In this document: in pieces, positions 1 through 64,000 of the stretch
Layout of the letters: each line of letters opens with the position of its first letter
How positions within the stretch are numbered: position 1 is the stretch's first letter
Assembly: GCA_041651115.1 (NCBI GenBank)
Contig: JBAZJY010000003.1
Location: 194,524 to 258,523 of the forward strand
DNA from: Candidatus Omnitrophota bacterium
Lineage (GTDB): Bacteria > Omnitrophota > Gorgyraeia > Gygaellales > Profunditerraquicolaceae
Reading direction: 5' to 3'
Length of the DNA: 64,000 nucleotides
The notes under the pieces: model-generated
Told to the model about the DNA's origin: nothing
The model's database searches: none
What the model saw: the letters and a program-made list of their open reading frames with translations, nothing else
Translations under genes and position numbers: made by a program

Positions 1-3000
1 ATGGATCAAAGCCATCACATCCTGCAGCTGATCCCGAAAACCGAAAGCCCCGCCGGATTGATAAAAACCGCTTCGCCCCATTAGACGGCAGCTTATAAGC
101 TGATACTGCAACCATCCGTTCACAAGAAAATTTATCGAAGCATCGGACGTTTCCACATACACAACGCCTAAGGTCCGTTTCCAATAATCCCAAACCTTCT
201 CAAGTTCCTGATGCGTCGCATCAATACTGCCAAAACGCCGGACAAGGTCCCGCGCCTCATCCACGGTTTTGCCTGAGCCAAAAGTAAAAACGATCTCTTT
301 CTGCTGGCCATTATCAAGCTCAAATTTGGCCTGTGCAGCAACGCATGGATCAATCCCCGCGCCCACTCTTCCGGAAAGCCTGTCTCTGCGCATGGCAGAA
401 GGCGATGCCATGGTCCCATTTCTTCCGATAAATTCAATCCGGTCTCCGGTAACGAATCGCTTCGGTTCACTTACATCCATAAAAACAACCCTATCCGGAA
501 GTTCTTTGTTATAAGGATTGCGCGCAAACAAAGCTCCGCTTTTAGGATCGATCTCAGTCAAAATATGCATGTGATACTTGTCCCGGAATGTTCCCATAAC
601 CAACTCGCAATAGTCCGTCGCCGAAAGCCGCCTTCGCCGGCCGGAAATATTCCTAATTTTAAGGACCGAGAATTTGACGCGTTCCTCCTGCGAAACAAAA
701 ACCGTTAATTCCGAAACAATCCCGTTTTCAGTATGCTCAAAAACGCTATAGCCAAATCCATGGCGCGAGGTATATTGGGTCTTACCCGTAGCGGGAAGCG
801 GCGTCGGAGACCAGAATCTTCCACTTTCTTCATCGCGAATATAAAGCGCCTCTCCCGAAGCATCCGTAACAGGATCATTCTTACAAGTCGTTAAACGAAA
901 CTCACGCGCATTCTCGCTCCAGGTATAAGCGCTGCCGCTTTCAGAAACCACTGTGCCGAAATTCCGGTTCGCCAACACATTTACCCAGGGAGCGGGGGTA
1001 GTTTTTGAATGTGAAGTCGTGATCACGTATTCCCGGCCATCCCCGGTAAATCCTCCTACGCCATTAAAATAAACAAGATCCGGGCGCTCCGCAAAACCCT
1101 TGTCCTCTTCTTCCGGATCATCTTGCCTAGTCGGAACAAACGGCAGAAAATTCGCCTTTGGGTGCGTCATATCACTCAACTGCTCAGCCAGCGTACCTCC
1201 GCGATCCGAAATAATTATCCGTGCCACCGTTTGCATGAGAATCCGGTCTTCATCTGACATCTGATCGGCGCGCTTTAAAAAAATACCGCCATTCTTCTGC
1301 GCTGTTTCCTTGCTATTGGCAAGGATTAACCCGCTGATTCTTTCCCCCAGACTATCACGATAAATGGAACTATTTTCATTCCATATAATAATATCAACCG
1401 CCAAGCCCTTCATGCGCCAATAAGCATGGGCCTGCAACATCTTAACGACCAGATCGATATTATCCTGATTTTCGATACGCACCAGGACAATCGGCAGGTC
1501 CCCCGAAATACTGTATCCCCAAAGGTCAGACTGGCCGCGGTTATTCCTCCGCAAAATACTCGCGCTCGCCCGCCACGCAGGATTCGCGTACAAAATAGCG
1601 CTTGCAAGCCGGCCGTAAAGTTGGGCGTCGGCTTCCGTAGAATTAATCTGCTGTAAAGCAACCTGCCCGTGAGTCCAGGCTAAATTAAAAACACGGTCAG
1701 CTAAATTCCTATCCCTGTATTTTTCCATGAGCGCTTGCGCGGCTTGCCTGCTTTCGCATATGCCGGTTACATAATCGATCACTGCCGATTCATCCGGCTC
1801 CAATTCAATCTGGCTGCGAATCGAAACAATCGGGTCAAGCACAGAACCCTCGCTATCTGAAAGATGACCGCGGCCATGCATCGCTGCAGGATCAGCCACT
1901 GTGTGCCCTCGCCCGATAAACTTACTGCGTTCTGTTTCATAAGAAGCGCCGACAATGGCATTGCCATGCACCGCCATCAGGTGCAGCATCCAAGGAAACG
2001 CTTCTTTATCCGAACGCGGCCGCCGCTGACAAAGGATCGCCTGATGCGACTTGATAATTTCAGTCTGGACAAACAAATTACTGAATATCCGTTGGGCCTG
2101 ATCGTTTGCGGGATCATTTAATACAACTTCCGCATAACTGGTAATTTCTATAATACGCTTGTTACGTGACCGGTTGGTGATAGTCAGCCGGCGCAGTTCA
2201 ATGTCATCTTCCGGAGAAACCGCAATCTCGGTATGTGTATCGATCTGATAGTCCCGCCGCTTAAACTCCACCCAAGCCTGAGAGAACAAAGCTTCATAAT
2301 GCTTAGGCTTGTTTTGCGTCGGCTGATACGCCGAGGACCAGAACTGGCCGGACTCCACATCCCGGAGATAAATAAAAGTTCCATTATTATCCAATGCAGA
2401 ATCTTCACTCCACCGTGTTACAGCGACATTTTGCCAGCGGCTGTATCCTCCTCCGGAGTTAGTAACCATCACATGGTACCGGCCGTTGGAAAGAGGGTGA
2501 ACTTCAGGCACCGGAGTTTGGGGAGTTGTAAACAGCCGTAAAAGCGTTTCCTTTTCTCCGAATTTCCTAAGCATTCCGGTTACTTCAAAATCATAAAGGA
2601 ACGGTTCGACATTCGGCACTCTCTCTTGAAGAAGAAGTTCAGTAGATTTAAACATGGGGTCCGCAAGAAAACGTCTTTGCATCGGCCGGTCCAAAAGCAC
2701 ATAGGCAAGAGACAACAAGCTCATACCCTGATGATGCGCCATATATGATTTCACGATCGCCCGATTTTCATCCGGAGCAAGGCGCGCCGGCGTGTAATCA
2801 ATGGCTTCGTAAAAGCCGTAGATACCTCCGGCTCCTTCTTCGAATAAACGCTCGAGATTCTTACAGGCCTTCTCCGGCTCCACCATTAAGGCAAGCATCG
2901 AAGCATACGGAGCCACAACCAGATCTTCGGCAAGCCCCCGCTTAAAACCCATGTCCGGGACTCCAAAAGAGTGATATTGATAAATCCTGCTAGCGTCAAC

Positions 3001-6000
3001 CTTATTGTAACCGGACTCTGATATACCCCAGGGAATATTATTTTTGGCCGCATAACGGATCTGGCCGCTAACCGCTGCTTTATATGTCTGGTCCAGCACG
3101 CTTCCTTCGTAGTTCGGCATTACCAAAAGGGGCATGAGATATTCAAACATCGACCCGCCCCAAGAAACCAAAACAGGGTCTCCTTCTACTTTTGCGATCA
3201 TCCGGCCAAGCTTAAACCAATGATCCTGCGGCATTCTTCCTTGAGCAATCGCGACAAAACTGCAAAACCTGGCTTCGGACGCCAGAAGGTCATAACAACC
3301 GGGGTCCACCTTGTGTTCGCTGACATTGTATCCGATAGAAAGAAGGTCCGTACTCTTGTCATACAAAAATTCATATTCAACGCTGGAGATTTCGTTGCAC
3401 CGTAACACGATATAATCGATCGCTTTGATCCTTTCGGCGGACCGTGTCCCGGCTTCTTTGATTGCATCGCGAAGTTTCAATAACCATCCATGCAATCCTC
3501 TCGACTCATCGTCCACAAGAGATATATCCGTCATAATTTTCTCAATCAAAGGAACCAGCATCTGCTCCAGCCTTGCCACTTCCCCAAGCGTAGGGATCTC
3601 ATCTAAATTCCGTAGAGCCTCCCGAAGTTGAACAAGTCGCGCCTGCTGTTCATTATCGCCTGCGTCCCACATCCCCGGCATTTCCGGCGCAAGCAATATC
3701 CAAGGCGCAATATAAGACATGTCTTCCAAAAAGTCGTAACACTGCCGCTCCAAGGCGCGCGCCCAAATTCTGCCTTGCTCATAATGCTTATGATCCGACC
3801 CGGAAAAAACTTTTGAAACATCCTTTGAAAGCTGGCGCAAAAATGCGTAGATCTCCGAAAGACAAACGGAAGTAATTTTCCTTTTTTCCTGAAATTGCGC
3901 GATCCTTTCAGAAATTTCTCGAAAGAACCCGGCGACACTGCTCTTTTGGCTTCTCTCAATCTCCGCGACGCTCTGATGCAGGATCTGCAGGGTATCTTCC
4001 AGCCCGTCGAATATCTTAACAGAAACGATCTTCTGAGAATTCATTTCCGCCAGCCCGGAGCGCAAGATCATTAAATGGCCGGTCAAGTTTCCGCTATCTA
4101 CCGATGAAACATAAAGAGGCTCCAAAGGTTTAAGCGTCTCTGTATCATACCAGTTGTAAAAATTACCCCGATACCTTTGCATAAGATTTAAGGTATCGAA
4201 TGTTTTTTCCGTCCTGTTAAACATCATCCCCATCGAAACATAACCAAAATCGTAGGCTGTCAAATTAGCAAGAAGCGACAGGCCGATATTCGTTGGTGAA
4301 GTCCTATGGGCCAATGCGCTGACAGGCTCCTCCTGAAAATTGTCTAGCGGCAGCCAATGATCCTTTTCGGTAACAAAATTCTCAAAGAACGCCCAGTTCT
4401 TCCGGGCAAAACTCCTGAGAAAAATAATTTGCTCTTTGGAAAGCATGATCTTGCGGGCAGGAGAAGACCGGCTGATCCAATAAGCTACTGCGGGAGAAAC
4501 AAACCACAGGCTTAATAGAACCAGGGCAAGCGCGTCGAAGCGCGGGAAAAATACCGTAAAACAGATTAACAGCAAAACAGCGGTAATCGGTTCAAACAAG
4601 ATATTCTTGTAACAGCTTAGAATATTATTCGGCAAAAAAGCTTCCGCTTCGAAGAAAGTCGTCCATTTCAGCAAATTTCTTCGCGATACAAACATCCTCC
4701 ACAAAGTCCGCGTGATCGCATCCAGACAATAGAAAAATTCATGCAGTAAAAAAACAAGCGAAAAGAAAAACCGGAGTGCGTTCCTTTTAAATAATGACAC
4801 TACCAATCTAAAATGGGTTATAAAAGTAAGGGTTTTGGGTTTTCTCACGGCCTCCGACAGGGACATCGGCACAAGGGGGAAACCGAGAAGAGCAATGACG
4901 AGAGCCGACCACATCCAGGAGGGTTGAAAAAATATCCATCCTGATAAAAGCAGCAAAACTATTGCTAAAGGAACTACGCTGCGCCTTAAGTTATCCGCGA
5001 TCTTCCACTGCGACAAGAAAGAAATCGGGTTTTTTGCTTTTGCGCCGCCGAGGACGCGAACGGAACTGAATAACCAGGGAATGATCTGCCAATCCCCGCA
5101 GATCCAACGGTATCTCCGGCTCAAATCCTTAAGATATCCTGACGGGTATTTTTCGTAAAATTGGACATCCGTCACAAGCCCTGACCGGGCATAACAACCT
5201 TCTAAAAGATCATGGCTCAATATAGAATTTTCCGGAAAACGGCCATCCATGGATCTTTCGAACGCATCCACATCATAAAGCCCCTTCCCGACAAAAGACC
5301 CTTCAAGGAAAAGATCCTGGTAAACATCAGACACCGCTTTGGTATAAGGATCGATTCCTATATCGCCTCCGAAAATTTTCACGAATAGCGAAGGATTTTC
5401 CCCGGGATAGCCGGATTCGACTCTGGGCTGGAGAATCCCGTACCCGGAAACAACCCGTTGTTTTTTTTCGTCATAGACCGGCCGGTTCAAGGGATGCTCT
5501 ATCACGCCCACGAGTTCTCGCGCGGCGTTGCGCGACATCCAGGTATCCGCATCCAAAGTAATGACATATTTAACGTCCTGAAGCCTCTGGGGATCACCGA
5601 TGATCGCGCTGAAACGCCCTTCGCCTTTTCCGCGAAGAAATGCGTTTAAATCCCCTATCTTGCCACGCTTACGTTCGTACCCCATCCATACCTTTTCATT
5701 TTTATTCCACTTGCGGGGCCTATGAAAAAAATAAAAAACGTACTCTTTTTGCCTACGGTATTTATAATTCAACTGCTCGATACCTTCCATAACCTGAGCC
5801 AGAAGCGCTTGATCCTCAGGCATCTTTTCCTGCGCTGCATCAGAAAAATCCGTTAAAAGCGCAAAATCCGTATTGGCGTCAATATTCGCAAGATAACGGA
5901 CCTCTAACCCTTCGAGAAGTGATTCAACCGTCCGCGCATCGCTAATTATACAAGGGACTACGACCAGTGTATGCGCATAAGCAGGAATTCCTTCTGAAAA

Positions 6001-7470
6001 GTCCATCCGGGGAAGGCCCTGGGGGGTAACGAGCATCATAGAAAACCAATTCACCAGAGAAACCGCCGTTTGGCTTGCCGTAAGCAAAAGTAATAACCCA
6101 AATAAAATTTGCCAAGGCAGGGTCAAGACCCCAGCCAACTCTACCCAGTTCAAAATAACTGCGGGTACGACAAAGGTTATAAAGATAATGGAACCAAAAT
6201 ACAAAACAGACGGCCAAAAAGTTTTTTTCGCCGGTAGATACTGAAAGACGGGTAAACGCAGGCCCAATTCGCGGTAGAAAAGCTCTAATCCCCGATCGAT
6301 AAGGTAAAAACCTACATGCGCTGTGGCGTGAGCGGAGCCTTTTTCCGTTTTTGCCGTTTTCGCCATCCGGATCGCAAGTGCCGCAATTTCTTCTTCATTA
6401 ATTTTGCTTCTCAAAGAAAGCTTCTCAACAACATGCCGATAGCGGTCTCGTGTAGCAAAAGACATGCGACTATAATCCCCTGACGGGTCCTGGCCCAAAA
6501 TCTTTTCAACAACACTGATGGTTTCAACAAAACCATGCCAATCAGTGGTCTCTAAAAAACGCAGGCTCCCGATCGTGTTGGCAATCGAAACCTGGTCCTC
6601 CGCCTGTTTTTGGCTAGTCGCCCGGATTATCCTGTCAAGGGTCTCTCCTTGCTCCAAAAGCTTCTTTTCCAGCCAGGCAAAAGGAAGATTGAGCGCCTGG
6701 CTTTGACCATGTAAACGCCGCGTGAATTCCGCGACAAAAGCTTCAGAAAGCAACGGGTTGGCTCTAGACATCGCCGCAATTTCAATGATCACGCCATCAG
6801 TATCTTTAACCGAAACTTTCAGGATCCGCGTCGCCCAGTAATTCGCTTTTTCTCTTTCCGATTGCGCTACGATTAACCGGGAAGAAACGCGCCTTAAGTT
6901 TTCAATAAGAGCTAACCTTAACATAATAGGGATAGCCCACAATTCGCCAAGTTTTAAGTGCTTAAGACTCTGGTAGGCTGTAACAAACTCCAAAAGCCTC
7001 TGACTATCCAGCCGCCCGTCGCTGTGAGAAACAAAATCCATGGCAATCGCATAAACGCGAGGATAACCGGCAAGCGGCCCCTGGAGAAGATAGGGTAACT
7101 GGCGGATATATTTTTCCGGAAGGTGCTTCTGAGCGAGCCTTATTTGCTCCTCAATGAGGTAATAATTATCGAGAAGCCATTCTCCTGCCGGCGAAATCTT
7201 TCGTTTGGATTTACCGGCATCATTGAGGAGCTCATAGATTTCAGCAAGCATTTTTTCATTATTCTTCAGCCTGATTAAAAGCCTGTTGCGCCCCCTTTTG
7301 TAACTGACCAGGTGCCCCTGGGCCAGTTTTTTCGCATGAGCCTTAAACTGCTCAATATTAAAAAGCTCGGCGCGAAGAGGCTGTTCCTCGACGATCCTAT
7401 TCCAATGCAGAACGGCGCTGAGACGCATTTTAAAAAGCAAAATATAGTCTTGAATAAATTTTAGAGACAA
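1..7470 (-). CDS. Cyclic beta-1,2-glucan synthase-like giant protein (GT84-type glycosyltransferase domain plus C-terminal GH94-like domain). It is partial: the C-terminus lies beyond position 1. The start is TTG at 7470 (GGAGG 6 nt upstream) or ATG at 7428.
   Basis: My manual translation of the minus strand from ATG 7428 reads uninterrupted to position 1 (2476 codons) and the frame ends exactly on codon 3..1; the whole region should be re-translated computationally. The gene is absent from the ORF track because it has no stop in the window. The translation shows an N-terminal domain, TM helices, a GT domain with ITLDADTWMS (DxD), more TM helices, and a long C-terminal glycoside phosphorylase-like region. 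Confidence 0.6.
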   Translation of the reverse strand, partial: MSLKFIQDYILLFKMRLSAVLHWNRIVEEQPLRAELFNIEQFKAHAKKLAQGHLVSYKRGRNRLLIRLKNNEKMLAEIYELLNDAGKSKRKISPAGEWLLDNYYLIEEQIRLAQKHLPEKYIRQLPYLLQGPLAGYPRVYAIAMDFVSHSDGRLDSQRLLEFVTAYQSLKHLKLGELWAIPIMLRLALIENLRRVSSRLIVAQSEREKANYWATRILKVSVKDTDGVIIEIAAMSRANPLLSEAFVAEFTRRLHGQSQALNLPFAWLEKKLLEQGETLDRIIRATSQKQAEDQVSIANTIGSLRFLETTDWHGFVETISVVEKILGQDPSGDYSRMSFATRDRYRHVVEKLSLRSKINEEEIAALAIRMAKTAKTEKGSAHATAHVGFYLIDRGLELFYRELGLRLPVFQYLPAKKTFWPSVLYFGSIIFITFVVPAVILNWVELAGVLTLPWQILFGLLLLLTASQTAVSLVNWFSMMLVTPQGLPRMDFSEGIPAYAHTLVVVPCIISDARTVESLLEGLEVRYLANIDANTDFALLTDFSDAAQEKMPEDQALLAQVMEGIEQLNYKYRRQKEYVFYFFHRPRKWNKNEKVWMGYERKRGKIGDLNAFLRGKGEGRFSAIIGDPQRLQDVKYVITLDADTWMSRNAARELVGVIEHPLNRPVYDEKKQRVVSGYGILQPRVESGYPGENPSLFVKIFGGDIGIDPYTKAVSDVYQDLFLEGSFVGKGLYDVDAFERSMDGRFPENSILSHDLLEGCYARSGLVTDVQFYEKYPSGYLKDLSRRYRWICGDWQIIPWLFSSVRVLGGAKAKNPISFLSQWKIADNLRRSVVPLAIVLLLLSGWIFFQPSWMWSALVIALLGFPLVPMSLSEAVRKPKTLTFITHFRLVVSLFKRNALRFFFSLVFLLHEFFYCLDAITRTLWRMFVSRRNLLKWTTFFEAEAFLPNNILSCYKNILFEPITAVLLLICFTVFFPRFDALALVLLSLWFVSPAVAYWISRSSPARKIMLSKEQIIFLRSFARKNWAFFENFVTEKDHWLPLDNFQEEPVSALAHRTSPTNIGLSLLANLTAYDFGYVSMGMMFNRTEKTFDTLNLMQRYRGNFYNWYDTETLKPLEPLYVSSVDSGNLTGHLMILRSGLAEMNSQKIVSVKIFDGLEDTLQILHQSVAEIERSQKSSVAGFFREISERIAQFQEKRKITSVCLSEIYAFLRQLSKDVSKVFSGSDHKHYEQGRIWARALERQCYDFLEDMSYIAPWILLAPEMPGMWDAGDNEQQARLVQLREALRNLDEIPTLGEVARLEQMLVPLIEKIMTDISLVDDESRGLHGWLLKLRDAIKEAGTRSAERIKAIDYIVLRCNEISSVEYEFLYDKSTDLLSIGYNVSEHKVDPGCYDLLASEARFCSFVAIAQGRMPQDHWFKLGRMIAKVEGDPVLVSWGGSMFEYLMPLLVMPNYEGSVLDQTYKAAVSGQIRYAAKNNIPWGISESGYNKVDASRIYQYHSFGVPDMGFKRGLAEDLVVAPYASMLALMVEPEKACKNLERLFEEGAGGIYGFYEAIDYTPARLAPDENRAIVKSYMAHHQGMSLLSLAYVLLDRPMQRRFLADPMFKSTELLLQERVPNVEPFLYDFEVTGMLRKFGEKETLLRLFTTPQTPVPEVHPLSNGRYHVMVTNSGGGYSRWQNVAVTRWSEDSALDNNGTFIYLRDVESGQFWSSAYQPTQNKPKHYEALFSQAWVEFKRRDYQIDTHTEIAVSPEDDIELRRLTITNRSRNKRIIEITSYAEVVLNDPANDQAQRIFSNLFVQTEIIKSHQAILCQRRPRSDKEAFPWMLHLMAVHGNAIVGASYETERSKFIGRGHTVADPAAMHGRGHLSDSEGSVLDPIVSIRSQIELEPDESAVIDYVTGICESRQAAQALMEKYRDRNLADRVFNLAWTHGQVALQQINSTEADAQLYGRLASAILYANPAWRASASILRRNNRGQSDLWGYSISGDLPIVLVRIENQDNIDLVVKMLQAHAYWRMKGLAVDIIIWNENSSIYRDSLGERISGLILANSKETAQKNGGIFLKRADQMSDEDRILMQTVARIIISDRGGTLAEQLSDMTHPKANFLPFVPTRQDDPEEEDKGFAERPDLVYFNGVGGFTGDGREYVITTSHSKTTPAPWVNVLANRNFGTVVSESGSAYTWSENAREFRLTTCKNDPVTDASGEALYIRDEESGRFWSPTPLPATGKTQYTSRHGFGYSVFEHTENGIVSELTVFVSQEERVKFSVLKIRNISGRRRRLSATDYCELVMGTFRDKYHMHILTEIDPKSGALFARNPYNKELPDRVVFMDVSEPKRFVTGDRIEFIGRNGTMASPSAMRRDRLSGRVGAGIDPCVAAQAKFELDNGQQKEIVFTFGSGKTVDEARDLVRRFGSIDATHQELEKVWDYWKRTLGVVYVETSDASINFLVNGWLQYQLISCRLMGRSGFYQSGGAFGFRDQLQDVMALIH

Positions 7471-7615
7471 TGCACGCTCCTCCTAATCTTTAGGTCATTA
7501 TACACTAAAAAACGATCTTTTAGTTAGACAAAATTTTCAAGCAGGAATTGAAATGCAGTCAATGAAGAGAAGAATAATATTGCCGGGGTTTTGTCTCTAA
7601 TACCGATACCAAATT

Positions 7616-8350
7616 CTATTTATCGCGCTTTAGGTTTCTTTCAGCAAACTCCCAATTAATCAATTTATCAATTACTGCCTTCAGGTGGTCGCTGCGCAGG
7701 TTCTGATAATCCAGGTAATAGGCGTGTTCCCACACATCCAGAACCAGGATCGCTTTTCCATTTTTTTGAGAGATCGGATTTTCCGCATTCGCAGTTTTGA
7801 TGATCCTAAGAGTCCCCGCATCTTCGATCAGCCATACCCAACCGCTGCCAAATTGGGCTATGCCTGCTTGGGAAAATTGCTGCACAAAGTTTTCATAACT
7901 GCCGAAGTCAGCCTCGATTTTTTTACCGATCTTTCCCGTAGGCTTACCGCCTCCCTTAGGTGAGAGGCTGTTCCAGTAGAAGTTATGATTCCAAACCTGG
8001 GCTGCATTATTAAAGATAGCTGTCTTATCGGCCTTATCGGCGGTTTTTTCAATCACCTCTTCAAGGGCAAGGCCCACAAACTCAGTGCCTGAAACAAGTT
8101 CATTTAGCTTATTCACATAACCCCGATGATGTTTACCGTAGTGAAAACTCAGGGTTTTCGCGGAAATAACCGGCTGTAAGGCATCTTCTTCATAGGGAAG
8201 CGCCGGCAATACGAAAAGACTTGATTTAACGTCTTCCATCGCCAGGCTCCTTTCCTGGTTAACTTCGGCTTCAGCCTTAATTACCAATATAGGGCAAAAA
8301 AAGATAACATTAAATATAAAAATAATCAATAAAATAAGACTTATTCTCAT
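7616..8350 (-). CDS. sodB: Fe/Mn superoxide dismutase with an N-terminal signal peptide (periplasmic or secreted)
   Basis: 244-aa ORF with motifs [14 protein letters not shown] and DVWEHAYY and a hydrophobic N-terminal leader. Confidence 0.9.
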
Positions 8351-8753
8351 AAAATCCCTCTGCGTCTCTAAGGAAACAGCTTAAATGCACCGCGCCCTGG
8401 GCGACCGAGCCGCAGGCGAGGAAGTCCCTTTAGGGAGGGCGCTCCCACATCTCGCGTGCCCCATTCGCCCCGCTTAGGAGCGGGGCTCATTCGGCGCCAG
8501 CCTTGGCCGGCTGGCTTCTTGCTAATGCAATGCGTGTGCGGCGTGGCCGCCGCTCTACAACAATAGAAGAATCCACGGTCGCGGCGTGCGTCCTCGCTTC
8601 AGCTATCCCTAACCTTAAAAACAAAAATTTTCTTAGGAAAGAAGCTCGGCCGCTTCCCGCTCTACAACCAGAGAAAATCCAGGGTCGCGGGATGCCCCGC
8701 CTCTTGCGGGCAGTGCTTCAAAGAACTGCTTTGGCGGGGCGCGGCCCCCACCC

Positions 8754-8822
8754 CGCGCCCCGCCTAGCGCTATCTTTTCAAAAAACTGGCGAAATTTTTA
8801 GGGGAGGAAAGTCTGTTTACTT
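8754..8822. repeat. GC-rich direct repeat copy A, about 70 bp, roughly 85 percent identical to copy B at 10255-10323
   Basis: cgcgccccgcctagcgctatc(t/c)ttt caaaa..actg(g/c)cg(a/c)aatttttagggg..., preceded by GC hairpin GGGGCGCGG/CCGCGCCCC. Confidence 0.7.
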
Positions 8823-9866
8823 CACTCCTAAAAGTGTACTAACTTTATTTAAATTCATCGCCATATATTTTGCAATAAATGTAATTATGGCACCGACTAA
8901 GGCTATTATCAATCCTGCTAAAATTGAATCCTTATTTTTATCCCAGAATGATCGTTCTCTATCTCCTAAGTAAATTATCGCCTTTGGAAACCAACTTTTA
9001 TAAATTTTAGCTAAGATTAACAACGCCAAAACAGATATTGTAATTAAAGCTACCCTTGCGGTAATAGAATTAATTGATGGCAAAATGACAAGAACAAATA
9101 AAAAAATAATACTGTTAATCATTGGTCCATATTTAGTGAAGAATACTGTAGATTTACTTTTATATCTACTTATGTAATCTTCTATTTCGGCTGCCCTACC
9201 GTTAACCCATGTAGGATTATCTCCGCTAATAGATGCATTGTTATCATCAGCGGGCTTAAAATTAAGATTTACTACTTTATATCCACTCTGTGCGCTAGGC
9301 TCGTTGAATGAGATTGTCATATCGTTTATTATTCTTGGAAGTGCAGTGTCCTTTATAAATGCGTCAAGCCCCATTTTAAAAAAGGATGAACCCCTATAAT
9401 TTATCACAAACGTCGGCTGAACATTCGGAGCTATATCCTTCATCATCAGAGCCAAAAGTCCACCTAATTCTCGTGCATCCATTTTACAAGCCGGTAATTT
9501 AATGGGCTTAGAGATAAAAGCTGTAGGGGCAGGATTTAGAAATACTTCTTTATGTTTGAACAGGTGCAATGTTCCTTTAGTGCCGATATCAGTGCTCCAT
9601 TCTCCTTTTATTTCTTCTCCTGATTCTCCTATTTCTCCTTTCAAATTTGCTGATTTTGGATTACCTTCTGTATTTGGCGTAAAATCAAAAACTTTGCCAG
9701 TAAATTTATTATCTTTTATTTCTAATTCTAGTTTACCGTTTAAGTTTTGGTATTTAATATCATGAATAAAAAACGACCCTTCAGTTTTACCTTCTTTTTC
9801 TTGAAGATCCAAAACGCATTGCCCTTTATTTGTACCATCAATAATGCCGATCCATTTACCTTTCAT
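8817..9866 (-). CDS. Hypothetical protein with an N-terminal soluble domain of about 235 aa and three C-terminal TM helices, encoded in an AT-rich cassette
   Basis: 349-aa ORF; strongly AT-rich compared with its surroundings; C-terminal hydrophobic helices; I recognise no known family. Confidence 0.55.
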   Translation of the reverse strand: MKGKWIGIIDGTNKGQCVLDLQEKEGKTEGSFFIHDIKYQNLNGKLELEIKDNKFTGKVFDFTPNTEGNPKSANLKGEIGESGEEIKGEWSTDIGTKGTLHLFKHKEVFLNPAPTAFISKPIKLPACKMDARELGGLLALMMKDIAPNVQPTFVINYRGSSFFKMGLDAFIKDTALPRIINDMTISFNEPSAQSGYKVVNLNFKPADDNNASISGDNPTWVNGRAAEIEDYISRYKSKSTVFFTKYGPMINSIIFLFVLVILPSINSITARVALITISVLALLILAKIYKSWFPKAIIYLGDRERSFWDKNKDSILAGLIIALVGAIITFIAKYMAMNLNKVSTLLGVK

Positions 9867-9917
9867 AGTTTCACCTCTTTGTTCTATTCATCAACAAATA
9901 ATTCTGCCTCTATTTTT

Positions 9918-10217
9918 TTATTTCCTCATGAATAATCTTAATAAAATATCTATCAATGCTGCCAAAGCTATTATTGCAGTCAAACAAAGATTAATTCTTG
10001 AAAGTTTTTCGTTAGATTTTGACAACTTTTCATTAGATTTCTGCATTTTCTCTGTTTGCAAACACAACGCTTCTTTTAAAATTGCGATTTCACTACTTAA
10101 GAATCTGATGCTTTTGGATTGCAGAACTGCTTCGGCGGGTGAAGCACTTGTTGGATCAGTAACCCTAGAAAGGAGCTCTTCTATTTCATCAATTGACATT
10201 TTAGCTAAATTATTCAT
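9918..10217 (-). CDS. Small hypothetical protein with coiled-coil character, an internal EKLSKSN repeat and a single C-terminal TM helix
   Basis: 99-aa ORF with AAGGAG 5 nt upstream of its ATG; directly upstream of 8817..9866 in the same orientation. Confidence 0.5.
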   Translation of the reverse strand: MNNLAKMSIDEIEELLSRVTDPTSASPAEAVLQSKSIRFLSSEIAILKEALCLQTEKMQKSNEKLSKSNEKLSRINLCLTAIIALAALIDILLRLFMRK

Positions 10218-10254
10218 TTATTCTCCTTTTTTACTGCTTGTGCGCGACTGGGTA

Positions 10255-10323
10255 CGCGCCCCGCCTAGCGCTATCCTTTCAAAATACTGCCGCAATTTTT
10301 AGGGGGAAGAAATTGTTACTTTT
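10255..10323. repeat. GC-rich direct repeat copy B (partner of 8754-8822); in minus orientation it carries the RBS/promoter region of the 99-aa gene
   Basis: Alignment to copy A; preceded by hairpin GCGCG actgggta CGCGC. Confidence 0.7.
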
Positions 10324-10653
10324 CAAAAAATTCGAAAATATAAAATTTTTATTTCACACAAACATAGAAATTCTACAATCAGGCCAATAAAGAATCGTTT
10401 TTTCGTCTTTTTTGACGAACCCTCTAATAGGACCATCTTGTGAAAGCACAAAAGAAACAGCACCATAAAAATCACCTATAAAATCTATAGCAGAATTATG
10501 CCTTCTACCAAAGACGCTCGTATTAAGTTCTTGCCGAGCTGTGCAACATATTCACGAAACAGCGAAAATGGCGGATTAGTCACAACAATATCAGCTTCTT
10601 TGAGTAGCTCAATACATTCCACCCACATCGTCGAAAACCGAGGAAATAAAAAA

Positions 10654-10733
10654 TGGGGTGGCTGACGGGGATCGAACCCGCAAAACCTCTAGAGCCACAG
10701 TCTAGCGCTCTGACCAATTGAGCTACAGCCACC
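10654..10733 (-). tRNA. tRNA-His (anticodon GTG) with encoded G-1 and CCA
   Basis: Reverse complement reads G-GTGGCTG TA GCTCAATTGGTCAGAGC ... CTGTGGC loop ... TTCGATC ... CAGCCAC C CCA. Confidence 0.85.
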
Positions 10734-10740
10734 ATATTTA

Positions 10741-11199
10741 CTATGAGTGGAGAATAGCGTGGCAATTACAACATATTCTTTCTAAATTATCAATTTTATT
10801 ATTTTTTCTGTTTCCATCTTTATGATGGACAACTAAGACTCGCTTATCGGGAATCCCGCACCTATTACATTTATATGGAATATTATATCTGCGCATTAAA
10901 TCACGATAAGCAGTTTCTCCGGAAATCCAATTTGGGGCATTAACACCATAACGGACATTTCTATTTTCCCAAGAACAATGACAAGCTACGCCACAAAAGA
11001 ATTTATTTCTTTTTGATCTCTTAAAGTCTTTAGGAGTCCTCCAAACTTTTTTCCCGCAATAAGCACATTCAACCCATTTACCTTTAAATTGAGCCTTGGT
11101 TCGACATTTTATAGAACAATATTTACCCCACCCTTTTCTTGCATGAAAAGGTTTTATATAGAATTCCTTACCGCAAATTTTACACTTTTTGTTAGGCAC
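10741..11199 (-). CDS. HNH endonuclease with multiple CxxC zinc-ribbon motifs
   Basis: 152 aa; C-terminal VVHHKDGNRKNNKIDNLERICCNCHAILH matches the HNH motif. Confidence 0.8.
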   Translation of the reverse strand: MPNKKCKICGKEFYIKPFHARKGWGKYCSIKCRTKAQFKGKWVECAYCGKKVWRTPKDFKRSKRNKFFCGVACHCSWENRNVRYGVNAPNWISGETAYRDLMRRYNIPYKCNRCGIPDKRVLVVHHKDGNRKNNKIDNLERICCNCHAILHS

Positions 11200-11275
11200 G
11201 TAAAAATTATATCAAAGAACAATAAATATGTCAAATCAATAAACTAGCTCACGGTTAGATGCTCTAACCTTCAAT

Positions 11276-12508
11276 CTACTTTTCTCGTGTAAACGATGCT
11301 TTTGTTGCGTCCTTTAGTTCTTTGCCGATTGCTACTGTGCCACTGATCACTGCCTTGGAAAGGTCAGCTGATGCCTTGACCGCGCCTTCTAAGATCTTTA
11401 CCGGCAGGACAAAGATATTACCGATGATCGGCTGCTTCTTCTCTTTAATGCCGCTGGTAAGCTTGTCTTCTACCGCGCCTACCACAGGAGTTAAGCCTAA
11501 TTGCGGCCGGGTCATTTTCGTGCGATAGGTAAAATCAAGCACGATCTTTCCGTTATCAAGGCTCTGGAAAAACTTAAATACTGCTTTAGCGATCTTTTCT
11601 TCTTTGCCCTCTTTGCCCTCTTCCGCGGTTCGCTCGCGGAAAACAATATCCCTTAATTCAAAATGGCACTCGGCAGCAATTTCATTATTAAGGCCGTTGA
11701 TCTTACTGGTAAAATCAAGCTTTGCTCTTTCAATGCTGGCCTTTTGCACGCTGGCAAACTGCGAATAATACGGATGAAGATAAACGCCGTCGATACCGAC
11801 AATATTAAGAGTAGCATGCATATCCTTCTTATGCAAGTCTATCCAGCCTTCGGCAGAAATCCTGCCCTTTTCTTCGCCTGCCTGCCAGGGAATAATACCT
11901 TTTATTTCAAAGCGGGTGATCATTGGCCGCGGGACTAAAGGCAAATTACTGACTTTTATGGATACATTCTCAACCACGAGCCTGATTCCCTCTGCGCCGA
12001 CTGTATGGTCAATAAAAATGACTTTTCCGCCGATAATATTAATGTGTTTGAATACCAGCGGCAGGCGCTTTCTCTCTTTGGATGCTTCAGGGATAATTTC
12101 CGGCACAACAGGTTCAGCTACCGGCTCAACCACTACTCCGGTGTCAACAATCACGGGCCCCTGCAAATCTTCCTGTGGTATAGAAACCGGGAATTTTTCA
12201 TAGGTGAATTCCGGATCAATTGCGATGATCTCGTTAAAGCCGATGTTGCCGGTAACCAGAAGCAGGAAGCTCGGCGTAACTAAGATCCTGCGCGCCTTGA
12301 ACATGCCTTCAATATTTACGTCATTAAACCCGAATTTAAGCGTGGGGGTAATGACCAGGCTGCCGATGGTGACCTTTTTATGGGTCAGGGTTTCCAGACG
12401 GCTGGCAATAAAAGGCGTACCCTTCCACATCAGGAATAAATAGACAGAGATGACAAAGATCAGGAATAAGACGAACCATGCGACTATGATCTTTAGTAAG
12501 ATCTTCAT
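11276..12508 (-). CDS. AsmA-like/DUF748-like membrane-anchored protein
   Basis: 410 aa; N-terminal TM anchor followed by a long beta-rich periplasmic region. Confidence 0.4.
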   Translation of the reverse strand: MKILLKIIVAWFVLFLIFVISVYLFLMWKGTPFIASRLETLTHKKVTIGSLVITPTLKFGFNDVNIEGMFKARRILVTPSFLLLVTGNIGFNEIIAIDPEFTYEKFPVSIPQEDLQGPVIVDTGVVVEPVAEPVVPEIIPEASKERKRLPLVFKHINIIGGKVIFIDHTVGAEGIRLVVENVSIKVSNLPLVPRPMITRFEIKGIIPWQAGEEKGRISAEGWIDLHKKDMHATLNIVGIDGVYLHPYYSQFASVQKASIERAKLDFTSKINGLNNEIAAECHFELRDIVFRERTAEEGKEGKEEKIAKAVFKFFQSLDNGKIVLDFTYRTKMTRPQLGLTPVVGAVEDKLTSGIKEKKQPIIGNIFVLPVKILEGAVKASADLSKAVISGTVAIGKELKDATKASFTREK

Positions 12509-12524
12509 AAGGTTATATTTTATA

Positions 12525-12598
12525 TGCGCCTGGGCCGAATCGAACGGCCAACCTACGGCTTAGAAGGCAGTTGCTCTATCCATTTGAGCTACAGGCGC
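12525..12598 (-). tRNA. tRNA-Arg (anticodon TCT)
   Basis: Cloverleaf: acceptor GCGCCTG/CAGGCGC, D-arm GCTC..GAGC, anticodon loop CTTCTAA, T-arm GGCCG TTCGATT CGGCC. Confidence 0.8.
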
Positions 12599-12640
12599 AT
12601 TGCTATCTATCCTCCCGCCAGAAAGCGGCGGGATTAGTTC

Positions 12641-12690
12641 GGCCATACAACTTAGCTTCGCTATCGCTAGCTAAGTTGTGGCCTCACTTA
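12641..12690. repeat. Conserved hairpin element (ggccatacaacttagc...gctaagttgtggcc); a homologous copy lies at 51420-51468
   Basis: Inverted repeat acaacttagc/gctaagttgt flanked by ggcc; about 80 percent identical to the element beside tRNA-Lys. Confidence 0.6.
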
Positions 12691-12710
12691 ATTTGAGCTA
12701 CAGGCGCATT
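12691..12710. repeat. 20-bp exact direct repeat of the tRNA-Arg 5' end (copy of 12582-12601)
   Basis: atttgagctacaggcgcatt occurs twice, 109 bp apart. Confidence 0.8.
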
Positions 12711-12711
12711 C

Positions 12712-13182
12712 TTACTTAATTATAAATTCATTGGAATTGACGGTCAGCCATTTCCAATCTTCTGATGAAGCACTGTTTCTAATCTGATAGGAAACTACAA
12801 GGCGATATGTGCCTGGATCTGCCTTGATACTTTTTTCGGTTCCATCAATATAGATCAGCGGATCCCATTCATAAGTATTGGACTCTCCGGATTTCATTTC
12901 TTCAGGAGGGCCGATATCGCGTATGCAATGGGGATACTGACAGTACGTAAACAATTTCTCCCAATTTCCGGATGAAGTTTTTTTCTCGGCATAACGAATG
13001 CCAAAGCCTGAGCTCGTGCCGCCAATATGGGAAAAAATACTCTGCGTTGAATTATTTTTTAAAGTTATCTTTACGGATTCTCCTTGCGAATACTCAAGTT
13101 TATCAGTGGTTACCGTCGCTTCCTGCGCCCAGGCGCAGGTAAAAAATAAGATAAGAGATAAAATTGCTATTATGAACTTCAT
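12712..13182 (-). CDS. Secreted hypothetical protein
   Basis: 156 aa with signal peptide MKFIIAILSLILFFTCAWAQEA. Confidence 0.5.
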   Translation of the reverse strand: MKFIIAILSLILFFTCAWAQEATVTTDKLEYSQGESVKITLKNNSTQSIFSHIGGTSSGFGIRYAEKKTSSGNWEKLFTYCQYPHCIRDIGPPEEMKSGESNTYEWDPLIYIDGTEKSIKADPGTYRLVVSYQIRNSASSEDWKWLTVNSNEFIIK

Positions 13183-13191
13183 ATTTTTAAA

Positions 13192-13269
13192 TGGTCGGGG
13201 CGACAGGACTTGAACCTGTGACCTCTTGCTCCCAAAGCAAGCGCTCTAGCCAAACTGAGCCACGCCCCG
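13192..13269 (-). tRNA. tRNA-Pro (anticodon TGG) with the bacterial C1-G72 pair and encoded CCA
   Basis: Acceptor CGGGGCG/CGCCCCG, anticodon stem CTTGC/GCAAG with loop TTTGGGA, T-loop TTCAAGT. Confidence 0.85.
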
Positions 13270-13316
13270 CTAGTCTTAACTACAAGTGGCGAAATCCTCG
13301 CGCTTTATGCGGGGAT

Positions 13317-13333
13317 GAGCCACGCCCCGCTAT
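13317..13333. repeat. 17-bp direct repeat of the tRNA-Pro 5' end (copy of 13256-13272)
   Basis: tgagccacgccccgcta occurs twice, 61 bp apart. Confidence 0.75.
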
Positions 13334-13379
13334 TTTTCCGTCAGGTGGCGCTCCATAACTTATGGCCTCATTCATTATA

Positions 13380-13994
13380 TCAACCGCTCTTCGTCCGCTC
13401 AATACATTTCTCTAAAATCTTCCTTGCTTTTTCCAAGGCGTGGTAGCGGTGGCTCATTTTATGTTTTACCCGGATGCCGAGCTGGGCAAAAGTCTTTTTG
13501 TATTTAGGTATGACAAATAACGGGTCGTAGCCAAAGCCGGCTGTGCCCTCTTGTTTAAAACCGATCAGGCCGCTGCATCTTCCTTCTACAACTCCGATCA
13601 GGCCCCTTGCATCGGCAATTGCCACAGCGCAGGCATAATATGCCTTGCGCTTTTTAAGCGGCACTGCCTCCAGCATTTTCAGGAGCTTCAAATTATTCTG
13701 CAGGTCGCTTTTATTTTTACCGGAAAACCGCGAAGAATAAACTCCCGGCTTGCCTTCTAAAGCCTCAACGCACAAGCCGGAATCTTCGCCAAGGGTCAGT
13801 TTCTTGGTAAAGCGGGCGATCTTCACTGCCTTCTTGATAGCGTTCGCCTTAAAGGTCTTTCCGTTTTCAATGATCCGCGGCGCAGCAGGATGATCTGCCA
13901 AAGAAGACAGCTTTGCGCCTAAGCCTGCCAATATCTCTTTTATTTCTTTCAGTTTTTTACGGTTCTTTGTCGCAACTACCAACTCAAAGCTCAT
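13380..13994 (-). CDS. rdgB: Non-canonical purine NTP pyrophosphatase (dITP/XTP pyrophosphatase, Ham1/RdgB family)
   Basis: 204 aa with typical family length and motifs; directly downstream of rph. Confidence 0.8.
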   Translation of the reverse strand: MSFELVVATKNRKKLKEIKEILAGLGAKLSSLADHPAAPRIIENGKTFKANAIKKAVKIARFTKKLTLGEDSGLCVEALEGKPGVYSSRFSGKNKSDLQNNLKLLKMLEAVPLKKRKAYYACAVAIADARGLIGVVEGRCSGLIGFKQEGTAGFGYDPLFVIPKYKKTFAQLGIRVKHKMSHRYHALEKARKILEKCIERTKSG

Positions 13995-13995
13995 A

Positions 13996-14715
13996 TTAGA
14001 CGGTAATCACGCTGCTAAGCATATTTTTCTGGACAGCGATCAGCTCGTTAATGCCTTTTGTTGCCAGATCAAGCAGCTGATCCATTTGTTCTTTCTTAAA
14101 AGTGCGGCGTTCGGACGTTCCCTGTATCTCAATGAATTCGCCTTTGGAGGTCATGACGATATTCATATCCACGTCTGCTTTGGAGTCCTCTTCGTAGTTC
14201 AAGTCCAGGATCGGCTCGCCGTTAAAAATGCCCACGCTTACAGCAGCGACAAAATCCTTGATCGGGACGCTAAAGATCAAGCCGCTTTTCTTGATCTTAT
14301 ACAACGCGTCAGCCAAGGCAACAAAACTGCCGGTTATGGAAGCAGTACGCGTGCCGCCGTCACCCTGGATCACGTCGCAGTCAAGCCAAATGGTGCGCTC
14401 ACCCATGTTTCTCATATCGGTTACCGCGCGAAGTGACCTGCCCACCAGCCGCTGTATTTCATAGGTGCGGCCGGAATCTTTTCCGCGGGGAATACGCGAC
14501 TGGCAGGAACGCGGAAGCATGCCGTATTCGGCAGTAACCCAGCCTGTACCGGAGCCTTTTAAAAACGGCGGAACACTTTCTTCAATGGTTGCACTGCAAA
14601 TGACTTTGGTATTTCCCATTTCAATCAAGCAAGAGCCTTCCGCGTATTTCAGGAAATTACGCGTAATATTTACGCTCCTAATCTTATCCCAACCTCTTCC
14701 GTCTGCGCGTGCCAT
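13996..14715 (-). CDS. rph: Ribonuclease PH
   Basis: 239 aa; RNase PH-like sequence ([17 protein letters not shown]). Confidence 0.85.
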
Positions 14716-14722
14716 ACCTGCC

Positions 14723-15229
14723 TCACTTTCCTATAATCCCGACGATCACCGGGAAATCTCTTACTCTTAATTCATATATTGCTTCCGGCCCTAAATCACG
14801 AAAGGCGATTGGCCGCGCCTTCTTTACGTATTTTGCCAATAGCGCGCCGCATCCGGCATGCGTGAGAAAATATACGGCCTTGTATCTTTTTATTGCCGCC
14901 TTTACATCTTCAGAACGGCTGCCTTTTCCGATCATTGCTTTCAGGCCGTATTTAAGCAACTGCGGGGTAAATTCATCCATGCGCGAGCTGGTGGTCGGGC
15001 CGCAGGAACCGATAACTTTATTTTTCGGGGTTTTTGCCGGGCCGCAGTAATAAATAACCTGCCCCTTAAGATCAACCGGAAGTTTTTGTTTTCTGCGAAT
15101 TGCTTCAACTAACCTTTTATGCGCTTGATCACGGGCAGTATAAATTACACCGGTAAGGCTGGCTTCGTCTCCGGGCCTTAACCCGATAATATCTTCTTTG
15201 CGCAAAGGCAGAATTATTTTTTTTATCAT
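14723..15229 (-). CDS. Class I Fe-S fumarate (or tartrate) hydratase, beta subunit
   Basis: 168 aa; ATGA overlap with the alpha subunit gene. Confidence 0.75.
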
Positions 15230-16050
15230 AATACGATACTAGCGCTTCTTAATGCGTGGCAGCTGATGTTTACGCAAACCGGCAGGCCGGCAATGTGGGT
15301 AGGGTAAGTTTCAACGTTGACGCTTAATGCGGTATGTTTGCCGCCTAAGCCCATTGGGCCGATGTTCAGTTTATTGATCTCCTTTAATAGATCCGCTTCA
15401 AGCTTAACGCGGGTTTTAACATTCATTTTCCTGATCAGGGCTTTTTTTGCCAAAAGGCAGGCGTATTCCGCAGTGCCGCCAATGCCTATGCCAATAATAT
15501 ACGGCGGGCAGGCATCTGAACCGGCTGCTTTTACAGACTCAACGATAAATCTTTTCACATCGTCAATCGTTGCCGTCGGCCTAAACATTTTAAGCTGGGT
15601 CTTGTTTTCGCTGCCAAAGCCTTTGGGTAAGACTGTAAGTTTTAATCTGTTGCCACTGGTAATTTCAGTATGAATCACTACCGGAGAATACGCGGACTTT
15701 CCCCTTAGCAGCGGATTTTTAACAACTGAATTCCTGAAATATCCTTTTTTGTATCCGGCCTCAACGCCTTTATTGATGGCGGCGGTTAAATCGCCGCTGA
15801 TTCGCACGCCTTGCCCGGCTTCTACGAATACGCAGGGCATACCCGTATCCTGACAAATTGCCAGCCGCTCTTTTTTGGCAATTGCGGCGTTCTCAATGAT
15901 CGCTGCCAGCGCCCGCCTGGCTTTTTGATTTGTTTCTTTTGCGCGCGCTGACTTTAACAGCGCAAGCACGTCGCTGCGCAAAAACAGGTTTGCTATCAGG
16001 CATAAGTCGCTGACTGCTTCTTGTATTTTTGCTGCGGAAATTGTTTTCAT
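15226..16050 (-). CDS. Class I Fe-S fumarate (or tartrate) hydratase, alpha subunit. The start is the internal ATG at 16050, which forms an ATGA overlap with the queF stop.
   Basis: Catalytic-subunit-like sequence (CVFVEAGQGV, GIGIGGTAEY); the ORF-track start at 16137 would overlap queF by 90 nt. Confidence 0.7.
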   Translation of the reverse strand: MKTISAAKIQEAVSDLCLIANLFLRSDVLALLKSARAKETNQKARRALAAIIENAAIAKKERLAICQDTGMPCVFVEAGQGVRISGDLTAAINKGVEAGYKKGYFRNSVVKNPLLRGKSAYSPVVIHTEITSGNRLKLTVLPKGFGSENKTQLKMFRPTATIDDVKRFIVESVKAAGSDACPPYIIGIGIGGTAEYACLLAKKALIRKMNVKTRVKLEADLLKEINKLNIGPMGLGGKHTALSVNVETYPTHIAGLPVCVNISCHALRSASIVL

Positions 16051-16439
16051 TTGGCTTTGTATTCGCTTGATACCGTAGTGGTGATGCCGCCGCGGGGATT
16101 GAATACCGCGGTGATCTTTGCCGAGCGCGGCTGGCAAACCTTTACAAAGTCCTCAAGCATTTTATTGACGAGATGCTCGTGGAATATGCCGATATCGCGG
16201 AAAAATATCGTGTACATCTTAAATGACTTAAGCTCAATACAATACTTACGCGGCGAATAAACAATAGTGATCACGGCAAAATCCGGCAAGCCGGTCTTTG
16301 GACAAATGCAGGTAAATTCAGGAATGTCCAATGTGATCGTGTAAGCTTTGTCCGGATACTGGTTCTCCCAGACTTCTATCTTAGGAGTTTTCAAGACCCG
16401 AACATTTTTTTGCAACCCTTCATACGATGATCTTTTCAT
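16047..16439 (-). CDS. queF: NADPH-dependent 7-cyano-7-deazaguanine reductase
   Basis: 130 aa; EFTCICPKTGLPDFA motif. Confidence 0.85.
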   Translation of the reverse strand: MKRSSYEGLQKNVRVLKTPKIEVWENQYPDKAYTITLDIPEFTCICPKTGLPDFAVITIVYSPRKYCIELKSFKMYTIFFRDIGIFHEHLVNKMLEDFVKVCQPRSAKITAVFNPRGGITTTVSSEYKAK

Positions 16440-17110
16440 TTCATCCCCATTAACTTATGCATCTGCGGAATTATGCAGGCAACAATGCCTTCTTTCATGC
16501 AGGCCTCTTTGTATCTATGCAGCTTTGGCTCAAGCTTTTTGCGGTCATCAAAATAATTCGGCTGCAGCACAAGGACCATTCCCTTAGCCATTTCTTTGAT
16601 CAAGGTGATCGCCACATACAGGTCTTCGTCGGTAGTTGTCTCGGATACTACCGCCTTAAGAAAGGTGTCTTTTTTTGCCGCAACCTTTAAGAATTTACGG
16701 TGCTTGGGCCAGAGGTTTTCCTTTATGCCGGTTGAGCTGGGCAGCTTAATGTCCATGGAAATAATATCCACGAATTCCAGCACGTCGGCAAGCTCATCGG
16801 CCATTGTGCCGTTGGTCTCAAGGTAATTCTTGAAGCCGCTCTTATGCGTCATCTCAAGGATCTGCCTTAAGAATTCGTTCTGCAAAAGCGGCTCGCCGCC
16901 GGTAAAAGAAACGAAACGGTATCTATTTTTATTGCCGGCGATCTTTTCAAACAGCGCTGCCGCGCTGCATTCGGTAAAATTAGTCTGCTTTGTATCGCAG
17001 AACTTGCATTTAAGATTACAACCGAAAAGCCTTACAAAAAGCTGCTTCTCCCCGAAATAAAGCCCCTCTCCCTGAATGCTCTCAAAAATCTCGGAAATCT
17101 TTCCCGTCAC
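16436..17110 (-). CDS. queE: 7-carboxy-7-deazaguanine synthase (radical SAM). The start is GTG at 17110, with GGAGGA 6 nt upstream.
   Basis: SEIFESIQGEG motif and cysteine cluster CNLKCKFC; the ORF-track start at 17212 would overlap queC by 130 nt. Confidence 0.8.
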   Translation of the reverse strand: MTGKISEIFESIQGEGLYFGEKQLFVRLFGCNLKCKFCDTKQTNFTECSAAALFEKIAGNKNRYRFVSFTGGEPLLQNEFLRQILEMTHKSGFKNYLETNGTMADELADVLEFVDIISMDIKLPSSTGIKENLWPKHRKFLKVAAKKDTFLKAVVSETTTDEDLYVAITLIKEMAKGMVLVLQPNYFDDRKKLEPKLHRYKEACMKEGIVACIIPQMHKLMGMK

Positions 17111-17795
17111 TTGTGATCCTCCCCTCGTTGTTTGCACCCGTTGATAACGGATCTTTAATGCCGGCTTCTTTGAACCCCTTTTTCCGGTAATAACAGCTGT
17201 CGCAGCTTCCACAGGGAAATTTTCCTCCCCGGTAACAGGACCAGGTCAAGCCAAAAGGAACCTTGAGCTTAATACCCAGCTTGACGATCTCCGACTTATT
17301 TTTGTTGATGATCGGAGTAATGATGCCGATGGGCCTGCCTTCCACGCCTGCTTTTGTGCCCTCTTTAGCAGCCTTGATAAAGGCGCGATAAAATTCCGGA
17401 CGGCAATCAGGATAACCGGAATAATCCTGGGCATGCGCGCCGATAAATATTGCCGGCGCTCCGATTGCCTCGGCATACGAAAGAGCAAAACTTAAAAAAA
17501 TGATATTGCGCCCCGGAACATAAGTTGCCGGGATGTTACTTTTAGAACGCCGTATTTTTATCTTGCGGTCCAGCAGGCTCGAGCCTTTCCACGGCAGGCT
17601 CAAATTTACCGGTTTAAATTCACATCCGGCCTGCCTGGCGATCTTTTTTGCCGCCTGGATTTCCCGGTTGTGGCGCTGGCCGTAATTAAAATTAAGGCAA
17701 AAACATTTATAGCCTTTTTGTTTTGCCAGATAAAGTGTAACTGCCGAATCAAGCCCGCCGGATAATAAGACAACCGCCCTTTTACCGCGCATCAT
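17082..17795 (-). CDS. queC: 7-cyano-7-deazaguanine synthase
   Basis: 237 aa; VLLSGGLDS PP-loop and C-terminal zinc motif CGSCDSC. Confidence 0.9.
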   Translation of the reverse strand: MMRGKRAVVLLSGGLDSAVTLYLAKQKGYKCFCLNFNYGQRHNREIQAAKKIARQAGCEFKPVNLSLPWKGSSLLDRKIKIRRSKSNIPATYVPGRNIIFLSFALSYAEAIGAPAIFIGAHAQDYSGYPDCRPEFYRAFIKAAKEGTKAGVEGRPIGIITPIINKNKSEIVKLGIKLKVPFGLTWSCYRGGKFPCGSCDSCYYRKKGFKEAGIKDPLSTGANNEGRITSDGKDFRDF

Positions 17796-18171
17796 AGGTG
17801 GCGGATGAATTTTCCGATTCCCAGACTGTTACCGACTTAAGCCCGGAGACCTTTCTCTTCAGGAGGTCATATATGTATTTGGCGATATTTTCCGACGTAG
17901 GGTTGACTTTTTTTCCGCCGGAGGCGGATCCGCCTGCGGCGGAAAAATACGGGATCTCGTTTAAATATTTATGGTCTAACTTTTCAAGGATGGCTTTTAG
18001 CTCATCCTTAACAAAACGGAAATCCGCAACCATTCCCAGCTTGTCCAGCTTGGCGCTGGAAAGGGCTGCTTCTACTTTCCAGTTGTGGCCGTGCAAATCT
18101 TCGCACTTGCCTTTATAGCCGCGCAGATTATGCGCTGAACTGAAATCCGATTCTACTTTTATGGTATACAT
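17782..18171 (-). CDS. queD: 6-carboxy-5,6,7,8-tetrahydropterin synthase
   Basis: 129 aa; CEDLHGHNW motif. Confidence 0.85.
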   Translation of the reverse strand: MYTIKVESDFSSAHNLRGYKGKCEDLHGHNWKVEAALSSAKLDKLGMVADFRFVKDELKAILEKLDHKYLNEIPYFSAAGGSASGGKKVNPTSENIAKYIYDLLKRKVSGLKSVTVWESENSSATYDAR

Positions 18172-18965
18172 TATGAGATATTTACTTTAGTTACGTCTTT
18201 TACAACTCTGCCAAGAAATCTTCCGGCAAGGCTTTTGAACCATTCGGGATTATCGCTGACAAAAAACTTATGGCTGCCTTTACCTTTTGTATTACAAAGG
18301 CCCTCGTTAGAAAGTATATCTTTTACTTCTATTGCCACCTGCTTGGCAGAATCAATTAATTCAACTGAACTGCCCATAACTTTTTTGATCACCGGCTTTA
18401 AAAGCGGGTAATGCGTGCAGCCTAAGATCACCGCATCTACTCCGGCCCTCTTTAGCGGCTTAAGATAGGTTTTCGCCAATTCCATAACCGCGCTTCCCTC
18501 AATTAGTCCCTCTTCGGCAAACGGCACGAATAAGGGGCAGGAAACCCCGATGACTTTTACCGACGGGTCAAGCTGTTTGATCTCTGATTCATAAGCGCGG
18601 CTGTTGATCGTGCCGCGCGTGCCGATCACACCCACGCGCTTATTTTGCGTGGCATAAACCGCTTCCTTTACGCCCGGGGAAATTACCCCGACAATAGGCA
18701 CGCGGAAATGGTTCTTGATCACCGGCAGGGCAAAGCTTGATACCGTATTGCAGGCAACGCAAATAAGCTTAACGTCATGCTTGAGCATGAACAGGATATT
18801 CTCAATGGAAAATTTAATTACGGTTTCCCGGGATTTTATGCCGTAAGGCACGCGCGCAGTGTCCCCGAAATAAATAATATCTTCATTGGGAAGCTGACTG
18901 ATCAATTCCCGCGCCACGGTCAGGCCGCCTACCCCTGAATCAAATATGCCGATCGCTTTTCTCAA
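18171..18965 (-). CDS. murI: Glutamate racemase
   Basis: 264 aa; motifs IGIFDSGVGGLTV, VACNTVS and GCTHYP. Confidence 0.9.
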   Translation of the reverse strand: MRKAIGIFDSGVGGLTVARELISQLPNEDIIYFGDTARVPYGIKSRETVIKFSIENILFMLKHDVKLICVACNTVSSFALPVIKNHFRVPIVGVISPGVKEAVYATQNKRVGVIGTRGTINSRAYESEIKQLDPSVKVIGVSCPLFVPFAEEGLIEGSAVMELAKTYLKPLKRAGVDAVILGCTHYPLLKPVIKKVMGSSVELIDSAKQVAIEVKDILSNEGLCNTKGKGSHKFFVSDNPEWFKSLAGRFLGRVVKDVTKVNIS

Positions 18966-20032
18966 TTTCCTTCCTCCGCTATTGTAACATCCCTGGCATA
19001 GCTCATTATCCCTTGCGCAATCGCTTCCGCAACCTGCTGGCGGTAATAAGGATTCTTGAGCAGCTGCTCTTCTCTTTTATTAGAAAGAAATCCCGCCTCA
19101 ACCAGCACCGCCGGCATGCGGCAGCCTTTTAAGACATAGAAGCCCGCGCCTTTTACGCCCAGGATCTTTGCCTCAAGCTGTTTTCCGGCTGCGCGGCAAA
19201 TGCTCTGGCCGAGTTCAACTGATTCTGCGCGGTTGGCAGAATAGATCAGGTCCCAAAGCGTTACCTCTAAATCCGGGGTCATCCGGTAAAAATAACTCCG
19301 GTCAAGATTAAGGCTGGCGTTTTTTGCCGCGGACAGCGCGCGGTTAATATCGCTGGTGTCAAAAGAAACGTAATAAACTTCAAAGCCCTTGAGGCTCCTG
19401 ACGCGGTTGGCATTGCTGTGGATGCTGATAAACAGGTCTGCCCCGGAACTATTGGCAATATCCACTCTCTGCTGCAGGGAAATGAATTTATCCGTCGAGC
19501 GCGTCATTACGGTTTTAATGCCCCTATCCCGCAGTAGCTTTGACAACCGGCCGGCAATATCAAGATTAACGTATTTTTCTTTTATTCCGGACTTGCCGAT
19601 CGTGCCGGGATCATGCCCGCCGTGGCCGGAATCAATAACGACTTTTTTGATCTTTAGCTGGATGGCTTCTGCCTCTCCTGCCGCAGGTTCCTTGAATAAA
19701 ACATCCAGGACCTGCTCTTTAAATTTATAAGGAACGACGATCGCGCCCTGATAAAAATCTACCGCCTGCTTTAAGTGCTGCGGTTGGCCGTCAACAAGCA
19801 CAAGGGTTTCTCCGGCCATCAATTCTATCTTGTGCGCGGACTTAGTTAGAGTAATAGTGTGGCCGAAAGTATCGTAATCCCAGTTTATGCCTTTTTGCCG
19901 GCAGAGCTTGTCCAACGCAACGTATGCTGTGCCGTTAAGGCTGTAAAGCGGTAAACCTCCGGTATTGGGAACGCTTGCGCAGCCGCTTAAAAAGAAGCAA
20001 AAGGCAAAGAACCAATTAATCCTGATTAGTAT
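18962..20032 (-). CDS. amiC: N-acetylmuramoyl-L-alanine amidase (Amidase_3 with an N-terminal AMIN-like domain), probably a lipoprotein. The start codon is uncertain: the ORF track uses TTG at 19915, but the frame stays open up to 20050.
   Basis: Amidase motif VVIDSGHGGHDPGT. The in-frame upstream extension encodes IRINWFFAFCFFLSGCAS (a lipobox), but it has no ATG/GTG/TTG after the stop at 20051-20053; AGGAG lies at 20034-20038. Confidence 0.7.
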   Translation of the reverse strand: MLIRINWFFAFCFFLSGCASVPNTGGLPLYSLNGTAYVALDKLCRQKGINWDYDTFGHTITLTKSAHKIELMAGETLVLVDGQPQHLKQAVDFYQGAIVVPYKFKEQVLDVLFKEPAAGEAEAIQLKIKKVVIDSGHGGHDPGTIGKSGIKEKYVNLDIAGRLSKLLRDRGIKTVMTRSTDKFISLQQRVDIANSSGADLFISIHSNANRVRSLKGFEVYYVSFDTSDINRALSAAKNASLNLDRSYFYRMTPDLEVTLWDLIYSANRAESVELGQSICRAAGKQLEAKILGVKGAGFYVLKGCRMPAVLVEAGFLSNKREEQLLKNPYYRQQVAEAIAQGIMSYARDVTIAEEGN

Positions 20033-20115
20033 CTCCTGAGTTAGATAATCTTACTATGCTTGGTGGCACTTTCGCTCACTGCGCGGCTTGTCGCCGCGCG
20101 GTCGTTCGCTCAAGT

Positions 20116-20150
20116 ACCACCAAATTTTTGCTTGTCGCAAAAATTTGGTG
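20116..20150 (-). terminator. Perfect 15-bp-stem hairpin (ccaccaaatttttgc ttgtc gcaaaaatttggtgg) overlapping and following the tmRNA 3' end; a probable terminator
   Basis: Inverted repeat seen directly in the sequence; a second GC hairpin (gcgcggc ttgtc gccgcgc) at 20086-20104 shares the same loop. Confidence 0.5.
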
Positions 20151-20550
20151 GAGGTGGCGGCATTGAAGCCGCGTCCCTAAGTAGACAAGTAAAAGCCGCT
20201 ACATGCTTAGCCCCGCATTTTTACCTTGCGTTTGCAACTCCTGCGGGGCAGGATTTACAAACCGCAGCCCTTAGAGCTCCTCGCCCCGGCAACAAAGGCC
20301 AATTTGCCGAGGCCAGCCTGCTAAGTGCTCTATTTCATCCCACAGGCAGGACGAATAGAGGCTTCACGCTTAATTAAGCGCGAAGGCTGGTATGAACGCT
20401 GGTCTCGCGGTTAAAGGCGAAACCATTGTTCCCGCTAAACGGTTGCTTGTGTTTGCGTTTATATTGTGCAAGGATTGTTAACGCGGCCTACCCTGCGTCC
20501 GCGGCATGCTGCTCTTACCCGACTATCTTAAGTCGAGCCCTTTCACCCCC
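20146..20550 (-). ncRNA. ssrA: tmRNA (ssrA) immediately downstream of smpB
   Basis: 5' end GGGGGUGAAAGGGCUCGAC...GCAUGCCGCGG (PK1-like). 3' end GGACGCGGCUUCAAUGCCGCCACCUCCACCA, close to the E. coli tmRNA terminus. The acceptor pairs GGGGGUG/CACCUCC, including a G3.U70 wobble. The resume region AUAAACGCAAACACA resembles E. coli AUAGUCGCAAACGAC; the candidate tag reading frame is ANTSNRLAGTMVSPLTARPAFIPAFALN*, which is uncertain. Confidence 0.8.
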
Positions 20551-20585
20551 ATATAAAATTCCAAATTCCAAGCACCAAATTACAA

Positions 20586-21047
20586 TTATCTCTTATTCCT
20601 TCTCGCCTTCATGACCCGGCGCAGTTCGCGGTCGGTTTCCCGGCGCTTGATATCCTGCCGTTTGTCATAAAGCTTTTTTCCTTTACAAAGAGCAAGTTCT
20701 ACTTTGGCAAACCCGCGGTCATTAAAATAAACCGACAGGGGAACTAACGTAAAACCTTTTTGATTGATCTTAGTGCTTAACCGCTCAATCTCTGCTTTAT
20801 GCATCAAGAGCTTGCGCGGCCGCACGCTGACTACATTTAGGTAACTTGCCTGTTCGTAAGGGCTTATATGCGCGTTATAAAGAATGACTTCGCCCTTATC
20901 AATGTGAGCAAAACTGTCTTCAAGGGTAATTTTACCTGCACGGATTGACTTTACTTCGCTTCCCTTTAGCTCTATGCCGCACTCAAACCTTTCTAAAACT
21001 TCATAGTCGCGAAAGGCTTTGCGGTTGGTATTGACAGGCTTGCTCAT
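20586..21047 (-). CDS. smpB: SsrA-binding protein
   Basis: 153 aa; typical SmpB sequence with a basic C-terminal tail. Confidence 0.9.
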   Translation of the reverse strand: MSKPVNTNRKAFRDYEVLERFECGIELKGSEVKSIRAGKITLEDSFAHIDKGEVILYNAHISPYEQASYLNVVSVRPRKLLMHKAEIERLSTKINQKGFTLVPLSVYFNDRGFAKVELALCKGKKLYDKRQDIKRRETDRELRRVMKARRNKR

Positions 21048-22000
21048 TTTACCACGTTAAGCGCAAAAAACAAACTTAAAAAAAACGGTAGGCTGATTAT
21101 GCCGACGATATGCGTAAACAAAACGCCTTGGTTGATCAAAAGATCCTCTTTTTTATAATGCCGGATGATCAACGACAAGTTTGTTGCCGAAGGCACTGCC
21201 AATTCCATCACGATCAGCAGCCCGATCAATTCCGGCAGCTTGAGTATAAGCACAAGGGCCAAGCCTAAAGCCGGCAAGATGATCATTTTTACCAGGACAG
21301 CCAGGAACATGGCTTTTTTGACAACCTTCCTTAAGGATATCTGGGCAAGGCTTCCGCCTACTACGATCATTGACAGCGGAATAGTGCAATTGCCCACTGC
21401 CTTTAAAGGCGCGATCACAAAATCCGGGATAAATTTGTTTAAACCTAAAAAGACCACTAGCAGGCTGAATAACGTCGCGATCACCGGCGGGCTAAACAGG
21501 CTTCCCAATTCAAATTTCTTAGTCCTGTCAAACGACAGCAGGTGCACTCCAAACGACCAGATCACCAGGTTAAAACCCAGGAGGAATAAAAATAAATAAA
21601 TAAACATTGGTTCGGCTTTATCCGCAGGTAATATGCCGGCGATCAGCGCCAGCGGCAAATAACCTGAATTCTGAAAAGCAGTCAGGCCGAGAAACTGCTT
21701 TTTATGTTCCTCTCCCTGGATGAATCTGATGAATAACGACCCGATGGCATATCCAACCAGCGTAATCGCGATGCTCAATAACGGAAAAATCCACCAGTCG
21801 GCATATTGCGCAAAGCTGAAATCCTTGATCAGCTGGCAAAAGATCAAGACCGGCAGTGTCAACTCTACGGTCATCCGGCTGATTGTGCCTATGCCTTCGT
21901 AATCTAAAACGCGCCTTTTCACCAGAAAATAGCCGATCCCCGCCATCAGGATTACCTGGATCACCGCGCTGACCGTGGTCATAACAGATTCTAAAAACAT
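21044..22000 (-). CDS. AEC (auxin efflux carrier-like) family permease
   Basis: 318 aa; about 10 TM helices with a family-typical profile. Confidence 0.6.
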   Translation of the reverse strand: MFLESVMTTVSAVIQVILMAGIGYFLVKRRVLDYEGIGTISRMTVELTLPVLIFCQLIKDFSFAQYADWWIFPLLSIAITLVGYAIGSLFIRFIQGEEHKKQFLGLTAFQNSGYLPLALIAGILPADKAEPMFIYLFLFLLGFNLVIWSFGVHLLSFDRTKKFELGSLFSPPVIATLFSLLVVFLGLNKFIPDFVIAPLKAVGNCTIPLSMIVVGGSLAQISLRKVVKKAMFLAVLVKMIILPALGLALVLILKLPELIGLLIVMELAVPSATNLSLIIRHYKKEDLLINQGVLFTHIVGIISLPFFLSLFFALNVVK

Positions 22001-22112
22001 AATTTACCTCTTATTTAGACGATTCGCAGGGCTATATTATAACAGCAAAATAATACAGCAGCAATTCTTTATTTGACAGAATCAGGCGAGTAGAATATAC
22101 TTGAGGGTATTG

Positions 22113-22195
22113 CGGAGATGGCGGAATGGCAGACGCGCTGGTCTCAGAAGCCAGTGTCGCAAGACATGAGGGTTCAACTCCCTCTCTCCGCACCA
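22113..22195 (+). tRNA. tRNA-Leu (anticodon CAG), class II with a long variable arm and encoded CCA
   Basis: Acceptor GCGGAGA/TCTCCGC, anticodon stem CTGGT/GCCAG with loop CTCAGAA, variable arm TGTCGCAAGACAT, T-loop TTCAACT. Confidence 0.8.
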
Positions 22196-23769
22196 AACTT
22201 AGAGAGAGGGACTCTCTCCGCACCAAACTTAGAGAGAGGGACTCTCTCCGCACCAAACTTAGAGAGAGGGACTCTTACAAAGTAACCGGAATCTTCATCC
22301 CCATCAAGAACAGCATCAGGATAGCGCCTATTAAAAGACCCCATCATCTCACTGCGGATCCCCGGGTCAATAATTATGCTGCTAAAACCCCTGCTTTGCC
22401 CGGCTGCAATAACCCTTAATACCTCCGGCACTCCCAAGAGGCATTCACCAAAATAATAAGCAACATGAATTATCCTTGAGCCGTCCGGCATTAAAAATGC
22501 GCTGGTTTTAGCCAGGGGAGCGATAGATTCAAGATTAATAGGCTCATCGATCCTCTTTACTGCCCCTGCAGTGAAGATAAAAAAGGCCTTCCCTGCATTT
22601 ATATAACTCCTGAACAAATATATCTTATCTTTCCCGCGCTCAATGCCGATAAGCTGCGAGGGATCATGTTTCTTAAAAACAGGCCATGTTTTTTTAAGTA
22701 AATAAGGATAATAAATGATCCCGGAGAGAAGCCGCGGGCCGTCGTCAGTCCAGTGCCAGTATTTCCCAAAAAAGAACTGCGTCCCTAATATTATAATGAG
22801 CAGGACCCGCAAGGCATTACGAAAAAACAGTGCACGTAATTCAGACAACGCTAACCAACCCTCAACCGCCAACCAGGCAATAAAAGGATACAAATATAAC
22901 CAGTATTTAGGCGTAGTAAAAGCGCGCATATAGAATACGCACAAGGGCAAAACGCCTATGCCAAACAGAAGGACCGTAAGCCATCTGCGGCGAGCAATGA
23001 CCCTTGACAGGCCGATAACGGCAGATAAAATTATCGCTACCGGCAGGGCAGATAATAAATTTATGAGAGCGGCGTTAAGCGGCAAAGAGAAAATTGCGTA
23101 ATGTTGGCGCGCCTGATGCATAATTAAGGATATATCCAAACGAAAGGTTTTCATGAAATATATCCACACAACCGCCATGACGATCACAGAAAAAATAACG
23201 TCTTTCAAGCGCCCCTTCTTGCAATAAGCTGCCGATAGAAAACAGGGAAAAATCCAGATCGCGTCGACCCGGGCATAAAAAGCAAGAACCATGGCAATGC
23301 CGGATGCAGGGCAAATAATATTGGGATTATCGGGTAACGAGAGAATATAAAAAGCCAGGCATAAAAAGAAAAATGCCAGAATGGAAGAATTAGGATAGGC
23401 GGCGGAGATGATGATCTCCGGGATAAGCAGGCAGGCAGTAATGAAACACCGGGCAAATTTCCTTGAGGTTAATCGCTTAGCTCCGAAGTATAGTAAAAAG
23501 AGAGAAACTACCAGACATAAAACAGAAACGGTATTTGCTAAAGCAGGCAGAAAATTTAACGGTAATCCCGGCAGCAAATGATAAATGCCTTTGAATAAAT
23601 TTTCATATAACGGCTGGATATTTTCCCTGTATAGCGAGATGCCCTCCATTTTCTTTATTAAGCCGGCTATCCCGGCAAGGACGAATCCGTCATCGCCTTC
23701 AAAAAATGGCGTAATCGTAGAATACAGCCAGTAAGATACGTATGAAAGCAGCGCGAGGAATATGAACAT
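22174..23769 (-). CDS. Polytopic membrane protein, GT-C-like (PMT/ArnT-like glycosyltransferase fold). Its C-terminus runs through the tRNA-Leu-derived tandem repeats, so the true stop may lie upstream.
   Basis: 531 aa; more than 10 TM helices; C-terminal RVPLSKFGAE x3 encoded on the opposite strand of tRNA-Leu and its repeats. Confidence 0.45.
   Translation of the reverse strand: MFIFLALLSYVSYWLYSTITPFFEGDDGFVLAGIAGLIKKMEGISLYRENIQPLYENLFKGIYHLLPGLPLNFLPALANTVSVLCLVVSLFLLYFGAKRLTSRKFARCFITACLLIPEIIISAAYPNSSILAFFFLCLAFYILSLPDNPNIICPASGIAMVLAFYARVDAIWIFPCFLSAAYCKKGRLKDVIFSVIVMAVVWIYFMKTFRLDISLIMHQARQHYAIFSLPLNAALINLLSALPVAIILSAVIGLSRVIARRRWLTVLLFGIGVLPLCVFYMRAFTTPKYWLYLYPFIAWLAVEGWLALSELRALFFRNALRVLLIIILGTQFFFGKYWHWTDDGPRLLSGIIYYPYLLKKTWPVFKKHDPSQLIGIERGKDKIYLFRSYINAGKAFFIFTAGAVKRIDEPINLESIAPLAKTSAFLMPDGSRIIHVAYYFGECLLGVPEVLRVIAAGQSRGFSSIIIDPGIRSEMMGSFNRRYPDAVLDGDEDSGYFVRVPLSKFGAERVPLSKFGAERVPLSKFGAERGS
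22181..22270. repeat. Three tandem copies of a 30-bp unit (ctctctccgcaccaaacttagagagaggga) that begins with the tRNA-Leu 3' end; each unit is a hairpin (ccctctct/agagaggg)
   Basis: Exact tandem copies at 22181, 22211 and 22241; they encode the RVPLSKFGAE x3 C-terminal repeats of the minus-strand ORF. Confidence 0.85.
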
Positions 23770-25671
23770 CTACGGGAGTATCCTCTTATAAGACAGGAAA
23801 CCGCTAAAGCCAAGCGCAGAAAGCGCGAGTATATTTAAAAGCGCATAACGGGGAAATTTCATTGTTACAACGTAGTTGCCGGAATCAGGGGCAAGAAACC
23901 CGGCTTGGCCGTCAACGTCAATAAGGCGGATCTCTTTATTCTTATAGTAAGCGCGCCAGGCTGGAAAGTAATTTGAACGCAACACTACTTTAGCGCCCTG
24001 TTTAACCCCGGATAAGATAATTTCTTTCGCATAAAAATCCTTATCAATTATTTCTGCGCTGCCATTATCATATACGACAGCGCTGCGGGTATCGGAATCC
24101 CTGACTTTAAAAATGATCCAATCCTCATCTTCCCATATTTTCTCAAAAACCCGGGGATTAACGGAAAAATATGCTTTTGACAACGCATCCCAGACAACCA
24201 GATACCTCACCCCCCACCGGCAAAATATCCTGTTTATGTCTTCGACAGCCCATTCGTTAATGGGTTTGCCCCGGAAAGACCCGCTTTCCAGGCTGTTGGC
24301 CCGCCACGGCGTATGGTGGTAGCCGTCGTGAAAATTGGAAAAGAACAACTTTCCGGTTTCCAGCTGCAGCAACGCCATCCAATGGGAATTAGGAATGACT
24401 ATTTTAGTCATATCGCCATGCTGGTTATTTTCCACCGCGATATAACGGCCTTCGAGCGTTTTGATCTTTTCTACCAGCGGCTGGTTGTAGATCTTCCCGG
24501 GCGCATAATGCATGATGCGCCTCGGCGCGACAAACGGATCATAAAACATAATGAATACGGCAGCTGTGATGATCGAAAAGACAAAACGCTTCTTCTCGTA
24601 GCCGATGATCAGGAAGCCGGTTAACAATATCGCCAGAAAAGAAATAGTAATAATATAGTATGCCCTGCTGGTAATCAGAAAAAAACCCCAGGTCTGGAAT
24701 ATTTTCAGGATTATGATCACAGCCAGCGTTGAGACGGCCGGTTTTATCCACGGCTTCTTATTGAGCATATACAGCGCAACAATTAAAACCCAAAACTGCT
24801 CATCCCATGCCCACGCCTTCAGGTTGAAAAACGAACGCAGCAGATCGAAAAACTGCCCGGAAACTACCGCAAGATAATCAGGCGGGATGATCTTATTGGG
24901 AAAATATAAATAATTATCGAGGATAAAATAACCGCGGTACTGCAACGCATAGGCCAAAAATGGCAGCGAAGTAACGAAAACTACCGCGGCCAAATAGCAC
25001 AATTGTTTAAAGTATTTTTTGTTTGGAGAAAATATGAAATCTATAAAGATAAATATCACGCCGTATAAAAACACGCTAAGATGGGTATAGAATAACAGCG
25101 TCATCACCAGCGCCAGCAGGAAAAACGAATACTTCTTGTTGTCTTTTAAACGCGCCGCCATGATCAAAGACAATATTATCAGATCTATGCCGATAAACGT
25201 GGAAACCGCGCCTGTCCTTAAGATCTGTTTAAAATAATGCGTGGCAAAAAACGCAGCCAGCGGCAGGGCGATCAGGGATTTATCGCGGTCCACGCGGAGA
25301 TTTATCTTTACGTAATAATAACAGAGCAGCGGCACAGCCAAAAACCCCAACAGTAATATTAGATGAAAGCCCTGCGGCAGGCCGATAAAAGAAACGGGCA
25401 GGATAAACAGGGAGAGATTAGTGCCGAACTCGGATGCAGTAAAATATCCTCCCAGGAACGAAGAATCCCAGCCAAAATACCCTCCCTGCTTAAGGATATC
25501 CAGCCCCTGTCTTGTCATCGTGAAAAACAACGGGTAATCGTCGGCAGCCGGATAAGAACCCCAGTCTTTCAGGGGAAAACAGATCAGGAAATAAACCAGC
25601 AGAAAGGAAAGACATGCGGCAAAAATAAAAAAGCGAGGGAACTGCTGCTTATCGGGAATTGCCATTTTCAT
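23770..25671 (-). CDS. Large polytopic membrane protein with a C-terminal soluble domain (YfhO/GT-C-like), hypothetical
   Basis: 633 aa; many TM helices followed by a soluble domain of about 200 aa. Confidence 0.4.
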   Translation of the reverse strand: MKMAIPDKQQFPRFFIFAACLSFLLVYFLICFPLKDWGSYPAADDYPLFFTMTRQGLDILKQGGYFGWDSSFLGGYFTASEFGTNLSLFILPVSFIGLPQGFHLILLLGFLAVPLLCYYYVKINLRVDRDKSLIALPLAAFFATHYFKQILRTGAVSTFIGIDLIILSLIMAARLKDNKKYSFFLLALVMTLLFYTHLSVFLYGVIFIFIDFIFSPNKKYFKQLCYLAAVVFVTSLPFLAYALQYRGYFILDNYLYFPNKIIPPDYLAVVSGQFFDLLRSFFNLKAWAWDEQFWVLIVALYMLNKKPWIKPAVSTLAVIIILKIFQTWGFFLITSRAYYIITISFLAILLTGFLIIGYEKKRFVFSIITAAVFIMFYDPFVAPRRIMHYAPGKIYNQPLVEKIKTLEGRYIAVENNQHGDMTKIVIPNSHWMALLQLETGKLFFSNFHDGYHHTPWRANSLESGSFRGKPINEWAVEDINRIFCRWGVRYLVVWDALSKAYFSVNPRVFEKIWEDEDWIIFKVRDSDTRSAVVYDNGSAEIIDKDFYAKEIILSGVKQGAKVVLRSNYFPAWRAYYKNKEIRLIDVDGQAGFLAPDSGNYVVTMKFPRYALLNILALSALGFSGFLSYKRILP

Positions 25672-26540
25672 ATTCGCGCCCTCTTATTACCGGCCGCTGC
25701 CTTCCCGGACGCTATTCTTGCCGTGATCATCCCCGCAAAAGAAGCGGCATTACCTAAAATCATAAGTAAAAATAAATAAGCTGCTTTCCAAAAAGAATAG
25801 GCGTTTTTTCTGCAGCAAGCAAGGTATATCGTAAAGAACTCCCGTATCGTTACGTTCTTGCGCTTCGTCGCCGTATTGTAATTACCATAAAAAAACAGCT
25901 TCTTTAAGCAGGTTACAGCGGCCTTGACTTCCATATGCCAGACCTTAGCGTTATCAAAATAGGCAACGCTGGCAGCGCCGTAATGCCTTGCGCACCTCTG
26001 GACCATTTCGGTATCGCCGGTAACCGGATGTTCCGAAAATTTACCCAGCTCTTTGAAAACAGAAGCGCGCACGGCCATATTATTGGTGTATCCGTAGTAT
26101 TTTTCGCTGATCCGATTAGTAAAGATGTGCCTGCTTATCTCGCGCTGAAACTCCTCAAATAATTTTGCCGCGGCAGAGCATCCAGGACGAAAATAGACGG
26201 CGCCTAAGGCGATAAGGACGCCGGGGTCTTCCATTGCCTTCCGGAACTGGCTTAGCCAATCGCCGGAAACGACGCAATCTGCGTCAGTAAAAGCAATGAT
26301 CTCCCCCCTTGCCATTTGCAACCCGCGGTTACGGGCAACATAAACATTGTGATTGTGTTCATTGAGCAGCTGTATTTCGCTGAATTGCCTGACAAAAGAA
26401 GATGAGCCGTCGCTGGAGTCATTATCAATAAATATCAACTCCCGTTCAGCCTCGGGAAAATCCTGGGCAAGCAGAGACCTGGCGCAATCCTTTATATATT
26501 TTCCCTCGTTAAGAAACGGAACAATCACAGAGAAAGTCAT
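25668..26540 (-). CDS. Family 2 glycosyltransferase (GT2); paralog of 31280..31963
   Basis: SVIVPFLNE...DADCV GT2 motifs; about 70 percent identity to its paralog. Confidence 0.8.
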   Translation of the reverse strand: MTFSVIVPFLNEGKYIKDCARSLLAQDFPEAERELIFIDNDSSDGSSSFVRQFSEIQLLNEHNHNVYVARNRGLQMARGEIIAFTDADCVVSGDWLSQFRKAMEDPGVLIALGAVYFRPGCSAAAKLFEEFQREISRHIFTNRISEKYYGYTNNMAVRASVFKELGKFSEHPVTGDTEMVQRCARHYGAASVAYFDNAKVWHMEVKAAVTCLKKLFFYGNYNTATKRKNVTIREFFTIYLACCRKNAYSFWKAAYLFLLMILGNAASFAGMITARIASGKAAAGNKRARI

Positions 26541-27649
26541 GGCTCAGGGTTCGGCTGATGCACGGACGTACAGGCCATATTGCAATACCAACGGTACCAT
26601 CTTGCTCCGCATCGGTAATAGGCCCTCCTCTTCCTTAGTTTACGGTATTTCCCATTATTCCAGATCGGCCGGAAATCGCCGCCTGAGTATTTGCCCATTT
26701 TTATCCTTCCCTGGCAGCAGCTCATGACTGTCCCGTCGGTCCTAATGACCGTCTCCATCCATGGGTAAGGGCATTTGCCGCGGTAGGGGTTATATTTCTC
26801 AAGATAAGGCATGGCGTAGTTATCTATAGGCAGGCTGAAATCATCCCAGTTGTTGTTTTTTTCCAGCTCCAGTTTTCCGACCATCTTCTGGCAGGAGAAC
26901 CTGATACGGTTGGCATCGGCAAAGGCCTTGGCTTCGGTGAATATCCGGTATGCCTTTTCGGCGATCGTAGAAAGATAGAATTGCCTGTCAAAGACAGCCA
27001 TATCGCAGTTATTAAGGAAAATATCGTTTATCCCGCGCTCTTTTATGAATTCCATGATTTTGAGGATTTCATCAATATTAAAAGGAGAACAGGTAACGGC
27101 AATGCGGATATGGAAACGCGGATTTTTTATCTTCTCCCGAAGGGCTACGTATTTGTCTATATTGGCCATGACCTTGGATAATTGCGCTCCCCGCCTGATC
27201 CTTTCATAAAGCGCCGGGGTTACCGCATCCAGCGAAATGTTCACAAAGAACCCCAACTCAACCAGCATCTTAATGATCTCTTCTTTAGTATTGACGGCGT
27301 TGGTAAATACCAGCGGCAAGAAGGCATAACCAGCCGATGTTTCGATCATCTTCTGGAAATTAACCGCCATGGCCGGCTCGCCGGTAAAAAAGAAATCCAC
27401 CTCCGAAGCATAAGGAAAGAGCGCTTTTTCTATTTGCCGAAACAGTTCAAGCGGCATGTCCTCTTTGCTCATGCGTCTCCTGGGGCGGCACATAATACAA
27501 TTTAAATCGCACCTCTGCGTGGGCTCGACAAAAAGCTTAAAAGGATAAGATTGGAGGATTTCCTTTTTCTGCCGCGCTTCTTCGATATTCAGGATGGCAT
27601 TTTTGTATGCGGCCGTATTTTTGAATTGTTCCGTAGTCAGCATTACCAT
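26537..27649 (-). CDS. Radical SAM/SPASM-domain protein. The start is ATG at 27649 (MVMLTTEQ), with GAAGG upstream.
   Basis: CDLNCIMC (CxxxCxxC) cluster; C-terminal Cys-rich SPASM-like region (CPYPWMETVIRTDGTVMSCCQG). The longer ORF-track start overlaps the ABC ATPase gene. Confidence 0.7.
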   Translation of the reverse strand: MVMLTTEQFKNTAAYKNAILNIEEARQKKEILQSYPFKLFVEPTQRCDLNCIMCRPRRRMSKEDMPLELFRQIEKALFPYASEVDFFFTGEPAMAVNFQKMIETSAGYAFLPLVFTNAVNTKEEIIKMLVELGFFVNISLDAVTPALYERIRRGAQLSKVMANIDKYVALREKIKNPRFHIRIAVTCSPFNIDEILKIMEFIKERGINDIFLNNCDMAVFDRQFYLSTIAEKAYRIFTEAKAFADANRIRFSCQKMVGKLELEKNNNWDDFSLPIDNYAMPYLEKYNPYRGKCPYPWMETVIRTDGTVMSCCQGRIKMGKYSGGDFRPIWNNGKYRKLRKRRAYYRCGARWYRWYCNMACTSVHQPNPEP

Positions 27650-27659
27650 CAAAAAACCT

Positions 27660-28409
27660 TCAGCTTTCCTGCAGATTATTAGATAATTGCTCGTACGCGG
27701 CGACCACCTCCGCAGCTTCTCCCTGCCGGCGAATACAGCCATTATCCAGCCAGATCGCACTGGTGCAGTATTTTTTAATAAATTCCATGTCGTGAGAGAC
27801 CGCAATGAGGGTCTTGCCGGAGTTGGCTATCTTATCAAAATATACCATGGATTTTTCCGCGGAGCTTTTATCAAGGAAACGCAGAGTTTCATCAAAAATC
27901 AATAGCTCGAATAGCCCCTCAAAAAAGACAGTCAGCGCCAACCACTGAATCTGCCCCATTGAAAGGAATTTAAGCGGGGAAAAACAAAAATCTTTCAGCG
28001 CCGCAACCTCCAGAATGGCATCAACCCTGCTTTTAAGGAAATTCCGGTCCATCCCATGCACCGCGCCAAAAAGATAAATATTATCCATGACCGACAGGTT
28101 CATGTTCAGGCCGATCCAGAAACTGAATACTACCGAAGGATCGCATTTGAATTCTACCTGGCCGCCGGTCTTTGAATAGATACCGGAAAGGATGCGCACA
28201 AGCGTGGTTTTCCCGGAACCGTTGGCGCCGATGATCGCCAGCCTCTCTCCCCTGTTAAGCGTAAAAGAAATATCGCGCAGCGCCCAGAACTCCCGGCAAC
28301 CATAGCCTTTTGACGCCAAATGCTTAAGCAGGCCAAAGGTAGTGAGCCTTTCTTTCCGGATGAAGAAACGTTTCGACAGATTATCAACTTTTAAACAAAT
28401 GTTACTCAT
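27660..28409 (-). CDS. ABC transporter ATP-binding protein (polysaccharide/teichoic-acid exporter, Wzt/TagH-like)
   Basis: Walker A GANGSGKTT, signature LSMGQ, Walker B LLIFDE. Confidence 0.8.
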   Translation of the reverse strand: MSNICLKVDNLSKRFFIRKERLTTFGLLKHLASKGYGCREFWALRDISFTLNRGERLAIIGANGSGKTTLVRILSGIYSKTGGQVEFKCDPSVVFSFWIGLNMNLSVMDNIYLFGAVHGMDRNFLKSRVDAILEVAALKDFCFSPLKFLSMGQIQWLALTVFFEGLFELLIFDETLRFLDKSSAEKSMVYFDKIANSGKTLIAVSHDMEFIKKYCTSAIWLDNGCIRRQGEAAEVVAAYEQLSNNLQES

Positions 28410-29209
28410 GCGTTCTCCATCGCCGCATCTTCAAAGAAAATAAATGCCCCGTAGCCTAAAAAGAAAAATAACAGGCCCAGCAATACACTGTGGCCGTAAA
28501 CAAGCATATCCGGGGCTGTTGTGCCGATAATCAGCTCACGGAAAGAAACCAAAAACGGCGTTAAGGGGTTCAGCCAATACACCATGGCCCGCGCCAGGGG
28601 CCGGATGCCCTCAAGGGTATAAAAGACCGGCGTTACAAAAAAGAACAGCCGCGAAAACATCATCCACATGTGTTCTACGTCGCGGATAAGACAATAAAAA
28701 GAAGCCAGGGCAAAACAGATACCCAGGACCATCCCGACGTAAAGGGCCAAAAGCGGAAAGAACAATAAAAAAGAGCTGAATTTAAAAAGCCCGCAAAAAA
28801 TACTGACGATCCAGATGATCCCCATCTCAATCAAAAATTTATAAAGATGTATCGCCATCCCGGAAAGTATCAGGTACTCCCTCGGAATGGTCGAGTTCAA
28901 GACAATCTCGCGGTTATCATAAAAAACCCGCAGCATATACGAAGGAGCAGTCACGAAAAAATTGGTGACAATGACGCCCAAAAGAAGATACAACGGGTAG
29001 AAACGCATGCTTTGACTGAAATGGATATTGAAAATGATATAAAGGACAAGAAATATCAGGCAGGGGCTGATCAGGCTCCAGGACAGGCCAAGGGCGGAAT
29101 TATAATCGTGCACTTTGAAGCTTGCGCGGGTCAACTCTACGAGCAGATAGCGGTTGTACCGGAATACCGTTTTATGCAGCCGCAGGAATAAATTCTTCAA
29201 AGCCTTCAT
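28406..29209 (-). CDS. ABC-2 type transporter permease (Wzm/TagG-like)
   Basis: 267 aa; 6 TM helices; translationally coupled to the ATPase gene. Confidence 0.75.
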   Translation of the reverse strand: MKALKNLFLRLHKTVFRYNRYLLVELTRASFKVHDYNSALGLSWSLISPCLIFLVLYIIFNIHFSQSMRFYPLYLLLGVIVTNFFVTAPSYMLRVFYDNREIVLNSTIPREYLILSGMAIHLYKFLIEMGIIWIVSIFCGLFKFSSFLLFFPLLALYVGMVLGICFALASFYCLIRDVEHMWMMFSRLFFFVTPVFYTLEGIRPLARAMVYWLNPLTPFLVSFRELIIGTTAPDMLVYGHSVLLGLLFFFLGYGAFIFFEDAAMENA

Positions 29210-30168
29210 GGCCGGCCTTCTCTCCTAAAGAAAAAATAAGAAAAAAATCCGCAGATTATGCCGATACCCATAACGACATGGTCAAAAAAGGTGACCACAT
29301 ACGAAGCAAGCGCAAAAATAACCCCTTTCTCCCGCTTGAGAAAAATAATGAAGTCCAAATTCAAGATGAGCCAGATGAAAAATAAGAACGACAACGGAGG
29401 CAGGACAATACCGGCTAAGATCAACTGCGCCAATATCACGCTTGCCAGCTGCCTTTTAGGAGAATGGGCATAGCCGACCCTTTTACTCAATAATTCTTTC
29501 CAGCCTTTATAACGGATGAAGATGTGCGCCCAGTCAAAAGGAATACGGAAATCATTCAGTATAAAAGAAAAGATATTATATTTTTTAAGATGCGCCACTT
29601 CCAGATCAGGCAAAAAAGCGATCTGTTTTCCGCAGGAAACAAGCTGCTGGCCTAAAGCAGTATCGTCGGCAATCTTCACAAGAGGCTCAAAAGCAACGAG
29701 CACTGCTTTCCGGGCCGCATAGATGGAGCCGTAGATAAAAGTCACTCTTTCGGGAAGCCGGCGAAAAATATAATTCATATAGAGATTCTTATACTGGCTG
29801 AAGAAACGGTTATCCGGACAGTCTTTTGAAAGCAGGCCCGTGACTACGTCTACTTCTTTGTGACTGTCAAAATACGCGTTAATTTTAAACAGGGTATCCG
29901 GCCGTATCAAAACATCGGAATCTACGTTAACAACGATCTCTCCCCTTGCCGCGTTAATGCCTGCCTGCCGCGCAGCGATCCGGCCGGCGTTATTAATAAG
30001 TTTGATCACGCGATCGGCATAAGGCCCGGCTATGGCCCTTGTCTCGTCACTGGAATTACAATCAACGACAATAACCTCATACTCTTTATAGCCGGAATTC
30101 CGTATATGTTCAAGGCATTCTTTTATGGTATTCCGGCTGTTATAAGTAGGGACAACCACTGAGAGCAT
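29206..30168 (-). CDS. GT2 glycosyltransferase with C-terminal TM helices; paralog of 32985..33956
   Basis: VVVPTYNS...VDSDV GT2 motifs; C-terminal hydrophobic helices; about 70 percent identity to its paralog. Confidence 0.8.
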   Translation of the reverse strand: MLSVVVPTYNSRNTIKECLEHIRNSGYKEYEVIVVDCNSSDETRAIAGPYADRVIKLINNAGRIAARQAGINAARGEIVVNVDSDVLIRPDTLFKINAYFDSHKEVDVVTGLLSKDCPDNRFFSQYKNLYMNYIFRRLPERVTFIYGSIYAARKAVLVAFEPLVKIADDTALGQQLVSCGKQIAFLPDLEVAHLKKYNIFSFILNDFRIPFDWAHIFIRYKGWKELLSKRVGYAHSPKRQLASVILAQLILAGIVLPPLSFLFFIWLILNLDFIIFLKREKGVIFALASYVVTFFDHVVMGIGIICGFFSYFFFRREGRP

Positions 30169-30362
30169 TATAGGCTTGCCTCTCTGCAGACGCGCCTGCG
30201 GCTTCTCCTAAACAACAACTCTGTTGCCCCGGCGATCATGCCGGAAATATATACAAGATTGCCAAGCAGCATAAGGAAAAAGAAAAAACATGCCTTCAGG
30301 AAAGGATAGTGTTTTTTCCGATAGCAATCGTAGGTCATTAACGCTTCGAACATCAGCCTCAT
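30168..30362 (-). CDS. Small single-TM hypothetical protein
   Basis: 64-aa ORF wedged between two GT2 genes. Confidence 0.3.
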   Translation of the reverse strand: MRLMFEALMTYDCYRKKHYPFLKACFFFFLMLLGNLVYISGMIAGATELLFRRSRRRVCREASL

Positions 30363-30371
30363 CTTACGGCC

Positions 30372-31271
30372 CTACACCCCTCTTTTACGGAAAAGATCGT
30401 GAGAATACCCCAAAAATTCTCCTATTGCCCAGACAAGACTTCCTATCAGCATAAAAGGAAAAACAAAGGCTAACTTGCTTTTTGGAATGTCGCTGCCTAA
30501 GGCGCGTAACACATATTTATAAGCTATCACCAGCGGAAACACGGGAAAAAGTATTATATAGACAGTATCTTTAAACCTGCTGAATTTTTCCGATACCGCC
30601 CTGGCAGCGCTAAAATCCCTGCCACGCACAATGCCATATTTTATAAACTCAATAAAAGACGCGGAATTAATATGGGCCACCGATATATCCGGAGAAAACC
30701 ATAGCTTGCATCCGTTTTTACGCAGCCGCCAATTAAATTCGGTATCATGGCTGTAGTTTTTCTCCAGGAATCCTCCGCATCTTTCAAATGCCCACTTCTT
30801 ATACGAAACATTGCAGGTCGGCAGATGTCTTGTCTCCGAAGCTTTTCCCCGCGGGAAGACATCTCCGAACCAGGTAAGATACGCTGCCCAGCCAAAGAAA
30901 GTCTCGGGATTTCCATTCTTCACCGGGCCGCCTATGGCTACATAAGAAGTCTGATGGGCTTTCAGGATAGCATCAATCCAGCCTTCCCCGGCAATACAAT
31001 CGGAATCTATGCAGGCGATAATCCCGCCTTTAGCCTGCGCATTGCCGAAATTGCGCGCTTCACCGGGAAATTTCCTCTCCGTAAAATGAAAGAGCCGGAC
31101 CAGGGGAAATTCCTTCTCTACGATTTTAGGGGTATTGTCAGTAGAACTATCAACTAAAATGATCTCGGCAGACTCCGGGTCCAGCTGGCCCATAAGCGAA
31201 TCCAGGCATTTTCTTATTGTTTTTTCTGCGTTACGCGAAACAATAACAACGGATAAAATAGGATCGGGCAT
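30372..31271 (-). CDS. GT2 glycosyltransferase
   Basis: LSVVIVSRNAEKTI...IDSDC motifs. Confidence 0.8.
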   Translation of the reverse strand: MPDPILSVVIVSRNAEKTIRKCLDSLMGQLDPESAEIILVDSSTDNTPKIVEKEFPLVRLFHFTERKFPGEARNFGNAQAKGGIIACIDSDCIAGEGWIDAILKAHQTSYVAIGGPVKNGNPETFFGWAAYLTWFGDVFPRGKASETRHLPTCNVSYKKWAFERCGGFLEKNYSHDTEFNWRLRKNGCKLWFSPDISVAHINSASFIEFIKYGIVRGRDFSAARAVSEKFSRFKDTVYIILFPVFPLVIAYKYVLRALGSDIPKSKLAFVFPFMLIGSLVWAIGEFLGYSHDLFRKRGV

Positions 31272-31279
31272 TTTCCGGT

Positions 31280-31963
31280 TTAATTACCTGTCAGCATATG
31301 GTACTTGCCGTAAAAGAACAGCTTTTTAAGGCAAGTCAGGGCGCTTTTTACTTCCATATGCCAGGCCTTTGCATTGTCAAAATAGATAACGCTGGAACTA
31401 CCGTTATGTTTTGCGCATTTTTTGACGATCCCGGTATCTCCGGCAACCGGACATGTAGAAAAATTACCCAATTGCCTGAAGGCAGAGGCGCGCACAGCCA
31501 TGTTATTGGTGTAGCCGTAATATTTTTCCGTGATACGATTAGTAAAAATATACCTGGCCCTTGCGTTACCGAGGTCTTCAAATAATCTTGCCGCGGCAGA
31601 GCATTGAGGATGGAAATATACGCTGCCTAATGCAATAAGCACTTCGGGGCCTTGCATTGCTTCCTGAAACCTGCTTAGCCAGTCGGCCGGGACGACGCAG
31701 TCTGCGTCTGTGAAAACAATGATCTCTCCTCTTGCTGCCTGCAGGCCGCGGTTACGGGCGAAATAGACATTGCGCCTGAGTTCGTTAAACAGCTGTATTT
31801 GGCTGAATTGCCTGATAAAAGAAGCTGAACCGTCAGTAGAGCCGCTATCAATAAAGATAAGTTCGTATTCCTCTTTAGGAAAATCCTGGGCGAGAAGCGA
31901 GTTAACGCAGTCCTTTATGTATTTCTCTTCGTTAAAGAAAGGTACGATTACGGAAAAGACCAT
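31280..31963 (-). CDS. GT2 glycosyltransferase, shorter paralog of 25668..26540 lacking the C-terminal TM tail
   Basis: About 70 percent identity to 25668..26540 over 225 aa. Confidence 0.8.
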   Translation of the reverse strand: MVFSVIVPFFNEEKYIKDCVNSLLAQDFPKEEYELIFIDSGSTDGSASFIRQFSQIQLFNELRRNVYFARNRGLQAARGEIIVFTDADCVVPADWLSRFQEAMQGPEVLIALGSVYFHPQCSAAARLFEDLGNARARYIFTNRITEKYYGYTNNMAVRASAFRQLGNFSTCPVAGDTGIVKKCAKHNGSSSVIYFDNAKAWHMEVKSALTCLKKLFFYGKYHMLTGN

Positions 31964-31969
31964 GGTTTT

Positions 31970-32992
31970 TTAGCTAATGCTGCGCAAAAAATCATTAAAA
32001 ATAGCCGTATTCTTTTCTCTGTTATTCGTGATCATAAATTCAAAAGCCTTTGCGCGGTTAATGAGCCGCCAGGCGTTGCGGCTGCGAGAATATAAATACG
32101 GGATCCGGGAAATAATCTCTGCCGGGCTCTTTTGAAAAATATATTCAATGCCCTGGAAAAGGCCCATACCGATAACGCAATCTTCAAAAAATTTCCGGCA
32201 GGCTGCGGGTTTACCGACCGGTGTTATCTTGGGCTCCTGACCGAGAACTCTTCTTCCTAAAATAACCGTCGCACCGGAAAATGGCCGACAGGCAGATATC
32301 CTGTCGCCGAAAAATTCAATATCAATAAGAAATTTCGGCCCGAATTCTTCGCGGGGAAAAAACCGGATATAGTGTTGAGGGATTTCCTTCGGCAGCGACT
32401 GGGGACGTATCCCGATCCGCAAAGGAAACGGAAAAACATTACCCTGCCGGTCAATAAGAGGAGAATCTTCTGAGATCAGTTTTACCTTATTATTTAACGA
32501 TAAAGTGTCCAGGGTAATCGTGGTCTTACCGCCTCCCATGCCTAAAAGTAGAAGTATTGCCTTGCCTTCCAGCTCAAACCCCAAAGCGTGGACGCGGCAC
32601 AAACCTTTTTTATCAAATTGTTCGCCGATCAGCGAAATTATCAACGTATAACAGATCTCATGTAACGCAACCGGATCAAGCGCATACACAGAATAACGCC
32701 GGTTCTTCCGGTCATAAATAACCAAAGCCCTGCCCGGATAGTCAATATATTTTAAATCGCCGCGGCGATAGCAGATGTTGCGCGGAGACAAATAACTAGC
32801 AACCATAGGAGCCAGATCTGCATACGGCGGCTCCTGCTGATAAACGGTTATTTCTATACCTGTGGATTGCGGGTTAGGGGTTTTAAAATAGGAAAAATCC
32901 CTGCCGATATATTCCAGCGCCTGCGCGCAGGAACTCTTTATTCTTACATCTACGCCATAAAAGGATAACTGCAGGGTCTCCAATTTATTCAT
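31970..32992 (-). CDS. P-loop-containing hypothetical protein (Walker A-like GMGGGKTT; HprK-like or serine-kinase-like fold is possible)
   Basis: 340 aa; LLLGMGGGKTTITLD motif. Confidence 0.35.
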   Translation of the reverse strand: MNKLETLQLSFYGVDVRIKSSCAQALEYIGRDFSYFKTPNPQSTGIEITVYQQEPPYADLAPMVASYLSPRNICYRRGDLKYIDYPGRALVIYDRKNRRYSVYALDPVALHEICYTLIISLIGEQFDKKGLCRVHALGFELEGKAILLLLGMGGGKTTITLDTLSLNNKVKLISEDSPLIDRQGNVFPFPLRIGIRPQSLPKEIPQHYIRFFPREEFGPKFLIDIEFFGDRISACRPFSGATVILGRRVLGQEPKITPVGKPAACRKFFEDCVIGMGLFQGIEYIFQKSPAEIISRIPYLYSRSRNAWRLINRAKAFEFMITNNREKNTAIFNDFLRSIS

Positions 32993-33956
32993 TTTTCCTT
33001 CTAAAAAACAAATAAGAAAAACAGCCGCAAAATATCCCCATGCCCATCACCAGTTGGTCAAAAAAAGTAACGATACAGGACTGAAACGCAAAAATCCTTC
33101 CTCTTTCTTTTCCGAGAAAAATAATAAAGTCAAGATTCAGGAAAAACCAGATAAGAAAAGAAACTAGCAGCGCAAGCAGGGAAAAATAACCCAGGCACAA
33201 AATCAACGGTATCAGCAATACGCTGATTATCTGCTTGTTTGAAGCATGCGCAAAACCTGCCTTCTTCTGCAGCAGTTCTTTCCAACCTTTATAGCGGATA
33301 AAAAGGCGCGCCCAGTCAAAAGGAATACGAAAATCATTCTTAATAAAAGAAAAAATATTATACTGTTTAAGGTGCACGACTTCTAAGTCCGGCAAAAATG
33401 CGATCTGCCTGCCGCACAAGACAAGCTGCTGGCCGAAAGCCGTGTCATCGGCGATCTTTACAAAAGGCTCAAAATCAGCAAGCGCCTCCTTTCTGGCCGC
33501 GTATATGGAACCATAAACAAAGGTCACTCTTTCAGGAAGGCGGCGAAAAATATAATGCATATAAAGATTCTTATACTGGCTAAAGAAACCCCGGTCAGGA
33601 CATTCTTTGGAAAGGATGCCGGTGAGTGCATCAACATCTTTATGGCTTGAAAAATATTCCTTGATTTTAACGAGGGTATCCGGCCGGATCAAAATATCCG
33701 AATCAACATTAACGATAATTTCCCCTTTTGCCGCACTAATGCCTGCCTGCCGCGCCACGGCCCAGCCGCTGTTTTCTGTCAGCTTTACGATACGGTCGGC
33801 ATAAGGCTCGGCCAGGGCAATAGTCTGGTCGCCTGAACTATCATCAACGATAATAAGCTCGTAATCTTTATAGAGAGAATTCCGGATTGATTTAAGGCAC
33901 TCTTGTATGGAATGCTGGCTGTTATAAGTAGGAACGATTACGGACAAAAAGGGCAT
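32985..33956 (-). CDS. GT2 glycosyltransferase with C-terminal TM helices; paralog of 29206..30168
   Basis: SVIVPTYNS...VDSDI motifs. Confidence 0.8.
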   Translation of the reverse strand: MPFLSVIVPTYNSQHSIQECLKSIRNSLYKDYELIIVDDSSGDQTIALAEPYADRIVKLTENSGWAVARQAGISAAKGEIIVNVDSDILIRPDTLVKIKEYFSSHKDVDALTGILSKECPDRGFFSQYKNLYMHYIFRRLPERVTFVYGSIYAARKEALADFEPFVKIADDTAFGQQLVLCGRQIAFLPDLEVVHLKQYNIFSFIKNDFRIPFDWARLFIRYKGWKELLQKKAGFAHASNKQIISVLLIPLILCLGYFSLLALLVSFLIWFFLNLDFIIFLGKERGRIFAFQSCIVTFFDQLVMGMGIFCGCFSYLFFRRKNE

Positions 33957-34132
33957 TGCGGTTCCATTGTTGGCGCTTCAGCTTTACGCAGGGATTCCGA
34001 CGATTATGCAGAAAATTATACTTTATTTAGCCTGCAAATTCAATAAGTATTGTTTGCGGCACATTTTCCTTGATTTTGCCCGGATTATTATATATAGTCA
34101 TTTAGGTAAGTCCGCAGGCCACAAGGAGCATA

Positions 34133-35182
34133 ATGCAATACAATTTTTGGCGCTTCCATCCGATCACGAAATTATTCTATTCCAGAAGACACACTCTAAG
34201 CGTACCGCCAAGCAGATTGATGTTTTCCTTAACCGGAAGATGCAACCTGCGCTGCCGGCACTGCCCAAGATCCAGTCTTCATGATCTCAACGAAAGCGAT
34301 TCGTCAAAAGAGCTGATTGATTACGTGGTTGAAAAGATCCTGCCGCATTGCAAATACTTGAGAATAGGCGGAAATACTTTGGGCGAACCGCTGCTATCCG
34401 AAAATTTTGATTATTTTTTCTCATCCATTGAAAAAAATAAGCCCAGGGAAGTCCATCTGGTTACCAATCTTACGCTCCTTGATGAAAAAAAGGCCGAAAC
34501 CCTAGTTAAGTATGTTGATAATCTTGAGGTCAGCGTTGAAGGAAGCCAAACGGCCTATTCACAGATACGTAATTTCAGTTGGCAGAAGCTCCTGGAAAAT
34601 ATCAAGCTTCTGCAAAAATACAGAGAAAAACATAAAGACAGCAAGCTAAGGGCCACTTTGCTTATCTGCACGATGTTAAGTAACCTTGAAAGCCTGATGG
34701 GCCTTTTTGACCTTAAGGATATCGGCGTTGATAAACTGGCTTTCCGCGAATTTGTAGCTTATGATAAAGATAAGCAGGCAGAATGCCTGTGGCGGAATCC
34801 GGAAAGAGTTAACGCATATATTAAAAAGTTTGAAAAAAGATCAAAAGAAACAGGCATGTGTATAGATATCAAGTTTAAAAATAACTATCCTGACAAAAAA
34901 CCGCACAAAATACATAGCCGTAAGCCGGGATCTGATAAATGCTACTTCCCATGGTCCTGCATTTCAATTGATAATACCGGGAGCATTTCATGTTGTTGTA
35001 ACAATAGCCTAGAACTTGGTAGAATAACCACATATGAAGAAGGCCTTTTCGGTTTTTGGAATAATAATAATTTTATTGCCCTGCGCAAATCCGTAAATAC
35101 CGCAGAACCGTGGCCGATATGTCTTGAGTGCGAAAGAAAAGCCATGCCGGAAATGGATAATAATGGTCAGACGCCTTCTTAA
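34133..35182 (+). CDS. Radical SAM/SPASM-domain protein
   Basis: AAGGAG 5 nt upstream of the ATG; CNLRCRHC cluster; C-terminal CYFPWSCISIDNTGSISCCCNN and CLECE cysteine-rich region. Confidence 0.75.
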   Translation: MQYNFWRFHPITKLFYSRRHTLSVPPSRLMFSLTGRCNLRCRHCPRSSLHDLNESDSSKELIDYVVEKILPHCKYLRIGGNTLGEPLLSENFDYFFSSIEKNKPREVHLVTNLTLLDEKKAETLVKYVDNLEVSVEGSQTAYSQIRNFSWQKLLENIKLLQKYREKHKDSKLRATLLICTMLSNLESLMGLFDLKDIGVDKLAFREFVAYDKDKQAECLWRNPERVNAYIKKFEKRSKETGMCIDIKFKNNYPDKKPHKIHSRKPGSDKCYFPWSCISIDNTGSISCCCNNSLELGRITTYEEGLFGFWNNNNFIALRKSVNTAEPWPICLECERKAMPEMDNNGQTPS

Positions 35183-36158
35183 AGCGCTGAATGAACGGGC
35201 TTACAAGCTGTTTGGAGAACTTGCTTGGTATAAAACACTAAGAAAGTTTTATTACTGCGGTATTAGATCCTGCGTTAAACGACGGAACAGCTCTTTTATT
35301 TTTTTAAACGGCCGTCAGCTGTCTGAAAAAAAACAGCGGCTCATGGAACATAACAAAATATGGAAAAAGGAACTGACACACCTCGCAATATATAAGCTTA
35401 AGAACAACGCTAGGGAAACCGTGGTAGTTAACCTTAAGGGGTCCGATTCATTCAAATTGGATGATGTTTTGTTTTGTGAATTGTTTGCATCCCGTGATCT
35501 TAAAATAGACTACAGTTTTTTTAAAGACGAGCTTCTTAGATGCATATATCCTGCCGAAAGCAGAGAGTATAGATATTACAAATACTGCGAAAGCCTTTTG
35601 AACTTTTATTTGAATAATTACGCTGCCAAAAAAGATGATTGCTCTACCGCGCAATTTTCCCTGGATATGTATAAATATGCGATCAATCATATCCGGGGCA
35701 ATTCGGTCTTAGACGCGGGCAGTTGCGCGGCAATTTTCCCAATATTGCTAAAACTAAAAATGCCCGCTAACGAAGTAACAGCCAGCGATTGCAATTGCGG
35801 ATACTTTGATGATTTCGCAGTGCAATATTGTAAGCAAAACGGCATAAACATTAAATTCAAGAAATTAGACATCCTATCCCCTTCCACGGAGGAGAGCTAC
35901 GATACCGTGACCAGCATCCACACCCTGGAACATTTTGAAGAAAAGGATACTGCCGCGGTGATCAACAACCTGCTTAAGATAACGAATAAAAGACTGATCA
36001 TGATCTTTCCCTTTGAAGATTTTATCACCATAAAAGACCACCGTCAGAAACTAAACCATAAAAAGATCAATATGATAATCAAGAACTTGCGCTTTCCCGC
36101 CAAAATAGAAAAAGTAAGCGCGCGGAATTACGCTTTGGCAATAGACACTGATAGATGA
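35124..36158 (+). CDS. Class I SAM-dependent methyltransferase-like protein (start possibly at 35163)
   Basis: VLDAGSCAA and TVTSIHTLEHFEE motifs. Confidence 0.45.
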   Translation: MSAKEKPCRKWIIMVRRLLKALNERAYKLFGELAWYKTLRKFYYCGIRSCVKRRNSSFIFLNGRQLSEKKQRLMEHNKIWKKELTHLAIYKLKNNARETVVVNLKGSDSFKLDDVLFCELFASRDLKIDYSFFKDELLRCIYPAESREYRYYKYCESLLNFYLNNYAAKKDDCSTAQFSLDMYKYAINHIRGNSVLDAGSCAAIFPILLKLKMPANEVTASDCNCGYFDDFAVQYCKQNGINIKFKKLDILSPSTEESYDTVTSIHTLEHFEEKDTAAVINNLLKITNKRLIMIFPFEDFITIKDHRQKLNHKKINMIIKNLRFPAKIEKVSARNYALAIDTDR

Positions 36159-38101
36159 AAACAAACCCAGATACATACCGCGCAGATATATCCGTTGTCA
36201 TTCCTACCTGCAATAGGCCGGTAGGCTTGCGCCGGCTGCTGGATAGCCTGTCTAAACAAACTATCCGGGTCAAAGAAATAATCGTTGTTGATAACGGAGA
36301 GCAGGGCAAAATCACTCCCCTCATTTCAAGCTTTTCCGGATCGCTAAACATAAGATATTTTTTTGAGCCATCTAAAGGCATCTCTATTGTCCGCAACAAA
36401 GGCATATCTGTTTCAACCTGCCCTATCATAGCCTTTCTGGATGATGATTGCGTTGCCCAGCCGCAGTGGCTGGAAGCCATAGACCGGGCATTTCAAGAAA
36501 ACCGGGATATTCAGATTTTGCAAGGCAATACAACCCAAACATCAACGACAAAAAACTTATATGTTGATATTTTTCAGGCTGACTACAAAGAATATATCCG
36601 AAATATGCTCTCTAAGACACCCGGATACGTAAGCATACTTAATACGCAAAATTTTGCCGTAAAACGGGAGCTAATCACGAGGTTCCGCATGCCTTTTGAA
36701 GAAAGGCTCGCTACAAACGAAGACCTTGAGCTATATTGGAAGCTCAATAAAATGGGTATCAGGGTCGCGTATTCAGAAGAAATGAAGGCAGACCATTACG
36801 CCTGCAATCGTTTTCTGCCTTTTCTGCGCGTGTGGTATAGATACGGCTTTGGTAAATCCCAAATTAAACGGCTGCATCCGGATTTTTCAGATGAATATTA
36901 TATCGACAATACCGCTTCTATATTTTCCTGCCTGCGTATGCTGTATCGCGAAATATTCCGGCCGCGGCACAAGATGGCCAATGCCATTATGTATTACCCT
37001 GTCTTAATCGCGCAAAAATCGTTCTTTATCGCCGGCATGTACATGGGAAGGAAAATGCCTGTCCCGGCATATAAGCGGCCCGCTACGCCTCCGGAAATGG
37101 TGCTGTTCGTGACAAATGAATGTAACCTCTCCTGTCGCCACTGTTTTTATCAATCCGCGCTTGCGCAAGACAAGCGGGAAATAAAAGCTTCCGATACAAT
37201 AAAGATCTTACGATCATTAACCCGTGACTTGGAAACAGTTTGCCTTGGCGGAGGCGAACCGTTCATTAATAAAGAGCTGGCTGAAATATGCAAGGCCTTT
37301 GCGCAAAATATTTATTTAAAAGACCTGTATATCGTAAGCAACGGCTTTGAAACCAACCGGATAATTGAAACAACCGAAGATATGCTCAAAAATTCGTTCT
37401 TTAACATACACCTGCGCATCTCCCTTGACGGCATGGCAGATAGCCACAACCGCATCAGGGGTAATGAACTGGCTTTTTCAAACGCAGTTGCCACGATCAA
37501 GGCGCTAAAGGACCTGCAGCGCAGATACGAGAAATTACAGCCAAGTATACAAACGATAATCAGCCAATTAAATATCGGGGAATTGACCCAATTGGCGCAA
37601 TTTGTCAAAAAAGAAATTGGAGTAATGCATGTATTTGATATCATCCGGGGCGCTACCATGTTTTACAAAAATGGCCTCTTTATAAACGAATCCTATGGTC
37701 CGCCAGATACAAGCCAACTGCTTACGCATAAACAGCTAAAATATGCCGCAAAGACAGTAAAAAAGTTCTACCGGGAATACGCCCAAGACAATACCATGAA
37801 ACCGGATGAAGCAAAATATCAGGAAACTCTCTTCAGCATAAGCAGTTACCAGGCGCTGAAAAGAAAACCGATAGTCAGGTGTTCAGCCGGAAAATCCATC
37901 GCGGTGATTTTTCCCAATTACGATGTTTCTCTTTGCGAGGCAGCCCGGCCAATTGGGAACCTTGCGGACCATAGCTTTGACTTTACGAAAATACAAACTA
38001 AGTTTTCCACGCCAGAAATAAAAAACCTAAGGGATTGCTGTTATTGCACCAATCCCTGCTATATTTCTTCAAGTATCCAAAACATGCGCGGGAGAAGATA
38101 A
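36155..38101 (+). CDS. Fusion protein with an N-terminal GT2 glycosyltransferase and a C-terminal radical SAM/SPASM domain
   Basis: N-terminus has ISVVIPTCNRP...FLDDDC; the middle has FVTNECNLSCRHC (CxxxCxxC); the C-terminus has cysteines at CSAGKS, CEAA and CCYCTNPCY. Confidence 0.7.
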   Translation: MKTNPDTYRADISVVIPTCNRPVGLRRLLDSLSKQTIRVKEIIVVDNGEQGKITPLISSFSGSLNIRYFFEPSKGISIVRNKGISVSTCPIIAFLDDDCVAQPQWLEAIDRAFQENRDIQILQGNTTQTSTTKNLYVDIFQADYKEYIRNMLSKTPGYVSILNTQNFAVKRELITRFRMPFEERLATNEDLELYWKLNKMGIRVAYSEEMKADHYACNRFLPFLRVWYRYGFGKSQIKRLHPDFSDEYYIDNTASIFSCLRMLYREIFRPRHKMANAIMYYPVLIAQKSFFIAGMYMGRKMPVPAYKRPATPPEMVLFVTNECNLSCRHCFYQSALAQDKREIKASDTIKILRSLTRDLETVCLGGGEPFINKELAEICKAFAQNIYLKDLYIVSNGFETNRIIETTEDMLKNSFFNIHLRISLDGMADSHNRIRGNELAFSNAVATIKALKDLQRRYEKLQPSIQTIISQLNIGELTQLAQFVKKEIGVMHVFDIIRGATMFYKNGLFINESYGPPDTSQLLTHKQLKYAAKTVKKFYREYAQDNTMKPDEAKYQETLFSISSYQALKRKPIVRCSAGKSIAVIFPNYDVSLCEAARPIGNLADHSFDFTKIQTKFSTPEIKNLRDCCYCTNPCYISSSIQNMRGRR

Positions 38102-38229
38102 AAATGGCTATTTTAACTATCAGGGCACGCAAGTTCCCCTATGTCCTTGCCTTAATCATGTTCTTAAGCAACCTGTATTTCCTCCTTTTCAAAAAAAATA
38201 AGATCATAAAAATGAAATAGGCTCCGGCT

Positions 38230-39804
38230 ATGCGAAAAACCCTTGAATATTTTTGCGATTATTGCTCGAAAAATAAATTCCTTAGCCCTCTCTTTGCCGC
38301 GTATTACCGATTAGCCGTCAAATCGCTGGCACTTGCCTTAAAAATGCATAATTTTAAACAAATAGTAAAAGTCTATTTGCGCCATAGGGATTGGATCTTG
38401 GGCGTCAGCGACATAGACCTCATTTTCATTATGAAATCTTTGGAACCGGCGGAAGATGCGAGTTCTTTCAAGAAGCTATGGAAAACCTATATTTTTTTGC
38501 GTAAGCTGTTTCCCATGCTCTGCGACACAGAAGAAATCCGGTTTATTCCCGAAGAACAGATCAGAGAACACCCCCTCCGGGTAAACGGCGAAACGGCATT
38601 GCTGCTGTCTCCGCATAAATGGGAATGCATCTATTCCAAAAAAGGCAGTATCTCCCCTGCGTCTTTTTCCCTATCTCATCCGGAAAAGCCTGCCATACCG
38701 CATACCCGTTTCCTGCATTTTAACTTTTACGGTTATATGCAACGGATGATCCTCTCCGGGCAGGATATTCCGGCATTAAAGTTTTGCCGGTTACGCAAAA
38801 ATATGATGAAAATATTGCAGCACTTATTCTATTTAAAGAATAGCAAGGCAATCGGGATGGATGAATTGACAAAGCAGCTCTCCGGACAGGAAAAAACCTG
38901 CAAAGACGCGGATGAAATAGCGGCGAGAGATATATTTAAGCTCCTGGAAGAAGTTCCCGCAGGCGCTGCAGCCCGCCGCAATGCACTGCTTTACGCCTTT
39001 CGAAAACTGATCCTATTTATCCAGGATGTCCACGACCGCCATTATGACCTCGGAAGCGGAACTCATCCCGCCCCCCATACCCATGATGGCAGCTGGATGG
39101 GAAAGCCGCTGAAAGATTTTATTGAAGAAGGCAACAGGTTATTCGGCGAGCGTTTCCGGGTTAATGCCATAAAACCGATCTCTGAACTTACGCAGCGGGC
39201 ATTCCTTTCTATCGACGAAAATACCGACCGGGATCTTTTTGAAAAATTGATCCTGTTCTCAAGCCGGCATTATCAAATGCTCCTCCGGTCCGGAACGTCC
39301 CTTTATGTTGTTACGGATAAGATCCTTACATCGCAATTCTACGCCCTATGGAGCCCCCATGCGCTGGAAGCGCATATATTGCTGGCAAGGGATTCCTTTA
39401 ATCCCGGACAAATGTTAAAAATCAAATTACCTCCGGAGGAATGGACTTTACGGAAAATCAGGAATTCGCTTGCCATTTTTGAGGAATACTATCTTCCCCT
39501 TCTGGCATCTCCGTATGCCGGAGGAAACGGCATAGATTTCTGCAAGATATACGAAAGGCCGGAAGTAGAAATGTTGTTCCATTATTTTTATTACCTGAAA
39601 GACCGGGATGTCTATTTTCGCGACCTTAAACAGGCAAAGGGCGACTCCGCTGAAATACTCTGCCTGACTGCTGCAAAATATGCCGATGAAATCGGATTAA
39701 ACCAGTGGCATCCGTATGAATATGTAACGGCATATCCCTATCTTAAAAAAATGATCCGCCTTGTTGACCGGATGACTTGCGAAAGAATCGGCCGGAGATG
39801 TTAA
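38230..39804 (+). CDS. Hypothetical protein with an N-terminal nucleotidyltransferase (Pol-beta-like) motif
   Basis: ILGVSDIDLIFI matches the GS...DxD pattern; 524 aa. Confidence 0.4.
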   Translation: MRKTLEYFCDYCSKNKFLSPLFAAYYRLAVKSLALALKMHNFKQIVKVYLRHRDWILGVSDIDLIFIMKSLEPAEDASSFKKLWKTYIFLRKLFPMLCDTEEIRFIPEEQIREHPLRVNGETALLLSPHKWECIYSKKGSISPASFSLSHPEKPAIPHTRFLHFNFYGYMQRMILSGQDIPALKFCRLRKNMMKILQHLFYLKNSKAIGMDELTKQLSGQEKTCKDADEIAARDIFKLLEEVPAGAAARRNALLYAFRKLILFIQDVHDRHYDLGSGTHPAPHTHDGSWMGKPLKDFIEEGNRLFGERFRVNAIKPISELTQRAFLSIDENTDRDLFEKLILFSSRHYQMLLRSGTSLYVVTDKILTSQFYALWSPHALEAHILLARDSFNPGQMLKIKLPPEEWTLRKIRNSLAIFEEYYLPLLASPYAGGNGIDFCKIYERPEVEMLFHYFYYLKDRDVYFRDLKQAKGDSAEILCLTAAKYADEIGLNQWHPYEYVTAYPYLKKMIRLVDRMTCERIGRRC

Positions 39805-39808
39805 ATAT

Positions 39809-40975
39809 ATGAAAAAAATATTATTCCTTACAAATTTGCTCCCGGTACCCATGGATACCGGAGGAAAAATCCGGGATTACCATATTGTAGAATATCTTTC
39901 CCGGAAGCATGAGGTATGGTTTGCCGGTTTCAGGGAGAAGAATCTCAAAGAAAACGAGACTTCGCTGCCGTTTATCCCGCGGGAAAGATGCCTTACCACG
40001 GAACCGGAAGACCTTGATATCCGCGCTTTTTTACGTAAGCACGACGTACCTTACTGGTGCCTTGGATATTACTCAGAGAAGATGGAAAAAATACTGGATA
40101 CCGTTATAGAAAAGAACCGCTTCGACTATATCCATATCTCGCACAGCTACATGGCCCAGTATGTCACAAAATACAAAGGTGTCATCGGGTTAGTGGACCA
40201 CCAGAACGTAAAAACCATCCTCTACCATAGTGCCTGTGCAGGAACAAACAACCCCCTGAGAAAAATAAATTATTCCGCCGAATACTATAAATGGTATAAA
40301 TACGAACGGGAGGTACTGCGTAATTTTGAATTCCACCTTGCCTGTTCGCCGGTCGAACAAAAAGCAATAGAAAATTTTGTGCATCGCCCGGTCAGGCTTC
40401 TGCCGTCAGGCGTGGATACTGAACGCTTCTATGAGAAAAAAGGAATGGATACCGGAGCTAATCTGCTTTTTACCGGAAGCTTTGATTATTTTCCCAACCA
40501 TGAAGCAGCCGTATTCTTCTGCAAAAAAATCCTGCCGCTTATCCGTAAGGCTGTCCCGAACGTCGTCTTTCAGGTAGTCGGACGCCAGCCGCGTGAAGCG
40601 CTTGAGAAATTGATCAGAAAAACACCGAATACCTGGTTTTCCTGCAATGTCAGGGATATACGGCCGTTTTATTATCAATCAGCCGTAGCTGTCGTGCCGC
40701 TCTCGGTCGGCGCAGGGACAAGGCTTAAAATACCGGAGGCAATGGCAACCGGCCTTCCGGTAGTCAGTACTTCAAAAGGCTGCGAAGGATTAGGATTGGC
40801 TAATGGAGAAGGGATTATTATTGCCGATGATCCGGCACAATTTGCAGAAGCAGTAATTTCACTGCTGAAAGATAGCAAAGCGCGCGAAGGTTTGAGCCGG
40901 AAAGCCGCAGTAATCAGCAGGGAGCGTTTTTCCTGGAATGAGGTATTGAAACCGCTGGATGCGATCTATCTTTAG
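39809..40975 (+). CDS. Family 4 glycosyltransferase (GT4, GT-B fold)
   Basis: EAMATGLPVVST motif. Confidence 0.8.
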   Translation: MKKILFLTNLLPVPMDTGGKIRDYHIVEYLSRKHEVWFAGFREKNLKENETSLPFIPRERCLTTEPEDLDIRAFLRKHDVPYWCLGYYSEKMEKILDTVIEKNRFDYIHISHSYMAQYVTKYKGVIGLVDHQNVKTILYHSACAGTNNPLRKINYSAEYYKWYKYEREVLRNFEFHLACSPVEQKAIENFVHRPVRLLPSGVDTERFYEKKGMDTGANLLFTGSFDYFPNHEAAVFFCKKILPLIRKAVPNVVFQVVGRQPREALEKLIRKTPNTWFSCNVRDIRPFYYQSAVAVVPLSVGAGTRLKIPEAMATGLPVVSTSKGCEGLGLANGEGIIIADDPAQFAEAVISLLKDSKAREGLSRKAAVISRERFSWNEVLKPLDAIYL

Positions 40976-41470
40976 CTAACGGTAATTGCAAAAAGCCAGC
41001 GGAATGGAAAAATCCAGCCCCTTCAGGTGCGCTATTACTGCCTGTAATTCGTCTTTCTTGGAAGAGCTAACCTTGATCTTTTCGCCTTCGATCTGGGCCT
41101 GAACTTTTACCCCCAGCCCTTTAATGATATTCGTCAGTTCTTTTGCCTTTTCCCGGTCAATACCCATACATATCTCTACTGACTGGCGCAAGTAACCCTC
41201 AAAAGCCTTTTCCGGATCATTAAATTTAAGGGATTTAAGAGAAACCCCTCTTTTAGCCAGCCGGGTGATCAAAATGTCGGTAAGGCTGCGCAATTTGAAG
41301 TCATCATCCGCTACCAATGTGATCTTTTTTTCTTTACGGTCATAGGCAATAGAGGCCTTGCTGTTTTTAAAATCATAGCGTTGGGCCAATTCTTTATTCG
41401 CCTGATTTACCGCATTGTCCACTTCCTGTAAATCTACCTCAGAAACAACATCAAAAGAAAAATTTGCCAT
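40976..41470 (-). CDS. yajQ: YajQ family (UPF0234) nucleotide/c-di-GMP-binding protein
   Basis: 164 aa; typical YajQ sequence. Confidence 0.8.
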   Translation of the reverse strand: MANFSFDVVSEVDLQEVDNAVNQANKELAQRYDFKNSKASIAYDRKEKKITLVADDDFKLRSLTDILITRLAKRGVSLKSLKFNDPEKAFEGYLRQSVEICMGIDREKAKELTNIIKGLGVKVQAQIEGEKIKVSSSKKDELQAVIAHLKGLDFSIPLAFCNYR

Positions 41471-41472
41471 AA

Positions 41473-42477
41473 TTATCCCTCTGAATTTTTTAAATTTACG
41501 GCCTTTTCAATATGCCGCGATATTCTTACTGCCAAAAGGACCAAAATAATCATAATGCCGAATATAAAAATAAGCGAGTCTTTTATGGTATCCGTGAGGA
41601 GTACGCGGAAAATGTACGGGGGCGCACTGAACATAACCAGGAATAATGGACGGTTATCCGATCCCAACGTGATCATTTTTGAAATCGAATAAAAATTGAC
41701 AGGCCGGAATTTTTGTTTCTGGAGCCGGCCTGATAATAAAGCTGCCTTTTCTTCTACGGGAGAATACAACAATTTACCATCATGGGTTAATACACTGGCA
41801 ACATATTCTTTGTATTGCGTATACCCTTTTAGATAAGAAAAATAATCCGTCAAGTCGCAATGCAGGATTACGGCACCGCCAAATCCGCCTACTTCCGGCT
41901 CGGTCTTTGCTATCCCGGCTAAAAAAGTATATGCCCCCTGGTAGGCAAACGGTCCCTCAACAAGGATGGTCCGAGGCCTTGACGACCTTAATTTCCGGAA
42001 CAAGCTATAAATATGCGTATAAAGCGGTTCATCCGGATGAGTAATTAATGAAGTATAGTTTTTTTGTCTTCTGTTACCTGCGGTAATGACCCTTTCCGCG
42101 CCTGCGGGATCAATAAACCGCATTGATAAATAGATGCTTTCTTTTTTTCCGGTAAAATGTAAAAATATCTGTTCGATCCTGGACTTATTTAAGAGCAGGT
42201 CTTCTCTTCTCGAGCTAAGGTAATCGTTGATCGAGGGGCCTATTTCGATCAGCGACAGGTCATCGTTGATCCTGGAGGTATAAGCGCGGTTAAAATAATT
42301 AACGGAGCTCCGTAAGTAAGTCTCAAATTCTCTTTCCACTTCCTGGCGTATGACTCTGCGCTCGTGGATAAAATAAGCTACCAGCGAGCAAGACAATATA
42401 AAAATCCCGACAAAAAGATACGAGATCAATAATCTTTGAAAGATAGATAAGCCCTTTACTTTATTATCCGTCATCAT
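41473..42477 (-). CDS. Membrane protein with two TM helices flanking a periplasmic sensor-like domain; hypothetical
   Basis: 334 aa; TM helices at residues 20-40 and 300-320. Confidence 0.4.
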   Translation of the reverse strand: MMTDNKVKGLSIFQRLLISYLFVGIFILSCSLVAYFIHERRVIRQEVEREFETYLRSSVNYFNRAYTSRINDDLSLIEIGPSINDYLSSRREDLLLNKSRIEQIFLHFTGKKESIYLSMRFIDPAGAERVITAGNRRQKNYTSLITHPDEPLYTHIYSLFRKLRSSRPRTILVEGPFAYQGAYTFLAGIAKTEPEVGGFGGAVILHCDLTDYFSYLKGYTQYKEYVASVLTHDGKLLYSPVEEKAALLSGRLQKQKFRPVNFYSISKMITLGSDNRPLFLVMFSAPPYIFRVLLTDTIKDSLIFIFGIMIILVLLAVRISRHIEKAVNLKNSEG

Positions 42478-42484
42478 TTTTTCT

Positions 42485-43600
42485 TCATGGGTATTTTTCT
42501 AATGCCAACGATTTATCTATGTATTCTTCCACAAAATCTTTGCCCGTCAGGTCTATACCAAGCCTTTTAGCCCTTTCACGGTTTACGATTACCTGCCCTC
42601 TCTCGGGGGCATACACCGGGATATTCGCCGGGTTCTTACCTGCCCGCAATATCTGATCCGCTATCTTCACTGCCTCGTATCCTTGCTTAAAACCGGAATC
42701 ATCAACCACCAAAAGCATGCCTTCCTGCGCGAATTGTTTTTCCTGTGAGCATTCGGGTTTAGCTATATTTTTCAAGTACCATGCCCCGATCTCCAACTGG
42801 TCTATGGATTTACCGTGTTTGTCCCTGATCGTATTATGGTTTAAGACAAAAAAAGCATCTACATTTTTCTGTAAGTCCAATGCCTTCGACTGCCATTCTT
42901 CTAATGAGTCGGTAACAACTGCCCCGATAAGTTTCAGGGGTAGCTTACCGGTACTTGCGAGTTTTTGTAATTCTTTGGCTTTTGTCCTGCCGGTTTCCGA
43001 ATCATCGGCAAGCACCGCAAAAGTAGTTACCCCCGGGATGAGCTTTTTAAGATACTCCAGGCATTCTTTCACGTACCCTGCCTGATAAACGCCGGTAACA
43101 TTATGCCCCGGCCACTCTATTGAATCCAGCAATCCGTATTTCATGGGAAATCCGTTGATTCCCCAAAACACTACCGGAATATCGGTATCAATAAATTGGC
43201 TGCCGATATAGTTAGCCGCATTATCGTCTCCCAAAAAGATCAGGTCGGGCTTGAATTCATTTATTTCATCAATTATGCTGCCGGCTGCATCGGCTATTTC
43301 GCCTGCCTTACTCCGGCGTTTTGTATCCATCCAGGCCCTTTTTATTATTGTACGTTCCGTCTCAATATAATCATTCCTGGTATATTCATCGGCTTGGGCC
43401 TGATTGTCAAAGAATTTAAAATCGATAAGCGCGGCGCAGAAGCCCTTATTGGTGTCTTGCGACCAGAGATATTCCGGGTGATAGCTGCTTACAACGAATA
43501 ACCTTGTTTTTCTCGGCCCTGCGTAACATAAGGAGGAAAGGAAAAGGATCAGGGATAAAGCGCTGATTATGACTTGCTTTTTCATCGGCAATCTCCTCAT
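42485..43600 (-). CDS. Periplasmic substrate-binding-protein-like protein with a signal peptide
   Basis: 371 aa; N-terminal leader MKKQVIISALSLILFLSSLCYA. Confidence 0.45.
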   Translation of the reverse strand: MRRLPMKKQVIISALSLILFLSSLCYAGPRKTRLFVVSSYHPEYLWSQDTNKGFCAALIDFKFFDNQAQADEYTRNDYIETERTIIKRAWMDTKRRSKAGEIADAAGSIIDEINEFKPDLIFLGDDNAANYIGSQFIDTDIPVVFWGINGFPMKYGLLDSIEWPGHNVTGVYQAGYVKECLEYLKKLIPGVTTFAVLADDSETGRTKAKELQKLASTGKLPLKLIGAVVTDSLEEWQSKALDLQKNVDAFFVLNHNTIRDKHGKSIDQLEIGAWYLKNIAKPECSQEKQFAQEGMLLVVDDSGFKQGYEAVKIADQILRAGKNPANIPVYAPERGQVIVNRERAKRLGIDLTGKDFVEEYIDKSLALEKYP

Positions 43601-43655
43601 AGAGACATTTTATCACGATGCCGAAAATAATCCAACAATTTAGGTGGGCAAATAA

Positions 43656-43689
43656 AAAAGCCGAGCTCTTAAGCTCGGCTTTTTTAAAT
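43656..43689 (-). terminator. Rho-independent terminator (aaaaaagccgagct ctta agctcggctttttt) downstream of the PEP-CTERM gene
   Basis: Perfect 10-bp stem flanked by an A-run and a T-run. Confidence 0.75.
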
Positions 43690-43704
43690 ATGCTTTTCTG
43701 AAAA

Positions 43705-44445
43705 TCAGGCGGTTTTTCTGCGAAATTTACGTGACACTAGTCCGGCTAGCCCCATACCCAATAGAACTACGGATCCGGGTTCCGGTGTCGCCACCGGGAT
43801 GAGGTCACCGTTTACAGAAATATTACCGACCAGGGGATACCGGCTGTTACCGTCTCCAGAATTATACCAGAATGCCAGCCATAAATCATCCTCATTACCC
43901 GGCAATGAATACGTTGAATAAAGCCAGGGAGCGGCGGCAGTCTTACTGCTAAGCAACGTCGTCCAATTGCTCCAACTTGCAGCCCCTGTAGTTAAATCAA
44001 TTGTCCTGTCGGAGGCAAACCCGCTGATATCTCCTATAAAATATCCCACTTTAAGTCTTTCGGAAGAAAGAGGCAAATAGGCCCTCCAGTTAAAAGACAA
44101 TGTCACATTTTCATAACCGGCGGTTGACGCATTGATTAAAATTCCCGCGTCATCTTTGAATCGCACATTGGTCGCATTTGCGCCAAGGCTAGAGTTGGGC
44201 GGGCTTGTAAAGATATCGCTGGCAATAGTCCCACTACCGGGCGCGAAACGGACGCCGTACCAATTATTATCCGCCCCTGTTCCGCTTATCGTAGGAACTC
44301 CGTATATGGTAGTTGCTACTGTATTAAAATCTTCCTGAAAAATTATTACGGCATGCGCGTTCGTAGTTACGCTTAAAACTGCGAACAAAAGAAAAGTAAA
44401 GATTAATATCCGCTTCATCCCTTGCCCTCCTTTTTCATGTGTCAT
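43705..44445 (-). CDS. PEP-CTERM domain protein (the start is likely at 44418, MKRILIF...)
   Basis: C-terminal VATPEPGSVVLLGMGLAGLVSRKFRRKTA, i.e. a PEP motif followed by a TM helix and a basic tail; N-terminal signal peptide. Confidence 0.8.
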   Translation of the reverse strand: MTHEKGGQGMKRILIFTFLLFAVLSVTTNAHAVIIFQEDFNTVATTIYGVPTISGTGADNNWYGVRFAPGSGTIASDIFTSPPNSSLGANATNVRFKDDAGILINASTAGYENVTLSFNWRAYLPLSSERLKVGYFIGDISGFASDRTIDLTTGAASWSNWTTLLSSKTAAAPWLYSTYSLPGNEDDLWLAFWYNSGDGNSRYPLVGNISVNGDLIPVATPEPGSVVLLGMGLAGLVSRKFRRKTA

Positions 44446-44625
44446 AATTATCTACTCCACCTATCTTTATAATTAGCAAATTTCATGCCAAAATATATAT
44501 TATATTTACAATTTTTATAACTACTTGTAATTTAATGAGATACTAAGATCACCCGCTGCCTGATGTTGTTTTATTTTTTAAACAATTGCCTATTTATTGC
44601 AACATACAGCTAAAAAATAAACATA

Positions 44626-44676
44626 ATTTACCAATAAAAAACAAATGCCCCACCTAAATGGTAGGGCACTGTTTCT
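44626..44676 (-). terminator. Imperfect hairpin followed by a T-run after tRNA-Ser(GGA)
   Basis: In minus orientation: gtgccctaccatttaggtggggcat ttgtttttt. Confidence 0.4.
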
Positions 44677-44680
44677 TAAC

Positions 44681-44768
44681 TGGCGGAGAGACAGGGATTC
44701 GAACCCTGGTACCCTTGCGGGTAACGCGCTCTCCAAGCGCGCGCGATCGACCGCTCTGCCATCTCTCC
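44681..44768 (-). tRNA. tRNA-Ser (anticodon GGA), class II
   Basis: Acceptor GGAGAGA/TCTCTCC with discriminator G and CCA; anticodon stem CGCGC/GCGCG with loop TTGGAGA; long variable arm. Confidence 0.8.
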
Positions 44769-44775
44769 AAAATTA

Positions 44776-45267
44776 CTAAGGAATCTTTTTTAAATCTAAG
44801 GGAATCTCTTTCCTCTTATGCTCTATGAAATTGCTATCCGGATAATTAAGGAATTTTCCGGAAAACGAAATCAGGAGCATGATCAGAAAAAAACGCATAT
44901 TGCCGGTGGACAGGAAAACAAATACCCCGATTACCCCTATCACGTCCAGCATACTCATCGTAAGTATTGTAACAAATAATATCCCGCGGTAAAAGGTTTC
45001 CGTAGAAGAAACCCTTGCCTTTTGTATTTCCCAAAGCCTTTCCCTTACCGCGTGCGCCGAAGCTGCGATCAATAGCGCGGGAATAATAAGCCAGTAAAGA
45101 TTGCTGCCGAAAATGATCTCCGGGCGATGCTGCATCCTGGGATGGCTGAAAAAATACACGAGTGAGAATAAGCCATAAACGAATGAATCAAAGATCAGGG
45201 CAAAACTGACCATCCTCACGACTCTTTGCAGCCCTTTTAAAGTGACGGTATTTTGCGAATCTTGCAT
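44776..45267 (-). CDS. Hypothetical membrane protein
   Basis: 163 aa with 4 TM helices. Confidence 0.4.
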   Translation of the reverse strand: MQDSQNTVTLKGLQRVVRMVSFALIFDSFVYGLFSLVYFFSHPRMQHRPEIIFGSNLYWLIIPALLIAASAHAVRERLWEIQKARVSSTETFYRGILFVTILTMSMLDVIGVIGVFVFLSTGNMRFFLIMLLISFSGKFLNYPDSNFIEHKRKEIPLDLKKIP

Positions 45268-45288
45268 GCTTTAGCAATTTAAGGAGCA

Positions 45289-45378
45289 TGGCGGAGAGTG
45301 GAGGATTTGAACCTCCGGTCGTCTTACGACGACAACGGTTTTCGAGACCGCCGCATTCAACCGCTCTGCCAACTCTCC
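45289..45378 (-). tRNA. tRNA-Ser (anticodon CGA), class II
   Basis: Acceptor GGAGAGT/ACTCTCC with G and CCA; anticodon loop CTCGAAA; variable arm GTTGTCGTCGTAAGACGACCGG. Confidence 0.75.
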
Positions 45379-46511
45379 ACTTTTTTCATGTGGCTAAAAA
45401 CCGGATCAAAGTTTTCAAACATCATAAACCTGTGATGAAGTTTGAAAAACGGCTCCAATAACCGGCTCACCGGCTTGGTATAAACAAAAAGCGGCAGGAA
45501 ATTGAAGCCAAGCCTGCGCTTTATTTCATAGCTGGACTGCCCTATTTCATAGGTCTTCATTTTATTGGCAATGCACCAATTTAACAGATCGCGGAACCTG
45601 ACTAAATAAAGATTGTATTCGTGGGCAACGGAATAATCAAAGCCAAGATAATAATCCACAAAATAATCCCCCGAAATAAGGCAAAGCGCAAAGCTGACTA
45701 TCCTGCCTTCAAGGCGCCAAAGAAAAAGCTTAGCCTCGTTGGGCATATTGCCAAACACCGTCTTAAAAAAAGATTCCGGCAGTATCTCAAACTCCACATC
45801 TGACTGCCGCGCGGTTTGCAGATAAAGGCCATGGATGATCTTATTGGTCGCGTCATCAAGAGAATCCGCTATTTCCATAGAGACAGACGGATTATTGCTA
45901 ATCTTCTTAAACTTCCTGCGGAAGCCCTCACGCGAAGAACTGCTTAAGGTTTTCAGGTAACCTTCAAAGCTGTCAAAATTAATATCTATGGCCATAGAAG
46001 GCAGACTTTTAGAACGCAGGAAACCGTGCTTAGAAAGCAGCGGGCCAAAAAGTTCGGCATTTGAAGGCTTGAAGTCCTTAAACACGAGTATGGCGGATTT
46101 GCTGTCCTTGGCGATCTTAAGCATACCCGCATAAATCGCCTCAAACACCTGCTCCAGGTCTGCCTTAAAACCTATCCTGGCCTGGCCCATCGGCAGGCCG
46201 CAAAAAAGCGTCTTCATACTCAAAAAACCCGGGAATACCTTCTTTAGCGCATCGGTCACCCGGCGGAAGATCCCGCGAAAAGCCATATCAACATGAAAAT
46301 CCATAAGGAAAAAAGTGGCTATCCCGACAAGCTTATCCAAATCATAAACAAGACAGTAATAGAATGAAAATTGATCAAATCCCGACTCATCCAGAGACTT
46401 ATAAAAAGAATAGCTCTCAACCGCTTCGGGAAATACCGCCTTCCATTGGTCAAAGGGTATGTCTTCTATCTTTCTTACGATCTTAGTCTGTAAAGAAGCT
46501 CCGGAAACCAT
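45357..46511 (-). CDS. FemAB-like/GNAT-fold acyltransferase of the PEP-CTERM-system-associated type (start probably ATG 46511; its C-terminus overlaps tRNA-Ser by about 20 nt)
   Basis: About 384 aa; FemAB-like profile; its context is about 0.9 kb from the PEP-CTERM gene. Confidence 0.45.
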   Translation of the reverse strand: MVSGASLQTKIVRKIEDIPFDQWKAVFPEAVESYSFYKSLDESGFDQFSFYYCLVYDLDKLVGIATFFLMDFHVDMAFRGIFRRVTDALKKVFPGFLSMKTLFCGLPMGQARIGFKADLEQVFEAIYAGMLKIAKDSKSAILVFKDFKPSNAELFGPLLSKHGFLRSKSLPSMAIDINFDSFEGYLKTLSSSSREGFRRKFKKISNNPSVSMEIADSLDDATNKIIHGLYLQTARQSDVEFEILPESFFKTVFGNMPNEAKLFLWRLEGRIVSFALCLISGDYFVDYYLGFDYSVAHEYNLYLVRFRDLLNWCIANKMKTYEIGQSSYEIKRRLGFNFLPLFVYTKPVSRLLEPFFKLHHRFMMFENFDPVFSHMKKVESWQSG

Positions 46512-46513
46512 AT

Positions 46514-46894
46514 TTATCCCCTGCCCACCATAATTATGCCTAATACAATAGAAATGATCCCGAACCAACGTACCCGGGTAATGCGTTCCTTTAAAATAAA
46601 CATTGAAGCAAGAGTGATAAATATATAACGCATGCTGTCCAGGCAGTAAGCTAGATTAAGCTCTGCCTTTGAAAGCACGAATAACCATATAACTAAAGAA
46701 AACGAGCTGAAAACGAAACCCGCCCATACGCGGGTGGATGTTATAAGGCGCTTGATAAAACGCAGGATATTCCTTAATGAATCCGGGCTTAAATCAAAGG
46801 AATTGACCGCGGTTTTTAAAAAAAGCTGGCTTGTCGTATCACAAAGATCAGTCAGGACAATCAGCGGGAATACCAGCATGAACATTTGATTCAT
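46514..46894 (-). CDS. Small 4-TM EamA/SMR-like transporter subunit (ArnE/ArnF-like lipid-linked sugar flippase half)
   Basis: 127 aa from ATG 46894 (MNQMFML); ATGA overlap with the upstream paralog. Confidence 0.5.
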   Translation of the reverse strand: MNQMFMLVFPLIVLTDLCDTTSQLFLKTAVNSFDLSPDSLRNILRFIKRLITSTRVWAGFVFSSFSLVIWLFVLSKAELNLAYCLDSMRYIFITLASMFILKERITRVRWFGIISIVLGIIMVGRG

Positions 46895-47301
46895 GCGGCT
46901 GCCTCTCTCGCCTGTTTGCTGCTCAAAGAAACCAGGATTACCCCGAGAATAATAAAGAATATCCCGAGCCAGCGCGTGGGCGCGATAACTTCGTGAAAGA
47001 AGATTACCGAAACCAGCGGTATGGTTATATAACTGAAGCTGGCTACCGGCACCGCAACGCTTAAATCGATCCTGGAGATCACCCCCGACCAGATCACAAA
47101 CAGGGTAAACACAGTGAAAAGCCCCAGCCATAAAAACGGTGTACTTAAGATCCCGATTATGAATACCGGGACATTTAACGGCTCCTGTATGGTTTGCGCC
47201 AAAGCAGCCTTCTTAAAGCAAAACTGGACAATCGTTTCCAGGAGATCCGTGGATAACAATAGAAGAAAAAGGCCGAATGTAAGATGGCGCTTCTTATGCA
47301 T
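46891..47301 (-). CDS. Small 4-TM EamA/SMR-like transporter subunit (ArnE/ArnF-like), paralog of 46514..46894
   Basis: 136 aa with 4 TM helices. Confidence 0.5.
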   Translation of the reverse strand: MHKKRHLTFGLFLLLLSTDLLETIVQFCFKKAALAQTIQEPLNVPVFIIGILSTPFLWLGLFTVFTLFVIWSGVISRIDLSVAVPVASFSYITIPLVSVIFFHEVIAPTRWLGIFFIILGVILVSLSSKQAREAAA

Positions 47302-47371
47302 GATTAGATGATGAAGATAAACGGTGGAGCTGGGATTCGTACCGCACCTTTTTTAAGCTATGTAAGTTATT

Positions 47372-47458
47372 ACGGAGGAGGAAGGATTCGAACCCTCGGA
47401 GACTTTACAGCCTCAACGGTTTTCAAGACCGCCGCATTCGACCGCTCTGCCACTCCTC
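47372..47458 (-). tRNA. tRNA-Ser (anticodon TGA), class II
   Basis: Acceptor GGAGGAG/CTCCTCC with discriminator G; anticodon loop CTTGAAA; T-loop TTCGAAT. Confidence 0.8.
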
Positions 47459-47471
47459 CATAAATCCTGAC

Positions 47472-48158
47472 TTAAGCCTTAACGCTAAAAAGCTGGTTAA
47501 ATACTCCGATAATTATGCCTCTGCCGATCTGATAAGCCTGATTGGAAAGGCTGACAAAGGAGAATTTTTCAAAACTCAAGCTCAAAAAGAACGAAAGTAT
47601 AAGAATACTGGTTATATAAACGAAGGAAAAACCAAAAATATAATTGCCTTTAAGGAAATCGCCTTTTTTGGAGCGCAGGGTCTTGGCGCTGAAAACAAGG
47701 TGCAAGCTTAAAGTAAACCCAAAAAGGAAAACAAAATTATTGGTTAAATCCGCGGATTTGGCTACCGAGGCAATGATCAGGTAGAGCACACCGAGAAGGA
47801 TCGTATAGATCGGCAGCAGATACGGCGCTACTTTGACCAGCGGCCTGAAGAAACTGAAAACCCATTCCAATATCTTATGGCCGCGGGTATAAATTGATAA
47901 CGGCTCACAGATAAATAAATAAACGAGCAAGAAACTGATCGCGCCTGACCAGAAAAAAGTTTGCCCTGTAGAAGTAACGCCGTTAAACTGTTTGAGAAAA
48001 GCTACTGTACTGCCGTAAACAAACGGCAGCAGGAATACCCCAAAAAGGAACTTGGTAAAGCTAAAAAGCCAGCTCAAAAATCCGGAGAATTTGGATTTTG
48101 CTTCGGCAACAACGTTACCGCCCAAACCGGGTTTAGGGAATTCTTTCTCTTCCATCAA
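47472..48158 (-). CDS. Hypothetical polytopic membrane protein
   Basis: 228 aa with 6 TM helices. Confidence 0.4.
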
Positions 48159-49401
48159 AGTATGGTCTTAGTGCTTCTGGGATGATTATTGAGCCGTCTT
48201 TTTGCTGATAGTTCTCCAATATCGCGATCACTGTCCTTGCCATTGCCACTCCGGAACCGTTTAGCGTATGCACAAATTCCAGCTTCTTGGCCCCTTTATT
48301 GCGAAATTTGATATTTGCCCGGCGGGCCTGGAATGCCTCAAAGTTGCTGCAACTAGAAACCTCAAGCCACTTATCCGCTCCGGGAGCGTAAGCTTCAATA
48401 TCATAACATTTGGCAGCGGCAAAGCTGATATCGCCGGTAGAAAGCATGACTACCCGGTATGGCAGGCCCAAAAGTTGTAAAACAGTTTCGGCATTATTCA
48501 ATAGTTTTTCCAATTCATCGTAGGAGTTTTCAGGCTTAACGAATTTAACCAACTCCACCTTATCAAACTGGTGCACGCGGGTTAGGCCTTTCGTATCCTT
48601 GCCGTAAGAGCCTGCCTCCCTGCGGAAACAAGCGCTGTAAGCAGCATAGCAAACCGGAAGCTGTTCTTCTTCTAATATATCATCCCGGAAAATATTGGTT
48701 ACCGGAACTTCTGCCGTAGGGATAAGGAACAAATCGTCGTCCTTGAGCCGATACATGTCTTCTTCCAATTTAGGAAGCTGGCCTGTGCCGGTCATTGAGG
48801 CACGATTAACCAAAAACGGCGGGAATACTTCTGTGTAGCCGTGTTTTTTAGTATGCAGATCAAGCATAAAATTGATCAATGCGCGCTCTAATCTGGCGCC
48901 ATAGCCTTTATAGAGGATAAAATTAGAGCCGGTGATCTTGGTGGCCCGGGGAAAATCAATAATATCAAGATTTTGACAGATTTCAAAATGACTTAAGGGC
49001 TTAAAATCAAATTTCTTCTGCTCGCCCCAGGTGCGTACGACTTTATTATTTGTCGGATGGCCTACGGGTATTGAGGCATGCGGGATATTCGGTATGGTCA
49101 GCAGGATGTTATTCAATTCCGGCTCAATGGCGCGCACCTCTTCCTCCAACTTGCTGATCCGGCCGGAGATCTCTTTCATTGAAGAGATCTTTTCTTTGGC
49201 GTCCTTTTTCTCTTTCAGTAATGCGCTGATCTCATTGTTGGACTTATTTTGCTGCGCCCTTAACTCTTCAAGCTCAAGCATTGCCTTGCGTCTTGTATTG
49301 TCGAGCTTGATAAAGACGCTCAAATCAAGTTTTAAGTTGCGGTCAACAAGCGATTTTTTTACTAAGTCAATGTTGTCTCTGATAAACCTGATGTCTAACA
49401 T
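48133..49401 (-). CDS. serS: Seryl-tRNA synthetase
   Basis: 422 aa; N-terminal coiled coil followed by a class II aaRS core. Confidence 0.9.
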
Positions 49402-49459
49402 AGTTATCCTTTAATAACTCCTACCGGCCTTCCCTACTCGCTTCGCTCGCGGGACTTCC

Positions 49460-50908
49460 TTAACCCTTGATAACACCGAGCGGTCGCATTCTACAGACGC
49501 GCTTGGAAATACCGGCATTATGCACGACACTTACCACATCGTTAACGTCCTTATAGGCAGACGGAGCTTCTTCTACGATAGTGCCGCGGCCTGAAGCTTG
49601 GACTATTATACCCTTAGACTCTAATTCTTTCAATAGCGTATTCAGATTTGTCGATTTCGTGGAGGCAGTGCGGGATTTAACCCTGCCTGCGCCATGGCAC
49701 GTCGAGCCAAACGTTTCTTCTTCTGCTTTTTTCGTACCGACAAGCAGGTATGAATTCCTGCCCATGTCTCCGGGAATGATCACCGGCTGGCCGCTTTCGC
49801 GGTAGCGTTCGGGGAGCGCGGGATTACCCGGGCCAAAAGCGCGGGTGGCGCCTTTTCTATGCACGCACAAAAGCTTTTCCTTCCCGTCAATAACGTATTT
49901 TTCTATTTTCGCGATATTGTGGGCAACGTCATAGATCAGCGACATTCCCATTTTTTGCCAGGACATACTGAATATCCGCTCAAAACTTTTACGCGCCAGA
50001 TGCATCAGGCACTGCCGGTTTGCCCAGGCGTAATTTGCCGCGCAGCGCATTGCGCCGATATACTGTTTGGCTTCAGGCGAATTAACCGGCGCGCAGGCAA
50101 GCTGGCGGTCAGGCACATTGATATTATATTTCTGCAGGCAGGCGATCATGCTCCTTGAATAATCTTCGCAGATCTGATAACCAAAGCCGCGCGAACCGGA
50201 ATGGATCATTACCATTACCTGGCCGAGATCTAATTCAAACCTGTCGCAAAGATCGCGGTCAAAAAGCTGGTCAATAACCTGAATTTCCAAAAAGTGGTTT
50301 CCTGAACCAAGCGTGCCGGATTGCGCCTTGCCTCTTTCATATGCGCGGTCTGAAACTGCATCCGGGTCAGCTCCGGGAATCGCGCCGGATTCTTCCGTGC
50401 ATTCAAGGTCGTCCTGGCAGCCATAGCCGTTTTCCACTGCCCATTTTGCGCCTTTGAGCAAAAGCTGCTTCTCTTCTTTTGCGCTTACGCGAATATCGCC
50501 TTTTGAACCTACGCCGGAAGGCACATCGGAAAATAACGCATAAACCAGATCCCTGATCTTATCTTTTATTTCTTCATACTGGAAATTTGTTTTTAAGAGC
50601 CGCACCCCACAGTTGATGTCAAAACCAACCCCTCCGGGCGAGACTGCTCCGCCTTGTTCAATATCGGTAGCCGCCACTCCCCCGATAGGAAAACCATATC
50701 CCCAGTGAATATCCGGCATGGCCAACGAATAATTCACGATCCCCGGCAAAAAAGCAACATTCGCCACCTGCTCCAGCGCTTTATCGTGGTAAATATCTTT
50801 AAGGAGTTTTTCATCGGCGTAGATCAGGCCGTCAACTTTCATCCCGGCCTTATACGACCTGGGTATGCGCCAGTGAAAATCATCAATCTTTTCAAGCATC
50901 CCTGTCAT
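49460..50908 (-). CDS. rtcB: RNA-splicing ligase RtcB
   Basis: 482 aa; RtcB family sequence. Confidence 0.9.
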   Translation of the reverse strand: MTGMLEKIDDFHWRIPRSYKAGMKVDGLIYADEKLLKDIYHDKALEQVANVAFLPGIVNYSLAMPDIHWGYGFPIGGVAATDIEQGGAVSPGGVGFDINCGVRLLKTNFQYEEIKDKIRDLVYALFSDVPSGVGSKGDIRVSAKEEKQLLLKGAKWAVENGYGCQDDLECTEESGAIPGADPDAVSDRAYERGKAQSGTLGSGNHFLEIQVIDQLFDRDLCDRFELDLGQVMVMIHSGSRGFGYQICEDYSRSMIACLQKYNINVPDRQLACAPVNSPEAKQYIGAMRCAANYAWANRQCLMHLARKSFERIFSMSWQKMGMSLIYDVAHNIAKIEKYVIDGKEKLLCVHRKGATRAFGPGNPALPERYRESGQPVIIPGDMGRNSYLLVGTKKAEEETFGSTCHGAGRVKSRTASTKSTNLNTLLKELESKGIIVQASGRGTIVEEAPSAYKDVNDVVSVVHNAGISKRVCRMRPLGVIKG

Positions 50909-50918
50909 TTTATTTTTC

Positions 50919-51341
50919 CTATACGTCGAATATTACTTCTGCCTGCCAAAGGCCGGATTCCTGCCAGATTCTCAAACCGTGATAGGTCGCAGCCTTGATC
51001 TCGACGTTCACCTTACAGTCTTTAGCGGGCCTGCCAAAGGCAAGCGCCTGCAATGAATCGCCCTCAAGTTTATTTACCTTAAAATCGAAAAATATCAGTT
51101 CTTTAGTGTTGGATAAAGACAATAATTCATTGAGCCAAAATACCAACAGTTCTTCTAAATTACCTGCTTCTTGTTTTATGCTGATTTCCTGCTGGATAGC
51201 TGAGCCGGAGAGTTGATGCGGAGCCTCGGCAATGATATCAAACATTGCCAAGCCTGCACTTTTAAAAAGCGAGGCCGGGTCTTTTGCCTTAACCCTGATG
51301 CCGATATCAGCGGTGTGTTCAATGACCTCATAATCTTTCAT
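50919..51341 (-). CDS. Archease (RtcB activator)
   Basis: 140 aa; MKDYEVIEHTADIGIRV motif. Confidence 0.85.
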   Translation of the reverse strand: MKDYEVIEHTADIGIRVKAKDPASLFKSAGLAMFDIIAEAPHQLSGSAIQQEISIKQEAGNLEELLVFWLNELLSLSNTKELIFFDFKVNKLEGDSLQALAFGRPAKDCKVNVEIKAATYHGLRIWQESGLWQAEVIFDV

Positions 51342-51419
51342 ATTGAGGCCTTAATGGATTACCCCAGCTTAAACACTTAAAAATTTCTACAAAATTTTTA
51401 AGCAAGCTGGGGTTAATTC

Positions 51420-51468
51420 GGCCCAACAACTTATGTTCGCTTCGCTCCATAAGTTGTGGCCTCATTTA
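51420..51468. repeat. Conserved hairpin element (ggcccaacaacttatg...cataagttgtggcc), homolog of 12641-12690, just 3' of tRNA-Lys; a second hairpin (ccccagctt...aagctgggg) lies at 51363-51412
   Basis: Inverted repeats seen directly; about 80 percent identity between the two loci. Confidence 0.6.
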
Positions 51469-51470
51469 AA

Positions 51471-51543
51471 TGAGCCGCCTTGGAATCGAACCAAGAACCT
51501 TGACCTTAAGAGGGTCCTGCTCTACCAATTGAGCTAGCGGCCC
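51471..51543 (-). tRNA. tRNA-Lys (anticodon CTT)
   Basis: Acceptor GGGCCGC/GCGGCTC (with G2.U71), D-arm GCTC/GAGC, anticodon loop CTCTTAA, T-arm CTTGG TTCGATT CCAAG. Confidence 0.8.
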
Positions 51544-51602
51544 GAAAATTACACGTTTTGTTCATTGCCGCGCAGCGAAATGCGTCAAGTATTATGACGC
51601 GT

Positions 51603-51632
51603 GAGCTAGCGGCCCGAAAATTACACGTTTTG
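51603..51632. repeat. 30-bp exact direct repeat of the tRNA-Lys 5' end plus its upstream flank (copy of 51531-51560)
   Basis: gagctagcggcccgaaaattacacgttttg occurs twice, 72 bp apart. Confidence 0.8.
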
Positions 51633-51684
51633 GAGCAAATATTATAACATATTTTTAAATTTTGTTTATATTTTTTACTCCGGG

Positions 51685-52029
51685 CTAACCTGTCAGCCTA
51701 AGGCGAGAGCTTAGGTCAAACAGCGTGCGTATAAGGAACGACCTTAAGAACATTATCGCAAAGAATGCGATGATCGGAGAAATATCCAAGCCCAGCTTAA
51801 GCGACCCGGGCAAAAGCCTCCTTATCGGGCTAAGTATAGGCTCGGTTACGGCATATAGGAATTGGACTATCGAGTTATAGGGATCGGGATTTACCCAACT
51901 AAGCAGCGCACGCACAATGATCAACCAATAAATTATTGTCAGTAATATATCCAGTATCTGAGCTAAAGCAACCAGTAAATTTGCGAATATGAACATTTTA
52001 TTCTTCCCTTTCTTTTCTCCATTTTTCAA
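51685..52029 (-). CDS. YggT family membrane protein
   Basis: YggT-like region LLSWVNPDPYNSIVQFLYAVTEPILSPIRR. Confidence 0.7.
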   Translation of the reverse strand: MKNGEKKGKNKMFIFANLLVALAQILDILLTIIYWLIIVRALLSWVNPDPYNSIVQFLYAVTEPILSPIRRLLPGSLKLGLDISPIIAFFAIMFLRSFLIRTLFDLSSRLRLTG

Positions 52030-53116
52030 CGCACTGCTTATATGCCTTAAATGAGGGCTTGCGGGAAAAATCCCAGCGTATCAGGCCCAGATAATCGGTT
52101 CCGTTCTGCCAATGCTGGTTGCAGTCGCGGAAAAATGCCCAGAAAACTTTTTCCACTGCCTCTGCTTTTATGAGCTGCGGGAGCATTTCTTTTACCCAGT
52201 CTGCCTGCTGCCTTTCCGTCGGATTCTTGCCCAGCCACCAATTGGAAACCGTAGGCGGCTTGATCTGTACGCCCGGACAGCCGATCTCGGTAACCCAGAT
52301 CTTCTTATGCCCGTCGCCGTTACGCTTCATTATTTTATACGCCAGCCGCGGATAAGCAAGCACGGTCTTTACCGCGCCTTCATTCAAGGGCGTGACAAAA
52401 ATATGGATATTCAGGATATCAAAATAACCTCCTGCGCCGTTATCATAAAGCTTATTCACGCTGGAGTTGGCAATTGCCAGGCCGCCGTTCAACACCTTAC
52501 ACTCCGGATCAGCTGCTTTTGCCGCCGGATAAAATTCCTTGAGCAGTTGGCAATAAGCCTTCAGGCCGTCTTGTTCTTTCCAGTAAACGCCGGAATCCGG
52601 CTCATTCCATAATTCCCAGTGCTTTATCCTGTCTTTATAACGCTCAATCACTTTTACGGCGTAATTAATGAGTAACTTGTTTTCTTTCGGAGGGCAATTC
52701 CACTTGCCGCAGCTTGAGGCCCAATCAGCGCTGTAATCCAGGATGCCCAAAACATTAATACCGTTTAAAGTAAGCAAGTCCACGATCACATCGTATTTTG
52801 TAAAATCAAACTTACCTTCTTCCGGCTCAATGTCCTGCCATAAGAAATCCACCCTTACCCAGCTGACGCCTGCCTCTTTCATCAAGGCAACTGCCTTGCC
52901 TAAAGCGCCGTCCTCGGGGTATTTATAATTATTCCACGGGTCGTTCCAATGTAAAAACTCAAGCACTCCAAAAGGGCTGTCGTCAATCTTGTCCTGCACG
53001 GTTGACTCCTCTGCGTATGCGTTCAGGCATAATATACCAAATAGGGCCGCAGCAATCCAGGAGAATATTTTTTTATTTATTCGGGGCATATTTGACGCCG
53101 TGTTCGGTTTGTTCAA
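51998..53116 (-). CDS. Secreted glycoside hydrolase (GH5-like clan GH-A)
   Basis: Signal peptide; WELWNEP (acid/base) and VTEIG (nucleophile) motifs. Confidence 0.6.
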   Translation of the reverse strand: MNKPNTASNMPRINKKIFSWIAAALFGILCLNAYAEESTVQDKIDDSPFGVLEFLHWNDPWNNYKYPEDGALGKAVALMKEAGVSWVRVDFLWQDIEPEEGKFDFTKYDVIVDLLTLNGINVLGILDYSADWASSCGKWNCPPKENKLLINYAVKVIERYKDRIKHWELWNEPDSGVYWKEQDGLKAYCQLLKEFYPAAKAADPECKVLNGGLAIANSSVNKLYDNGAGGYFDILNIHIFVTPLNEGAVKTVLAYPRLAYKIMKRNGDGHKKIWVTEIGCPGVQIKPPTVSNWWLGKNPTERQQADWVKEMLPQLIKAEAVEKVFWAFFRDCNQHWQNGTDYLGLIRWDFSRKPSFKAYKQCVEKWRKEREE

Positions 53117-54434
53117 TGTTAATATAGTCGTTAAAATCCATGCCTTCGCCCAATTCCTGTTTTACTACGCGCATCCTGTCAGGCGCATAAGGATGGGTCT
53201 TGTAATATGACTTGGGCGCAAGCGGCCTGCGCTTGTTTACTTCCTGCAGCTTCTCAAGAAAATCAAGCATACCGCGGGGATTGTAGCCCGCGAGTTTTGC
53301 GTAACGCGTGCCAAGCTGGTCGGCAAGTAATTCGTCTTCCCGGGAATAACCCATTATCAATTCGGTAAACGCGGCATCTGCTGCGCCGGCAGCCTCACCG
53401 CCTCCCTGCGGCACTACCGCCATCAAAAGCCTTAAAAACGAATAACCCATTTGACCCTGCAGCCTCTTTATGCTGTGCCGCGCCACAATGTGCCCGACTT
53501 CATGCGCGAGCACGCCTGCCAGCTCGTCGTCATTATCTACTTTTTCAACCAGGCCCTTGTACACATAAACGAATCCGCCGGGCAGGGAAACGGCGTTGAT
53601 CTCTTCTTCGTCAAGGACCTTAAAATGATAAGTAATCTCCTTGCGGTCACAGACCGCGGCAATCTTCTGGCCGATATCTTCCACGCGTTTTTGTATAAGC
53701 GGATCATCGACAAATTTATATTCTTTTCCTACTTCCCGGTCAATGGACTCGCCCATTGCCACTTCCCTGTCAGTGCTGTAGAAGTAAGTTTCTTCTTCGC
53801 CGGTAACAACGTTATATTCCGTGGTGCAACCGGCCAGGCAAAGGCAAAATAAAAGAATGAATACCTTTACGTCAAGGCTCTTGAGCATCAAATATAACCT
53901 GCGCAGCGGCAAACCCACGACATTATAAAAACATCCTTCAATGCGGCGGATAAAAAACGCGCCTTTACCCTGGATATCAAAACTGCCTGCTTTATCCAGC
54001 GGAGACACGGCAGAGAAATAATTGCTTATTTCTTTATCCGTAAGCCTGTCCATATAGATCTTTGTTTTCTCGCAGGCAGTCTTTATTTTCTTATTATCTT
54101 TATCAATGACGGCAATGCCGGTGTAAAGCCATTGCGGTTTTCCCGAGAGGGTTTTAAGCATTCGCCGCGCGCCATTTAAATCTTTAGGCTTGCCAAAAAC
54201 TTTACCGGACATAACCACGATCGTATCCGCTGCGATAATAATGCCGCTTTTGACCTTTGCCGCGGCAACAGCTGCTTTTTTCAGGGCGTTTGATTTAACC
54301 AACTCCGGATAAGAAAACCTGCCTGCCCTGGTTTTCTCTTTTATTTTCGCCGGTAAAACTTTAAATTTCAGGCCGAAGATCTTAAGCAGCTTTTTTCTTG
54401 CCTTGGAATCGGATGCCAGATAAATTTTTCTCAT
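53073..54434 (-). CDS. In-frame fusion of Maf (nucleoside triphosphate pyrophosphatase) with a lipoprotein M48 zinc metallopeptidase
   Basis: N-terminal Maf domain of about 190 aa; then MLKSLDVKVFILLFCLCLAGC (a signal peptide with lipobox that begins at an internal Met); then HEVGHIVARH (HExxH) of the M48 family. Confidence 0.6.
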   Translation of the reverse strand: MRKIYLASDSKARKKLLKIFGLKFKVLPAKIKEKTRAGRFSYPELVKSNALKKAAVAAAKVKSGIIIAADTIVVMSGKVFGKPKDLNGARRMLKTLSGKPQWLYTGIAVIDKDNKKIKTACEKTKIYMDRLTDKEISNYFSAVSPLDKAGSFDIQGKGAFFIRRIEGCFYNVVGLPLRRLYLMLKSLDVKVFILLFCLCLAGCTTEYNVVTGEEETYFYSTDREVAMGESIDREVGKEYKFVDDPLIQKRVEDIGQKIAAVCDRKEITYHFKVLDEEEINAVSLPGGFVYVYKGLVEKVDNDDELAGVLAHEVGHIVARHSIKRLQGQMGYSFLRLLMAVVPQGGGEAAGAADAAFTELIMGYSREDELLADQLGTRYAKLAGYNPRGMLDFLEKLQEVNKRRPLAPKSYYKTHPYAPDRMRVVKQELGEGMDFNDYINIEQTEHGVKYAPNK

Positions 54435-54435
54435 A

Positions 54436-55674
54436 TCAACTTAATGCGGCGCTTTCTCCTGCCAGGTAACCGGTGGAAAAAGCCGCCTGAAGGTTAAAGC
54501 CGCCGGTATCGGCGTCTACGTCAATGATCTCTCCGGCAAAATAAAGCCCTTTGACCAGCCGGGACTCCATTGTCCGGGGGTTTATGTCTTTTAGACTGAT
54601 GCCGCCTGCGGTAACCATGCCTTCTTCAATGGAAGCCAGGCCCTTGATATCCATGCGAAAGGCCTTGAGTAAATTTACTATCGCGTTGCGCTCTGGCTGT
54701 GTAATGTGGCTTACTTTTTTGTCCGGGCTGATCTTTAAAATATCTATGGATAAACTAATAAGCCGCTGCGGTAACAGGGTTTTAAGCGTGTTCTTCAGGT
54801 TCTTCTTGGGATTAAGCCTGAATTCCCGTAACAGCCGGCTGTCCAGTTGCTCGCGGGATAACCCGGGTTTTAAGTCTATTTCAACGCATAGCCCTTTGTC
54901 GCGCTTGAGCCACTCGCCGATCATCGCGCTTAAAGAAAAAACCAGCGGCCCGGAAATTCCTTGGCCGGTAAAAACGAGTTCCCCTACAGGAGAAATAATT
55001 TCTTTTTTTTCGCCGCTTAACTTAATGCGGATATTTTTCAGCGTTAATCCCTCCAGGAGCCTGGGATAGCCTTGCTTGACAACCAAAGGAGCGAGCGCCG
55101 GCCTTAAAGCAACTATGCGATGATTGAGCTTACGGGCAATCTCCAGGCCGTCTCCGGTTGAACCGGTAAAACTGTAAGAAACTCCGCCTGTGGCAAGGAT
55201 CACCTTGTCAGCATAAAAATGCTTGCCATCGGAAAACAGCAGTCCTTTGGCTGCAGCGTTATCAATAATGACGTCCTTAACGCGGCGATCAGATAAAATT
55301 CTTACCTTATTCTCGGCTAATGCGCGCTTAAGCACGGTAAGCACGCTGGCAGAACTGTCGCTTACGGGAAATACGCGCAGCTGCCTTTCTGTTTTAAGCT
55401 TAAGGCCGCGTTCTTCAAAGAAACGTATCAGTTCATGATTGAAGAATTTACGGAAAGCATCGCGTAAGAACTGGCCGTTACCGGAAAATTTTTCCATGAA
55501 GATATCAAGATCGCAGGCATTGGTAAGATTACAGCGGCCTTTACCGCTTAAAAGGAGTTTCCTGCCTAAGGTAGGATTTCGTTCAAAAAGAGTAACGTCC
55601 TGCGCGAGCTCGGCTGCGCGGATCGCCGCCATCATACCGGCAGGGCCTGCTCCGACAATGGCAATTTTATACAC
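54436..55674 (-). CDS. HI0933/BaiN-family FAD-dependent oxidoreductase
   Basis: IAIVGAGPAGMMAAI dinucleotide-binding motif; 412 aa. Confidence 0.75.
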   Translation of the reverse strand: MYKIAIVGAGPAGMMAAIRAAELAQDVTLFERNPTLGRKLLLSGKGRCNLTNACDLDIFMEKFSGNGQFLRDAFRKFFNHELIRFFEERGLKLKTERQLRVFPVSDSSASVLTVLKRALAENKVRILSDRRVKDVIIDNAAAKGLLFSDGKHFYADKVILATGGVSYSFTGSTGDGLEIARKLNHRIVALRPALAPLVVKQGYPRLLEGLTLKNIRIKLSGEKKEIISPVGELVFTGQGISGPLVFSLSAMIGEWLKRDKGLCVEIDLKPGLSREQLDSRLLREFRLNPKKNLKNTLKTLLPQRLISLSIDILKISPDKKVSHITQPERNAIVNLLKAFRMDIKGLASIEEGMVTAGGISLKDINPRTMESRLVKGLYFAGEIIDVDADTGGFNLQAAFSTGYLAGESAALS

Positions 55675-56227
55675 CTAATTCTTCAACCTTGAATATAGAA
55701 TCCAGTTTCAGGCCAACGACTTTAAGGTTCTCCGCAGCGCCTTCGCGCCTGTCCACGATCACAATTGCGGAATCAATTATTGCCCCGCAGGCATCCAGCG
55801 CTTCCCTGGCTTCGATCAGCGCCTTACCGGTAGTTGCCACGTCATCTACAATGATCACGCGGCTTCCTTTTTTTAATTCCGGGCCTTCGATCTGCCGCTG
55901 CATGCCATGGGCTTTAACTGCTTTCCGGACAATAAACGTTTTAAGCGGAACGTTATTTATGTGGCTGAGCGCTGCCAGCGCGCCCACAATGGGATCCGCG
56001 CCCAGGGTCGGGCCGCCTACGGCATCAATGTTTTTATCTTTAATCAGTTCCAGTATAATGCTTGCCGTAAGATAGGCCCCTTCAGGCGTAAGGGTGATAA
56101 TGCGGCCGTCAAGGTAATACGTGCTTTCTTTGCCGGAAGAGAGGACGAATTTGCCTTTTTTCAGCGCGTCCCGCTTGAGCAAAGTTAATAACTTCTCTTT
56201 AAGTTCCGCGACTTTAGGGTTTTCCAT
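55667..56227 (-). CDS. pyrE: Orotate phosphoribosyltransferase
   Basis: PRTase motif VIIVDDVATTG; 186 aa. Confidence 0.75.
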   Translation of the reverse strand: MENPKVAELKEKLLTLLKRDALKKGKFVLSSGKESTYYLDGRIITLTPEGAYLTASIILELIKDKNIDAVGGPTLGADPIVGALAALSHINNVPLKTFIVRKAVKAHGMQRQIEGPELKKGSRVIIVDDVATTGKALIEAREALDACGAIIDSAIVIVDRREGAAENLKVVGLKLDSIFKVEELGV

Positions 56228-56263
56228 AGCTCCTATTTTACTATCCTTATCGCCGTTGTCAAA

Positions 56264-56473
56264 TTATTGCTTGTTATAATTCTTGTTGATTTTTCCTACC
56301 AGGTTTTCAACCATATTCATATGCATTGTCTCATCACGAGAGAGTTGAAGAAAGAGTTTTTTTAGTTCCTGGTCATCAACCGCTTCTGCATATTCCGTAT
56401 AGAGAGACATCATTTTTCCCTCGACCTCTTCCATTTCCCTGAGATACTCCTCGTAATCGCGCTTAGAAAGCAT
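56264..56473 (-). CDS. Small helical protein with an ExxH motif (ferritin/rubrerythrin-like half)
   Basis: 69 aa; LSRDETMHMNMVENL; overlaps its upstream neighbour by 11 nt. Confidence 0.3.
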   Translation of the reverse strand: MLSKRDYEEYLREMEEVEGKMMSLYTEYAEAVDDQELKKLFLQLSRDETMHMNMVENLVGKINKNYNKQ

Positions 56474-56702
56474 CTCTCTTATCCTCCGTAATGGTTTTTA
56501 TAAGCTTTTCCACGATCCCTTTATGCCGCGTTGATTCTCCGGCAAGAAAAATAAATGTTTTTTTGGCAGCATCGGCAGCATCCTGATCTAAGCCGGCCCA
56601 AAAGATAGCTGAATCAAGGTGCTTCATATAAATCGGTATTGACTTTTCTTCCGCATTAAGGGCATCTTCCAGCCGCTGCAGTAATCCCTGTTTTCTTACC
56701 AT
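56463..56702 (-). CDS. Small helical protein with an ExxH motif (ferritin/rubrerythrin-like half)
   Basis: 79 aa; LAGESTRHKGIVEKL. Confidence 0.3.
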   Translation of the reverse strand: MVRKQGLLQRLEDALNAEEKSIPIYMKHLDSAIFWAGLDQDAADAAKKTFIFLAGESTRHKGIVEKLIKTITEDKRDAF

Positions 56703-56715
56703 ACTAACCTCCGCT

Positions 56716-57642
56716 TTATTTAAAATAGCTGCTTTTTAACCCTTCTTTTAATACCTTGCCGGAATCTTTATCCGCAGGAAAACTCCAATCAGTTTCTTTA
56801 TCCACGTTGAATAAAACAAAACCTGTTACCTTTTTCATGCTTTTAATATTATTCAGGGCTTGTTTTATCCATTCTTTTTTATCCCCTCCGCTTCCGGTTG
56901 AACTGAACTCCGAGATCAAGATGGGCTTATTAAAGCTGCGCGCTGCCTCCGCGTATCTTTTCCCAAAGATATCCCCAAAGCTCATCCACCTGCTCCAGGG
57001 CCTTGTATTGCCCCAATTATACCCGTCTATGCCAAGATAATCCACATAAGCGTCTCCCGGATAATACAGAGTAAAGTGATTGTTCTCTTTAGGAAGATCT
57101 TCCCAGTTAAAAGAGAAGATCCATTTCACGTTATCAGCACCGCTGCGGTCAAACACGTCTTTTACGTGCCGGTAAACTTGAATATATTTTTCCTTACCGA
57201 TCTTCGTTCCTGACCACGGATACCAGTCTCCGTTCATCTCGTGGCCGAACCTCAAGAAAACCGGTTTACCTATTTTTTTGATCCGTAAAGCAAATTCTTT
57301 TATGTAATCATCGTAACTGCCGGAAATCAAGCCGTCAAAGTCAATACCCTCTTTTTTAAGAGGATACCAGGGTTCCCAGGTGATGACCAGAATGCTGCCC
57401 TGCGAATAAACATCTTCTATGGTCCGGTTGTCCGGGAATCTATTCCAACTGATGAAGATCATCACCAGGCGCGGCTGCCTGCCATAGCTGTTTTTAAAAT
57501 CAGAAATATCTTTTGCCAGAGGGACATCGGACAAAAACGCGCCGGTGAGGCAATAAGAGGCATTATTTGCCGCGTAAAACATAATCCCGGAAACTACCAA
57601 CAAAATTAAAATCACGGCGATTAAAATGGAATATTTTTTCAT
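56716..57642 (-). CDS. Secreted/membrane-anchored glycoside hydrolase (GH26-like)
   Basis: N-terminal hydrophobic anchor; RFGHEMNGDWYPW motif. Confidence 0.5.
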   Translation of the reverse strand: MKKYSILIAVILILLVVSGIMFYAANNASYCLTGAFLSDVPLAKDISDFKNSYGRQPRLVMIFISWNRFPDNRTIEDVYSQGSILVITWEPWYPLKKEGIDFDGLISGSYDDYIKEFALRIKKIGKPVFLRFGHEMNGDWYPWSGTKIGKEKYIQVYRHVKDVFDRSGADNVKWIFSFNWEDLPKENNHFTLYYPGDAYVDYLGIDGYNWGNTRPWSRWMSFGDIFGKRYAEAARSFNKPILISEFSSTGSGGDKKEWIKQALNNIKSMKKVTGFVLFNVDKETDWSFPADKDSGKVLKEGLKSSYFK

Positions 57643-59156
57643 TTAACATCCCGGTTAAAATAAAATACGCTGGACATGACCAGAAAATCGTATCCTGCCC
57701 AAAAACTATTCACTAATATTGCCGCTTCCCTTTCATAGATATACCGGTTAATTCCCCACACGCAGGCGATAAAACTTAAGAAAAATAAGCTCAATTGAGG
57801 CCATAGCCTTATATAAGACATTGCCTTTGCGTTAGCCTCTTTTCCGGTAATGCCAAAGCTTGCCTTGCTCCCTAAAAGAGCCGATATTGTTGCGCGCATA
57901 TAAACCGTAGCGGTAACTTCTCCCAATAACTGGCCGATAAATAAATCCCTTATCTTGTAATTCCTGTTTTTAAGCACAAAATAGAAAACACTTAGAGATA
58001 AGACTATATACGGCATAAAGGCTAGAAAATATATTTCCGGGCTGGCAAAAAATGAAGGGATCTTGAATAACAGATAAGCGACGGGGCAGATCATCATGAT
58101 CAGAAAGGCTATGCCTACCAGGTAATAGGAACTTGATAAAAAGTATTCCCACCACTGATGCAGCCGCAATGAAAAAGGTTTGGTAAATAACCTGATGATC
58201 AATTTTCTGAATACGGAAATAGTCCCGCTTGCCCACCGGAATTGCTGCTTAAAATAACCCGAAAGGCTTTCCGGCCCCATGCCAAAAGCATAGACATGGT
58301 CAAAATAAAGCGATTTCCACCCTTTTGCGTGCAATTTTATGGAAGTAGCAAAGTCTTCGGTAACGGTTGACTCATCCAGGCCGCCGACATCTACCAGCGC
58401 ATTTTTACGGAAAACTACGTTGGTGCCGCAGCAAAACATTGAATCGCTTATGCTTTTTCCTTCGCAGATATATTCGTAAAATACGGCCTGCTGAAAAGCA
58501 GCGCCCCGGGCAACCATGCTAGAGCTAATATTTGAATAAAATTGGGGTGTCTGGACAAACGCCAAATTTTCATCGGCCTCCAATATCGGGATAACCACTT
58601 TTAGAAAATCCGGCAGCGGATTCTGGTCAGCGTCAAAAATAGCCACGTATTTTTGGCCTAAGGTCTTCAAACAGTCATTGATGATCCCTGCCTTTGCCCC
58701 GCGGCTTTGCTGGCGCCTGAAAAGAGTAAGGTTGCAGGCCTGCTTGATTTCATCGGCCTCCTGTTTATGCTTTTCATCGGAACTATCATCGAGAAAATAG
58801 ACCGCTTTATTTTTATAATTCAAATTACATAAAGTAATAAAGGTATCTCTTAAAACCTCTTTTGGTTCATGCCTTGCGGCAACAAGTATGGCTACAGAAG
58901 GCTCTTCCTTATCCTCACTTTTTGCTATTTCCGGTTTTTGCGGGTAATTCAGGATCTTCAGGATATTCAAGACATACCCTAATCCGTGCATGACCACAAA
59001 TAGTTCGCCGCAAATCAGGATGACCCCAAAAATTTTTTCCGTTCCCTTATATGCCGCAGAAGAAAGTAAAACTGCCCTGATCACGACATAAACAATGATC
59101 GAAATCACGCAAAATATCCCCAAGGCATCAAAAAATTCCCTTCTTCTTTTATCCAT
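57639..59156 (-). CDS. Processive family 2 glycosyltransferase (PgaC/BcsA/cellulose-synthase-like exopolysaccharide synthase)
   Basis: DAD, TEDF and QQFRWASG (Q(Q/R)xRW) motifs, with TM helices on both sides. Confidence 0.8.
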   Translation of the reverse strand: MDKRRREFFDALGIFCVISIIVYVVIRAVLLSSAAYKGTEKIFGVILICGELFVVMHGLGYVLNILKILNYPQKPEIAKSEDKEEPSVAILVAARHEPKEVLRDTFITLCNLNYKNKAVYFLDDSSDEKHKQEADEIKQACNLTLFRRQQSRGAKAGIINDCLKTLGQKYVAIFDADQNPLPDFLKVVIPILEADENLAFVQTPQFYSNISSSMVARGAAFQQAVFYEYICEGKSISDSMFCCGTNVVFRKNALVDVGGLDESTVTEDFATSIKLHAKGWKSLYFDHVYAFGMGPESLSGYFKQQFRWASGTISVFRKLIIRLFTKPFSLRLHQWWEYFLSSSYYLVGIAFLIMMICPVAYLLFKIPSFFASPEIYFLAFMPYIVLSLSVFYFVLKNRNYKIRDLFIGQLLGEVTATVYMRATISALLGSKASFGITGKEANAKAMSYIRLWPQLSLFFLSFIACVWGINRYIYEREAAILVNSFWAGYDFLVMSSVFYFNRDVK

Positions 59157-59158
59157 CT

Positions 59159-61063
59159 TCAGAAATAATAATTAAGCGAAGCCGCTATATACCTGTCCCG
59201 ATACACGTTTACGCTTGATTCCGTATTAGAGCCTGCGATCTGCAAATTCAGGCGTTGGCTGATGTCCCAGTTGAATTCCGCGCTGAACTTATTGCTGACA
59301 ATGCCGGTTGAATCAACGCTGCATTCATACGCCAGGCCGTAATAGAGGTCCTGGGCGCCGAAAAATATCTCTTCCTTATTCAAGTAGTGCCGCCAGTCTA
59401 TTTTTAACGAATTTGTGGAAAAGCCTTTGGGTGAGAAATACTTGTCCGACTTATCCAGGAAATTCTTGTAAAAATACCTGTATTTCAGAGCCAGCCGTTT
59501 CGGGTCCAGGGAAATAAAATATAAGATGTCCAGCCCCGGCTCATGCTTATTGTTCCCGTCGGAGTAATTCACGAATAAATAATCCAGCCCCAGCTTGGCC
59601 CTTTTATTGATATCTATATCGACGCGTTCTTTAAAGTTATCACCGTAATAATGCCCCCGGATAACCGTGCTGCTGTTCTCCAGCCGCTGGCGCTCGTAAG
59701 AAAACCTTGAAATACCGTTGCCGAAAAACCTGAAGGCGTGGCTTGCCCCGAAGGTATGCAATGGCCGGATACCCTGGTCATAAATAATAAAATCGTAAAA
59801 TACATCTGTCCACCAGCGGGGATTATTCAGATAGATAAAGCTGATCTTCCCCTCGTTTTCTACTACATCGTTAAAATCGCTGAATAACCTTTTCGTCAAC
59901 CTGTAATCAAGATTAAAATTTAAATTATAATTCAGGGGATAGGTAAATTTATTAAGAAACGAATACCTTTTAATATCATCTATCCTTGCGGAGCTGTCTG
60001 CCTCATAGAATTCATATCCGGCCTTAAGCGACGGATGCGTAGAAATAAGCGCGGCCCTTTCCCGGCCCTCTTTTGCCCTGAAATGCGCAGGGGCCCGGCT
60101 TAGTATCCTGTCGTACTCTCCGATCGCTTCCCGCCACATGGATTGATAAGAATAAACCTGCGACAGGTCGGATATTGCTTCTTCATTTTCAGGTTCCTGC
60201 GCGATCAACCGGCTATAACAATCTATTGCTTCCTCAACCCGGTTATCCCAATACGCAGTTTTTGCTGTCATTTCCAATTCAACCAAGGGATCAGCCGTTG
60301 CTATTGACAATTTCCGGTATTCCCTTATCGCATCGTCATACCTTTTTGCCCATCCTAAGACGCGCGCTTTCTGCCGCCATATCCGCTTATCAACCTTTAC
60401 CTGCAACAGCTCATCATACAACCTTATTGCTGCGGTATATTGCCGGTCCCATGATAAAACATCCGCCAGCTTTCTTTTGATGTCCGCATTATCGGGCTCA
60501 GCCAGCAGCGCCCTTTCATATCCGCCTATTGCCCCTGCATAATCCCCCCGCCAGCTCAAGATATCGGCAAGATTGGCTATCGCTTTTACGTCGGAGGGCA
60601 TGGTTTTTAAAAGCGTTTCCGCGTCGCCAAATTGCTTATCCCAGATCAAAGTTTCCGCTAATTGTAATTTTACCGCATCATCATCCGTAGATTCTATTAT
60701 TTCCCTGTAAATGCCGGCCGCTTGGGTATATTGCCTATCCCATGCCAGGGCCTGAGCAAGCGATTTTTTCATGTGCATATCTTCCGGGTCTAAAGCGAGC
60801 GCCCCGCGGAAATAGCCTGCTGCCTCCTTATTCTTTCCTGTCCATAGGCAGGAATAAGCCAACTCCTTCAAGGTATCATATCGGGAAGGATCGGCTGCCA
60901 GGCTTTTTTCATATAAGGGGATCGCTTTATCAAAGCTTCCTTTATTAAACAGCCTGTGCCCTTGATAATAATATATGTCGCTTTGCTGGGTTTTGTGGTA
61001 TACGAGGGTTGTAGCGAAGGAAGTAAAAAGCAGCGCTATGGCCAAATAGATTATTTTAAGCAT
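59159..61063 (-). CDS. TPR-repeat protein with a C-terminal beta-barrel-like domain (PgaA/BcsC-like exopolysaccharide export porin)
   Basis: About 330 aa of N-terminal TPR repeats followed by a C-terminal region rich in alternating aromatic residues. Confidence 0.55.
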   Translation of the reverse strand: MLKIIYLAIALLFTSFATTLVYHKTQQSDIYYYQGHRLFNKGSFDKAIPLYEKSLAADPSRYDTLKELAYSCLWTGKNKEAAGYFRGALALDPEDMHMKKSLAQALAWDRQYTQAAGIYREIIESTDDDAVKLQLAETLIWDKQFGDAETLLKTMPSDVKAIANLADILSWRGDYAGAIGGYERALLAEPDNADIKRKLADVLSWDRQYTAAIRLYDELLQVKVDKRIWRQKARVLGWAKRYDDAIREYRKLSIATADPLVELEMTAKTAYWDNRVEEAIDCYSRLIAQEPENEEAISDLSQVYSYQSMWREAIGEYDRILSRAPAHFRAKEGRERAALISTHPSLKAGYEFYEADSSARIDDIKRYSFLNKFTYPLNYNLNFNLDYRLTKRLFSDFNDVVENEGKISFIYLNNPRWWTDVFYDFIIYDQGIRPLHTFGASHAFRFFGNGISRFSYERQRLENSSTVIRGHYYGDNFKERVDIDINKRAKLGLDYLFVNYSDGNNKHEPGLDILYFISLDPKRLALKYRYFYKNFLDKSDKYFSPKGFSTNSLKIDWRHYLNKEEIFFGAQDLYYGLAYECSVDSTGIVSNKFSAEFNWDISQRLNLQIAGSNTESSVNVYRDRYIAASLNYYF

Positions 61064-61073
61064 AAAAAATAAA

Positions 61074-62738
61074 CTATTTTTTTTGCCGTGGGGATATCCG
61101 GTATAGATATTCGCTGCCGATGACCTTTAGCATCTCATAATCAAATTCCTTGCTTAAACGCTTGACGTCATTCTCTGCCGCCCGCTTAAAAACACAGTAG
61201 GTGACCGGTTGTTTACGGAGAAAATCAGCAACTTTTTCATCGTTATTGAGAAAGGGTATGGGATGCGGGCTAAAAAAACCTTTACCCGGGATATCCATCA
61301 CCGCCACGTTCTTTTCCGTATAATACCTTACCCCGCGGGCAAAGAATTTAGAAGTCAATATTGTATTATTAATCTCATAATTGTCCTGAATATAACGGCA
61401 GGTATCGCGCGAAGAAATATACGGCTCAATGTATTTGTCGACAAACGGAACAACCGAAAAGAGCACCGGGACAAAAAACATCAATACAGCGCAGGCCTTT
61501 AAAAGCCGGTGATGCGCCGTAAATAATAAATACGCCGAAGAGAAGATAAAAAACAGGCCCAGGAGTATATAGATCGGGAACTTTTCCGGCAGGTAAGTTG
61601 ATATATACCCGGAGAAAAGGACCGATCCGGCAGTAAAAGCGATGAACATAAGGATAAGGACTGCTGCCGTTATTTTAGCGGCGAAAAACACAAGCCGGCG
61701 TTTTTTGTTTTCCGCTGCCCCGCGGTAAATAAAATCCGCGGCGATCATTCCCAGCGCCGGGAACATCGGAAAAATGTAACTTACCAACTTGGAGTGGCAA
61801 GGCTGGAATACAAGGAAAACCGCGGCTACCCAACAGGCAAGAAAAAGATAAACCGGCTCTGCGTGTTTTTTAAAATTCTTATATAAAGATACCAGGCCGA
61901 ACGCGACAAACGCGCTCCAGGGAAACATTGCCCAGATCATGGAAAAGGGATAAAAATGCCAGGTGTCGTTTGATTTGTGCTCGGCTTCCAGCAGGCGGCG
62001 GATATGGTCGTTATAAAAAAACTCGTAGGTAAAAGCATTGCCGTATTTTTTGATCATCAGGATATACCACGGCAACGAAATAAGGACAAATAACAACAGC
62101 CCCCATAACAAAGCTTTTGAGTATAAAAATTTCAGGTCTTTTTTAAACGCGAGGAACGCAATAATGGCAATAAGCGGAACAAAAATGCCCAGCGGCCCCT
62201 TGGACAGGACCGCAAATCCGGCAGCAACAAAAAATAACAGAATGCCTGTTGTTTTTCTCTTCGGCCGGCAGTATCCCCAGAAAAACGCCAACAGCGATAA
62301 GAGGATAAACACGGAAAAGATCATATCCGTAAAGATCGTCCGGCCAAGCCCGATATAAAGGCCGGAAGACATTATGATTATACCGGAAAGGAAGGCTTTT
62401 TTTTCGTTCTTAAACGCGATAAGCGAGAAAAGATATACCGCAACCACCCCGATGGCGGCGAACACCGCGGGGAAAAAACGGCCGGCAAAGCTGCCGATAC
62501 CGAAGATCATAAAGGCGATCCGCAGCATCCAATACAGGAATATCGGCTTCTCAAATTGCGGCTGATCAAACAGGTACGGGGTCATCCAGCTCTGATGCTT
62601 GATCATTTCTTTTGCCGTGCCGGCGTAAAAAACTTCATCCGGGTCAGTGAGGCTGATAATGCCGTTACCGAAAAAGAAAAAGAAATAAGACAACACGAGG
62701 AGGATCAAAATATTCCTGATATTCCTGTTTTTTACCAT
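61074..62738 (-). CDS. ArnT/PMT-family (GT39/GT83) membrane glycosyltransferase
   Basis: N-terminal DPDEVFYAGTAKEM...YLFDQPQFEKP motif and about 12 TM helices. Confidence 0.7.
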   Translation of the reverse strand: MVKNRNIRNILILLVLSYFFFFFGNGIISLTDPDEVFYAGTAKEMIKHQSWMTPYLFDQPQFEKPIFLYWMLRIAFMIFGIGSFAGRFFPAVFAAIGVVAVYLFSLIAFKNEKKAFLSGIIIMSSGLYIGLGRTIFTDMIFSVFILLSLLAFFWGYCRPKRKTTGILLFFVAAGFAVLSKGPLGIFVPLIAIIAFLAFKKDLKFLYSKALLWGLLLFVLISLPWYILMIKKYGNAFTYEFFYNDHIRRLLEAEHKSNDTWHFYPFSMIWAMFPWSAFVAFGLVSLYKNFKKHAEPVYLFLACWVAAVFLVFQPCHSKLVSYIFPMFPALGMIAADFIYRGAAENKKRRLVFFAAKITAAVLILMFIAFTAGSVLFSGYISTYLPEKFPIYILLGLFFIFSSAYLLFTAHHRLLKACAVLMFFVPVLFSVVPFVDKYIEPYISSRDTCRYIQDNYEINNTILTSKFFARGVRYYTEKNVAVMDIPGKGFFSPHPIPFLNNDEKVADFLRKQPVTYCVFKRAAENDVKRLSKEFDYEMLKVIGSEYLYRISPRQKK

Positions 62739-62751
62739 TACCTGCCCCTCC

Positions 62752-63228
62752 CTATCGCGATATCTTCAGAATCTTATACTTTAATGTTCCCGCGGGTATT
62801 TTTATTTCAACGACCTCACCGGCCTTGCGGTTCATCAAACCTTTGCCTACAGGCGAAGAAATAGAGATCTTGCCCTGGGCATAATCCGCCTCCATTTCCG
62901 ATACCAGGGTATATTCCAGCTCCTCATCCGTATCCATGTCCTTAAGCATGACCTTGGCGCCGATCAATACTTCGTCGTTGGACATGCTCGCGTTATCAAT
63001 GATGCTGGCGTGCGCCAGCTTGAATTCAAGCTCAGAGATTTTTGCTTCATTATGCGCCTGCGCGTCCTTTGCCGCGTCGTATTCGGCGTTTTCGCTGATA
63101 TCGCCGTGGCCGCGCGCCTTTTCAATCTCTTTAGAAATTTGACGGCGCCGGACAGTCTTTAACTGCTCCAGCTCCTCAACGAGTTTCCTGTGCCCTTCGG
63201 GGGTCAGATAAGAATTTGCTGCGTCCAT
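62752..63228 (-). CDS. greA: Transcription elongation factor GreA
   Basis: 158 aa; classic GreA sequence. Confidence 0.9.
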   Translation of the reverse strand: MDAANSYLTPEGHRKLVEELEQLKTVRRRQISKEIEKARGHGDISENAEYDAAKDAQAHNEAKISELEFKLAHASIIDNASMSNDEVLIGAKVMLKDMDTDEELEYTLVSEMEADYAQGKISISSPVGKGLMNRKAGEVVEIKIPAGTLKYKILKISR

Positions 63229-63268
63229 GTTTTTATCTCCTTGCGGTGATTATACCATAAAAGCGACG

Positions 63269-63297
63269 TTGACAAAGCATTTTTAGGATGTTAGTAT
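63269..63297 (+). promoter_or_regulatory. Sigma70-like promoter TTGACA-17-TAGTAT; the ATG lies only 9 nt downstream, so the transcript is near-leaderless
   Basis: Read directly from the sequence. Confidence 0.35.
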
Positions 63298-63306
63298 ATT
63301 GGTTCT

Positions 63307-64000
63307 ATGGGGTTACTGCGCAATCTCATAAGCGGGTTATGCGACATCGTGTATCCGAAAACCTGCCATGCGTGCGGGTTAAAGATCACAGCCGGCTCCA
63401 TAGATGGCTTGGTCTGCGCAAGCTGTTGGTCAAAAATAAAGCGTAATCTTCCTCCTTTTTGCCGTAAATGCGGCAGAAATATCGCCGGCAGCGGGTCCGG
63501 CAATAACAGCTGCGCCAATTGCGTATCCGGCAACCTGCATTTTGACCGCGCCTTTAGCCCCTGCCTGTACGACGGCACGATCAAAGAGCTGGTACACGCG
63601 TTTAAATATAAAAACAAGGATTATCTCTCGGGCATTTTAGCCCGGCCGATGATCGAATTTATAGAAGAGTATAACCTGCCGATGCGCGCGATCGACGCGC
63701 TGGCAGCCGTGCCGCTGTCAACAGTCAAGCTTCGCGAGCGGGAATTCAATCAGGCGCTGCTTTTAGCCGGGCACATCGGCAAAGAATTTAATAAAGAAAT
63801 ACTACACGGCAGGCTGCTGCGGCTGCGTAATACCCGCAGCCAGGCTGAGCTTGATAACCGCCAGCGCTGCCTGAACGTGATGGATGCATTCTCGGTAAGC
63901 AAGGGCCCGGACTTAAACGGAAAAAACATCCTTTTAATCGACGATGTCCTGACTACCGGCGCCACGGCATCGGAAGCTGCCAAGGCGCTTAAAAATGCCG
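63307..64000 (+). CDS. comF: ComF-family protein (double zinc ribbon plus phosphoribosyltransferase domain), partial at its 3' end
   Basis: Multiple CxxC pairs followed by ILLIDDVLTTGAT; the gene runs off the window and is absent from the ORF track. Confidence 0.7.
   Translation, partial: MGLLRNLISGLCDIVYPKTCHACGLKITAGSIDGLVCASCWSKIKRNLPPFCRKCGRNIAGSGSGNNSCANCVSGNLHFDRAFSPCLYDGTIKELVHAFKYKNKDYLSGILARPMIEFIEEYNLPMRAIDALAAVPLSTVKLREREFNQALLLAGHIGKEFNKEILHGRLLRLRNTRSQAELDNRQRCLNVMDAFSVSKGPDLNGKNILLIDDVLTTGATASEAAKALKNA

Follow-up and report, generated by a model that had tools for sequence, protein, structure and literature searches.

A probable defence-gene cassette array between tRNA-His and a superoxide dismutase gene in Candidatus Omnitrophota

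The window analysed here, a 64,000-nucleotide stretch of a Candidatus Omnitrophota genome, carries two co-oriented genes between tRNA-His and a superoxide dismutase gene. One edge of this interval is the 3' end of tRNA-His(GTG) (10654–10732, minus strand; found with ARAGORN and Rfam), and the far edge is the core gene for an Fe/Mn superoxide dismutase (SOD; 7616–8350, minus strand; Pfam Sod_Fe_N and Sod_Fe_C). From the tRNA onwards, the interval holds what remains of a gene for an EcoRI-type adenine DNA methyltransferase (10324–10653, minus strand), a solo copy of a junction module (copy B, 10254–10312; nhmmer E = 5.7e-20), a gene for a 99-aa tail-anchored protein (9918–10217, minus strand) and, after a spacer of 51 nt, a gene for a 349-aa candidate membrane effector (8817–9866, minus strand). 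A second module copy (copy A, 8752–8810) forms the end of a GC-rich structured element of 447 nt (8364–8810, no strand assigned; 59.5% G+C), which spans the gap from copy A to the SOD gene. A free-standing HNH endonuclease gene (10741–11199, minus strand; 34.4% G+C; Pfam HNH_3; PHROG 1271, E = 1.8e-15) lies on the other side of the tRNA. The original prediction had described an AT-rich pair of co-oriented membrane-protein genes beside tRNA-His and an HNH gene, and this anatomy holds: G+C is 33.5% and 32.3% in the two genes compared with 45.3% for the window, the 99-aa protein has a single hydrophobic helix at its C-terminus, and three long C-terminal helices are predicted in the structure model of the 349-aa protein. 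Neither protein could be recognised from its sequence at first reading, and profile searches (Pfam, PADLOC, PHROGs, NCBIfam) likewise returned no known family for either of them; 85 members of the family of the 349-aa protein, searched in the same way, had no match either.

The tRNA-His–SOD interval is a recurrent insertion hotspot. At the syntenic locus L027, tRNA-Arg, a DUF748 gene and tRNA-His are followed by an HTH+Doc cassette and then by the module; an array lies beside SOD at L019, and at L041 the full structured element is located directly upstream of SOD. A search of the genome collection for relatives via the DUF748 neighbour found none. We regard the segment as acquired cargo, because it is AT-rich, the interval varies among relatives, and each gene occurs in unrelated contexts elsewhere, with DNA homology limited to the 349-aa gene (9880–8813) in six loci and to the 99-aa gene (10232–9918) in five. 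The earlier idea of a small acquired island thus survives as far as acquisition is concerned, but not as a single att-like insertion. The methyltransferase remnant, 330 bp between repeat B and tRNA-His that had been overlooked, is 5'-truncated and frame-broken and was read by three-frame translation; its best stretch (10485–10628) matches positions 131–159 of the 345 in PF13651 with E = 3.3e-14, and the PADLOC model MTase_II with E = 4.7e-13. The remnant is the leftover of an earlier restriction-modification cassette. The HNH gene has been inserted separately, in between tRNA-His and the DUF748 gene; it is absent from L027, where only 27 nt separate these two neighbours.

The two repeats are copies of a module of about 60 nt, which in gene direction reads TTTCCTCCCCCTAAAAATTTCGSCAGTTTTTTGAAAAGATAGCGCTAGGCGGGGCGCGGGG. 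They had been reported as direct repeats of about 70 bp with roughly 85% identity; identity is in fact 92% over 51 nt (8754–8804 versus 10255–10305), but falls to 53 of 69 positions (77%, ungapped) over the full 69 nt. The GC hairpin described before each repeat can be read from the sequence, with a 12-bp stem at 8733–8764 and a 5-bp stem at 10242–10259. Within the 64 kb, the 21-nt core of the repeat occurs exactly twice, with none expected from shuffled sequences. The module core was found at six genome loci, all in Omnitrophota metagenome-assembled genomes (MAGs), and at 39 metagenome loci, and the module in 64 non-redundant copies at 53 loci. As known so far the module is restricted to Omnitrophota, it had no match in the viral contigs of IMG/VR, and the repeat is undescribed. 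The module begins about 30 nt past a stop codon and then runs into the GC hairpin; the nearest ORF ends convergently beside it in 52 of 57 cases, at a median distance of 31 nt. At some junctions the hairpin extends into a multi-hairpin structured element of about 100–450 nt. A consensus scan detected neither a sigma-70 promoter nor an intrinsic terminator within the module. Just past it, many cassettes share a promoter-like motif (TTGAAA-N17-A/T-rich box), which is absent at copy B of the window.

Modules of this family punctuate arrays of short cassettes. The 22 bounded cassettes measure 635–4536 bp, and in 21 of them all ORFs point in one direction. Their cargo is diverse (79 ORFs in 69 families; 71 ORFs scanned), and what is recognisable consists mostly of defence, restriction-modification or toxin-antitoxin genes, including Fic/DOC proteins (n = 7; SoFic), AAA_15/AAA_21 ATPases (n = 4; matching GajA, AriA, PtuA and Old models), DNA methylases, Mrr, GmrSD, HEPN, DUF6036 and UvrD. 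The defence association originally suspected is borne out by the neighbourhoods of both window genes, in which defence genes dominate. Where arrays share a cassette, homology stops at module positions 25, 15, 29, −4 and 6, and between the window and L010 it stops 22 nt from module B; since the break points of cassette exchange from genome to genome lie at the module, we consider the module the likely swap junction. Among the matches listed for 117 flanking ORFs, the recurrent Pfam families included no recombinase, and an approximate XerD query had no tblastn match in the window or in 66 loci.

The original prediction had noted repeat A, but missed that it ends a larger GC-rich element. This element comprises a conserved 5' motif (8364–8399, plus orientation), variable internal hairpins and the terminal 12-bp hairpin, and 20 unique copies, full or short, were found in Omnitrophota loci. 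For 13 copies, 49 consensus pairs were predicted, 17 of which show compensatory double changes; 96% of the cells are paired compared with 87% in shuffles, none of 500 shuffles reached 96%, and the covariation score is 0.213 versus 0.078. There is a weak strand lean towards the gene direction, with 13 G-U versus 6 A-C pairs, and in 11 of 14 copies that strand also folds with the lower energy. No Rfam model reached its gathering threshold, and cut-offs relaxed to E ≤ 5 for the window and E ≤ 1 for seven other loci brought up nothing of note. The element of about 450 nt is undescribed; as a candidate for a new class of structured RNA it is well supported. We take as its nearest class the large structured non-coding RNAs that are associated with mobile DNA, such as HEARO/omega RNA, GOLLD and ROOL. 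Like them, the element is several hundred nucleotides long, GC-rich, multi-hairpin, covarying and located beside mobile or variable genes; unlike them, it has no adjacent IscB/TnpB-type nuclease, and its end also serves as the junction repeat of cassettes.

Based on these observations, we propose that positions 8364–10653 probably conclude, on the downstream side, an array of defence-gene cassettes in the tRNA-His–SOD hotspot of Candidatus Omnitrophota, with the two genes as its last unit. Shown directly are how the segment is built, the family of repeats, the covariation, what the cassettes carry, that the two genes are independent of each other, and the predicted fold. In this scenario, (i) cassettes of one to few co-oriented genes would be parted by the conserved module; (ii) they would be swapped between genomes at the module, and for the mode of movement we infer either a site-specific recombinase or homologous recombination between modules; (iii) the cassette of the window would consist of two independently mobile genes; (iv) the cytosolic beta-barrel and alpha/beta domain of the 349-aa protein would respond to a phage product or to a small ligand; and (v) its three transmembrane (TM) helices would in turn form oligomers that damage the inner membrane.

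The alternative that fares best, possible although we do not prefer it, is that the module and the element are pure expression signals (a terminator or insulator, an RNA-stability element or a 5' leader of the downstream gene) that spread together with genes, and that ordinary homologous recombination in a hotspot gives rise to the arrays; the module may serve regulation or termination and do no more than supply homology for recombination. The fixed position and orientation between genes, the strong GC hairpin, the covariation expected of a transcribed RNA, the lack of a visible recombinase nearby and the fact that two genomes with SODs only 57% identical both have the full element directly upstream of this gene all agree with such a role. 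However, no U-tract follows the hairpin in gene direction, and the element, which has no second copy in the other 60 kb of the window, was seen only beside variable cassettes. Furthermore, the 8-nt loop is inverted relative to its flanks in 2 of 29 complete hairpins, and inverted full copies of the element bracket two islands (L010 and L039). The loop flips point to DNA-level events at the hairpin stem.

Taken in its strict form, the original prediction would make the two genes an obligate abortive-infection or toxin-immunity module of a small TM protein and a larger effector, moved as one repeat-flanked island. Both products are membrane proteins, two repeats enclose both genes, and the pair is kept in the same order, with a spacer of about 50 nt and 94–96% nucleotide identity to the window, in a second population (L010/L011). 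The pair was seen only there and in the window, two of ten contexts of the 349-aa family and two of six of the 99-aa family, and at L010 no module lies upstream of it. Seven other contexts have the 349-aa gene but lack the 99-aa gene; tblastn found no 99-aa homologue in L001–L009, and at L062 the 349-aa gene is likewise present without it. The 99-aa family, for its part, trails at least four unrelated defence operons elsewhere, after which it precedes DUF7380/EMARD_N, a 126-aa gene or nothing. Homology breaks fall between the two genes, and each gene comes with a promoter-like motif of its own at L009 and L066. An obligate pair is thus unlikely; each gene appears to be independently mobile, and the 99-aa protein is probably an accessory gene product found behind unrelated defence operons.

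Even less probable is a classical island, in which a tyrosine integrase would have inserted DNA into the 3' end of tRNA-His and left the 70-bp repeats as attL and attR. The window resembles tRNA-linked islands in that AT-rich foreign genes start right at the tRNA 3' end, content varies in relatives, foreign genes occupy the same position in a related genome, and a decayed restriction-modification gene is present. In contrast to such islands, the interval contains no integrase gene (besides the methyltransferase remnant it has just the ORFs of 99 and 349 aa), and the tRNA end is not duplicated: the best match to tRNA-His in 8301–10653 is 10 nt (E = 0.13), the XerD query remained unmatched in the window and the 66 loci, and the boundaries are lineage-specific modules that also delimit cassettes at many loci without a tRNA. 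As the repeats do not match the tRNA 3' end and their family punctuates many arrays elsewhere, the proposed att duplication was rejected and this reading is largely refuted.

Integrons are an established platform for stockpiling cassettes and were recently shown to store phage defence systems (bioRxiv 10.1101/2024.07.02.601686; 10.1101/2024.07.02.601719). Sedentary chromosomal integrons and CALIN resemble the Omnitrophota arrays in their layout of short cassettes (0.6–4.5 kb) with one repeat in fixed orientation behind the ORFs, in their very diverse, defence- and toxin-antitoxin-rich cargo and in repeats that are highly similar within a lineage, such as the VCR repeats of Vibrio. That the modules are attC sites of a canonical integron or CALIN, recombined by IntI as folded single strands, is nevertheless so improbable that we rejected it, since single-stranded DNA folds of the modules are no stabler than shuffles on either strand (nine folds; z −0.53 to +2.11), the GTTRRRY core found at the attC crossover point (PMC8876359) occurs in just 2 of 64 modules even with 10-nt flanks on each side, the modules are conserved by sequence rather than as imperfect palindromes and lack an attC hairpin, and many cassettes have a promoter-like motif of their own. 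Further differences are that some junctions widen to a structured element of 100–450 nt and that the arrays are known only from Omnitrophota. An IntI gene beside the array, which CALIN do not require, was not found among the recurrent flanking families in the matches listed or with the approximate XerD query.

Beyond the cassette-array reading that we favour, a more far-reaching version can be offered tentatively. Omnitrophota may possess a hitherto unrecognised cassette-capture platform, analogous to integrons but of different construction, in which a junction of about 60–85 nt, conserved in sequence and with a palindromic GC hairpin, would be the crossover site, sometimes extended to a structured RNA or single-stranded DNA element of about 450 nt; an enzyme acting on it would assemble self-promoted defence cassettes at hotspots, and the 349-aa protein would found a new family of single-gene abortive-infection effectors of the membrane with a Cap15-like sensor barrel. 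If true, this would be a second mechanism for building cassette arrays, in a poorly studied uncultivated phylum, and would broaden our view of the assembly of defence islands, and the module would offer a simple sequence handle to harvest unknown defence genes from metagenomes.

For the 349-aa protein, the high-confidence structure model predicts an eight-stranded beta-barrel (residues 1–105), an alpha/beta domain (118–233) and three TM helices (238–345). The barrel has the eight-stranded minimal beta-barrel fold and is Cap15-like, although this fold is generic, with de novo barrels, outer-membrane barrels and avidins scoring equal to Cap15. In S-2TM-beta proteins (Cap15/OptE), known from CBASS and Panoptes, a two-pass N-terminal TM element precedes a C-terminal beta-barrel (PMC12657218). 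The predicted order in the 349-aa protein is reversed, with an N-terminal barrel and three C-terminal TM helices instead of two N-terminal ones, and an additional 115-residue alpha/beta domain is present. Sequence similarity to Cap15/OptE is undetectable (11% identity, no PADLOC or Pfam match): Cap15 and other effector models gave no consistent match to the 85 members, apart from one stray match to a 4TM 'Effector' model (E = 0.0036), and a PDB sequence search with the family profile returned only a chance TM match. Cap15/OptE share an operon with a nucleotide second-messenger synthase (CD-NTase/SMODS or mCpol); no such gene or other signalling partner lies beside the 349-aa family in the ten contexts examined, drawn from L001–L010, L062 and the window. 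Conserved residues of the family include W5, G7, T12, N13, W90 and W220. It comprises 359 sequence clusters, is unannotated and undescribed, was not found in IMG/VR viral contigs, and had no tblastn match in phage and plasmid collections with three of its members as queries. Its contexts include methyltransferases, R.Pab1, Mrr_N, Dam, PemK, a PLD nuclease and DUF1156 with a SNF2 helicase. We infer a defence function and membrane disruption: the 349-aa protein is most likely a single-gene abortive-infection effector that disrupts the membrane. The association with defence islands would also fit anti-defence, toxin or mobile-element maintenance roles. With its predicted Cap15-like barrel and TM region, the family offers a concrete and cheap candidate for a new single-gene defence effector.

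The 99-aa protein combines a near-invariant N-terminus of about 50 residues with a variable coiled coil and the C-terminal TM helix. Its homologues number 28; one Omnitrophota MAG contains an exact match, and a search of IMG/VR viral contigs gave no match. A common upstream partner was considered and rejected, the genes of about 280 aa that precede it at L010 and L064 being unrelated. Within its first 50 codons, four more distant comparisons gave 13–18 synonymous versus 2–4 non-synonymous differences.

The best-supported reading of the locus is that its two AT-rich membrane-protein genes form the end cassette of a defence-cassette array that is specific to Omnitrophota and occupies a tRNA-His/superoxide dismutase (SOD) hotspot; the junction repeat and the structured element of this array are both novel. 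Along the minus strand, the locus comprises an HNH endonuclease gene (11199–10741), tRNA-His(GTG) (10732–10654), a 5'-truncated and frame-broken 330-bp remnant of an EcoRI-type adenine DNA methyltransferase gene (10324–10653, best stretch 10628–10485), repeat B (10312–10254), the 99-aa ORF (10217–9918), the 349-aa ORF (9866–8817), repeat A (8810–8752), which continues into a GC-rich stretch as far as 8364, and the SOD gene (8350–7616). The G+C content is 32–34% in the two ORFs, compared with 45.3% in the window and 59.5% in the GC-rich stretch. Repeats A and B, the window's copies of a junction repeat of about 60 nt (the module), are 92% identical over 51 nt (53/69 over the span first proposed), and the repeat core occurs twice in the 64 kb, against a chance expectation of none. 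The original prediction of a repeat-flanked two-gene island described the locus correctly, as the ORFs, their AT-richness, the repeats, tRNA-His and the HNH gene were all found; absent from it were the methyltransferase remnant and the continuation of repeat A into a much larger element. The remnant, which directly adjoins the 3' end of tRNA-His, is probably a relic of an earlier restriction-modification cassette.

An exact-pattern scan located the module core in 6 genome loci, all six records being Omnitrophota MAGs, and in 39 metagenome loci, and a profile of the ~60-nt module yielded 74 copies, of which non-redundant loci account for 64. Copies within one locus are almost always in direct orientation, 0.6–4.5 kb apart, with 1–5 ORFs in each interval. 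In 21 of 22 bounded cassettes (ORF units between modules) all ORFs share one strand, antiparallel to the module's written orientation, and for 52 of 57 modules the closest ORF terminates convergently, at a median distance of 31 nt from the module's GGAGGAAA end. The 79 cassette ORFs fall into 69 sequence families; annotation of 71 of the ORFs recovered, among others, Fic/DOC proteins (7 members, which match SoFic very strongly), AAA_15/AAA_21 ATPases that match the GajA, AriA, PtuA and Old models, cytosine and adenine methylases, Mrr, GmrSD, HEPN, DUF6036 nucleotidyltransferases, RhuM and one UvrD helicase. Given this cargo and the arrays of modules, the window cassette belongs, as a single unit, to an array of defence and toxin-antitoxin cassettes specific to this lineage.

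When the same cassette occurs in two arrays with different neighbours, their nucleotide homology ends within the module or at its edge: among the comparison loci (L001–L066), at module position 25 (L018/L052), 15 (L019/L055), 29 (L052/L057), −4 (L021/L053) and 6 (L027/L057), and between the window and L010 at 22 nt from module B. Solo modules, which stand alone, retain the left arm of the GC hairpin, its loop and a few right-arm bases, and diverge beyond. A reading of the module as an integron attC site was rejected, with single-stranded DNA folding no better than shuffles on either strand and the core site GTTRRRY (as defined in PMC8876359) present in just 2 of 64 modules; the Pfam families that recur in 117 flanking ORFs included no recombinase, and tblastn with an approximate XerD query gave no match in the window or the 66 loci. 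The suggestion that the repeats are att-like boundaries beside tRNA-His fails, as the island contains no repeat of any part of tRNA-His. A 2.9-kb rve-type transposase segment, 99.6% identical between L058 and L012 (8177–11084), cuts the L058 module off at position 49 (L058 6931), suggesting that an IS has inserted into the junction.

A second conserved motif, CTTCTAATTTTTGAAAAATAGAAACGTCCCC, lies 15–35 nt after the module in eight cassettes and is not present in the window. Its layout (TTGAAA, 17 nt, an A/T-rich hexamer) indicates that it is probably a shared promoter; it precedes a 99-aa family gene of L066 by 48 nt and the 349-aa homologue of L009 by about 45 nt. In the form TAATTTTTGAAAAATAGAAACG, it was also seen at L035 2106–2135, L018 4580–4606, L066 6991–7020, L009 806–831 and 14 other sites, preceding many unrelated cassette genes, some without flanking modules.

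The surroundings of the array recur in three related loci. In L027, tRNA-Arg(TCT), a DUF748 gene (protein 40% identical to the window's) and tRNA-His are followed directly by an HTH+Doc cassette ending in a module; in L041, a full element lies immediately upstream of an SOD gene (57% identical), and in L019 an array adjoins the SOD gene. Insertions have therefore recurred in the interval from tRNA-His to SOD. L027 lacks the HNH gene, its DUF748 and tRNA-His being 27 nt apart (1295–1322); in the window (10741–11199, between DUF748 and tRNA-His) this gene is a separate, independent, homing-endonuclease-type insertion.

Repeat A forms one end of a 447-nt element (8364–8810). Twenty unique versions of this element, full or short (105–529 nt), have in common a 5' motif that is conserved (GTCTCTAAKGAAACAGCTTAAATGCACCGCGCCC, plus orientation) as well as the module; the hairpins in between vary in sequence and retain pairing. 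RNAalifold predicted 49 pairs from 13 copies, 17 with compensatory double changes, including a long-range helix with arms 170 columns apart (GGCGGGGC/GCCACGCC to GGCTTTGC/GCAAAGCC). Paired cells amounted to 96.0% compared with 87.3% in shuffles (0/500 reached 96.0%), and the covariation score was 0.213 compared with 0.078 in shuffles and 0.015–0.068 with partners slid by 1–3 columns. Single-copy folds gave z values of −1.8 to −7.5, and no Rfam family matches the element. The gene-direction strand has a slight excess of pairs and of G-U pairs, and its folding energy is the lower one in 11 of 14 copies. Within the window's element, two hairpins (8549–8590 and 8656–8697) have a common conserved loop of about 27 nt (TCTACAAC.A.AGAA.ATCCA.GGTC) and compensatorily differing stems (CGCCGC/GCGGCG and CCCGC/GCGGG); other copies have quite different hairpins there. 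At L019 4120–4253 and L026 144–268, short, degenerate copies, which comprise the 5' motif and a middle part and lack the terminal hairpin, stand in tandem just upstream of full ones.

In 2 of 29 complete copies, the terminal 12-bp hairpin has an 8-nt loop whose orientation is reversed with respect to the sequence on either side; at L029 (minus strand, near 1622–1680) and L055 3595–3640, CCCCCACC replaces GGTGGGGG between flanks in the usual orientation. Two islands of 5–7 kb are bracketed by inverted full copies with module ends inward, toward the cargo (L010 2–410 and 7409–7800; L039 84–137 and 5188–5246), resembling a composite transposon or an invertible segment. Flipped loops and inverted bracketing copies suggest that the hairpin undergoes events at the DNA level; the mechanism of cassette mobility is one that we infer.

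Just eight of 5.8 billion proteins are close homologues of the 349-aa protein, and a profile search extended its family to 359 clusters (174 at E ≤ 1e-10), nearly all of 340–360 aa. None of 85 diverse members matched Pfam, PADLOC or NCBIfam, and the family has no sequence match in the PDB. An AlphaFold2 model from the 85-sequence alignment (pLDDT 92.4) predicts an eight-stranded up-and-down beta-barrel (1–105), an alpha/beta domain (118–233) and three long helices (238–345); the protein is one of a large, unannotated barrel-plus-TM family. Cap15/OptE combines a two-pass TM element with a C-terminal nucleotide-binding barrel and is encoded beside a nucleotide synthase (PMC12657218). Membership of that family was rejected, as in the 349-aa protein the order is reversed, a further domain is present, the TM helices number three and no synthase gene lies alongside; the protein may nevertheless work in a comparable way. 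DNA homology is gene-sized (window 9880–8813) and lies in unrelated surroundings: after HTH, methyltransferase, R.Pab1 and N6 methyltransferase genes (L005), Mrr_N, HATPase_c_3 and Dam genes (L006–8), three toxin-antitoxin pairs, a PLD nuclease and PemK (L003/4), an N6_N4 methylase block (L002), Vsr, Dcm and GmrSD (L010), or DUF1156 and an SNF2 helicase (L062, a 34%-identical member), and in an element with resolvase and primase (L001). These varied contexts, and its absence from the phage, plasmid and viral-contig collections searched, support a putative host defence-island gene acting on its own. The protein is a good candidate single-gene membrane effector, a function that we infer.

The original prediction had paired this protein with the 99-aa protein as an abortive-infection/defence or toxin-immunity system, a pairing that does not hold beyond the window and L010/L011, the only loci where both occur. 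The 99-aa protein has 28 homologues, and an identical copy is found in a Candidatus Omnitrophota MAG (357-kb contig). The first ~50 residues are almost invariant in the family, and the coiled coil and TM anchor are variable. Over the first 50 codons, four comparisons outside L010 gave 13–18 synonymous and 2–4 non-synonymous differences, an excess that shows selection on the protein itself. Its gene stands last or next-to-last after unrelated defence operons, containing HinfI, Dam and N6_N4 methylase (L016), SLFN_AlbA_2 (L012), GmrSD (L010), a helicase plus an E2/E1 operon (L064), or DEAD/YjiV_N plus Helicase_C-MZB (L066), and has no constant neighbour among its loci. It is therefore an independent accessory gene rather than a dedicated partner of the 349-aa protein, and the surroundings of the two genes are of more interest than the proposed pairing. 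At L064 4293–7423, a member of the 99-aa family closes an operon with Prok-E2_E, ThiF (E1) and helicase genes, which may be a ubiquitin-like conjugation defence system.

Follow-up and report, generated by a model that had tools for sequence, protein, structure and literature searches.

A modular, hairpin-rich family of intergenic repeats from Candidatus Omnitrophota that lies where accessory cassettes meet core genes

The GC-rich non-coding block that precedes sodB in the window (the whole 64-kb stretch of DNA that was analysed) is one copy of a previously undescribed, hairpin-rich family of intergenic repeats, about 330-450 nt long and restricted to Candidatus Omnitrophota, a widespread, uncultivated phylum. 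Seventeen related copies were found in Candidatus Omnitrophota MAGs and metagenome contigs, and the compared loci (designated by L numbers) show that the typical site is the point where an accessory cassette meets a core gene, in the gap between two co-directional genes. The locus in the window is organized as follows.

7616-8350, minus strand: sodB, Fe/Mn superoxide dismutase, the downstream core gene, with a signal-peptide-like N-terminus
8363-8804, no strand assigned: whole element, described in its plus form; the gene-sense orientation is the reverse complement
8817-10217, minus strand: accessory cassette of two ORFs between the two copies of module D
8817-9866, minus strand: 349-aa membrane protein, no Pfam family
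9918-10217, minus strand: 99-aa coiled-coil ORF, no Pfam family
10485-10732, minus strand: far side of the variable region, with an EcoRI-methylase fragment (10485-10628) and tRNA-His (10654-10732)

The initial annotation, made from the sequence letters, had described a GC-rich non-coding block before sodB, and this is confirmed, with 66-73% GC at 8363-8804 versus 45% in the genome. Between 8355 and 8795 the GC content reaches 0.66 in 200-nt windows and 0.73 in 100-nt windows, against a 64-kb average of 0.453, and 8363-8804 is the sole non-coding GC island of the 64 kb, the remaining GC-rich spots being coding. Perfect GC hairpins had also been reported, and three are present (8467-8474/8479-8486, 8496-8502/8509-8515 and 8733-8744/8753-8764). 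The reported pair of repeats of about 45 bp keeps its 107-nt period but not its length of 43-45 nt, as the similarity spans only 35 nt (31 of 35 nt identical between 8550-8584 and 8657-8690, E = 3.7e-6, BLAST within the window). Moreover, a direct repeat of 51 nt had been missed, which is found at 8754-8804 and 10255-10305 (92% identical, E = 6e-16). The fold of the block is more stable than that of dinucleotide shuffles on each strand (z = -3.1 on both). The flanking gaps are short, with 13 nt to the sodB ATG and 12 nt to the stop (8817) of the 349-aa ORF; GAGGG at 8356-8360 is the ribosome-binding site of sodB, and the element abuts this site and the start codon. The N-terminal extension of sodB is covered by homologues of 240-250 aa.

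The modules of the element follow one another in the order M1, P1, optional P2, P3, a four-way junction (P-long, U1, Pc and U2), T and D, with no strand assigned to any of them.

8364-8386: M1 (GTCTCTAAGGAAACAGC) and then an AT-rich box, conserved in most copies
8392-8442: hairpin P1 (GCGCCC/GGGCGC), which closes an optional 39-nt insertion (8398-8436)
8467-8486: hairpin P2, optional, with three perfect stem versions
8496-8515: hairpin P3, in the versions GCCAGCC/GGCUGGC, GGCAGCC/GGCUGCC and GCCCCGC/GCGGGGC
8540-8701: four-way junction domain, covariance model R1, 165.9 bits in the window
8540-8547/8694-8701: P-long, junction helix
8550-8584 (helix 8548-8553/8581-8586): U1 arm, the first of the two units of the initial annotation, with a 6-bp stem and a 27-nt A-rich loop
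8588-8599/8642-8653: Pc helix, which encloses the AT-rich centre 8613-8641
8657-8690 (helix 8655-8660/8687-8692): U2 arm, the second of those units, with five stem versions
8733-8764: terminal hairpin T (CCCCCACC), with 12-bp perfect arms and an 8-nt loop
8754-8804: module D, copy 1, the T 3' arm plus an AT-rich tail, up to 98% identical to the D of L126 and L010
10255-10305: module D, solo copy, 38 nt upstream of the ATG of the 99-aa ORF

The family was delimited by an nhmmer profile built from 9 copies, which matched 8363-8810 (E = 6e-111) as well as 16 further sites in loci of Omnitrophota. The 17 copies comprise pattern-scan matches confirmed by BLAST or nhmmer, one viral-contig match and look-ups of sodB homologues; among the pattern-scan matches, 9 of 120 in metagenomes and 2 of 26 in genomes were true copies, and the others were chance matches in GC-rich DNA. 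Four loci are named as Candidatus Omnitrophota MAGs, and the SodB of the window is 100% identical to an NCBI Omnitrophota MAG protein. A scan of 185,579 species genomes with a strict 23-base pattern located a single site in each of just two Omnitrophota genomes. This 64 kb holds one copy and one solo tail; L031, in contrast, has 3-4 copies or pieces within 15 kb. The initial annotation had proposed an Rfam scan of the block and a search for other copies. The former matched no family: at gathering thresholds only tRNAs and the tmRNA of the 64-kb window were recovered, and at E <= 10 the sole overlap in 8200-10700 was R1162 antisense RNA on T, at chance level (20.7 bits versus a threshold of 55). 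The latter found the sequence conserved in other Omnitrophota, yet in few copies rather than many dispersed ones. The element had no BLAST match among 50,697 phage and 72,556 plasmid records. In viral contigs the D pattern gave 0 matches, one junction pattern gave 4 chance matches in high-GC contigs and another junction pattern gave one true copy, L152. Searches of full-text papers turned up no account of such an element, or of non-coding elements in Omnitrophota.

The copies differ by whole modules, which have been swapped, deleted or duplicated between them; P2 and the P1 insertion are optional, and there are two T forms and two tails. The AT-rich box reads TTAAAT in the window and TATAAT, TAAAAT or TTTAAT elsewhere. 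The P1 stem is present in 16/16 full copies, with a different version in L152 (GUCCGCC/GGCGGAC); its insertion is common to the window, L018 and L125, and L014 carries another one. P2 occurs as GCCCCGCU/AGCGGGGC, GGCUUCUG/CAGAAGCC or GGCCCCUG/CAGGGGCC and is missing from short copies. Most copies have GGCGUGGC/GCCCCGCC as P-long; L031 and L155, the two loci in which a long perfect hairpin takes the place of U1 (an arm nearly invariant in 13 copies), have GGCGCAGC/GCUGCGCC. The U2 stems are UCCCGC/GCGGGA, CCCGCC/GGCGGG, GCCGCU/AGCGGC, AGCGCC/GGCGCU and AUGCCGC/GCGGCAU, and the version that resembles U1 is limited to the window, L152 and one L031 piece. The arms of T are perfect over 12-13 bp across copies, and in at least 10 of them T has a different stem and the loop GUGCGGG, of which the T loop of the window is approximately the reverse complement. 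Two L031 copies share an identical 3' part of about 100 nt and have unlike 5' modules, and a deletion has shortened another L031 copy (5382-5668) so that its P-long and the hairpin that replaces U1 make up one continuous 22-bp hairpin. In close relatives, where sodB is 92% identical at the nucleotide level, the element aligns only at 8364-8401 and 8504-8543, and a different subtype is found at a shifted position; homology to the sodB locus of one relative, L155, ends exactly at 8363. It should be mentioned that GAGGAAGUCC (8416-8425) resembles the P4 region of RNase P, a likeness that was dismissed because the site lies in the optional insertion and no RNase P model matched.

On the other hand, parts of the element are very similar in distant genomes. 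A comparison of the window with L044 gives about 80% identity for the element and 87% for tRNA-His, while the DUF748 orthologues share 34% amino acid identity; between genomes at that distance D reaches 98%. This similarity implies either frequent horizontal spread or a constraint far stronger than an mRNA stabilizer needs, and it speaks against the role in mRNA proposed below.

Comparison of the aligned copies shows that the stems are maintained through compensatory changes, and this covariation supports a structured-RNA character for the predicted helices. Junction pair cells are paired in 90.2% of cases, versus 35-54% when the partners are slid. Twelve of the 29 junction pairs have changes on both sides, which was matched by 0/500 shuffles, and the junction covariation score is 0.218 versus 0.136 +/- 0.012 in shuffles. 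Model R1 matches 15 further copies besides the window, and P1, P2, P3, U2 and T each occur in several perfect stem versions. RNAalifold on a MAFFT alignment gave similar energies on both strands and missed U2 because this alignment places the U2 stems out of register; therefore, per-copy folds, the shuffle test and the covariance model were used instead.

The orientation of the element relative to its neighbours is nearly constant. Leaving out the spurious overlapping ORFs of the automatic listing, the neighbouring genes are antisense to the plus form in 14/15 cases on the 5' side and 7/9 on the 3' side, the exceptions being L152 and the 3' side of one L031 copy. The tight fit of the window copy, with its gaps of 12 and 13 nt, recurs between ahpC and sodB in L159. 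The minus strand has more G than C and the more stable fold in 10/12 copies. However, the large loops are A/C-rich on the plus strand, G.U cells outnumber A.C cells there by 24 to 4 in a model-fitted alignment that is itself biased towards this strand, and an AT-rich, TAnnnT-like box stands 5-7 nt before P1 in 11/16 copies; the G.U excess, the loops and the TATAAT-like box all point to the plus strand and against minus-strand transcription. A mismatch test on Watson-Crick-only folds (7 A.C versus 0 G.U on the plus strand) was discarded because the sites fell in spurious small helices. Neither a canonical sigma-70 promoter nor an intrinsic terminator was found in or beside the element, the scan not rising above shuffle expectation. 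The terminator scan gave one weak site within the element (P3, plus strand) and zero at T or P1, a count below that of shuffles. Since no promoter or terminator was found, the RNA-level role proposed below would lack a recognizable signal.

The genes that flank the copies vary and often belong to restriction-modification, toxin-antitoxin or abortive-infection systems, among them four DNA methylases, a TdeIII endonuclease, a type I restriction-modification system, AbiE, HigBA, a DndB-like protein and an OLD-like ATPase. Related copies precede, among others, genes for ribonucleotide reductase, CorA, a TehB-like methyltransferase, a permease, toxin-antitoxin proteins and a serine recombinase. For the 349-aa protein only 8 homologues were found among 5.8 billion clusters, with restriction-modification and toxin-antitoxin genes as neighbours there.

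Module D is also found alone between cassettes, in the window, in L010 and three times in L126, where it lies at 2848, 4457 and 5533 between co-oriented genes. The solo D of the window starts at the border of the T loop and the T 3' arm, and that of L010 lies on the 5' side of a full copy. Furthermore, other pieces of the element occur at gene borders: a partial copy (P1, M1 and an upstream module M0) directly follows the sodB stop in L158 and L159, a two-gene cassette separates a U1 piece from a U2-T-D part in L031, and in L165 a restriction-modification module with a homologue of the 349-aa protein is bounded by inverted repeats of about 120 nt with a T-like hairpin. We found no support for joint movement of the 349-aa cassette and D, as homologues of the 349-aa gene in L162-L164 have no D. 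The block had also been suggested to be the scarred boundary of the adjacent island; the core/accessory junction and the tail repeated across the cassette agree with this, but the element is conserved and is not a scar.

Regarding these data, the reading that we prefer, which we hold to be quite possible though short of probable, is that of a BIME/BOX-like mosaic intergenic repeat which acts as structural punctuation in read-through mRNA and contains a recombination-prone cassette joint at T/D. The element would be carried on a read-through or polycistronic transcript, corresponding to the minus strand of the window. It could work in cis as punctuation, shielding the 3' end of the upstream message and, by analogy with REP/BIME, BOX and Correia elements, insulating the downstream gene from read-through or attenuating it. 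The palindromic T and the D tail may serve as DNA joints for the gain, loss and exchange of cassettes, which would explain the second D copy at 10255-10305.

Other explanations have been weighed against this one. Of the sRNA or riboswitch-like element suggested in the initial annotation, a riboswitch or leader of sodB is not supported, as related copies precede unrelated genes. A sodB-specific 5' leader, sensing for example metal or redox, would fit the position against the ribosome-binding site and start codon, and copies are found near ahpC and sodB in L155, L158 and L159. However, the L155 element precedes a 161-aa gene and ahpC, not sodB; the sodB loci L153, L154, L157, L160 and L161 have no copy; and the sodB-linked copies differ in module content. 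Diversity of the downstream genes largely refutes this explanation, which is scarcely credible. It is also unlikely that the element is a stand-alone gene for a large structured ncRNA, read from the plus strand, with a start immediately after the TTAAAT/TATAAT box at P1, an end at T/D and the D copies as 3' fragments displaced by island integration, as at tRNA and tmRNA genes. The covariation, the four-way junction, the plus-strand signatures of loops, G.U pairs and box, and a conservation comparable to that of the tRNA (window versus L044) argue for such a gene, and so does the 3'-end direct repeat at the distal cassette edge. Moreover, the A-run of the U1 loop and the U-run of the Pc loop could pair: only the window and L014 carry a G within the A-run, and in these two copies the U-run contains a C. 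Against it, neither a -35 element nor a terminator was found, and in nearly every case the gene would be antisense to both neighbours and on the lagging strand, an uncommon placement for RNA genes that are expressed. No space would remain for a sodB promoter in the window and L159, and the lower folding energy belongs mostly to the opposite strand. The shifted subtype in close relatives, the cluster of copies and fragments in L031 and the T loop flipped between subtypes do not favour it either.

A further possibility, which we regard as doubtful, is that a cassette-capture system uses the element, or at least T and D, as its attachment site. Cassettes in circular form, lacking an integrase and bearing the T 3' arm and D, would recombine at the chromosomal site through a recombinase encoded elsewhere, with two candidates: a tyrosine recombinase that would recognize a lox-like 12-7/8-12 site, and an HUH enzyme that nicks hairpins. 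Repeated events would build tandem cassette arrays beside the element. The D-cassette-D arrangements of the window and L126, with all genes co-oriented, are consistent with this, as are the start of each solo D at the border of the T loop and 3' arm, the perfect inverted arms of T around an asymmetric 7-8-nt loop, the near identity of D across very distant genomes and the L165 module between its inverted repeats. The T loop of the window type is roughly the reverse complement of the GUGCGGG form, and in the L031 piece this loop is inverted with respect to that of the window; the orientation of the other modules does not change, and this suggests a flip at the DNA level. The L044 copy has a large serine recombinase immediately on its 5' side. 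Nevertheless, it is the sole recombinase among the families listed for the fetched loci, with no IntI or tyrosine recombinase beside any copy, and there is no integrase within the cassettes bracketed by D. Direct reading of the D sequences in either orientation showed neither of the integron core motifs, RYYYAAC and GTTRRRY. T has a conserved loop and variable arms, the opposite of a sequence-specific recombinase site, the 6-bp stems of U1 and U2 with their 27-nt loops are not DNA cruciform material, and neither the D-less homologues of the 349-aa gene, which also have no element nearby, nor the 5' position of the L010 solo D agrees with capture at this site. Finally, an improbable but more far-reaching version would make the family a new, Omnitrophota-specific class of large ornate structured nucleic acid (about 330-450 nt), whose four-way junction has a loop-loop contact and whose lox-like T and 51-nt tail dock the cassettes of a hitherto undescribed capture system. 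Such a system would gather defence genes that have no integrase of their own beside core genes, as a functional analogue of the integron made from different parts.

Known repeats and RNAs resemble the element in part. REP/BIME sequences are likewise intergenic mosaics of GC-rich palindromic units and short motifs in either orientation, often after stop codons and transcribed with neighbouring genes, as would be the case here; P2, P3 and T are palindromic, modules are optional or swapped, and the T loop occurs in both orientations. However, REP units are 35-40 nt, with hundreds of species-specific copies, whereas the element measures 330-450 nt, has a co-varying four-way junction and 6-bp stems closing loops of about 27 nt, shows near-identical modules across genomes with 34%-identical orthologues and has no sequence similarity to REP/BIME. 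Tens to hundreds of copies per genome were not found, and no RAYT (IS200/IS605-like) transposase appeared among the best 25 families listed for 46 neighbouring proteins. Thus the REP-like character raised in the initial annotation holds for a dispersed, modular, palindrome-rich intergenic family, but its large size, junction, low copy number and wide conservation depart from it. BOX elements of Streptococcus pneumoniae (boxA, repeated boxB and boxC) are also modular with variable module number, and both BOX and the Correia elements (NEMIS) of Neisseria lie between genes, have stable predicted RNA structure and are thought to affect expression or mRNA processing of their neighbours; they differ in their 100-300 nt and about 100 or more copies per genome. 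The low copy number of the element, unlike that of REP, BOX and Correia, weighs against the punctuation reading. Clear terminal inverted repeats and TA target duplications mark the Correia elements. The ends of the element, compared for these traits of a MITE, share only 8-10 nt (GTCTC(CC)TAA-like), at best a weak inverted repeat, and the "empty" ahpC-sodB spacer in L155 revealed no target duplication around the copies of the window and L159.

Integron attC sites and CALINs share with the element co-oriented, promoter-poor cassettes, often of defence or toxin-antitoxin genes, beside a larger fixed platform, and with D a conserved repeat of about 55 nt with partial dyad symmetry that separates cassettes. 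The element differs in its lack of the core motifs, of extrahelical-base architecture and of a nearby IntI, its cassettes are transcribed towards the platform rather than away from it, and homologous cassettes elsewhere have no D. As at tRNA and tmRNA integration sites, the 3' part of the element, about 51 nt, is directly repeated at the distal cassette border, starting in the loop of a symmetric stem-loop as in anticodon-loop or T-loop crossovers, but the cassettes carry no integrase, the element is itself multi-copy, mosaic and apparently mobile, and the solo D of L010 is on the 5' side of the full copy. GOLLD, ROOL, HEARO/omega RNA and OLE are likewise GC-rich islands of several hundred nt with many co-varying stems, often in variable or mobile regions near tRNA genes; the element matches none of their Rfam models, has no conserved partner protein and swaps and deletes modules far more freely.

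The family thus provides an alignable, co-varying element that marks the borders of defence and accessory cassettes, with parts nearly identical in very distant genomes. Variable regions in Omnitrophota MAGs can usefully be located by it, and it explains why assemblies break at this place, several contigs ending within a copy. Should it act as RNA, it would join the few large structured RNAs of bacteria whose function is unknown, as a further candidate; should it be a recombination platform, it would illustrate how these bacteria can assemble defence islands without local integrases.

The GC-rich noncoding block that the initial annotation had noticed upstream of sodB was confirmed. The GC content of positions 8355-8795 rose to 0.66 when averaged over 200 nt and to 0.73 over 100 nt, versus 0.453 overall, and these positions constitute the only non-coding GC-rich island of the 64 kb, since the remaining GC-rich spots lie within genes. 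The block folds more stably than its shuffled versions (z = -3.1 on either strand), and the three hairpins already described (8467-8486, 8496-8515 and 8733-8764) are all perfect. Furthermore, the 51-nt end of the block (8754-8804), whose repetition had been overlooked, recurs at 10255-10305 with 92% identity. The genes of this region are the following:

1-7428, minus strand, giant ORF cut by the window start
7616-8350, minus strand, sodB
8817-9866, minus strand, 349-aa ORF
9918-10217, minus strand, 99-aa ORF
10485-10628, minus strand, 47-aa EcoRI-methylase fragment
10654-10732, minus strand, tRNA-His

The element is separated by 12 nt from the upstream stop and by 13 nt from the sodB ATG, and the sodB ribosome-binding site GAGGG is located at 8356-8360, so there is no space for a separate sodB promoter. 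Both here and in locus L159 (L numbers denote the other loci compared, from MAGs and metagenome or viral contigs), the element occupies almost the whole intergenic gap.

Concerning the surrounding genes, the frame at 1-7428 has at least 2,494 codons and runs past the window start; judging by its N-terminal translation, it may be a giant protein of the glycan phosphorylase or glucan-synthase type. The Fe/Mn superoxide dismutase carries a hydrophobic N-terminal extension of ~37 aa, and the retention of this extension in many 240-250-aa homologues makes export of the enzyme probable; NCBI annotates the protein of the same genome from an internal Met (207 aa). The EcoRI-methylase fragment adjoins the 3' end of tRNA-His, with a 152-aa HNH_3 ORF on the opposite side of the tRNA. 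This stretch (10485-11199) looks like a decayed island at tRNA-His, of which the entire 8805-10653 region may be the remnant. At 20146-20550 (minus) lies a tmRNA whose tag peptide, ANTSNRLAGTMVSPLTARPAFIPAFALN, is unusually long.

In the '+' orientation, the element is organized as follows:

8364-8380, M1 (GTCTCTAAGGAAACAGC), followed by an AT-rich hexamer, together a conserved lead-in
upstream of M1 in many copies, extra module M0, repeating GTCTCTAA
8392-8442, hairpin P1
8467-8486, hairpin P2, optional
8496-8515, hairpin P3
8540-8701, four-way junction of P-long, U1, Pc and U2
8540-8547 paired with 8694-8701, P-long
8548-8586, U1 arm
8588-8653, Pc, with an AT-rich stretch inside
8655-8692, U2 arm
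8733-8764, hairpin T, perfect, 12-13 bp
3' of T, AT-rich tail

P1 encloses an additional 39 nt in the window, L018 and L125, and another insertion in L014. The tandem repeats of the initial annotation are truly similar (8550-8584 and 8657-8690 share 31 of 35 nt at a spacing of 107 nt), but these units are the junction arms U1 and U2. Since the stem and loop of U2 differ from those of the window in most relatives, the direct repeat is peculiar to the window, L152 and one L031 piece.

The fold is supported by stems that changed while remaining perfect, with three versions for P2, three for P3, five for U2 and two for T. The U2 stems (UCCCGC/GCGGGA, CCCGCC/GGCGGG, GCCGCU/AGCGGC, AGCGCC/GGCGCU and AUGCCGC/GCGGCAU) are each improbable by chance, being matched by a fraction of 0.003-0.05 of shuffles per copy. 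A covariance model of the junction recovered and aligned 16 copies, where 90.2% of pair cells were standard, versus 35-54% with partners slid by 1-3 columns; both sides had changed in 12 of the 29 pairs, and the covariation score was 0.218 against 0.136 +/- 0.012 in shuffles, none of the 500 scoring as high. These figures are biased towards the model to which the alignment was fitted, and the slid controls and the independent folds of each copy are concordant with them. Moreover, P-long GGCGUGGC/GCCCCGCC is replaced by GGCGCAGC/GCUGCGCC in L031 and L155, and in a short L031 copy lacking Pc and U2, P-long and the adjoining hairpin form one perfect 22-bp stem. The A-run of the U1 loop includes a G in the window and L014 alone, and in both copies the U-run of the Pc loop includes a C, pointing to a possible loop-loop contact between the two runs. 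Stems of 6 bp with ~27-nt loops cannot be DNA cruciforms; hence, it is one strand that folds, as RNA or as transient single-stranded DNA.

The shared-unit pattern matched 120 loci of the metagenome collection, mostly by chance, although nine of them match the block over 200-385 nt with an identity of 77-87%. A stricter pattern against one genome per species matched two Candidatus Omnitrophota MAGs, and a further copy was found on an IMG/VR contig. Look-ups of sodB homologues added four copy-bearing loci, two of them named Omnitrophota MAGs, and the SodB of the window is a 100% match to a protein of an NCBI Omnitrophota MAG. Altogether, the nhmmer profile found 17 full or partial copies, only one of them in the window. 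The Rfam scan suggested by the initial annotation returned no family at gathering thresholds or at E <= 10, nothing similar appeared in phage and plasmid collections, and full-text literature searches found no paper describing the element. We place it among the structured interspersed intergenic repeats, with a small but appreciable probability that it represents something more distinctive.

Across copies, modules may be missing, exchanged or doubled. Two L031 copies 7 kb apart have an identical 3' part of ~100 nt and unlike P1, P2 and P3. A cassette of two genes (94 and 109 aa), which may be a HEPN/MNT-like pair, is located between a lone U1 piece and a U2-T-D part at L031 693-1673, and it recurs in L102 directly on the 5' side of a complete copy. 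In the closest relatives, L155 and L156, sodB is 92% identical in nucleotides, up to exactly window position 8363; their element is a different subtype, located ahead of a 161-aa gene and ahpC, not directly ahead of sodB. In L158 and L159 the element separates ahpC from sodB, whose stop is followed by a partial copy (P1, M1, M0). Despite this shuffling, conservation is striking: the window and L044 have ~80% of the element in common, with only 34% amino-acid identity between their DUF748 orthologues, and certain D tails are 98% identical across genomes.

Tail D, which consists of the 3' arm of T and ~40 nt of AT-rich sequence, occurs on full copies and alone (window 10255-10305; three in L126, spaced 1.1-1.6 kb, each between co-oriented genes; one in L010). 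Every solo D starts at the border between the T loop and 3' arm. T has perfect 12-13-bp arms around a 7-nt loop, GUGCGGG, which recurs on two unrelated perfect stems; this loop is replaced by CCCCCACC, a near reverse complement, in the window, L044, L126, L018 and L159. In one L031 piece the loop is flipped back while the orientation of D is unchanged, a pattern resembling a DNA-level flip of a palindrome. Restriction-modification genes and a 75% homologue of the window 349-aa gene are found on the 5,043-bp JGI contig L165, which ends in perfect ~120-nt inverted repeats (1-120 and 4924-5043) containing a T-like hairpin, GTGGCGGGCGTG-GGTGCGGG-CACGCCCGCCAC. Either inverted copies bound a module here, or such repeats affected the assembly; other homologues of the 349-aa gene have neither D nor the element close by. 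A 17-nt match with one mismatch (AGAACTGCTTYGGCGGG) links 8722-8738 and 10123-10139, 32 nt ahead of the first D copy and 132 nt ahead of the second, within the start of the 99-aa ORF; chance (E = 0.29) could account for this match, or it could be left over from an older duplication.

Flanking genes vary among copies. One flank is usually core-type (sodB, ribonucleotide reductase, CorA, a TehB-like methyltransferase or a permease), and the other is accessory, with type I and type II restriction-modification, TdeIII endonuclease, AbiE, HigBA, a DndB-like protein, an OLD-like ATPase and, by sequence reading, a putative HEPN/MNT-like pair and putative DUF262-like and SIR2-like proteins. In L044, a 482-aa large serine recombinase gene (12566-14086) overlaps the 3' end of tRNA-His by ~25 nt, ~360 nt from the 5' end of the element, and is the sole recombinase seen beside any copy. 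Excluding spurious overlapping ORFs of the automatic listing, the neighbours are antisense to the '+' form in 14 of 15 cases 5' of the element and in 7 of 9 cases 3' of it; L152 and one flank of a single L031 copy are the exceptions. The flanking genes are thus co-directional, with the reverse complement of the element in their sense.

Besides this geometry and orientation bias, the gene-sense (minus) strand is favoured by folding energies below those of '+' in 10 of 12 copies, by G exceeding C and by tandem G.A mismatches in Pc, read directly from the sequence, instead of U.C. The '+' strand is favoured by its A/C-rich large loops, by a TATAAT-like box directly ahead of P1 in 11 of 16 copies and by 24 G.U cells versus 4 A.C, a count from a model-fitted alignment that itself favours '+', several of the cells belonging to helix termini or to the misregistered U2. 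Neither strand showed a canonical promoter or terminator.

Regarding the nature of the element, the riboswitch option of the initial annotation, as a sodB leader, is refuted by the varied downstream genes and by sodB loci without the element. Its REP-like option survives in part, since the mosaic of palindromes is shared with REP/BIME but the copy number is not; by their defining features, the element is neither an integron attC site nor an intrinsic terminator. As to MITEs, its ends share only GTCTC(CC)TAA-like stretches of 8-10 nt, and comparison with the ahpC-sodB spacer of L155 showed no target duplication around the window and L159 copies. Our preferred reading, held at somewhat less than even probability, is that the element belongs with the mosaic intergenic repeats such as REP/BIME, BOX and Correia. 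As part of read-through transcripts it would serve as structural punctuation, and reshuffling would occur at palindromes that would double as cassette joints. This covers the modularity, the orientation rule, the tight intergenic fit, the partial copies past stops and the solo D copies, but leaves the low copy number, the elaborate four-way junction and the very high conservation between distant genomes harder to account for.

A recombination platform dedicated to integrase-less cassettes, as suggested where D copies bracket accessory genes, is less probable but a credible rival. A stand-alone large noncoding RNA gene on the '+' strand, with its 3' end as the integration site, is a second credible rival of somewhat lower probability; the TATAAT-like box lies on that strand, and the orientation bias points to the other. 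These readings and the mosaic repeat are not mutually exclusive.

Finally, L091 contains a second GC-rich block of ~260 nt (4540-4800) directly after a gene stop. It is more distant, and only short modules (GCAAGAAGCGAGCGGCC.GGCGAG and CCCTAAAGGAACTTCC) are common to it and the family, so that a wider superfamily of such elements may exist in Omnitrophota.

Follow-up and report, generated by a model that had tools for sequence, protein, structure and literature searches.

Integrases and group I introns classically use tRNA genes as landing pads, and integrase-mediated integration is typically recognised by directly repeated tRNA ends. Short, multicopy, non-coding elements that form hairpins, such as REP/BIME and the Rickettsia palindromic elements, can occur inside genes for structured RNAs or proteins at places that tolerate them. 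In the mitochondrial atp6 gene of Allomyces, Paquin, Laforest and Lang reportedly described (in 1994 and 2000) a mobile endonuclease element, as well as mitochondrial double-hairpin elements: the endonuclease ORF is said to bring along a replacement gene end, the displaced original end being left as a pseudo-fragment, and the mitochondrial GC-rich double hairpins are said to be short, mobile and located beside such insertions. The origin of the tRNA-linked repeats (TLRs) of E. coli has, to our knowledge, long been unexplained, and we know of no nuclease genes or mobile hairpins tied to them. TLRs, repeats of the tyrT type, are short units of tRNA and rRNA operons; their last 18-19 bp correspond to the 3' end of the gene just upstream, and one to five of them are present per locus (PMC8144298). 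SegB, a GIY-YIG enzyme of phage T4, recognises a sequence that includes the tRNA T-psi-C motif and promotes the inheritance of its tRNA region (PMC2330249), and its nuclease activity leads, via recombination, to tandem segmental amplification of a tRNA-containing segment (PMC13096335).

The stretch of DNA analysed here (hereafter the window) comprises 64,000 nucleotides (64 kb) of a Candidatus Omnitrophota bacterium, in which tRNA genes were called with ARAGORN and Rfam. A scan of the window for exact direct repeats (14 nt or longer, no more than 150 nt apart) gave four cases only, every one of them at a tRNA end, against a mean of 0.02 in block shuffles. The 5' end is duplicated for tRNA-Arg, tRNA-Pro and tRNA-Lys, as the earlier note had pointed out (the Pro spacing being 60 instead of 61 and the Lys repeat 31 nt instead of 30), and the 3' end for tRNA-Leu; its view that the process recurs and is not a chance outcome, with links to the tRNA-Leu repeats and to a conserved hairpin element, is supported. 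The minus-strand duplicates (Arg, Pro, Lys) start 1-17 nt upstream of tRNA position 1 and end at position 14-17, in the D-loop, and the intervals of 41-89 nt between the repeats are made of conserved hairpin modules. The tRNA-Leu array (14 nt, three units), together with 3' fragments at other loci, resembles TLRs, Leu alone fitting their description; unlike TLRs, which concern 3' ends only, the Arg, Pro, Lys and His cases copy 5' ends, upstream of the gene. The Arg and Pro loci contain the following features:

12524-12599, minus strand: intact tRNA-Arg(UCU) (ARAGORN; Rfam tRNA, 62.4 bits)
12600-12613, minus strand: tRNA-Arg sequence resuming after the module (GGATAGA, about positions 18-23), plus a 6-nt linker (TAGCAA) that leads up to the intact tRNA
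12612-12634, minus strand: HP2, a GC-rich hairpin (CCCGCCGCTTTCTGGCGGG), second half of the HP1-HP2 module
12636-12691, minus strand: HP1 hairpin of the HP1-HP2 module, in the D-loop of the fragment (17/18; covariance model R1)
12691-12710, minus strand: displaced tRNA-Arg 5' fragment (flank -3 to position 17), identical to 12582-12601
12719-12747, minus strand: promoter-like site CTGACC-17-TATAAT, closely preceding the Arg fragment (consensus match only)
12712-13182, minus strand: ORF156, between tRNA-Pro and the Arg fragment, encoding a lineage-specific, secreted-looking protein
13192-13269, minus strand: intact tRNA-Pro(UGG) (ARAGORN, Rfam)
13270-13315, minus strand: Pro spacer, a hairpin with its 3' arm (CCCCGC) pairing to the fragment, then TTTCGCCACTTGTAGTTAAGAC
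13316-13337, minus strand: displaced tRNA-Pro 5' fragment (flank to position 14; direct repeat)
13340-13375 (about), minus strand: HP1 copy, degenerate or collapsed, that separates the promoter from the Pro fragment (13356-13370, 2 mismatches)
13374-13402, minus strand: tRNA-Pro operon promoter TTGAGC-17-TATAAT with TG, at the rdgB 3' end

The Arg repeat is exact over 20 nt (12582-12601 and 12691-12710, spacing 109) and the Pro repeat over 17 nt (22 nt at 91%; 13256-13277 and 13316-13337, spacing 60). The hairpin that had been noticed earlier at the Arg and Lys loci is indeed conserved: HP1 scored 71.7 bits with covariance model R1 at Arg (E 5e-19; DNA fold z -4.8) and 76.4 bits at Lys, and a degenerate third copy is present near Pro. 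The displaced Arg fragment appears to occupy the ancestral position with the ancestral upstream flank; this flank (ATTAAGTAAGAA) is similar to the native flank (ATTAGAAGTAAGTA) of L084, a relative in which the site is empty. Given the promoter-like site upstream of the Arg fragment, both fragment and module would fall in the pre-tRNA leader. Promoters were predicted upstream of the first copy only, which does not support the earlier proposal that the duplicates are repeated promoter or processing signals; the tRNA-Pro operon promoter is kept in relatives as TTGATATAAT. The Pro spacer is shared with the unit located between a GIY-YIG ORF and tRNA-Pro in L016, and a search for the Pro and Lys spacer motifs across loci returned the window's own copies only, plus L085 for Lys. 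ORF156 has no Pfam match, no homologue in 87 loci and is missing in all relatives; as no homologue was found at any locus, it was rejected as a component of a shared cassette.

The earlier note had proposed a comparison with relatives, in which identical duplications would have indicated an ancient, neutral pattern. The opposite was found, the intervening 40-110 bp being absent in the closest relatives. The Pro and Arg sites are empty in L084 (86%), L088 and L089 (81%) and L090 (80%), where relatedness is expressed as RdgB identity, 80-86% for the closest relatives; L084 was also the one locus recovered by a metagenome scan with DUF748. Since recombination between the repeats would restore the empty site precisely, gain and loss cannot be strictly polarised by this comparison. 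The Lys and Leu loci, the latter being a mirror-image case, consist of:

51345-51470, minus strand: HP1-HP2 module abutting the tRNA-Lys 3' end (HP1 at 51415-51469, 76.4 bits; fold z -7.3)
51471-51543, minus strand: intact tRNA-Lys(CUU) (ARAGORN, Rfam)
51561-51632, minus strand: single 72-nt Lys 5'-fragment unit (leader -17 to position 14, hairpin, then ATTTCGCTGCGCGG)
51641-51668, minus strand: promoter-like site TAAACA-16-TATAAT with TG, preceding the first Lys unit (consensus match only)
22112-22195, plus strand: intact tRNA-Leu(CAG) (ARAGORN, Rfam)
22182-22275, plus strand: 30-nt unit present three times in tandem (direct repeats)

The Lys repeat is exact over 31 nt (51530-51560 and 51602-51632, spacing 72), and the ATTTCGCTGCGCGG stretch of the unit is complementary to the Lys fragment. 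Among relatives the tRNA-Lys site is empty in L086 and L087, and L085 carries five tandem 5'-fragment units, unit A of which is homologous to the single unit of the window. Each Leu unit is composed of the last 14 nt of tRNA-Leu and a trailer in which tRNA positions 62-71 recur in inverted orientation (GAGAGAGGGA). The genes for RtcB and archease adjoin tRNA-Lys. tRNA introns requiring RtcB and archease were considered and rejected, every interrupted copy being truncated and having an intact copy adjacent to it; the loci at which ARAGORN missed tRNA-Arg contain ordinary group I introns.

A fifth case, absent from the earlier note, was identified at tRNA-His, where a decayed tRNA-His 5' half is followed by a promoter, an HNH ORF and an intact tRNA-His:

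10654-10732, minus strand: intact tRNA-His(GUG) (ARAGORN, Rfam)
10741-11199, minus strand: free-standing HNH endonuclease ORF, ending 8 nt before tRNA-His (Pfam HNH_3, E 3e-6)
11206-11234, minus strand: promoter of the HNH-tRNA-His cassette, TTGACA-17-TATAAT (conserved throughout the HNH loci)
11247-11275, minus strand: decayed remnant of the old tRNA-His 5' half (about positions 15-43), upstream of the HNH ORF

The HNH protein of the window comprises 152 aa. Orthologues are encoded upstream of tRNA-His in nine further loci, so that the layout of old half, promoter, HNH ORF and intact tRNA is found in ten loci, the window included; at about 42 tRNA-His loci there are ten full and two truncated HNH genes, and L084 has none. 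Together with the corresponding loci of relatives, this locus shows three properties of free-standing homing-endonuclease cassettes: (i) the nuclease ORF lies beside its target gene, outside any intron or intein; (ii) the cassette is polymorphic for presence and absence among relatives, with HNH at His and GIY-YIG at some Pro and His loci only; and (iii) the flanking marker has been replaced by a donor allele. As to the latter, L088 and L066 each combine two distinct bona fide alleles in their old and new tRNA-His halves, and in L037 a GIY-YIG ORF and a tRNA-Pro of foreign allele are followed by the displaced resident tRNA-Pro 16-76.

The GIY-YIG genes, located in the spacers of relatives, encode minimal proteins of ~80 aa that consist of the catalytic domain only, with versions at Pro and His in L016, L035, L059 and L078. 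Of the 22 GIY-YIG ORFs, 15 have a tRNA or tmRNA gene on the same strand no more than 150 nt away, compared to an expected 7.8% (P ~2e-12). A comparison of these ORFs with NCBIfam gave sub-threshold "group I intron endonuclease" matches only. No GIY-YIG gene is present anywhere in the 64-kb window, and its Arg, Pro and Lys loci contain no nuclease ORF. The link to nuclease genes, with GIY-YIG in relatives and HNH in the window, goes beyond what the earlier note had seen.

Fragments of tRNA ends were also surveyed across the phylum in 194 tRNAs (1.08 Mb), a biased sample that represents essentially five tRNA loci across ~85 species and not whole genomes. In this sample 5' fragments were found upstream of 19 of the 194 tRNAs and 3' fragments downstream of 19, with none on the wrong side and three matches in 925 distant control segments. 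In all but one of 17 5' fragments the end falls within positions 12-19. The pattern is phylum-wide. Tandem arrays outside the window were found in L010, L011, L013, L069 and L085.

Taken together, the duplicates are probably displaced, non-functional pieces of tRNA gene ends, left behind by selfish elements that landed in Omnitrophota tRNA genes, and the repeats look like what remains, as scars or in miniature form, of free-standing homing-endonuclease cassettes and of tRNA-seeking hairpin elements. In a first step, a cassette composed of a promoter, a small HNH or GIY-YIG ORF and a replacement 5' part of the tRNA (an anatomy visible at the loci described above) would enter a tRNA gene by a mechanism that we infer; alternatively, a nuclease-induced break in the tRNA gene might be repaired out of register. 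The tRNA genes would be cut by the GIY-YIG and HNH proteins, a putative activity. Recombination would be anchored on one side in conserved tRNA sequence and be illegitimate at the other junction, and as a consequence the original 5' piece would stay upstream as a partial repeat and an intact tRNA would always be regenerated; mirror-image events would leave 3' pieces downstream. In a second step, which the comparison of empty and filled sites demonstrates, small hairpin modules, namely HP1-HP2 and GC-rich double hairpins, enter the loops of tRNA-like DNA, at the D-loop (12-18), position 26-29 or the T-loop (57/58), or the DNA immediately beyond the 3' end. They can persist only where they are harmless: in the pseudo-fragment, in the 3' flank, in an intron or in a portion of tmRNA that tolerates them. 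In a third step the nuclease ORF may decay and be deleted, and unequal crossing-over between the short repeats may resize the arrays. The window retains both the nuclease and the decayed old half at His, and has a fragment with HP1-HP2 in its D-loop at Arg, short ORF-less fragment-hairpin units at Pro and Lys, and the 3' tandem version at Leu.

Such cassettes resemble SegB and the intronless homing described for the tRNA gene cluster of phages T4 and T6, in that a small, tRNA-associated nuclease gene lies beside tRNA genes and outside introns. They differ from SegB in their location on bacterial chromosomes, in their minimal nucleases (~80-aa GIY-YIG, 152-aa HNH) and in the accompanying hairpin modules; moreover, tRNA ends are partially duplicated here, whereas SegB amplifies whole genes. 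In contrast to the Allomyces element, which concerns the 3' end of a mitochondrial protein gene, the targets here are bacterial tRNA and tmRNA genes, mostly at their 5' ends, and there is no sequence relationship. Literature searches combining GIY-YIG, tRNA and hairpin in bacteria yielded no description of such an arrangement. Next to integrases and group I introns, this would represent a third way of occupying tRNA genes, in which a nuclease cassette or hairpin lands and a short duplication of the 5' or 3' end keeps the gene alive. If confirmed, it would account for orphan tRNA fragments and odd leaders in the annotation of an uncultivated phylum, provide a model for the origin of the E. coli tRNA-linked repeats, and show that amplification driven by SegB-type nucleases is not limited to phages but also concerns bacterial chromosomes.

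HP1 is a structured 56-nt element, for which the covariance model found 31 matches above 30 bits in 1.07 Mb. Twenty of these lie within 150 nt of a tRNA or tmRNA gene, all on the same strand (P ~3e-15). An exact-pattern scan of IMG/VR for a viral origin of HP1 gave no match, and HP1 was dismissed as a hammerhead or K-turn on the basis of core nucleotides that, by eye, do not fit (G5 is absent and the bulge lies 4 bp from the G-A pairs). The hairpin modules are discrete insertions. The tRNA sequence picks up again after the module in L058 (12 of 13 nt matching), L029 (9 of 9) and L055 (9 of 9), and in L030 the remnant after the module, GGACAGA, agrees with the D-loop variant of L030 itself. In tmRNA, a 42-nt double hairpin is cleanly inserted in L025 at a site that is empty in the window and in L049, and in L016 the loop of a double hairpin contains a second double hairpin. 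In being short, multicopy, conserved and non-coding, with empty and filled orthologous sites, these modules resemble MITE-like elements, REP/BIME and the Rickettsia elements. Unlike REP/BIME, however, HP1-HP2 and the double hairpins are almost confined to tRNA/tmRNA ends and tRNA-like loops, produce no target-site duplication of fixed length (as MITE-like elements would) and are accompanied by neither RAYT nor transposase; the sole linked ORF is the GIY-YIG ORF of L080, a single example in which it is located between the HP2 arms and flanked by inverted HP1s, with an ORF-less version nearby. More tentatively, and with considerable doubt, HP1-HP2, the double hairpins and the ~80-aa GIY-YIG proteins might form an undescribed class of bacterial mobile elements, which would recognise the DNA of tRNA/tmRNA loops (D-loop, T-loop, 3' end), possibly when extruded or single-stranded, and would invade essential tRNA genes intron-free by duplicating the gene end. 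Such an invasion would be an alternative to group I intron splicing, and, if confirmed, minimal nucleases and a 56-nt structured element with apparent specificity for tRNA-gene loops would be directly testable.

The hairpin module might itself cause the duplication, insertion into the D-loop and its repair copying 12-55 nt as a rescue-type, long target-site duplication, a reading that we regard as rather unlikely. It would explain why the exact repeat stops precisely at the module boundary and why every module within tRNA sequence has an adjacent intact tRNA copy. The Arg, Pro and Lys fragments are also identical to the resident tRNA, including the 1-17 flanking nucleotides, which in-situ duplication fits at least as well as an incoming cassette. 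The orthologous old tRNA-His fragment, however, is duplicated and uninterrupted, with no module, in L088, and the HP1-HP2 module appears later, at 17/18, in L084; furthermore, the same modules are inserted without duplication in tmRNA, in 3' flanks and at an intron junction. Moreover, the first repeat copy contains the module, which is thus not located between the copies; the repeats do not flank it symmetrically, and the length of the duplicated stretch varies (12-55 nt). Of the small insertions with target-site duplications suggested in the earlier note, the insertions thus stand, but a staggered-cut duplication of fixed length does not.

The fragment-hairpin units could also be functional parts of the pre-tRNA leader or trailer that are maintained by selection (processing or stability signals, decoys, terminators or insulators), which we consider improbable. 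In HP1 eight of 17 pairs covary, and both the tandem G-A internal loop and the bulge are conserved; its covariation and strict co-orientation with the tRNA could instead mean a function at the RNA level. The predicted promoters place the units within the primary transcript, and the fragment is often sequestered by a complementary stretch in the spacer. In E. coli, the tRNA-linked repeats of rRNA operons yield sRNAs that bind Hfq and CsrA (PMC8144298). Against this, the units are missing from the closest relatives at the same tRNAs, vary in copy number from 0 to 5, have unrelated spacers at different tRNAs and are linked to nuclease ORFs. With permissive thresholds, Rfam gave tRNA matches only in both window regions and no curated family for hairpin or spacer; no terminator-like sites or tails were found at the hairpin units, and a role of the hairpins as terminators was therefore dropped.

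Relics of att sites, left by integrase-mediated integration of islands or prophages in tRNA genes followed by near-total deletion of the island, are very improbable and largely refuted. A tRNA end repeated beside an intact tRNA is shared with tRNA att sites, and the 3' fragments downstream of Pro, Arg and Leu at other loci have the right polarity, but Arg, Pro and Lys duplicate the 5' instead of the 3' end, the intervals of 41-89 nt are conserved hairpin modules, no integrase is found nearby and the tandem arrays reach five units.

Pure replication slippage or misassembly at conserved tRNA sequence is scarcely credible: slippage, another candidate of the earlier note, or unequal crossing-over is needed for the copy-number change of the tandem arrays (Leu and the five listed above) but does not explain their origin, as a tandem duplication would repeat the whole interval and only 17-31 of 60-109 nt are repeated here, and an assembly artefact is excluded by the recurrence of the same architecture in many species, in SPAdes, MEGAHIT and IDBA assemblies and in a single-cell genome, the identical sequence of the window being present in an independent ENA assembly as well.

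The window contains eight tRNA genes and one tmRNA gene (ARAGORN and Rfam concordant), with the following features at tRNA genes:

12582-12601 and 12691-12710, minus strand: tRNA-Arg repeat, 20 nt exact
13256-13277 and 13316-13337, minus strand: tRNA-Pro repeat, 17 nt exact (22 nt at 91%)
51530-51560 and 51602-51632, minus strand: tRNA-Lys repeat, 31 nt exact
22182-22275: tRNA-Leu repeat, three 30-nt units
10741-11199: HNH ORF, ending 8 nt 5' of tRNA-His

The exact repeats at Arg, Pro and Lys, together with the Leu array, bear out the tRNA-end duplications described in an earlier note. Read on the tRNA strand, the minus-strand repeats start 1-17 nt 5' of position 1 and end at position 14-17, in the D-loop. 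Apart from these four, no exact direct repeat in the 64 kb reaches 14 nt with its copies at most 150 nt apart (0.02 in shuffles). The hairpin element of the same note was recovered by a covariance model (12636-12691 and 51415-51469), and a third, degenerate copy of this hairpin (HP1) adjoins the tRNA-Pro duplicate. The window sequence, part of a Candidatus Omnitrophota MAG, is identical to a MEGAHIT contig of ENA ERZ27247363 and to a Logan contig.

A survey of tRNA flanks revealed that the pattern recurs across the lineage. Among 194 tRNA genes in 1.08 Mb (the window and related Omnitrophota loci, designated by L numbers; few tRNA loci sampled), 35 (18%) had a fragment, defined as an exact gene-end copy of at least 11 nt within 400 nt of the tRNA; in the control, distant segments matched in 3/925. 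Nineteen copies are 5' ends located upstream and 19 are 3' ends located downstream, while the opposite arrangement (5' end downstream or 3' end upstream) was found at none of the 194 tRNAs. The last position of the 5' fragments is 12-19 in 16/17 cases, and the 3' fragments start at position 55-72. Tandem arrays are present in L010, L011, L013, L029, L069 and L085, and at tRNA-Leu of the window.

Eighty Omnitrophota loci were obtained from a genome collection by a scan for RdgB, encoded beside tRNA-Pro, and nearer relatives were added by protein look-ups. The scanned loci conserve the order RdgB, tRNA-Pro, tRNA-Arg and, farther on, tRNA-His. The tRNA-Pro and tRNA-Arg sites are empty in 4/4 of L084, L088, L089 and L090 (RdgB identity to the window 86%, 81%, 81% and 80%, respectively), with no fragment, hairpin or ORF156, the 156-aa ORF of the window spacer. 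In the empty sites, tRNA-Pro starts ~9 nt 3' of a conserved extended -10 promoter (TTGATATAAT), and the Pro-Arg spacer measures 13-33 nt (L084, L088, L089) or 111 nt (L090). In the window, the sequence 5' of each fragment is similar to the native flank at empty sites and the sequence 5' of the intact copy is not, so the fragment occupies the ancestral position. The tRNA-Lys site is empty in L086 and L087. In L085 it holds a tandem array of five units with a 5' fragment; they are of two kinds, one being homologous to the unit of the window, with compensatory changes in its hairpin. From these empty sites and differing Lys arrays, the duplications are therefore variable and probably derived, and not, as in the contrary scenario of the note, ancient, neutral and common to relatives.

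The TTGATATAAT promoter lies inside the last rdgB codons (window 13374-13383, and the equivalent spot in most loci), putting the transcription start a few nt 5' of mature tRNA-Pro. The tRNA-His and tRNA-Lys promoters are similarly near, and this closeness suggests very short native tRNA leaders. ORF156 (12712-13182, minus strand) is signal-peptide-like, inserted between tRNA-Pro and tRNA-Arg, and has neither a match in Pfam or NCBIfam nor a homologue among 87 related loci. The spacer of other species holds different, unrelated ORFs, and looks like an insertion hot spot.

Orthologues of the HNH ORF occupy the same place upstream of tRNA-His in nine further loci, and the ORF is intact in 10/10. 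In all ten, the cassette promoter (TTGACA-17-GATAtAAT) is closely preceded by an old tRNA-His 5' half that spans -1 to ~38-43 and stops just past the anticodon. The decay of this old half varies by locus, the window retaining only ~positions 15-43 (11247-11275). The old and new halves of L088 and L066 represent two distinct alleles, each as plausible as the other. These loci are direct evidence that the resident 5' half was displaced by a cassette comprising promoter, nuclease and tRNA 5' half. The HNH protein is at least as conserved relative to the window as the neighbouring housekeeping protein RdgB (ORFs of L061 and L088; 85.5% vs 67% in L061), and this conservation and intactness suggest ongoing selection or horizontal spread. 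Just downstream of tRNA-His, a 51-nt direct repeat (8754-8804 and 10255-10305, 92% identical, ~1.5 kb between) lies close to a 47-aa EcoRI-methylase-like fragment and may delimit a further inserted element.

By Pfam (E 1e-14 to 1e-16), the ~80-aa ORFs adjoining tRNAs of relatives encode GIY-YIG catalytic domains. The profile has 22 matches in related loci and none in the window, where the Arg, Pro and Lys loci have no nuclease ORF. Fifteen of the 22 lie at most 150 nt from a same-strand tRNA or tmRNA (expected share 7.8%; P about 2e-12). L016 and L059 show the order old Pro 1-28, GC-rich double hairpin, 29-41, GIY-YIG ORF, intact Pro; L035 and L078 have the same layout at His. In L037 the ORF is followed by a foreign-allele tRNA-Pro and by resident tRNA-Pro 16-76 with two double hairpins. 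In L047, L013, L028 and L021, the ORF is followed by a perfect palindrome (flank, tRNA-Pro 1-9 and inverted copy) and then by that flank again with the intact tRNA, an arrangement suggestive of a break repaired by snap-back. Unit B of the L085 tRNA-Lys array (GGGCCGCTAA, then a palindrome ending TAGCGGC) has this design, as a snap-back-type inverted copy of positions 3-9. GIY-YIG ORFs also occur ~100-130 nt 3' of tmRNA in L025 and L049. In L080 a GIY-YIG ORF is enclosed by the two arms of HP2, the GC-rich hairpin that accompanies HP1, with inverted HP1s on both sides and an ORF-less twin 2.4 kb off.

Beyond what was directly observed (anatomy, polarity rule, empty and filled sites, nuclease-gene association and allele replacement), the HNH and GIY-YIG nucleases would cut tRNA genes, and their repair, with one junction anchored in the tRNA and the other illegitimate, would leave the displaced end behind. 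ORF loss and unequal crossing-over would then yield the short ORF-less units at Arg, Pro and Lys. An experimental precedent is SegB, whose recognition site contains the tRNA T-psi-C motif (PMC2330249) and whose nuclease activity leads, by way of recombination, to the amplification of a tRNA segment in tandem (PMC13096335).

The spacers between fragment and gene are structured insertions, beyond which the tRNA sequence often restarts. At Arg in the window, positions 1-17 are followed by HP1-HP2, GGATAGA (~18-23), the linker TAGCAA and the intact tRNA. After the module, GGACAGA in L030 is that locus' own D-loop variant, and the match is 12/13 nt in L058 and 9/9 in L029 and L055. As mirror cases, L011 and L032 have a 3' partial copy divided exactly at the T-loop by a double hairpin. 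The orthologous old tRNA-His fragment is continuous in L088 and interrupted at 17/18 by HP1-HP2 in L084. The L025 tmRNA gene (3039-3490) contains a clean 42-nt double-hairpin insertion (3388-3429) relative to the window and L049, the rest being conserved. One double hairpin is nested within another's loop in L016, and HP1-HP2 (L059:1706-1810) separates U34 of tRNA-Arg from the first base of its group I intron, precisely at the 5' splice junction. Compared in this way, the modules show themselves to be mobile, discrete insertions. We infer that they target loops of tRNA-like DNA and are kept only at harmless sites, which would account for their constant location in the pseudo-fragment and their absence from the working copy. 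Many spacers carry the complement of the fragment, which may be a signature of snap-back repair or may stem from selection disfavouring a free copy of the acceptor strand that would misfold the precursor.

For Arg, a duplication arising in situ together with module insertion is tenable because fragment and resident gene, flanks included, do not differ in sequence at Arg, Pro or Lys; no duplication accompanies insertion at the L084 His fragment, the L025 tmRNA, the L016 nest or the L059 intron junction, and we consider this reading unlikely. An RNA-level role of the units is more doubtful still, its support being the covariation and strand bias of HP1. This 56-nt hairpin has a conserved tandem G-A internal loop, a 2-nt bulge and compensatory changes in 8/17 pairs, and 20/31 copies lie at most 150 nt from a tRNA or tmRNA gene, all co-oriented (P about 3e-15), either adjoining a 3' end (Pro, Lys and tmRNA) or lying within the D-loop of an Arg/His fragment. 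HP1 has no Rfam family and no viral match. Integrase att relics and classical TSD-forming MITEs were rejected, the tRNA-fragment arrangement failing the tests of either.

The closest known systems include the Allomyces atp6 endonuclease element with mitochondrial double-hairpin elements, palindromic MITEs and free-standing homing endonucleases such as SegB. The tRNA-linked repeats of E. coli, of unknown origin, are also close but comprise 3' ends only (PMC8144298), whereas 5' ends are involved here too. We found no description in the literature of bacterial tRNA 5'-end duplications tied to HNH/GIY-YIG ORFs and tRNA-loop-seeking hairpins.

In nine relatives (L013, L026, L038, L053, L058, L061, L064, L065, L059), ARAGORN misses tRNA-Arg(UCU) because a group I intron splits the gene after position 34; the window gene is without intron. 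Several of these introns contain a ~150-aa ORF (MHHTKFKADIGVAKCIADL...), at a guess a homing endonuclease. An RtcB RNA ligase and archease operon (49460-51341, minus strand) lies directly 3' of tRNA-Lys and its HP1-HP2 module, a synteny kept in relatives, and the RtcB gene of L085 is apparently split by an intein (Intein_splicing matches). Long direct repeats of ~75-77% identity (25867-26451 vs 31290-31874; 29417-29716 vs 33199-33498) are presumably paralogous genes. Finally, ARAGORN predicts an unusually long tag peptide (ANTSNRLAGTMVSPLTARPAFIPAFALN) for the tmRNA (20146-20550, minus strand), whose tag region aligns poorly with relatives.
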